From: Clostridium isatidis
GTDB lineage: Bacteria; Bacillota; Clostridia; Clostridiales; Clostridiaceae
NCBI RefSeq assembly: GCF_002285495.1
Contig: NZ_CP016786.1
Location: 1,744,420 to 1,768,419 of the forward strand
DNA: 24,000 nucleotides
Direction: 5' to 3'
The notes under the pieces were generated by a model. The model had not been told where the DNA came from. It was given only the letters and a program-made list of their open reading frames with translations, and searched no databases. A program made the position numbers and the translations under genes. Each line of letters begins with the position of its first letter. Within the stretch, counting starts at the first letter, position 1. Shown piece after piece: positions 1 through 24,000 of this stretch.

Positions 1-1283
1 AACCTAGCAAGAGAAGTAACCATTGTTATTGCTCCATTATAATTTTCATTTTCTATCATCCAAACTATAGAATCTAAGGTGTTATATAAAAAGTGCGGAT
101 TTATTTGTGATTGTAGGGCATTAAGCTCGCTTTTTCGCTTTTCTTCCTGCTCTTTTACAATATTATCCATTAAAATATTCATTTGGTTTATCATTAACTT
201 AATAGCTTTAGCTAAATGCTGAACTTCTTGAGAGCCCGTTTCTGAAATGTTTAAATTATCTACACCATTTTCAAATTCTTTAACTGCCTTTTCTAATTCC
301 ATAATTGGATTGGCTATTCTTGAAGAAACATACATATTAATTGATATCAAGGTAAAGATTGCAAAAAGCATTATAAATATTGCAAAAGCTCTAAAATCAC
401 TTGCACCAGATAATATATCTTCTATAGGAGAAACCGAAACTATTTTCCAACCTGTATAGCCTACTGTCTTTATATTTATCATCCTTTTATTTCCCTGGAA
501 ATTTTCTAAATAGTTCCCATCTTCTAATTTTGAATTTTTATTATTTGTTTCCTCAATAAGATTAGTGTATATTAGCTGTTGTCTGGGATGATATATTATT
601 TCCCCATTTCCATCCATTAAATATACATAAGCATTTTGCCCTAAATCAACATTTTTGCATATTTCCTCAATGCCGCTAAAACTCATATCAACTAAAAGAA
701 CACCTCTTTTAGCCTTACCATCTTCAGTTATTTCAACTGCTCTGCTTAAGGAAACAACCCAAGTATATTTATAATTTGGATCATAAAATAAGTTTTGAAC
801 ATGAGGAGTTGAAAAGTGAAGGTTTTCACTTTTTTCTAAAGCATCTTGAAACCATTCATTTTCCCTTGGATCTATATTTTCTTTTAACTGTTGTACTGGA
901 TAGGAAGCTATTATATCTCCATGCTCTGAAAACAAGCTTATGCTGATTAAGAAGTCCTTATTGGCTTCGTAGAGTATATCCATTTCCTTATTAATATTTT
1001 CACTGGATAAATCCTTCTTCTTAATCCCTCTATAGTACATGGTATCAGATATTTTCATCATCTTTCTTAAATAGCTATCTAAATTTAAATTAACTTGATC
1101 TAAAATAGCTTGATTATTTTTTGCAACCATTTCCTCAGTTAAGTTGGAAAATCTTAAATATAAGGCTCCTCCTACTACTATCATTCCAAGTACTGCAACA
1201 ATTGTAAAAGAAACAGATATGATATTATGAATACTTGCTTTTTTATAATAATTAATTATTCTTTCTTGAATTGATTTTAGCAT
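1..1283 (-). CDS. Sensor histidine kinase, YesM-like (partial; C-terminus lies beyond window start)
   Basis: Absent from the ORF track because it runs off the window. Hand translation of the minus strand from ATG at 1283 (10 nt after the response-regulator stop) gives MLKSIQERIINYYKK... It has a TM segment (ISVSFTIVAVLGMIVVGGALYL), a ~250-aa extracytoplasmic region, a second TM segment (FAIFIMLFAIFTLISINMYV) and a HAMP-like linker. The H-box region LNALQSQINPHFLYNTLDSIVWM is characteristic of YesM/LytS-type kinases. The frame stays open to position 1. Confidence 0.8.
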   Translation of the reverse strand, partial: MLKSIQERIINYYKKASIHNIISVSFTIVAVLGMIVVGGALYLRFSNLTEEMVAKNNQAILDQVNLNLDSYLRKMMKISDTMYYRGIKKKDLSSENINKEMDILYEANKDFLISISLFSEHGDIIASYPVQQLKENIDPRENEWFQDALEKSENLHFSTPHVQNLFYDPNYKYTWVVSLSRAVEITEDGKAKRGVLLVDMSFSGIEEICKNVDLGQNAYVYLMDGNGEIIYHPRQQLIYTNLIEETNNKNSKLEDGNYLENFQGNKRMINIKTVGYTGWKIVSVSPIEDILSGASDFRAFAIFIMLFAIFTLISINMYVSSRIANPIMELEKAVKEFENGVDNLNISETGSQEVQHLAKAIKLMINQMNILMDNIVKEQEEKRKSELNALQSQINPHFLYNTLDSIVWMIENENYNGAITMVTSLAR

Positions 1284-1292
1284 ATTTAATCA

Positions 1293-2891
1293 TCATCTCT
1301 TTCTATATCTTGAAGGAGATATTCCATATTGTTTTTTAAATACATAGCTAAAATAATTAGCCTCTAAGTATCCAACCTTCCTCGCAATAATATATGTTTT
1401 ATCATCTGTTGTATTTAACAGCTTTACCGCCTCTTCAAGCCTTATATTAGTTAAATAACTTACGAAATTCATATCAGTTTCTTTTTTGAAAATAGTTGAA
1501 AAATATGTTGGACTTACATGCAATTCTGAACATAACCTTTCTACAGATATTTCAGGGTCGCTATAATTTTCTTTAATATATGCTTTAGCTTTTTCTATTA
1601 ATATTTTTGAAGAGTTAACTCTATCTTTCTTTATTAACTTATTTATTTTTATAGATTTTTCAATAAACCAACTCTTAATATCATTAATTGAATCTGCTTT
1701 GCTTAAATAAGAATAACAATTAAAATTATCTCCAAAAACTTCATCGAAATTAATATTATAATCTTGCAGCAATCTTAATATAGCTGTCATAATTTCCATA
1801 AGATAAACTCTATACTTATTTAAATCTACTAAATCCTTTTCAACTTTCTTAAATATTCTATTAATAGTTTCTTCTATTTCTTCCTTACTTGAAAGTTTTA
1901 TTGAATTTAATAATGAATTTTCCTCTTGCTCTTCAAATTTTAACTGAATATCATAATTTGGTTCTACGTCATCTATATAAATTGCCTTTCCATTTCCTAA
2001 AATAGGTCTATAACTTAAAGCTGTTTCAGCTGTTTTATATGAATATCTAATATCCATTATATCTTCATATACTCTTCCAATACCTGAAGATATTGTATTT
2101 GCAAAAACACATTGATATACTCTGCTTACTTCATTTAAGCCCTTAAGTAAATTGTTTATTTCTGATTTTTCTTCAAAAGTTGCTAATACTACAATTTTAT
2201 CTGAATAAGGAAAACTAACAAAATCACAATAATTAACAAGTATTTCATCAACCATGTTTTTAATTGAAATTAAAAGTAAACCAATATTGTTTTCCTCTTC
2301 TTCTAGGATTGTGGTTCCATCTATATTTATTAAGGCAACAGCCAGAAATCTTTTTATAAAATTTAATCCCAGCTTCCCAGCATCTTCTTCCCATCTTTCC
2401 TTGCTCATCCTACCTTCTAAAGCTGAAACTAAATATTGTTCTCTTAATACAGGAATACTTTCTAAATAATGTTTTTTTAATATTTCTACATTTCTTTTTT
2501 GATTATATTCCTTATCAAGCTTGTCCTTTAACTTTTTAAGAATTTCTATAATCTCAATTGAATTAATAGGTTTTAAAACATACTCAAAAACATTTATCTT
2601 TATTGCTTTATGAGCATATTCAAGTTCATCTGACCCAGAGAAAATTATTAATTTTGTGGACGGCATTATTTCAGATAATTTCTCCCCCAATTCTAATCCA
2701 TCTAGAAAAGGCATTTTTATATCAGTCATTACTACATCAGGAGCAAGCTTTTCCGCCATTTCCAGGGCTTCTTGTCCATTTTCTGCATCTCCAACTACTT
2801 CAAAACCATATTCTTCCCAATTAACCTTATTAATTACTCCAAGTCTTATTTCTTCTTCATCATCTACAACCATTATTTTATATAGCTTCAT
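1293..2891 (-). CDS. Two-component response regulator, REC domain + AraC-type HTH output (YesN-like)
   Basis: 532-aa ORF. The N-terminus MKLYKIMVVDDEEEIRLG...PDVVMTDIKMPFLDGLEL is a receiver domain with the phospho-acceptor Asp context. The C-terminus (ERLCSELHVSPTYFSTIFKKETDMNFVSYLTNIRLEEAVKLL...YFSYVFKKQYGISPSRYRK) is an AraC/XylS helix-turn-helix pair. SD-like GGGAG lies upstream of the ATG. Confidence 0.9.
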   Translation of the reverse strand: MKLYKIMVVDDEEEIRLGVINKVNWEEYGFEVVGDAENGQEALEMAEKLAPDVVMTDIKMPFLDGLELGEKLSEIMPSTKLIIFSGSDELEYAHKAIKINVFEYVLKPINSIEIIEILKKLKDKLDKEYNQKRNVEILKKHYLESIPVLREQYLVSALEGRMSKERWEEDAGKLGLNFIKRFLAVALINIDGTTILEEEENNIGLLLISIKNMVDEILVNYCDFVSFPYSDKIVVLATFEEKSEINNLLKGLNEVSRVYQCVFANTISSGIGRVYEDIMDIRYSYKTAETALSYRPILGNGKAIYIDDVEPNYDIQLKFEEQEENSLLNSIKLSSKEEIEETINRIFKKVEKDLVDLNKYRVYLMEIMTAILRLLQDYNINFDEVFGDNFNCYSYLSKADSINDIKSWFIEKSIKINKLIKKDRVNSSKILIEKAKAYIKENYSDPEISVERLCSELHVSPTYFSTIFKKETDMNFVSYLTNIRLEEAVKLLNTTDDKTYIIARKVGYLEANYFSYVFKKQYGISPSRYRKR

Positions 2892-3086
2892 ATATAACCA
2901 CTCCCAGATATATTAGCATATACTTTTTATTACTTTATAAACAATGTGCTAATCGATTACATTTGATATTATTTAAATAATTAGAATATTAACATAATTA
3001 TAACACAAACTATAAAGATTGCGAAGAAATCTTTATAATTCACAGTGTGCAGTCTAGCTAATAATTCAGCAAGGCTGAATTATAAT

Positions 3087-3118
3087 AAAAAACTCCTAGG
3101 GGCAGCCCTAGGAGTTTT
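3087..3118 (-). terminator. Rho-independent terminator closing the mgl operon
   Basis: 13-bp perfect stem AAAACTCCTAGGG / CCCTAGGAGTTTT with a 4-nt loop. On the minus strand it is followed by a U-run (UUUUUUAUU). A second smaller hairpin (ATAATTCAGC..GCTGAATTAT) sits at 3061-3083. Confidence 0.75.
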
Positions 3119-3124
3119 ATCCTT

Positions 3125-3159
3125 AATTGTCCATTGTCAATTCTCAATTGTAATCTGTA
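3125..3159. repeat. Short degenerate heptamer tandem (5 units)
   Basis: AATTGTC CATTGTC AATTCTC AATTGTA ATCTGTA read directly from the + strand. It lies between the small ORF stop and the terminator. Confidence 0.5.
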
Positions 3160-3171
3160 AAAGTTTTGCCT

Positions 3172-3348
3172 TTACAATACTATTCCAAAGATTAGTGATA
3201 AAATCATAGCTATAAAAAGTACAACTAAAAATTTATCCATAGTTTCTACAGAAACATCTATATTTCCGTATAAGATACTTCTTATACTTTTTTTCTCTTC
3301 TTTTTTTACTTCTTCAACATTTTTACTTTCTATAATTTTATCTTCCAC
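3172..3348 (-). CDS. Candidate small membrane protein (58 aa), below the ORF-track size cutoff
   Basis: GTG at 3348 lies 21 nt after the mglC stop and is preceded by AGGA about 10 nt upstream. Hand translation: VEDKIIESKNVEEVKKEEKKSIRSILYGNIDVSVETMDKFLVVLFIAMILSLIFGIVL, stop at 3172-3174. It has a charged N-terminus and one C-terminal hydrophobic helix. It sits just upstream of the operon terminator. Confidence 0.35.
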   Translation of the reverse strand: MEDKIIESKNVEEVKKEEKKSIRSILYGNIDVSVETMDKFLVVLFIAMILSLIFGIVL

Positions 3349-3369
3349 TTTTTATCATTCCTTTAATTT

Positions 3370-4392
3370 CTATTTCTTAGCTATATACTTTCTTACGTCT
3401 AGTGATACAGCTGTTATTATAATTAAACCTCTTATAATATATTGCCAGTAAGCATTAACACCAACGAAGTTTAAACCGTAGTTGATAACTTGTAATAATA
3501 CAGCACCAATTAATACTCCTGGTATTGTTCCTATACCACCTGAGAAGGAAACTCCACCAACTACGCAGGCAGAAATTGCATCTAGGTCATAGTTAAATCC
3601 TGTATTTGTAGTAGTAGAACCTGCTCTTGCTGCTTCTAAGAAACCAGCTAATCCATAAAGAACTCCAGAAATAATAAATATAATCATTATGTTCTTAACA
3701 ACGTTTACTCCTGAAACAGCTGCTGCTTCTGGATTTCCACCGATTGCAAACATGTTTCTTCCAAGCTTTGTTTTATTCCATACAAACCATATTACTAATG
3801 ATACTATCGCAAGATAGAATACAAGATATGGTATTTCTAAAGCTCCTAATTTTAAGGATCCATTTACAAATTTAGTGTATTTTTCAGCTAAGTTTGCTAT
3901 TGGTTGGGCTCCTAGCGGAGGTCTATCTATATAAAGACAAGATAAACCATAAGCAATAAGTTGAGTACCCAAAGTGATTATAAATGCATGTACCTTTAAT
4001 TTTGCAACACCAAAACCATTAATTGCTCCAAATACTGCTCCTATAGCCATAGCTACTAACATTGGTAATATTAGTGGTAACTCTGGTAAATTAGGATACA
4101 TTCTTGATGCATAAGTTGTTGATTGCAGCAATGATGAGGATATAATTGCTGTAAATCCTAAAATACGTCCTGAAGAAAGATCTGTTCCTTGCAGCACTAT
4201 AAGACCAGCAACTCCAAGAGCCATAATACCACGAGTTGAAGCTTGGCTTAATATATTAGTAAAGTTCTTTAATGATAAAAATCCTGGATCCTTTACTATA
4301 AAAAATATTATCATTATAATTAGAACCATATATAATGCATAATTTAGCAAGAAATCTTTTACTGTATCTTTATTTATTTTTACTTTATTCAT
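3370..4392 (-). CDS. mglC: Galactose/methyl-galactoside ABC transporter permease
   Basis: Polytopic membrane ORF directly downstream of mglA, with a sugar-ABC (MglC/RbsC type) permease sequence pattern. The track start at 4401 is a GTG lying inside the SD GAGGTG. I prefer the ATG at 4392 (MNKVKINKD...), 6 nt after that SD. Confidence 0.85.
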   Translation of the reverse strand: MNKVKINKDTVKDFLLNYALYMVLIIMIIFFIVKDPGFLSLKNFTNILSQASTRGIMALGVAGLIVLQGTDLSSGRILGFTAIISSSLLQSTTYASRMYPNLPELPLILPMLVAMAIGAVFGAINGFGVAKLKVHAFIITLGTQLIAYGLSCLYIDRPPLGAQPIANLAEKYTKFVNGSLKLGALEIPYLVFYLAIVSLVIWFVWNKTKLGRNMFAIGGNPEAAAVSGVNVVKNIMIIFIISGVLYGLAGFLEAARAGSTTTNTGFNYDLDAISACVVGGVSFSGGIGTIPGVLIGAVLLQVINYGLNFVGVNAYWQYIIRGLIIITAVSLDVRKYIAKK

Positions 4393-4408
4393 AACTTGCA
4401 CCTCTATT

Positions 4409-5908
4409 CTAAATATATTTTGCTGCCATTGTCATAATATCTTCTTGAGTTAAATCATTAGTTAACCCTTCTCCTGCTAATCTACCATTAGACATTACCA
4501 TTATTCTGTCACAAATACCTAATAACTCTGGCATTTCAGAAGAAACAACTATAATTCCTTTTCCTTTATTAGCTAAATCAATTATTAATTGATAAATTTC
4601 ATATTTAGCACCAACATCTATACCTCTTGTTGGCTCGTCCAATAATAAAATTTCAGGTTCTGTCAGAAGCCATCTTCCTATAATAACCTTTTGTTGGTTT
4701 CCTCCAGATAATGTACTTATTAATGTTTTTTGACTTGGAGTTTTTACCTTCATACTATCGATAACCCATTGAGTATCTTTTGTCATTTTCTTGTCATCTA
4801 ATACTCCAAACTTACTATATCCATCTATATTAGCTAATATAGAGTTAGACTTTATATCTAATTTCCCGAATATTCCTGTTGCTCTACGTTCTTCTGTTAG
4901 AAGAGCAAATCCATTTCTTATTGCCTTTCTTGAATTTGTATTTTCTACCTTTTTACCATGTAAAAGTATTTCGCCCTCACTATGATGAGCTATTCCAAAT
5001 ATAGTTTCTAAAAGCTCTGTTCTCTTTGATCCAACAAGTCCAGCTACTCCTAAAATCTCTCCTTTTCTTAACTTAAAGGATACATCTTTTATAGATGGTT
5101 GATATGTAGCCGTTAAATTCTTAACCTCTAATATGACTTCCCCTGGTTTATTAGTCTTAGCTGGAAATCTATTAGTTAAATCACGTCCAACCATTAACTT
5201 GATTATTTTATCTGTAGTTAATTCTTTTGCAGGTTTTGTATCTACCCACTTACCATCACGCATTACTGTTACTTCATCCGATATTTGAAGAATTTCTTCC
5301 ATCTTATGAGAAATATATATAATTCCGCAGCCTCTTGCTCTTAATTTATTAATAATTCTAAATAAGTGTTTAACTTCTTCTTCTGTTAAAGAAGATGTAG
5401 GTTCATCTAGAACCAATATTTTGGCATTATAGGAAACTGCCTTAGCAATTTCAACCATTTGTCTTTGTGAAACAGAAAGTTTAGCCATTTTTATTTTAGG
5501 ATCTACATCTATTTCTAATTCCTCTAATACTTTCTTAGTTTCTTCATACATTTCTTTATCACTTACAACTCCAGCTTTTCCTGGATACCTACCAAGCCAT
5601 ATATTATCCATAACATTTCTTTGGAGTACTTGGTTTAATTCTTGATGCACCATGGCAACACCATTATCCATGGCTTGTTTTGGATTTGAAAACTTTACTT
5701 TTTTTCCTTCAATATAAATTTCTCCAGCATCTTCAATATAAACTCCAAACAGACATTTCATTAAAGTAGATTTGCCTGCTCCATTTTCCCCCATTAAAGC
5801 ATGTACAGTACCTGGTTTTACTTTTAATTGAACATTATCTAATGCTTTAACTCCTGGAAACTCTTTACTTATACCTATCATTTCTAGAACATATTTATTG
5901 TCTGCCAT
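4409..5908 (-). CDS. mglA: Galactose/methyl-galactoside ABC transporter ATP-binding protein (duplicated ABC domains)
   Basis: The 499-aa ORF is near-colinear with E. coli MglA as I recall it. Examples: [97 protein letters not shown]. Confidence 0.92.
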
Positions 5909-5940
5909 ACTTATTTCACCACTTTTCTATTATTTATTAA

Positions 5941-5968
5941 ACTGCATAGTGGTAAACCACTATGCAGT
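5941..5968 (-). promoter_or_regulatory. Intercistronic stem-loop between mglB and mglA
   Basis: 12-bp perfect stem ACTGCATAGTGG / CCACTATGCAGT with loop TAAA, 19 nt after the mglB stop. On the minus strand it is followed by UUUAAUAAAUAA. This is consistent with a partial terminator or mRNA stabiliser. Confidence 0.5.
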
Positions 5969-5986
5969 CTATATTAAGATTTTTTA

Positions 5987-7027
5987 CTATTTTAAATATG
6001 GTTGATAAGGAATACGGATAGCAACTCCTGTATCATCAAACTTGTAAGAAGTACCTTCAGTTGCACCTTTTCCAGCAGCTAAGTTTAATCCAGTTTCATA
6101 TAATGCCTTAGCCATACCTTCAGCATCTTGAAGAACTGATCCTAACATATATCCCTTAGCTATATATTCTTGAGCAGCTGTTGTAGCATCAACTCCAACA
6201 ACTATAATAGATTTTTCGCCAGAGTCAGTATTATATCCTTGTGCTTGTAAAGCTGCAATAGCTCCTAATGCCATACCATCATTGTTAGCAATAACTGCTT
6301 CTATCTTATCTCCATGGTTTGATAACCAAGCTTCCATAGCATTTTGTGCTAATGCTTGATCCCAGTTACATACTTGTTTAGCTAATTCTTCAACTTGCAT
6401 TCCCTTATCCTTTAGAGTTGAAACTGAATATTCAGTTCTAGCAACTGCTTCTGGATTATCAGGTTCACCTTGTAACATTACATATTGAAGAACTCCATCT
6501 CCATTTTTATCAATTTTATCTTTGTTAGCTTCCCATTCAGCTGCTATAATGTCACCTTGCATTATTCCAGCTTCTATAGCATTTGTTCCAACAAAAATAG
6601 CCTTTTCATAAGACTTAACTACTTCTGCAGCTGGTTCTCTGTTAAATAAAACAACTGGTTTTTCAGCTGCCTTTATTTTATCAAGAACAGTTTGTCCAGC
6701 TCCTGTATCAACTAAGTTAACTAATAATAAATCATAATCTTTTTGTAATGCAGTATCTATAGTATCATTTTGTGTAGCTTGGTCACCTTTTCCATCAAAG
6801 AATTCAAATTCAACCTTGCCACTATTTTCATCTTGTATCTTTTGTAATGCTTGACGAACAGTTGAAATATAAGTATCATCAAATTTATATAGGAATACAC
6901 CTACTTTTACTGTATCGTCTGATCCAGCATTTTCTCCTCCTGTTGTTTTTCCGCCACAGCCTACTAATGTAGCTGCAACCATAACAGTGGCTAAAGCCAT
7001 AGCTAATAATTTTTTAACCTTTTTCAT
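5987..7027 (-). CDS. mglB: Galactose/glucose-binding lipoprotein of the ABC transporter
   Basis: Mature part resembles E. coli MglB (VKVGVFLYKFDDTYISTVRQAL..., VIANNDGMALGAIAAL, IVVGVDA). I place the start at ATG 7027 (MKKVKKLLAMALATVMVAATLVGCGG). It has a strong SD GGTGGGAG and a lipobox LVGC. The 30 extra codons in the track ORF (to 7117) lack an RBS and cover the promoter/cre region. Confidence 0.9.
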   Translation of the reverse strand: MKKVKKLLAMALATVMVAATLVGCGGKTTGGENAGSDDTVKVGVFLYKFDDTYISTVRQALQKIQDENSGKVEFEFFDGKGDQATQNDTIDTALQKDYDLLLVNLVDTGAGQTVLDKIKAAEKPVVLFNREPAAEVVKSYEKAIFVGTNAIEAGIMQGDIIAAEWEANKDKIDKNGDGVLQYVMLQGEPDNPEAVARTEYSVSTLKDKGMQVEELAKQVCNWDQALAQNAMEAWLSNHGDKIEAVIANNDGMALGAIAALQAQGYNTDSGEKSIIVVGVDATTAAQEYIAKGYMLGSVLQDAEGMAKALYETGLNLAAGKGATEGTSYKFDDTGVAIRIPYQPYLK

Positions 7028-7064
7028 ACTAAACTCCCACCTTTTATTAAACTTTTTAGTTTTA

Positions 7065-7078
7065 TGATTTCGTTTACA
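7065..7078 (-). promoter_or_regulatory. Candidate CcpA cre operator upstream of mglB
   Basis: The minus strand reads TGTAAACGAAATCA, against the cre consensus TGWAANCGNTNWCA (one mismatch). It sits about 40 nt upstream of the mglB ATG. Confidence 0.4.
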
Positions 7079-7221
7079 TTTATAATTATAAAGTTTTTCA
7101 AAAATAACTCCATACAAAAAACTTAACTAAATTATCAAAATTCTTTGATTTTTCAGAATATATTTTTTAAGAATAATTTGTTAAATTTGTGAAGATAATT
7201 TTAAAATAAAATAGTAATTTA

Positions 7222-7250
7222 TAACATAAAATAATTAAATATGATATAAT
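7222..7250 (+). promoter_or_regulatory. Candidate sigma-A promoter for lemA (extended -10)
   Basis: TGATATAAT (TGnTATAAT) at 7242-7250, about 30 nt upstream of the lemA ATG. A weak -35 TAACAT lies 17 nt upstream. Confidence 0.4.
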
Positions 7251-7280
7251 TATTCCAAACCTACGAAAGGAGTTGTTCTT

Positions 7281-7850
7281 ATGAAAAAAGGATTAAAAAC
7301 TTTACTAATAATAATAGCTGTAATTCTTGTTATAACTCTTCCTATTATATCTAGTTATAACAATTTAGTATCCTTAGAACAAAAGGTTGATCAATCAGCA
7401 TCAAATATTGATACTAATCTTCAAAGAAGATCTGATTTAATACCTAATTTAGTTAATACAGTAAAGGGATATGCAGCTCATGAAGAAGAAATTTTCACAG
7501 ATATCGCTGAAGCTAGAAGTAAGTTAGCAGGTGCAACAAATGTATCTGAACAAGCAGATGCTGATTCAGAATTAAGCAATGCATTATCAAGACTATTAGT
7601 TGTTGTAGAAAAATATCCAGATTTAAAGGCTAATGAAAACTTTATTGCCTTATCAGATGAACTTGCAGGCACAGAAAATAGAATTGCTATTGCAAGACAG
7701 GACTACAATAAAATAGCAACAGAATACAATACTAAAAGAAGAAAATTCCCTACTACTATAATAGCTTCAATTTTTAACTTCGAAGAAAAGCCCCTTTATA
7801 AAGCTGATCAAGGCGCTACCGAAGTTCCAAAAGTAGATTTTGCTGATTAA
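7281..7850 (+). CDS. lemA: LemA family membrane protein
   Basis: N-terminal TM helix followed by YNNLVSLEQKVDQSASNIDTNLQRRSDLIPNLVNTVKGYAAHEEEIF, the hallmark LemA block. SD AAGGAG lies 8 nt upstream. Confidence 0.9.
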   Translation: MKKGLKTLLIIIAVILVITLPIISSYNNLVSLEQKVDQSASNIDTNLQRRSDLIPNLVNTVKGYAAHEEEIFTDIAEARSKLAGATNVSEQADADSELSNALSRLLVVVEKYPDLKANENFIALSDELAGTENRIAIARQDYNKIATEYNTKRRKFPTTIIASIFNFEEKPLYKADQGATEVPKVDFAD

Positions 7851-7862
7851 AGATGATTTAAT

Positions 7863-8696
7863 ATGAAAAGATTTATTTCAAACATTTATAAATTTATTTT
7901 ATTTGTTTTCTTGGGGGTATTTTCTTTAACTAACATTGTTCATGCTGATACTACTTTTCCAGAACCTACAAATTATAAATATGTTAATGATTATGTAAAT
8001 TTACTTACTATAGATGAAAAAGAACGAATAGTATCTATTGGAAAGGAATTAGAAGATAAGACTGGAGCTCAAGCTACTATTGTTATTATAAACTCTTTAG
8101 ATGATGTTCCAATAGAAGATTATGCTAATAAGTTATTTAGATCCTGGGGAATTGGCAAAGCTGATGAAGATAATGGACTATTAATTTTATTAGCCATTGA
8201 AGATAGAAGCTGGAGAGTTGAAGTTGGCCGCGGCCTTGAAGGCGCCATTACTGATGCAGGCAGCGGAAGAATAATGCGTAACTTAGCAGTACCGGAATTT
8301 CAAAATGATGACTATGGTACTGGTCTATTAAATAGTTATAGTGCTTTATGTGATTTAATAGCAAAAGAATATTCAGTCACCCTAGAAAAATCCTTAAATA
8401 TTGATTTATCAGGTATTGAAGATGAGGATTATGAAGATCTTGAGGCTGGTGATATGATACCTATAGTTATAGTCGGAATTCTAGTAATGCTTGATATATT
8501 CTTTAATAGAGGACGCATTATATCAGCAATATTAAGAGCTATGTTTTGGTCTTCAGGACGTGGACCAAGAGGAGGCGGTTACGGAGGTGGCGGCTATGGC
8601 GGTTTCAGTGGCGGCTCCCACGGAGGCGGTGGTGGCGGCTTCGGCGGCTTTGGCGGCGGATCTTCTGGTGGAGGAGGATCTAGTGGAAAATGGTGA
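7863..8696 (+). CDS. TPM-domain (YgcG-like) membrane protein with Gly-rich C-terminal tail
   Basis: Signal peptide, then the TPM-domain pattern (VNDYVNLLT...TGAQATIVIINSL...FRSWGIGKADEDNGLLILLAIEDRSWRVEVGRGLEGAITD). One TM helix (MIPIVIVGILVMLDIFF) is followed by the tail GGGYGGGGYGGFSGGSHGGGGGGFGGFGGGSSGGGGSSGKW. Starts 12 nt after lemA. Confidence 0.85.
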   Translation: MKRFISNIYKFILFVFLGVFSLTNIVHADTTFPEPTNYKYVNDYVNLLTIDEKERIVSIGKELEDKTGAQATIVIINSLDDVPIEDYANKLFRSWGIGKADEDNGLLILLAIEDRSWRVEVGRGLEGAITDAGSGRIMRNLAVPEFQNDDYGTGLLNSYSALCDLIAKEYSVTLEKSLNIDLSGIEDEDYEDLEAGDMIPIVIVGILVMLDIFFNRGRIISAILRAMFWSSGRGPRGGGYGGGGYGGFSGGSHGGGGGGFGGFGGGSSGGGGSSGKW

Positions 8697-8780
8697 TACC
8701 ATTTTCCACAGTTCACAATGCATAATGTTCAATTACGGTAAGTTTTCAGACGAGCTGAAAATCTTAAATAATAATAAAAT

Positions 8781-8812
8781 AAAAGCAGTTTCTTTTATGA
8801 AACTGCTTTTTC
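8781..8812. terminator. Bidirectional rho-independent terminator (TPM gene / zupT convergent pair)
   Basis: 12-bp stem AAAAGCAGTTTC / GAAACTGCTTTT with a 6-nt loop. T-rich on the + side and A-rich (U-run on minus) on the other side. Confidence 0.7.
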
Positions 8813-8910
8813 TATATATAAATTTAATTTATTGCTAATATATCTGCTTTATTCTCAAATATTTTTTACAAATTCAAAAGACTTTAGCTCTAATTGCCTT
8901 TGGTTTGCTT

Positions 8911-9735
8911 CTAAAGAAAAAGAAGCAAACTAAAGGCCATAACCATCATTCCCCCGATCAACCCATAGATTGATAAATGATGTTCTCCATATTCTTTTGC
9001 TGCTGGTAATAATTCATCAAAGGATATAAAAACCATTATTCCTGCTACTAGAGCAAAGATTATTCCAGAAGTTAGATCTGTGAAGAAATTTCTTAGAAAT
9101 AGGTATCCTACTAATGCTCCAATTGGTTCTGACATTCCTGATAAAAAGGAATAAATAAAAGCTTTTTTCTTATCTCCTGTTGCATAATAAATTGGAACTG
9201 ATACTGATATTCCTTCTGGTATGTTATGGATTGCAATTGCCACTGCAATTGGTATTGCTACATTAAAATCTGTTAAAGCTGAAACAAAAGTAGCAAGTCC
9301 CTCTGGGAAGTTATGTATTCCTATTGCAAGAGCTGTTAATACTCCAGTTCTCATTAATTTTTTTGATTCTTTTTCTTTTCTAATCCTCTTACATTCTTCA
9401 GTGCTACAATCATTTAGTACTTCCTTAATCTCATGAGGATTTTCTTCACTAGGTACAAGCTTATCTATTAAGGCAATTAAAAACATTCCTGCAAAAAATG
9501 CTATTACTGTTATATAACTTCCTTTTTTTACTCCTAATGCATTTACTAATGAAGTTTTAGCATCAGCAAATAATTCTACCATAGATACATATATCATAAC
9601 GCCAGCTGATAATCCTAAACTGACGGATAAAAATTTCTTATTTGTAGTTTTAGCTACTAAGGCAATTAAACTTCCTATTCCTGTTGCAAGTCCTGCAAAT
9701 AAAGTTATTAAAAATGCTACAAATAAATTATTCAT
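8911..9735 (-). CDS. zupT: ZIP-family zinc transporter ZupT
   Basis: 274-aa polytopic ORF. It shows ZupT-like features: LATGIGSLIAL, a His-containing cytoplasmic loop, and paired HNFPEGLA / HNIPEGIS metal-binding motifs. SD GAGGAGGG is upstream. Confidence 0.9.
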   Translation of the reverse strand: MNNLFVAFLITLFAGLATGIGSLIALVAKTTNKKFLSVSLGLSAGVMIYVSMVELFADAKTSLVNALGVKKGSYITVIAFFAGMFLIALIDKLVPSEENPHEIKEVLNDCSTEECKRIRKEKESKKLMRTGVLTALAIGIHNFPEGLATFVSALTDFNVAIPIAVAIAIHNIPEGISVSVPIYYATGDKKKAFIYSFLSGMSEPIGALVGYLFLRNFFTDLTSGIIFALVAGIMVFISFDELLPAAKEYGEHHLSIYGLIGGMMVMAFSLLLFL

Positions 9736-9916
9736 GTTTAATCCCTCCTCTTTTCTTTATTTAAACATCTATATCTTCTATCTTTCAATAACTAAAATAT
9801 ATCTAAATACTAATATTTTATTCATTAATAATAATTATTAGTTATTTATATCTTATACTAAATTACATAATTTTTCAATTAAAAACCTGTTTTCCATTTT
9901 ACTAAATTATAACCTT

Positions 9917-10675
9917 TCAATTAGATTTAATTTTCTTATGCTTCTTAGAAAAAAACTTAGAGTTATATAAGATTAAGCTTATATACCATGCGATAAAATA
10001 TATTAAAGAAAGGAATTCCAACTTAATAAAATAATCATATCCTGTACCTAAATCTTCTAATATTGTACCTTTTGCTGCAATATTTGAAGTAAAACTAACA
10101 AAAAAATAATCTGTTTTATAAATTGAATTTATTATTCCCATGCTTAATCCCATGACTTGAAGAATTAAATAGGCTCTTAATAATTCTAATTTGCTTATAA
10201 ACCACTTATTAATTATAGATAAGTATATCGGTACTATTATTATAGATAGATGAGCCACCATAAAATAATAATATTTTAAATATCTAGAGGACATTGATTT
10301 ATCCATTGATAATATACTTGATATACCACCTAATACTCCAGCAAATAATAAGAAATTAAATATCTTTTTATTTGGTTTTATTAAAATAGCTGCACATAAA
10401 ACATTACAAATATAACATAAATGTAATGGTAATTTATTGATGGTTAATCCTTTTATTATCCAATTTCCTAAATAAAAAAGAGAAGTAACTATTATTATAA
10501 TCCCTGCAAAAAAATATCTTAATCTTCTTTCAAACTTGTTATTTAATCTTATTTTCTTTCTAAAGATAAAAAGTAAAAATAAAATAACTATTAATAATAT
10601 TATTGGAAGAAATCTTTCATAATCATTCATTATGTAATTTGGGTTTTCTCTCTCATAAATAATAAATTCTTTCAT
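9917..10675 (-). CDS. Integral membrane protein, TIGR02206 (YwaF-like) family
   Basis: Multi-TM ORF carrying the family-typical LPLHLC motif (INKLPLHLCYICNVL) and overall architecture. I place the start at ATG 10675 (MKEFIIYEREN...) behind SD AAAGGAGAG. The track's 29-codon extension overlaps a terminator hairpin. Confidence 0.7.
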   Translation of the reverse strand: MKEFIIYERENPNYIMNDYERFLPIILLIVILFLLFIFRKKIRLNNKFERRLRYFFAGIIIIVTSLFYLGNWIIKGLTINKLPLHLCYICNVLCAAILIKPNKKIFNFLLFAGVLGGISSILSMDKSMSSRYLKYYYFMVAHLSIIIVPIYLSIINKWFISKLELLRAYLILQVMGLSMGIINSIYKTDYFFVSFTSNIAAKGTILEDLGTGYDYFIKLEFLSLIYFIAWYISLILYNSKFFSKKHKKIKSN

Positions 10676-10752
10676 AGGCTCTCCTTTAATATATTTCAAC
10701 CTTCTTTTAGTCTTTAGTACTATAACAAATTTATGCATAGAGAAAACTGAAA

Positions 10753-10781
10753 ATGCCAGCATAATGATTTTATACTGGCAT
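10753..10781 (-). terminator. Candidate terminator after the acidic/GxxxG-repeat gene
   Basis: The minus strand reads ATGCCAGTAT-loop-ATGCTGGCAT (about 10 bp including one G-U), followed by UUUUCAGUUUUC. Confidence 0.45.
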
Positions 10782-10817
10782 ATATTATAAATTTATTATT
10801 TATAATAATTAAATTGC

Positions 10818-11603
10818 TTATCTTTTTTTCTTATCGTCCTTTTTTTTATCGTCCTTTTTCTTTGGTATTTCACATCTGCCAGCATTTCTTAGGCACTTAA
10901 TTATTTCTCTATAAGCTTTCTTATAACCAAGTACGAAGCCTTCTTTAAGTCCTTTTTCATGTCCTTCTGCGAAGCCTTTTTGTTTTCCTTCTGCAAAGCC
11001 CTTGTCACGGCCAACGCATAATCCGTTTGAGTAACCTCTCTTGTATCCAACATCATATCCTTTTTCATAACCTGCTTGGAAGCCAATCTTGTAGCCTTTT
11101 TCATAAGCTGCTTCTGCTAACTTTTCAGCTTTGCTTAGGCCCTTCTTATATCCTTTTTGGAAGCCTTCTTTCACTCCCTTTTCAAAGCCTAGTTTCTTGC
11201 CCTTTTCTAAACCTTTTTCAAAGCCTTTAGTATAACCAATCTTTATACCTTTTTTAAGGCCCTTTTCAAACCATTTTTTGCAATCAACTATTTTATTTTG
11301 TTTTTTATCTTCTTCTTTTTCTTTGCGATCTTTATTAAATTTCTTTTCATAATCTCTTTCAAAGTCTTTTTCAAAATCTTCTTCGTAGTCATCATTTTCG
11401 TCGTCTTCATAGTCATATTCATAGTACTCTTCGTACTTGTCTTCTTGGTCATCTTCATAGTCGTCAAAATAATATGAAGTATATTCTACTTCATCTTCTT
11501 CATAATCATCATCTTCATAAACTTCTTCATAATCTTCATATTCTTCATAGTCGTTAAATTCAAATTCATAATCGTCATTAGTAAAACCATATTTTGTTTC
11601 CAT
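10818..11603 (-). CDS. Hypothetical protein: Asp/Glu/Tyr-rich N-terminus, GxxxG-repeat helical region, Lys-rich tail
   Basis: 261-aa ORF with SD AAGGAGAG about 8 nt upstream of the ATG. Strongly biased composition. See findings. No confident family assignment. Confidence 0.7.
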   Translation of the reverse strand: METKYGFTNDDYEFEFNDYEEYEDYEEVYEDDDYEEDEVEYTSYYFDDYEDDQEDKYEEYYEYDYEDDENDDYEEDFEKDFERDYEKKFNKDRKEKEEDKKQNKIVDCKKWFEKGLKKGIKIGYTKGFEKGLEKGKKLGFEKGVKEGFQKGYKKGLSKAEKLAEAAYEKGYKIGFQAGYEKGYDVGYKRGYSNGLCVGRDKGFAEGKQKGFAEGHEKGLKEGFVLGYKKAYREIIKCLRNAGRCEIPKKKDDKKKDDKKKR

Positions 11604-11699
11604 CTTTTTTCTCTCCTTGTTATTATTTTTTATAATACATAGATATGAAGCTAATAATTTATTTGTTAATGATTTTTAAGAAAATTTGACTGTGTAAGC

Positions 11700-11930
11700 T
11701 TATTCATACAATAATGAAACTACCTCTCTTACTAGTTTTTTTACCTTTGATGGTAACTTAGATAATGCCTTCTCCCTTTTCTCTTCATCCTCAATTTGAG
11801 CTATCCTCATAACCTCTTGTTGAACTCCTGGTATGGAATTGAATTCAGAGGCTATTCTATTGAATTTAGCTGCAAAGTTAGGATCCTGCATCTTAGCCTG
11901 TAATTTCATTAATAATTCAATACCATTCAT
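11700..11930 (-). CDS. Hypothetical small protein (76 aa), predicted helical and soluble
   Basis: ORF with a good SD (TTAGGAGT, 8-nt spacer) and ATG. No motif I recognise. No obvious terminator between it and the downstream 261-aa gene. Confidence 0.6.
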   Translation of the reverse strand: MNGIELLMKLQAKMQDPNFAAKFNRIASEFNSIPGVQQEVMRIAQIEDEEKREKALSKLPSKVKKLVREVVSLLYE

Positions 11931-12028
11931 ATTTTTACTCCTAATCTTACTTTAATTTTATATTATTCATAATTATTTTCTTTGTTACATAATTCTTTAT
12001 CAAAGTTTATACATGACTAAGCAAAAAT

Positions 12029-12058
12029 AAAAAGAGCTGTCCTAAGACAGCTCTTTTT
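12029..12058 (-). terminator. Rho-independent terminator after the CNNM-family gene
   Basis: 13-bp stem AAAAAGAGCTGTC / GACAGCTCTTTTT with a 4-nt loop, overlapping the stop codon. On the minus strand it is followed by UUAUUUUUGC. Confidence 0.75.
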
Positions 12059-13361
12059 ATTTGCTTTCTGAATTTAATATTAATTGAATTTTATCAATTC
12101 TTTTATCATCTAATTTTAATAGCTTTAATTTAATATTACCAGATACTACTTCACAATTCTTTGTGTCTGTAGGAATTTCACCTAGTTTTTCTATAAAGAA
12201 ACCTGCGATAGTATCTGCATCTTCTGATTCTAATTCAATATCAAGATAATCATTTAAATCTGATAAACTCATCAACCCACTGACAATATAATTTTGATCG
12301 TCTATTTTTTCAATATCTAAAGAATCATCATACTCATCTAGGATTTCTCCCATAACTTCTTCAATGATGTCTTCCATAGTTACTATGCCAGAAAAGCCAC
12401 CATACTCATCTATTAATATAGCAATATAGGCTTTCTTTTCTTTTAATTTTTTAAATAACTCATCTATACTTTGAGTTTCTATAAAGAAACATGGTTCTTT
12501 TATTAAATCTCTTATTTTTACATTATCAATACCTTTTTCTATTATACTAGCAAAAAGATCCTTTATGTGTAAAATACCTATTATATTATCAATTTCATCC
12601 TCATAAATAGGGATTCTAGAAAAATTCTCTTCTAATATTGTATTGATACAATCTTTTAGATTTTCATTAACATCTAATAAAAAAGTTTCTGTTCTAGGAG
12701 TCATAATCATTTTTGCTGTTGTATCATCAAATTCTATGATACCATCAATCATATCTCTTTCAGATTCATTTATCGCACCATTTTCTTCTCCTATTTCTAT
12801 AAGGCTTCTAATTTCTTCCCTTGATATTTGCTCTTCTACTCCCTCATTCTTAAATCCAAAAATCTTCATTATTAGATTAGTTGAAAAGGATAAAAACCAT
12901 ACAAAGGGTTTTGTAACCTTAGACACAAATAGAATTATTTTTATTGCAAACATTGCTACCTTTTCAGTATTTTGCAATGCTATTCTTTTTGGTACTAACT
13001 CTCCTAAAACTAGTGTTAAATAGGAAATTATTAAAGTTGTTACTACTAATGCAATATCATCACTATATGGCACATTAAAATTATTAAGAAGTTCTGCAAA
13101 GCCTACTGAAATTGATGTTGCTGCCGATGCTGAAGCAAAGAATCCAGCAAAGGTTATACCTACTTGTATTGTTGATAAAAGTTTATTTGGCTCCTTTAGA
13201 ATATCTCTTAATAATATTGCTTTTTTATTTCCTTCTTCCGCTAAAATGTTTATTTTAGTTTTATTTAAAGATACTATTGCCATTTCTGCAGATGCAAAAA
13301 ATGCATTAACCAATATCAATATAAAAATTAAAATAAAACTACTCTCGGGACTACCTTCCAT
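12057..13361 (-). CDS. CNNM/HlyC/CorC-family transporter (DUF21 TM domain + CBS pair + CorC_HlyC domain)
   Basis: The N-terminus FILIFILILVNAFFASAEMAIVSLNK is the typical DUF21 start. A central CBS pair follows (MTPRTETFLLDVNE..., IPIYEDEIDNIIGILHIKDL, YIAILIDEYGGFSGIVTMEDIIEE). The C-terminal transporter-associated domain is present. Confidence 0.9.
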   Translation of the reverse strand: MEGSPESSFILIFILILVNAFFASAEMAIVSLNKTKINILAEEGNKKAILLRDILKEPNKLLSTIQVGITFAGFFASASAATSISVGFAELLNNFNVPYSDDIALVVTTLIISYLTLVLGELVPKRIALQNTEKVAMFAIKIILFVSKVTKPFVWFLSFSTNLIMKIFGFKNEGVEEQISREEIRSLIEIGEENGAINESERDMIDGIIEFDDTTAKMIMTPRTETFLLDVNENLKDCINTILEENFSRIPIYEDEIDNIIGILHIKDLFASIIEKGIDNVKIRDLIKEPCFFIETQSIDELFKKLKEKKAYIAILIDEYGGFSGIVTMEDIIEEVMGEILDEYDDSLDIEKIDDQNYIVSGLMSLSDLNDYLDIELESEDADTIAGFFIEKLGEIPTDTKNCEVVSGNIKLKLLKLDDKRIDKIQLILNSESK

Positions 13362-13517
13362 TAACTCATTCTCCTTTTAAATTTATTGCTTATAATTTTA
13401 TAGTAATTATTATTCTATCATATTTATTTAAATTTTCAATCAAATTTGTCTTTGTTAATAATTATTTAAAAATCCAAAATTTGAAATTTGCTCCATTTTT
13501 AATAATTCATCAAAATA

Positions 13518-13543
13518 AAAAAAGTGCTTTCGCACTTTTTTTA
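13518..13543 (-). terminator. Rho-independent terminator closing the suf operon
   Basis: Stem AAAAAAGTGC / GCACTTTTTT with loop TTTC, abutting the sufU stop. A U-run follows on the minus strand. Coordinates +/-1-2 nt. Confidence 0.7.
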
Positions 13544-13969
13544 TTGCTTCTTAAAGGCTTCTTGAATTGTATGCCATGCAAGCACTGCGCACTTAACTCT
13601 AGCAGGCATGTTTGAAATATTTTGAAGCACCATTGCATCTTCTAATTTTTCTAATTCTTCTTCATCTTTAATTTCTCTTTTTATCATTCCAATGAAAGTT
13701 TCAACTAAGTTTAATGCTTCTTCCTTACTCTTTCCTTTAAGCAAATCTATCATCATTGAAGTTGAAGCTTGAGAAATTGCACATCCTTGACCTGAAAAAG
13801 CAAGATCTTCTATTATATCTCCATTCAATTTAAGTTCAAGAGTTATTTCATCTCCACAGCTTGGATTATGACCTCTTTCACATATATCTGGATTATCAAG
13901 TTTTCTTCTATTATGCTTTGAAGCACTTTGCTCCATTATAAGTTGGGTATATATGTCTTGTAAATCCAT
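13541..13969 (-). CDS. sufU: SUF-system Fe-S cluster scaffold/sulfur acceptor, NifU/IscU-like (SufU)
   Basis: 142 aa with the SufU-type Cys ligand contexts NPSCGDEI, GQGCAISQAS and ARVKCAVLAW. Lies immediately downstream of sufS. Confidence 0.9.
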   Translation of the reverse strand: MDLQDIYTQLIMEQSASKHNRRKLDNPDICERGHNPSCGDEITLELKLNGDIIEDLAFSGQGCAISQASTSMMIDLLKGKSKEEALNLVETFIGMIKREIKDEEELEKLEDAMVLQNISNMPARVKCAVLAWHTIQEAFKKQ

Positions 13970-13973
13970 TGTA

Positions 13974-15203
13974 TTACCTCCATTTTGCGAACATATCGTA
14001 AGTTTTCTTAATCGCTTCTATTAACTTATCTATATCTTCCTTAGTATTGTATAAATAAATACTTGCTCTACAAGTAGCATTAATTCCCATATATCTCATT
14101 AAAGGCTGAGCACAATGATTTCCTGCTCTAATGCAAACTCCTAGGGAATCGAAAATTGATGCGCAATCATGTGGATGAACTCCATCAATTGCAAAGGATA
14201 TTACTCCTCCTCTTTTTTCTACTTCCTTTGGACCATATATGGTTACATAAGGTAGTTCTCTAATTTTTTCCATAGCATAGCTCATTAATTCATGTTCTAT
14301 TTCTTCTATTTTATCCATGCCTACTTCATTTAAATAATCTATAGCCTTAGCCAAACCTACTGCACCTTCAACATTTTGTGTTCCAGCCTCAAACTTATAT
14401 GGTAATTCATCAAATGTAGCTTCTTGTTCATATACATACTCTACCATATCTCCACCAAAGGTTACAGGAGGCATTTTTTCTAGTAATTCTTTCTTACCAT
14501 AAAGTACTCCTATTCCCATAGGTCCTAAAAGCTTATGAGCAGAGAAAACTAAGAAGTCTGCATCTAAATCTTGTACATCTACTTTCATATGAGGTACACT
14601 TTGAGCTCCATCTACAACAACTACTGCTCCCTTTGAATGAGCATATTTAGCTATTTCCTTAACTGGATTTATTGTACCTAATGCATTTGATACTTGAGTT
14701 ATTGCTACTAGCTTTGTTTTATCTGTTATTTTAGTCATAATTTCTTCTTCTGTAAGCTCACCATTTTCATTAGTGTACATATATTTTAATAATGCACCCT
14801 TAGCTTTTGCTACTTGCTGCCATGGTATAAGATTAGAGTGATGTTCTGCAATGGAAATTACAATTTCGTCCCCTTCATTAATAAAATTTAAGCCATAGGA
14901 TCTTGCTAAAAGATTAAAGGAGTCTGTTGCATTTCTTGTAAATATTATTTCTTCTTTATATTTTGCATTAATAAAAGCTCTAACCTTTTCTCTTGCTTCA
15001 TCATAAGCTTCTGTTGCTGCAACACTTAATGCATAAGCTCCTCTATGAGGATTGGCATTTGAATTTTGATAGTACTCTACCATAGCCTCTATAACTGATT
15101 GTGGTTTTTGTGTTGTTGCAGCACTATCTAAATATACTATTCTCTTACCATTTACTTCTTTTGTTAAGGTTGGAAAATCTTTTACTATATCTCTATTATT
15201 CAT
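13974..15203 (-). CDS. sufS: Cysteine desulfurase SufS (class II aminotransferase V)
   Basis: 409 aa. It has a PLP-Lys context (FLVFSAHKLLGPMGIGVLYG) and the active-site Cys loop (RAGNHCAQPLM). VYLDSAATTQKP is at the N-terminus. Confidence 0.95.
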   Translation of the reverse strand: MNNRDIVKDFPTLTKEVNGKRIVYLDSAATTQKPQSVIEAMVEYYQNSNANPHRGAYALSVAATEAYDEAREKVRAFINAKYKEEIIFTRNATDSFNLLARSYGLNFINEGDEIVISIAEHHSNLIPWQQVAKAKGALLKYMYTNENGELTEEEIMTKITDKTKLVAITQVSNALGTINPVKEIAKYAHSKGAVVVVDGAQSVPHMKVDVQDLDADFLVFSAHKLLGPMGIGVLYGKKELLEKMPPVTFGGDMVEYVYEQEATFDELPYKFEAGTQNVEGAVGLAKAIDYLNEVGMDKIEEIEHELMSYAMEKIRELPYVTIYGPKEVEKRGGVISFAIDGVHPHDCASIFDSLGVCIRAGNHCAQPLMRYMGINATCRASIYLYNTKEDIDKLIEAIKKTYDMFAKWR

Positions 15204-16299
15204 TATCCAAACATTCCTTTATAGCCTTAAATATTTCTTCTCTAGAATTTTGATCATCTATCTTATCTATTATAGGATTAAATGCACCTTCAATTATTAC
15301 CCTTCTAGCTTCGTTATAATCTAACCCTCTAGTCATTAAGTAAAATAGTTTGCTTTCATCAATTTTACCTGAAGCTGCAGCGTGTTCTCCTGAAACATCA
15401 TCTTCTTCACATAATAGTAAAGGTAATGCTTTTGATCTAACCTTTGGAGATAAAATCATGCAATATTCATCTTCAGCTCCAGTACTTCTTGATGCTCCTC
15501 TTTTAAAATCTATTGTTCCTCTGAATATTTTTTGCGCTTCATCTTTTAATGCTCCCTTAGTAGAAATATTTGAACTGCTTCTTCTACCTCTGTGTGTCAT
15601 AACATAATTAATATCTATAACTTTATCTTTAGCACCTAAATAGATTGAATTTAAAGTTGAAGCTGAGCTTTCTTCTTTTAAATCTCCATGATAGTTAGTT
15701 ATACTATATTTTCCACCTAGCTCTGCTGCTATAAAATCAACGCTGCCATTGTAGCTTACATCTGATACATTTGAATCTAAGTGCATTGTATTATTGTTTA
15801 ATAAGTTTATCTTTGTTAATTTTAACTTGCTGTCATCTTTACTAAATACTTTTAAAATACCATTGTGATATCCTTCAGAAGCGTCCAAAGAATTGTATTT
15901 TATAATAATATTTGCTTCAGATTGTTCTTCACAAACTATTATTATATTATCTACTAAGGTATTATTGTTTTTATCCATATTGAACTCTATTATAATAGGT
16001 TCTTCTATTTTTGCTTTTCTTGCTATATTTATAATATAACCTTGGTTAAAGTCCTTTTCACCTTGATTAATTAATTCTTCTGATACACCGTAAGTAAAGT
16101 TTTTATTAAAAGGAAGTACTTTGTCCCTATCTATCTTTTCAATTATTACTCCATTATTTTCATTAGCAGTTATTTTTACATTTTCAAAAGTACCTATAGC
16201 TGGAGCCTTATACTCTAATGTTACATCATTAACCTTTAGCCAACTTTTTGTTCTTACAGGAGTCTTATTTAAATTACTAAAATTAATTTCATTAACCAT
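15196..16299 (-). CDS. sufD: Fe-S cluster assembly protein SufD
   Basis: 367-aa SufB/D-family beta-helix protein lacking the SufB Cys motifs. Its C-terminal block (SGEHAAASGKIDESKLFYLMTRGLDYNEARRVII) is a SufBD signature. It overlaps sufS by 8 nt and sufB by 1 nt, suggesting translational coupling. Confidence 0.85.
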   Translation of the reverse strand: MVNEINFSNLNKTPVRTKSWLKVNDVTLEYKAPAIGTFENVKITANENNGVIIEKIDRDKVLPFNKNFTYGVSEELINQGEKDFNQGYIINIARKAKIEEPIIIEFNMDKNNNTLVDNIIIVCEEQSEANIIIKYNSLDASEGYHNGILKVFSKDDSKLKLTKINLLNNNTMHLDSNVSDVSYNGSVDFIAAELGGKYSITNYHGDLKEESSASTLNSIYLGAKDKVIDINYVMTHRGRRSSSNISTKGALKDEAQKIFRGTIDFKRGASRSTGAEDEYCMILSPKVRSKALPLLLCEEDDVSGEHAAASGKIDESKLFYLMTRGLDYNEARRVIIEGAFNPIIDKIDDQNSREEIFKAIKECLDNE

Positions 16300-17708
16300 T
16301 ATCCTATGCTCCCTTCTAGTTCAAGCTTAATTAAATTGTTCATTTCAACTGCATATTCAAGAGGTAATTCCTTTGATATTGGTTCAACGAAACCTCTAAC
16401 TATCATTGATTTTGCTTCATCTTCGCTTATACCTCTGCTCATTAGGTAGAATATAGCTTCATCGCTTATCTTACCTATTTTTGCTTCATGTCCGATTTCT
16501 ACATCATCTACTGCTAAATCAATTACTGGAATTGTATCTGATTTTGAAAGATTGTCTAGCATTAGAGATTCACAGGATACAGTTGATTTTGAATTATGAG
16601 CATTTGCATTAACTTTAACAACTCCCCTGTAAGTTGCAGTTCCGCCGTTTTTTGATATTGATTTTGAGTTAATTGTTGAACTTGTATTTGGAGCAGCATG
16701 AACAACCTTTGCTCCAGTGTCTAGGTTTTGACCTTTACCAGCAAAGGATACTCCAGTAAATTCTGCAGTTGCTCCTTCTCCCTTTAAAACACTCATTGGG
16801 TATAGCATAGAAATATGTGATCCAAAGGATCCTGATACCCATTCTATTCTTCCGTTCTTTTCAACAATTGCTCTCTTTGTATTAAGGTTTAACATATTTT
16901 TAGACCAGTTTTCTATTGTACTGTATCTTAAAGTTGCTCCTTCTTTAACAAATAACTCAACACAACCTGCATGAAGGTTTGTTACATTGTATTTAGGTGC
17001 TGAACATCCTTCTATGAAGTGAAGCTTAGCTCCTTCTTCTACAATAATTAATGTATGTTCAAATTGACCTGCTCCAGGTGAATTTAATCTAAAGTATGAT
17101 TGTAGCGGAATATCTACATTTACTCCCTTTGGTACATATACAAAGGATCCACCTGACCATACAGCCCCATGTAAGGCTGCAAATTTATGCTCTCTTGGAG
17201 ATACGCATTTCATAAAGTATTCCTTAACAATATCTCCATATTCTCTTATAGCTGTCTCCATATCAGTGTAAACAACACCCTGTTTTACTAAATCTTCTTT
17301 TATACTATGGTAAACAACTTCTGAATCGTACTGAGCTCCAACACCTGCTAGGGATGTCTTTTCTGCTTCTGGTATTCCTAGAAGATCAAAAGTCTTTTTA
17401 ATATCTTCAGGAACTTCATCCCAGCTTTCAGCCATTTTAGATTTTGGTCTAACATATGTAACGATATTATCCATATCTAATTCATCTAAAGATGGTCCCC
17501 AAGTTGGTAAACTAATTTCATTATATATATCTAAAGATTTTAATCTAAATTCAGTCATCCATTCTGGTTCATTTTTTTCTTTTGAAATAGTTGTAACTAT
17601 TTCTTTTGTAAGACCTTTATCAGTTTTAAATTCAAATCTATCTTCATTCTTAACGTCATAGATTCCTCTATCCATTTCATCTATGACAGTTTTCTTTCTA
17701 TTTTCCAC
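16299..17708 (-). CDS. sufB: Fe-S cluster assembly scaffold SufB
   Basis: 469 aa with conserved SufB blocks (FIEGCSAP, EIGHEAKIGKISDEAIFYLMSRGISEDEAKSMIVRGF). Confidence 0.95.
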   Translation of the reverse strand: MENRKKTVIDEMDRGIYDVKNEDRFEFKTDKGLTKEIVTTISKEKNEPEWMTEFRLKSLDIYNEISLPTWGPSLDELDMDNIVTYVRPKSKMAESWDEVPEDIKKTFDLLGIPEAEKTSLAGVGAQYDSEVVYHSIKEDLVKQGVVYTDMETAIREYGDIVKEYFMKCVSPREHKFAALHGAVWSGGSFVYVPKGVNVDIPLQSYFRLNSPGAGQFEHTLIIVEEGAKLHFIEGCSAPKYNVTNLHAGCVELFVKEGATLRYSTIENWSKNMLNLNTKRAIVEKNGRIEWVSGSFGSHISMLYPMSVLKGEGATAEFTGVSFAGKGQNLDTGAKVVHAAPNTSSTINSKSISKNGGTATYRGVVKVNANAHNSKSTVSCESLMLDNLSKSDTIPVIDLAVDDVEIGHEAKIGKISDEAIFYLMSRGISEDEAKSMIVRGFVEPISKELPLEYAVEMNNLIKLELEGSIG

Positions 17709-17723
17709 AGGCTCACCTCCAAA

Positions 17724-18473
17724 CTAAATTGCTGCCTTCTTAAATGCTTCATATCCATCTTGTTCAATTTGTTCAGCAAGGCTTGCGTCTCCAGTTTTAA
17801 CAATTCTTCCATCAACTAAAACATGAACGTAATCAGCTTTTAAGTTTTCTAATATCTTTGTATTGTGAGTAATTATTAATACTGCATTATTTTCATTTGA
17901 GTACATTTTAATACCTTGAGAAACAATTCTTATAGCATCTACGTCTAGTCCAGAATCTGTTTCATCTAGTATCGCTAGTTTAGGGTTTAACATAAGCATT
18001 TGAAGAATTTCGTTTTTCTTCTTTTCTCCTCCTGAGAAACCTACATTTAAATATCTCTTTGCATATTCTGGTTTCATTTTTAATTCTTTCATATTATTCT
18101 TTAAGTCTTTATCAAACTTTAAGAACTTGATTAATTGACCATCTATAGCAATTTTAGAACTTCTTATAAAGTTCTCAACAGTTATGCCAGGTACTTCTTC
18201 TGGATGTTGGAAAGATAAGAATAAGCCCTTTCTTGCTCTTTCATCTGTTTTTAATTCTGATATATCTTCACCTTCGAAAACTACTTCTCCAGATATTACC
18301 TTATATTTTGGATGAGCCATTAATGTGTTAGCTAGAGTTGATTTACCTGCTCCATTAGGACCCATTATTACATGAATTTCACCTTTTTTTATTTGTAAGT
18401 CTAATCCCTTTAGGATTTCTTTTCCTTCAACCTCTGTTCTTAACCCACTTATATTTAATAATACTTCGCTCAT
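17724..18473 (-). CDS. sufC: Fe-S cluster assembly ATPase SufC
   Basis: Walker A GPNGAGKST, signature FSGGEKKKNEIL, Walker B LAILDETDSGLD. I place the start at ATG 18473 (MSEVLLNISGL...) behind SD AAGGAG. The 13-codon extension in the track ORF has no RBS. Confidence 0.95.
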   Translation of the reverse strand: MSEVLLNISGLRTEVEGKEILKGLDLQIKKGEIHVIMGPNGAGKSTLANTLMAHPKYKVISGEVVFEGEDISELKTDERARKGLFLSFQHPEEVPGITVENFIRSSKIAIDGQLIKFLKFDKDLKNNMKELKMKPEYAKRYLNVGFSGGEKKKNEILQMLMLNPKLAILDETDSGLDVDAIRIVSQGIKMYSNENNAVLIITHNTKILENLKADYVHVLVDGRIVKTGDASLAEQIEQDGYEAFKKAAI

Positions 18474-18526
18474 TTTTACATCTCCTTGTTTATATAATCC
18501 ATACAATTTCACTCTGATTTAATTAT

Positions 18527-18555
18527 ATCATACTAAATAACTCGTATTTAATCAA
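18527..18555 (-). promoter_or_regulatory. Candidate sigma-A promoter for the suf operon
   Basis: The minus strand reads TTGATT (18555-18550), a 17-nt spacer, then TATGAT (18532-18527), with ATATAAT immediately after. It lies about 55 nt upstream of the sufC ATG. Confidence 0.4.
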
Positions 18556-18635
18556 ATATATTTTTTATAAATATAGGCTGTATGTATTTATTTTCACATA
18601 GTAGCTTTTAATAGCTATTTATTTCTTATGAAAAT

Positions 18636-18713
18636 GATAGGATTTTACATATTTACGAGTAATCCTATCAATTATTGTGTAATGTAGAATTTTCAAGGTT
18701 CATTCTACATTAC
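18636..18713 (-). terminator. Two hairpins downstream of the GNAT gene (weak terminator candidates)
   Basis: GTAATGTAGAAT / ATTCTACATTAC (18679-18713, abutting the TAG stop) and GATAGGATT / AATCCTATC (18636-18669). The second is followed by AUUUUCAU on the minus strand. Neither has a strong U-tract. Confidence 0.4.
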
Positions 18714-19261
18714 TATCTTAGTTCTTTAGAAAGAATGTATCTCCTTAACCCTCCGTATTTTAGCTTATCTTTTTTTATTTTATAACCTGAATTTAAAAAT
18801 GTGTTTAGACTATATTTATTATAAGGTGATACTGTTGCTGCAAGAAGCTCCATTCCATCTTCTCTTGCAATTTCCTCTATTCTCTCGCATATTATCCTCT
18901 GTAATCTGTTACCCCTATACTCTTCCTTAACAACTGTTGTCTCAATTTGGGCAGTTTTTAAAAGTATTTCTCCTTCTAAGGCTAAATCATAAGCATAATT
19001 TTCCTTATCATATCCCTTTTTTAAATAAACCCCCATCGCTATTAAATTATCTTCTTCATCTAAACACCCTATTACTTTTCCCCTTTCAAAGGATTTTATA
19101 AATTCCTCCCTATCTGTCTTTGCAAATAACTGCTTATCTTCTAATCCCTTATATATTTCTTCCTGCAGTTCCATAATTTTATCTAAATATGATAGATCCA
19201 ATTCCTTAAAAAAAGCATCTATAATTTTACCACTTCTATTTTTAATTCTTAATTTAGTCAT
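18713..19261 (-). CDS. GNAT-family N-acetyltransferase
   Basis: 182 aa with GNAT motif A context (IETTVVKEEYRGNRLQRIICERIEEIA) and a downstream motif B-like region (SPYNKYSLNTFLNSGYK). SD AAGGGGTG is 8 nt upstream. Confidence 0.8.
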   Translation of the reverse strand: MTKLRIKNRSGKIIDAFFKELDLSYLDKIMELQEEIYKGLEDKQLFAKTDREEFIKSFERGKVIGCLDEEDNLIAMGVYLKKGYDKENYAYDLALEGEILLKTAQIETTVVKEEYRGNRLQRIICERIEEIAREDGMELLAATVSPYNKYSLNTFLNSGYKIKKDKLKYGGLRRYILSKELR

Positions 19262-19277
19262 AATACATCACCCCTTT

Positions 19278-19357
19278 AATTCAGTGTGGAGTTTTGAGTT
19301 TGGAGTGGGGAGTGTGGAATTCAGTGTGGAGTTTTGAGTTTGGAGTGCTGAGTGGGG
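19278..19357. repeat. Left arm: 2 x 40-nt direct repeat built from GAGTnnn heptamers (C-poor on + strand)
   Basis: 19278-19307 and 19318-19347 are identical (AATTCAGTGTGGAGTTTTGAGTTTGGAGTG). The last 10 nt of each copy diverge (GGGAGTGTGG vs CTGAGTGGGG). The copy junction creates GAATTC. Only 3 C in 19275-19368. Confidence 0.9.
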
Positions 19358-19380
19358 AGTTGTTTGGGCTGGACAAGCTA

Positions 19381-19560
19381 ACTGATAACTACTAACTCAA
19401 AACCCAACTCCAAACTCCTAACTTCTAACTTCTAACTACTAACTCCACACTCCTAACTACTAACTCCACACTCCTAACTCCTAACCCCTAACTCCACACT
19501 TCTAACTACTAACTCCTAACTCCTAACTCCTAACTCCTAACCCCTAACTCCTAACTGTTT
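19381..19560. repeat. Right arm: about 25 tandem ACTCCTA-type heptamers (22 in unbroken phase, G-free on + strand)
   Basis: Hand parsing gives units starting at 19381, 19388 and 19395 (the last an irregular 12-mer). From 19407 they recur every 7 nt to 19560: 9 ACTCCTA, 3 ACTTCTA, 3 ACTACTA, 3 ACTCCAC, 2 ACCCCTA, 1 ACTCCAA, 1 ACTGTTT. There is a perfect 4x run at 19512-19539 and a perfect 2 x 21-nt repeat at 19435-19476. No G occurs from 19385 to 19556. Confidence 0.9.
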
Positions 19561-20145
19561 CTAACTATTTATAAAGTTGCTTATTGCAAGGTATGCCTTA
19601 ACATCAATCTTCTGTCCTGATTTTAATATTTCTCTTCCCTCTTCCTTAGTAATTAATTTTACTTCTATTTCTTCATCTGCTTCTAAATTTTCCAAGGATA
19701 CTTTTCCTTTGCAATTACAGCTAACCAAAGCAAAAGACTCATCTGTCATTCCCACTGAAGCATAGGTTTTTTCAATTGTCTTATTATAATCTATGTTAAC
19801 TAAATCTAATCCAGTTTCTTCTTTTAATTCTCTTTTAACTGCTTCCTCAAAAGTTTCATTTCCATCAATTAAACCTGCTGGAAGCTCTATAACAAAATCA
19901 TTAAGAGGAACTCTAAATTGCTTTATTATTACTAACTTATTTTCTTCTATATGTCTAGGAATTATTACAACCGCATCTATTTTATCTTTTTTCCCTTGAA
20001 AGAATTTATCATCTATCTCTTGTTTATTTTTTCTAGAAGCTATTGTCCACTTCTTATTTTCTCCAAGCTTATTAATATACTCTGCTTCATATAAGTTTAA
20101 AAATTTAGTTTGAGCTAGAGTATTGATTTTAGTTATTTTTCCCAT
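19561..20145 (-). CDS. NUDIX hydrolase, ADP-ribose pyrophosphatase-like
   Basis: 194 aa with a canonical Nudix box GLIDGNETFEEAVKRELKEETGL (GX5EX7REUXEEXGU). The N-terminal beta region is typical of ADP-sugar pyrophosphatases. Confidence 0.85.
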   Translation of the reverse strand: MGKITKINTLAQTKFLNLYEAEYINKLGENKKWTIASRKNKQEIDDKFFQGKKDKIDAVVIIPRHIEENKLVIIKQFRVPLNDFVIELPAGLIDGNETFEEAVKRELKEETGLDLVNIDYNKTIEKTYASVGMTDESFALVSCNCKGKVSLENLEADEEIEVKLITKEEGREILKSGQKIDVKAYLAISNFINS

Positions 20146-20198
20146 AAAATCACTCCAATGTCTACTATTTTATTCAATTTTTATTATACAATATATTA

Positions 20199-20227
20199 TT
20201 GTAATAAGCTTCTAAAATATGTATAAT
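20199..20227 (+). promoter_or_regulatory. Candidate sigma-A promoter for the AI-2E transporter gene
   Basis: TTGTAA (20199-20204), a 17-nt spacer, then TATAAT (20222-20227), about 30 nt upstream of the start codon. Confidence 0.4.
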
Positions 20228-20258
20228 ATTTCTAATAAAAATAAAAGGATGTGAAACT

Positions 20259-21410
20259 TTGAAAGAAATAGACGAAAAATTTAAGAAAAATTTATTATTA
20301 GGAACATTATTGATATCAATATATTTTATATTTTCAAACTTAGGTTATTTTTTAAAAGGCTTTAATGTTTTTATACAAATAATCAATCCATTTTTAGTTG
20401 GTTTTGCAATTGCCTTTGTATTAAATATCCCTATGAATTTTTTTGAACTAAATGTTTTTTCTTTTTTAGATACCAAAAAATATATTAAATATAGAAACTT
20501 CAAAAGACCATTGTCAATATTAGCTACTTTTCTAACAGTAATAGGTCTAATTACTGCACTAGCATTATTTGTTATTCCACAATTAACTTCTAGTGTTTCC
20601 ACATTACTTAAAACTATTCCTGGACACATGAGTTCTTTTGAAAGACTAATTTCTCAATATATAAATGATACTGAAATTTCTAAAGAAGTTTTACAAAAAG
20701 TTTCTTCAACAATTATGGCTGCATGGAAAGACTTATTCACTGTTGGCGGAGAAATTATTTCTAATTCTTTATCTAGTATTTTAAATACCACAATGAACAT
20801 AACTAGCGGCTTAATAAATTTTATTTTATCAGTAATTCTTTCAATTTATATGTTATCTAGCAAAGAAACATTAATTCATCAACTAAGGAAAATAATTTAT
20901 GCCTTTTTACCTAAAAAAGCTGCTGATAAACTTATTTATATAGGGAATTTAAGTAATATTACCTTTTCAAAATTTATTTCTGGCCAATGCGTAGAAGCTG
21001 TTATTTTAGGTACTTTATGTTTTATTGGAATGCTAATATTAAGAATGCCTTATGCATTATTAATAAGTGTATTGATTGCTGTTACAGCTTTAATACCGGT
21101 ATTTGGGGCCTTCATTGGAACAATACCTGCTGTTTTCTTAATTCTTTTAATAAGTCCTATAAAAGCCTTATGGTTTATTATCTTTATACTATTTCTTCAA
21201 CAATTTGAGGGAAATATCATCTATCCTAAAGTAGTTGGAAACTCTGTTGGTCTTTCAGCCCTATGGGTTATGATGGCCATGTTAGTTGGAGGAAGCACCT
21301 TAGGAATATTAGGAATGCTTATTGGTATTCCAATCTTTAGCGTTTTATATCAGCTATTAAAAGAAAAGACCAATAAGAAACTAAAAATGAAAGAAATTGA
21401 AATTGAATAA
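20259..21410 (+). CDS. AI-2E family transporter (PerM/YhhT-like, UPF0118)
   Basis: 383-aa polytopic ORF with the family's conserved C-terminal core (LIPVFGAFIGTIPAVFLILL...LQQFEGNIIYPKVVGNSVGLSALWVMMAMLVGG). It starts at TTG 20259 about 9 nt after AAGGA. Upstream in-frame ATG/GTG alternatives hit stops. Confidence 0.85.
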   Translation: MKEIDEKFKKNLLLGTLLISIYFIFSNLGYFLKGFNVFIQIINPFLVGFAIAFVLNIPMNFFELNVFSFLDTKKYIKYRNFKRPLSILATFLTVIGLITALALFVIPQLTSSVSTLLKTIPGHMSSFERLISQYINDTEISKEVLQKVSSTIMAAWKDLFTVGGEIISNSLSSILNTTMNITSGLINFILSVILSIYMLSSKETLIHQLRKIIYAFLPKKAADKLIYIGNLSNITFSKFISGQCVEAVILGTLCFIGMLILRMPYALLISVLIAVTALIPVFGAFIGTIPAVFLILLISPIKALWFIIFILFLQQFEGNIIYPKVVGNSVGLSALWVMMAMLVGGSTLGILGMLIGIPIFSVLYQLLKEKTNKKLKMKEIEIE

Positions 21411-21413
21411 GAA

Positions 21414-21445
21414 AAAAAGGCTAATCCTCTTGGATTAGCCTTTTT
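21414..21445. terminator. Bidirectional rho-independent terminator (AI-2E gene / oxidoreductase convergent pair)
   Basis: 14-bp stem AAAAAGGCTAATCC / GGATTAGCCTTTTT with loop TCTT. A-run and T-run flanks allow function on both strands. Confidence 0.8.
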
Positions 21446-21468
21446 AATATATTTGTATCTCAATACTC

Positions 21469-22377
21469 TTAATTCCCCTTAGTTATCCTATCTAATATCG
21501 CCTCACAAAGCCTATGAGTTTCTAAAGCATCTTCTAGACTTATTGATGGCTCCCTGTTTTCTTTTACTGAATTAATAAATTCATCAATAATTGGCTCAAA
21601 ACCTCTTCTATATAAAATTCTATCCCAATCATTAAATTCTTTTATTTCCTTTTTATTATTCTTGTATATTTTAGAAGTCATTAAATTTTCAACGATTACT
21701 TTAGTTCCAGAGGAAATATATTCCACATTTTCTTCATTGTAACCGCTATCTCTATTCATCATAGCAATAGCAGTAGAATTATTTGTCTTTAGAGTAACAA
21801 CTATATTATATAACAAATTATCCTTCATTAAGAAATTTAGCTCAAAATCTTCTATTTTATCTCTTAGTAAAAATCTTGTAGTATCAAGAACATGTATAAA
21901 GTCATCTAAAATAATAATTTTAGCTTCTTTAGGACTAAATACTCTGTTTTTTTCTACTTTAATAGTGGTTGGAATATCCTGTTCTATAAGATTTTTATAC
22001 ATTGGAGCAAACCTTCTATTAAAGCCCACCATTAATATTTTATTTTTCTCTTTTGCTAGATTATAAGCTCTTACACTTTCCTCATAAGAATAACTAATAG
22101 GCTTATCAACATAAACATTAATTCCAGCCTTCAATAACTTTTCTATTATTGAAAAATGACTTTCTGTAGAGCTATGCACAAAAGCAGCATCTATATCCTT
22201 GTCTAAAAGCTCATCTACATTTGTATAAGCTTCATTTATTCTATATTTTTTGGCTAATTTATCTAGTTTTTCCTTGTTTCTTGTGCAAAAGACAAGCTCA
22301 ATATCTTCTTTTGATGTAATATATGGAAGATATGCTTTAGTACATATATTTCCAAGTCCAATAATTGCAATTCTCAT
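21469..22377 (-). CDS. Gfo/Idh/MocA-family NAD(P)-dependent oxidoreductase
   Basis: N-terminal Rossmann fingerprint MRIAIIGLGNICTKAYLPYI, then VDKPI and a C-terminal alpha/beta domain. The true start is probably ATG 22377, 6 nt after SD GAGGTG. The track's GTG at 22386 lies inside that SD. Confidence 0.85.
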   Translation of the reverse strand: MRIAIIGLGNICTKAYLPYITSKEDIELVFCTRNKEKLDKLAKKYRINEAYTNVDELLDKDIDAAFVHSSTESHFSIIEKLLKAGINVYVDKPISYSYEESVRAYNLAKEKNKILMVGFNRRFAPMYKNLIEQDIPTTIKVEKNRVFSPKEAKIIILDDFIHVLDTTRFLLRDKIEDFELNFLMKDNLLYNIVVTLKTNNSTAIAMMNRDSGYNEENVEYISSGTKVIVENLMTSKIYKNNKKEIKEFNDWDRILYRRGFEPIIDEFINSVKENREPSISLEDALETHRLCEAILDRITKGN

Positions 22378-22399
22378 AAAATCCACCTCACACCCTTAT

Positions 22400-24000
22400 T
22401 TACATAAGGCTATCAAATTTTTCGCTATTTTCTTTTATAACTTCTATAAAGGCATTACTTAATTCTGGATCAAACTGTGCACCTGAACATCTTTTTAATT
22501 CTTCAATTGCCTCTTCATAAGTTTTTCTCTTATTATATGGTCTATTTGATGTCATTGCATCAAAACTATCAACAATGCATAAAATTCTTGCTAAAAACGG
22601 TATTTCCTCTCCTTTTAATCCATAAGGATAACCTTTTCCATCGTATCTTTCATGATGATGAAGTATTATTGGCATCGCTCCTGATAGACTATCTATAGTC
22701 TTTATTATTTCAACTCCATTTTCAGGATGCTGCTTAAGCATTTCCCACTCTTCATTTGTTAAAGGCATCTTCTTCATAAGAACTTCCTTAGGGATATTAA
22801 TTTTACCAATATCATGCATATATGCACCATAAATTAAGTTTTCTTTATCTTTTTTACTTAAATTTAATTTATTAGCCATTAAACGACTGTATAAAACAAC
22901 CCTTTCTGAATGACCATATGTATATCTATCTTTAGCATTAATCACGCTAATCAAGGTTTTTACTGAAGATACTAACTCTATGTCTTTATCTTCTATGTCC
23001 TTTTCTAATTCTTCTAATATAGATTTATATCTTTCAACTCTGTTCTTATTAAAGAATTTCGCCCTATATAAAGCATCATCAGCACTCTTTAATAATTGCA
23101 CTTCATCTTTAGCCCTATCAGGGAAAACAGAAACTCCTGCAGAAATTGTTAATACTTTATTAGGTTGATTTTCCTCACCATAGAAGCTTTCTTTTTCAAC
23201 TGTTTCTCTTATTTTATTTGCTATTTTTATAGCGTCCTCTTCATTAGTTTCTGGTAAAATTATAGCAAACTCTTCTCCTCCATATCTAGCAGCAAAATCA
23301 TCATCCCTAATATTTGCTTTTACAATTTCTCCAATGGTTTTTAAAACTTCGTCACCCTTTTGATGGCCATTTAAGTCATTATAATGTTTAAAATAGTCTA
23401 TATCAAAAAAAATCATTGAAACTGGCTTTTTAGTTTTTTTTGATAATAATATTGTCTTCTTTAATTTTTCCTGAAAAGATCTATGATTATACAAACCAGT
23501 TAAAGCATCTAAATTAATTAATTCTTCTAATTGTTTAATATGTTCTCCTTCTACTTTTACATAAAAACCCAAAATCCAGGCAGTTAACAAAAATATTCCG
23601 GATAAAATTATATCATTTTGAAAGTATGTATTTACTTCCTGATTCGATCCAGAAATTAAATCAAGAAATAATATTAAACATGAACTTATACTTGCTATAG
23701 TCAATCCTGTTTTTAAACCTTCTTCAATTGTTACACTACATATTATAAATAAAAATAATATTTTATATGGACTTTGGTATCCACCAGTTACGTTAATTGC
23801 ATAAAAGAATATAGCTATAAAAATTACGTTTTCAATCCAATTACCATATTTTAAATCTCTTTTACTGAATTTTTTAATTGAAAATGTCCATAAAAAATAA
23901 ATAAGAAATAAGCCTAATCCCGTAACATAAATTAAAATTGAAGTAGTTTGAGTATAAAACAAGCCTAAATTCACATTTTTGCCATCAAAAATATACCAAA
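22400..24000 (-). CDS. Membrane-anchored GGDEF diguanylate cyclase fused to HD-GYP phosphodiesterase (5' end probably outside window)
   Basis: Multi-TM N-terminus. The GGDEF domain has an intact GGEEF motif and an RxxD I-site five residues upstream (IRDDDFAARYGGEEF). The HD-GYP domain has HSERV..., YMHDIGKINIP and HHHERYDGKGYPYGL. The track start (23974) is a GTG without an SD, and the frame stays open (..WYIFDGKN-V-NLGLF) to position 24000. Confidence 0.88.
   Translation of the reverse strand, partial: WYIFDGKNVNLGLFYTQTTSILIYVTGLGLFLIYFLWTFSIKKFSKRDLKYGNWIENVIFIAIFFYAINVTGGYQSPYKILFLFIICSVTIEEGLKTGLTIASISSCLILFLDLISGSNQEVNTYFQNDIILSGIFLLTAWILGFYVKVEGEHIKQLEELINLDALTGLYNHRSFQEKLKKTILLSKKTKKPVSMIFFDIDYFKHYNDLNGHQKGDEVLKTIGEIVKANIRDDDFAARYGGEEFAIILPETNEEDAIKIANKIRETVEKESFYGEENQPNKVLTISAGVSVFPDRAKDEVQLLKSADDALYRAKFFNKNRVERYKSILEELEKDIEDKDIELVSSVKTLISVINAKDRYTYGHSERVVLYSRLMANKLNLSKKDKENLIYGAYMHDIGKINIPKEVLMKKMPLTNEEWEMLKQHPENGVEIIKTIDSLSGAMPIILHHHERYDGKGYPYGLKGEEIPFLARILCIVDSFDAMTSNRPYNKRKTYEEAIEELKRCSGAQFDPELSNAFIEVIKENSEKFDSLM

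Follow-up and report, generated by a model that had tools for sequence, protein, structure and literature searches.

The cyanobacterial STRR repeats were described around 1990. Tandem intergenic heptanucleotide repeats represent a described class which, besides the STRR, includes TAACTGA (PMC4679880), GGGAATC/GGGGAYT (PMC4692102) and the Nostoc repeat TTTTGAA (bioRxiv 10.1101/2022.06.06.494920), with hosts amongst the Cyanobacteria, Beggiatoaceae and Bacteroidetes (PMC4679880) and in Xanthomonas and Nostoc (PMC4692102); the Firmicutes go unmentioned in PMC4679880. Heptameric SSRs are over-represented in bacteria according to Mrazek 2007, as cited in PMC4692102, and inverted pairs of heptamer arrays have already been noted (PMC4692102). 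The TAACTGA repeats show 7-nt indels and break assemblies, and S1, Csp and CsrA have been proposed as candidate binders, with no established function (PMC4679880); a 2022 preprint likewise states that the role of heptamer repeats has not been worked out (bioRxiv 10.1101/2022.06.06.494920). Our literature search found neither GAGTTAG/CTAACTC as a named bacterial repeat nor any description of heptamer arrays in Clostridium. Here, we have analysed such an array within a 24,000-nucleotide stretch of the Clostridium isatidis genome, hereafter the window.

Like the STRR and other heptanucleotide SSRs, the repeat considered here consists of tandem intergenic 7-nt units, with mixed related units in each array, and shares with them indels in 7-nt steps between strains, contig breaks, many loci per genome and occasional inverted stem-loop pairs. 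The TAACTGA unit has its TAACT core in common with the window unit, but the window array differs from the TAACTGA repeats in its Clostridium host, in the dominance of GAGTTAG/CTAACTC and in forming a large foldback with a conserved core. Arrays of the window's family mostly follow stop codons, whereas the BOGUAY arrays of Beggiatoaceae lie just upstream of start codons. The REP/BIME/REPIN elements of Enterobacteria and Pseudomonas are comparable in being dispersed and extragenic, in lying after genes or between convergent or co-directional genes, and in their transcript hairpins, inverted pairs and strain variability. Each REP is a discrete, imperfectly palindromic unit of ~35 nt that RAYT transposases spread, whereas the window element is made of non-palindromic tandem heptamers in unconstrained number, with no RAYT/Y1 transposase among the window proteins. 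MITEs such as the Neisseria Correia elements, and Drosophila Foldback, also have inverted arms of fixed polarity and copies that are intergenic and co-transcribed, and the arms of Drosophila Foldback are likewise built from short tandem repeats, but the window element showed neither a target-site duplication nor a defined length, no partner transposase was identified, and its family consists mostly of single arrays. Contiguous 7-bp units in direct and inverted orientation are also known from the heptad operators of the omega repressor (pSM19035) and from 7-bp iterons. Omega-type arrays comprise 7-10 units of one conserved sequence beside the gene for the binding protein, whereas the window has tens of heterogeneous units and no partner gene.

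The features of the locus are as follows, in the order in which they are met along the minus strand.

19561 to 20145, minus strand: upstream gene, a NUDIX hydrolase of 194 aa (Pfam PF00293, E 5.7e-13)
19561 to 19569, minus strand: last three NUDIX codons, AAT AGT TAG
19378 to 19560, minus strand: long arm of ~26 heptamers (from TRF, motif excess, unit register and strain differences in unit number and order)
19356 to 19379, minus strand: non-repeat core at the turn of the foldback, sense AGCTTGTCCAGCCCAAACAACTCC, the same in all alleles of the species
19278 to 19358, minus strand: short arm, two 40-nt blocks that read GAGTnnn on the plus strand (from TRF, inverted repeats I1-I11, fold shuffles and strain comparison)
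19262 to 19277, minus strand: GNAT translation-initiation region, sense AAUUAAAGGGGUGAUGUAUU followed by AUG, conserved in all alleles
19269 to 19274, minus strand: Shine-Dalgarno sequence GGGGUG of GNAT, unpaired in the predicted fold of the whole element
18713 to 19261, minus strand: downstream gene, a GNAT acetyltransferase of 182 aa, with sufCBDSU next (Pfam PF00583; synteny)
18642 to 18671, minus strand: promoter-like site TTGATA-18-TAAAAT in the GNAT-sufC spacer (10/12, by consensus match only)

At positions 19278-19560 there are thus ~26 CTAACTC-type heptamers, the 24-nt core and, in opposed orientation, a second arm built from two 40-nt blocks of GAGTnnn. TRF reports CTAACTC x25.9 at 19378-19556 (79% matches, 2% indels) and a 40-nt unit x2.0 at 19278-19358 (92% matches), whilst a two-unit probe gave 19 matches against 0.31 expected, a count that no shuffle reached; the 7-nt periodicity of a heptamer tandem array, as claimed in an earlier note made from the letters alone, is thereby confirmed. 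That note's description of a strand-asymmetric inverted array of GAGT-core heptamers is also supported, with 11 inverted-repeat pairs linking the two sides, up to 39 nt at 82% complementarity, and the complementary blocks lie where it had placed them (GTGTGGAGTT at 19284 and 19324, pairing with AACTCCACAC at 19441, 19462 and 19490, and GAGTTTGGAGT at 19296 and 19336, pairing with ACTCCAAACTC at 19407). Its G-free run at 19385-19556 (172 nt) proved to be the longest in the window, with a mononucleotide-shuffle maximum of 115, and its view of the 299-bp gap as non-coding holds, there being no plus-strand ATG, one CAT at 19266 and 6-11 stops per frame across the six frames. Only its count of C in the left arm needs amending, to 4 in 94 nt from 3.

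Read along the plus strand the units of the long arm are of CTAACTC type, and on the minus (sense) strand they read (GAGTTAG/GAGTGTG/GAGTTTG/TAGTTAG/AAGTTAG)n, opening with the motif AAACAGTTAGGAG directly past the NUDIX stop and presenting 9 AGGAG and 13 GGAG motifs, as counted from the unit list. The array also overlaps the final NUDIX codons AAT AGT TAG, as had been observed in the same note. AGTTAG is native to the end of the NUDIX gene and already amounts to one proto-unit of the array; NUDIX genes of relatives end AGT TAA. The sequence TAACTGA itself is present once, at 19379-19385 beside the core, and the dominant unit is CTAACTC. The short arm is ACTC-type and CUCC-rich on the sense strand, each of its blocks ending ...CTCCACACTGAATT, and it copies part of the long arm in inverted orientation, with the order kept. 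Its end, ...ACTGAATT, is separated from the GNAT ribosome-binding site by 3 nt and from the start codon by ~16 nt. The outer ends of the foldback are CAGTTAGGAG... and ...CTCCACACTG, so that the arms are inverted and ordered in the manner of terminal inverted repeats. Folding, which had been suggested as a check, bore out the arrangement: the predicted fold beats every dinucleotide shuffle on both strands (minus strand, z = -5.1; plus strand, z = -6.8). The order of units in the short arm counts for folding as well, the observed MFE being reached by 0/200 unit-order shuffles.

The earlier note did not recognise the element as any known kind, a view which stands in part. The 7-nt units are contiguous and without spacers, unlike CRISPR repeats of 24-48 nt with unique spacers; no transposase associated with the element occurs among the window proteins; and the foldback is followed by AAUUAAAGGGG, as opposed to the short GC-rich hairpin and U-tract that an intrinsic terminator requires. 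The readings as CRISPR array, IS end or intrinsic terminator are discounted, but the element does belong to a described class, that of the intergenic heptanucleotide repeats. Rfam 15 gave no gathering-score match in the window, the best permissive hits being to eukaryotic miRNA models at E ~1.

Both NUDIX and GNAT lie on the minus strand, a point that the earlier note had missed, and the sense RNA would therefore run from the NUDIX stop through (GAGUUAG)n, the core and the CUCC-rich arm to the GNAT ribosome-binding site. Neither a promoter nor a terminator was detected inside the repeat, with no terminator-like site in 18600-20400 or in L001, from the complete genome CP182825.1, and for this reason the element is probably transcribed within a NUDIX-GNAT message. 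The promoter-like site ahead of sufC suggests that suf has its own promoter, with GNAT being read through the repeat from NUDIX. In such a transcript the element would be expected to form a long, imperfect intercistronic hairpin which, in the predicted fold, leaves the GNAT ribosome-binding site free. We also considered whether the C-arm might sequester this ribosome-binding site with the G-arm acting as an anti-sequestrator, but the C-arm and ribosome-binding site alone are unstructured (MFE ~-8 kcal/mol, z +0.2 to +1.2), and sequestration is thus unsupported.

Comparison between strains shows how the array changes. An identical NUDIX protein is found on 21 contigs and an identical GNAT protein on 15, and both sets include CP182825.1; the closest sequences come from biogas and digester metagenomes, and GNAT homologues at ~60% identity occur in Clostridium sartagoforme, C. 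tertium, C. celatum and C. bornimense. Amongst strains with identical flanking proteins we observed single-heptamer differences in both arms, a 134-bp spacer and an IS3 insertion. In the window the G-type array comprises 21 units, compared with 11 + ~33 in CP182825.1 and 20 + ~26 in L002/L003, the two arrays in CP182825.1 and L002/L003 being parted by an AT-rich unique spacer of 134 bp. The C-type arm is short in CP182825.1, at ~4 units, and reaches 10-11 units in the window, L132, L133, L138 and L143, with single-heptamer differences between these versions. The C-arm of contigs L002, L003, L130, L131, L134 and L190, which represent at least four assemblies, contains an IS3-family element (HTH_Tnp_1 + rve), and many short-read contigs end within the array. 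We infer, from GC content and sample only, that the Ga0209537 contigs derive from the same organism.

Single-unit indels of this kind are a signature of slippage. The order of units in the window corresponds to the start of array 1 followed by the end of array 2 of CP182825.1, so the window allele is most simply read as a deletion between two direct arrays. Recombination between these two G-type arrays would have removed the 134-bp spacer in the window strain, with the consequence that the whole gap is repeat there; the claim that repeat fills the gap is correct for the window allele but does not extend to other strains of the species, which carry the 134-bp unique spacer or an IS3 element. 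The spacer of CP182825.1 was also considered as a dispersed or mobile module in its own right, and this was rejected as it was found at the NUDIX-GNAT locus only; it gave no match to the hydrolase region of relatives described below. Given that an IS insertion and several-fold changes in stem length are tolerated, the series argues against a finely tuned structure. The second array of CP182825.1 has a 21-nt super-period, GAGTTAG-TAGTTAG-GAGTGTG, which keeps one frame open and accounts for the calling of a 44-aa ORF through this array.

More distant relatives differ at the same site. In L144, where GNAT is 66% identical, the order is AI-2E transporter, NUDIX, a 327-aa alpha/beta hydrolase, GNAT and sufCBD, and there are no heptamers. 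In L139 (GNAT 79% identical) the hydrolase is fragmented and a 1.3-kb cassette lies between inverted heptamer arms, the units of which differ from those of the window (AGTGTGG and AGTTTTC on the left, AACTGAA and CTCCACACTCCAAAC on the right), with further heptamer arrays in a hairpin loop and the GNAT-sufC spacer. The sister species has TTTTCAG/CTGAAAA units at the same site, and these contain no SD-like motif. In the C. isatidis window the hydrolase is absent and the arms abut, and in L175/L215 GNAT and hydrolase are both absent, NUDIX being followed by a compact foldback of ~100 nt with the same core, which carries 3 substitutions. Foldback size spans ~100 nt (L175) to >500 nt (L001), with no target-site duplication recognised. 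Between these species the alignment is limited to the flanking genes, and L144, in which the element is absent, also differs at this locus by a whole gene. The arrays fill a decaying intergenic slot that holds an alpha/beta-hydrolase gene, intact or decayed, in more distant relatives.

The element is one member of a dispersed family, which answers positively the question of dispersal that the earlier note had raised. In CP182825.1 a second GTTAGGA array lies 20-30 kb away, positioned at the stop codon of a gene for an SDF transporter, with a terminator after it; the array at the SDF transporter is polymorphic in strain L411, and the ~43 kb of CP182825.1 concerned contain four heptamer arrays in total, two of them small and with other units. 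One 88-kb contig of a relative carries three arrays. A paralogous foldback, with a core bearing 4 substitutions, is found at an unrelated locus (L155/L184/L205) on the contig that carries the relative's copy of the NUDIX locus, such that a bipartite C-arm, together with a homologous core, occurs at two unrelated loci of one contig. A metagenome scan with the mixed pattern typical of the species returned 69 loci. At least 10 distinct low-GC loci share the GAGTTAG/GAGTGTG/GAGTTTG alphabet, often with a CAGTT(A/T)GGAG start just past a stop codon, followed by an intrinsic terminator, and an ...ACTG end recurs; the array lies between stop codon and intrinsic terminator in L156, L160, L161, L167 and L410. 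The same alphabet occurs in contigs of 0.28 to 0.67 GC, with complementary arms also in contigs of 0.5-0.67 GC, and most members of the family are single arrays without a second arm.

With each species represented by a single genome, we searched for three and a half AGTTAG-N units; among the matches listed, most were from Cyanobacteria and Bacteroidota, some from Ignavibacteria, Planctomycetota and Acidobacteriota, and a few from Clostridia. Among the loci of the matches listed there were 246 arrays of period 7, compared with no more than 11 for each of periods 5, 6 and 8-11, and the period-7 arrays use 76 different units. In viral contigs, three permuted heptamers used as controls gave 24, 48 and 39 loci compared with 83 for AGTTAG. 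AGTTAGG was consequently rejected as a special unit, being only 2-3 times commoner than the three permuted heptamers in these contigs; since permuted heptamers also form arrays the unit is only mildly special, and we give little weight to the sharing of AGTTAGG across phyla. The species-specific pattern had no matches in viral contigs, and blastn against plasmids also gave none. An AGT/ACT core was present in 35/78 unselected arrays, compared with 22 +/- 3.7 expected, and this modest enrichment is no more than suggestive.

Polarity and placement show several regularities. Where GAGT-type and ACTC-type arrays lie within 400 nt of one another the G-type arm is 5' in 35 cases, and the reverse order was found in 0. 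When any neighbouring heptamer arrays with strong skew are counted over the whole set of fetched loci, the G-rich array precedes the C-rich one in 56 cases and follows it in 7, of which 10 and 3, respectively, come from loci fetched with permuted control heptamers. Reading 5' to 3', the left neighbour of a G-type array is the end of a co-oriented gene in 100 cases and a divergent start in 36, based on crude ORF calls, and foldback sites lie between convergent genes in 9 cases, co-directional genes in 13 and divergent genes in 1. Foldbacks in named taxa fold strongly, for example that of Nostoc L009 (z = -12.4). There was no rule as to whether the stop-proximal arm is the longer one (5 vs 5).

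Taken together, we lean towards regarding the element as an intergenic heptanucleotide SSR foldback of the STRR/TAACTGA kind, driven by slippage, weakly constrained and probably forming a hairpin in the NUDIX-GNAT transcript, and hold this reading with some reservation. A long G-type array, (GAGTTAG)n on the sense strand, starts at the NUDIX stop, followed by the 24-nt core and a shorter inverted C-type arm, and the allele series shows units being gained, lost and reshuffled through replication slippage, in 7-nt steps, together with unequal recombination between arrays. Constraint would be weak because stem length varies several-fold and IS insertion is tolerated. Any effect is probably generic and REP-like, with the hairpin acting as a 3'-end barrier or as a site of double-strand processing. 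Pure neutral slippage does not explain the polarity, the placement at gene 3' ends, the scarcity of foldbacks between divergent genes, the alphabet shared across GC contents or the paralogous core, and it is the first two of these, with the paralogous core, that keep a REP-like role and a mobile foldback under consideration.

If the element were a functional transcript-end or intercistronic RNA element of the REP/BIME kind, which we consider possible but unlikely, a G-first foldback would be selected, and its hairpin would shield the 3' end of the upstream mRNA or be cut by RNase III. With this order a naked C-rich, G-free and Rho-loading-like segment would never be exposed from either direction, and the AGGAG units might also hold ribosomes, as the Bacillus STAB-SD stabilisers do. 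Such a role is consistent with the strong hairpins predicted here and in named taxa (z -5 to -12), with the C-arm being an ordered complement, with the 56 vs 7 polarity and the location of arrays at gene 3' ends, with the order of stop codon, array and terminator in the five loci named above, and with the 9 AGGAG motifs on the sense strand. It sits less comfortably with the several-fold variation in stem length, with a C-arm that is split by an IS in several populations, and with the sister species, whose TTTTCAG/CTGAAAA units at the same site offer no SD-like motif; as to Rho, the Cyanobacteria, which are not known to possess it, nonetheless share the polarity. Were the foldback instead mobile, spreading by copy-and-paste like a MITE or Drosophila Foldback, with heptamer TIRs and outer ends 5'-(A/T)CAGT(T/G)(A/T)GGAG, recognition of the ends would account for the fixed polarity. 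GAGT/ACTC pairs are always G-first, the CAGTT(A/T)GGAG start and ...ACTG end recur, a homologous core with a bipartite C-arm occurs at two unrelated loci of one contig, the same alphabet spans widely different GC contents, and L144, a more distant relative, lacks the element, all of which would be in line with mobility. We nevertheless regard it as decidedly doubtful, as we saw no target-site duplication and no uniform length, the family is largely made up of single arrays lacking a second arm, no associated transposase is present in the window, there are no plasmid matches and the specific pattern is absent from viral contigs. Furthermore, all three species have a native AGTTA(A/G) at the NUDIX stop, which speaks for seeding at the site itself, and composition-matched permuted heptamers form arrays too.

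We think it very improbable that the array serves to bind a protein, either as DNA, in the manner of omega repressor heptad operators, plasmid centromeres or iterons, or as an RNA sponge for CsrA, HutP, S1 or Csp that presents GGA or UAG every 7 nt. The 7-nt phasing, the 21-nt super-period in L001 and the presence of GGA, AGGAG and UAG-N4 motifs in the sequence would suit such a function, and S1, Csp and CsrA have been proposed for the TAACTGA repeats (PMC4679880). At the same site, however, sister species do not have the same unit sequences, genomes with arrays use 76 different units, copy number is unconstrained, and amongst the neighbouring genes examined no cognate regulator gene adjoins the element. 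That the array codes for protein or is an assembly artefact is scarcely credible: the 44-aa ORF called in CP182825.1 corresponds to 16 codons in L002, as read from the sequence, and to none in the window, where all six frames have stops, and the coding reading is rejected since the ORF is not conserved, whilst the occurrence of the element in a complete genome, as well as in many independent assemblies, speaks against an artefact. The slippage-driven SSR foldback remains our preferred account. The locus is a genuine case of the widespread heptamer repeats, new for Clostridium on our literature search, and not a unique new element.

The role of heptanucleotide repeats is still described as unknown in papers from 2015-2022 (PMC4679880, bioRxiv 10.1101/2022.06.06.494920). 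In this context the locus provides a Clostridium example with an unusually rich natural allele series, which includes single-unit indels, loss of a spacer, IS insertion and the stepwise loss of neighbouring genes. Three regularities need to be considered in any mechanistic model, namely the near-absolute G-rich-then-C-rich polarity, the placement at gene 3' ends and an alphabet that is common across GC contents. On the practical side, arrays of this kind break short-read assemblies and yield spurious small-ORF calls. A bolder reading, to which we give limited credence, is that heptamer arrays are made or maintained by an active polar process common to phyla, and that this locus is a copy of a dispersed 3'-end foldback whose G-rich arm is always 5' on both strands, acting as a bidirectional transcript-end element or being mobilised or bound by a conserved factor. 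If this were the case, then the strain-level allele series in Clostridium would offer a handle on a heptamer puzzle that has stood since the STRR repeats.

The foldback, the pair of opposed heptamer arrays in the NUDIX-GNAT gap, has insertions, gene losses and a called ORF around it among same-species contigs and relatives at the NUDIX locus:

L002 7088-7245, L003, L130 26-1265, L131, L134 and L190 (same-species contigs): IS3-family insertion in the C-type arm, with orfA (HTH_Tnp_1) and orfB (rve)
L139 1575-3001, L144 1888-2871 and L175 7194-7455 (relatives): stepwise loss of genes adjoining the repeat
L001 6789-6923 (= L129 2673-2807, L412 13020-13154; complete genome CP182825.1): called 44-aa ORF

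The C-type arm is interrupted by the IS3-family element in several same-species metagenome populations, and the element there stands between GNAT and most of the foldback. Among the relatives, an alpha/beta hydrolase gene is whole in L144, broken up in L139 and missing in the window species, and in L175 GNAT is missing as well, with a 25-codon ORF lying 3' of the foldback. The 44-aa ORF starts at AAAGGAGG-N7-ATG inside the unique spacer, the AT-rich segment between the two G-type arrays of L001, and runs through the second array (MFKQFGVRRLELVVRSVELGVRS...), in which three different heptamers form a 21-nt super-period that keeps one frame free of stops. Because the ORF has 16 codons in contig L002 and is absent in the window, the call is probably spurious.

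Further arrays, a repetitive gene and a DDE_Tnp_1 transposase gene were seen elsewhere in the same species:

L410 17288-17329 (CP182825.1) and L411 17290-17338 (another strain): second GTTAGGA-type array
window 3125-3151 (= L410 9741-9767): small array, AATTGTC x3.9
L412 3852-3882 (CP182825.1): array ACTGTAC x4.4, between convergent MoCF_biosynth and MntP genes
window 10818-11603, minus strand: gene for a protein of 261 aa that matches a Yae1_N-type repeat
L412 20654-20909 / L410 1-699 (CP182825.1): DDE_Tnp_1 transposase gene just beyond a CNNM-family gene

The GTTAGGA-type array of L410 begins within the final codons of an SDF-family transporter gene, with an intrinsic terminator after it; the L411 contig breaks off inside a longer version of it. 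The AATTGTC array directly follows a strong hairpin that resembles a terminator (AAAAAACTCCTAGGGGCAGCCCTAGGAGTTTTA, about 3089-3121 of the window). The DNA that encodes the Yae1_N-type protein repeats internally at periods of 9-24 nt, and the length of its product varies by strain (261 aa in the window vs 247 aa in L411). The DDE_Tnp_1 gene is not found next to the CNNM-family gene in L411 and, judged by ORF spacing, is apparently missing from the window too (about 11604-12056); on these sequence comparisons, it is a strain-specific IS insertion.

Repeats and hairpins also occur together in the relative L139 and in high-GC foldbacks:

L139 1906-2010: terminator-like hairpin (AAAAAGTGCGCAGCACTTT ... 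AAAGTGCTGCGCACTTTT)

The loop of this hairpin consists of heptamers in tandem (CTGTGAA/TTGTGCA x7.7, 21-nt super-period). The high-GC foldbacks (L165, L193, L194 and L209; GC 0.61-0.64) carry other GC-rich hairpin repeats in their central loops, for example GTGTCGGCTNNCGCCGAC and GTAGGGGCGATTCACGAATCGCCC, which appear to form a dispersed hairpin family of their own.

Across the heptamer-array loci L009-L128, counting only arrays more than 500 nt away from any selected array, AGT/ACT was the commonest trinucleotide pair in the heptamer units (35 of 78, vs 22 +/- 3.7 in shuffled units). The same core is also common to TAACTGA and to the STRR units CCCCAGT and CAACAGT. These observations may point to a shared preference in sequence.
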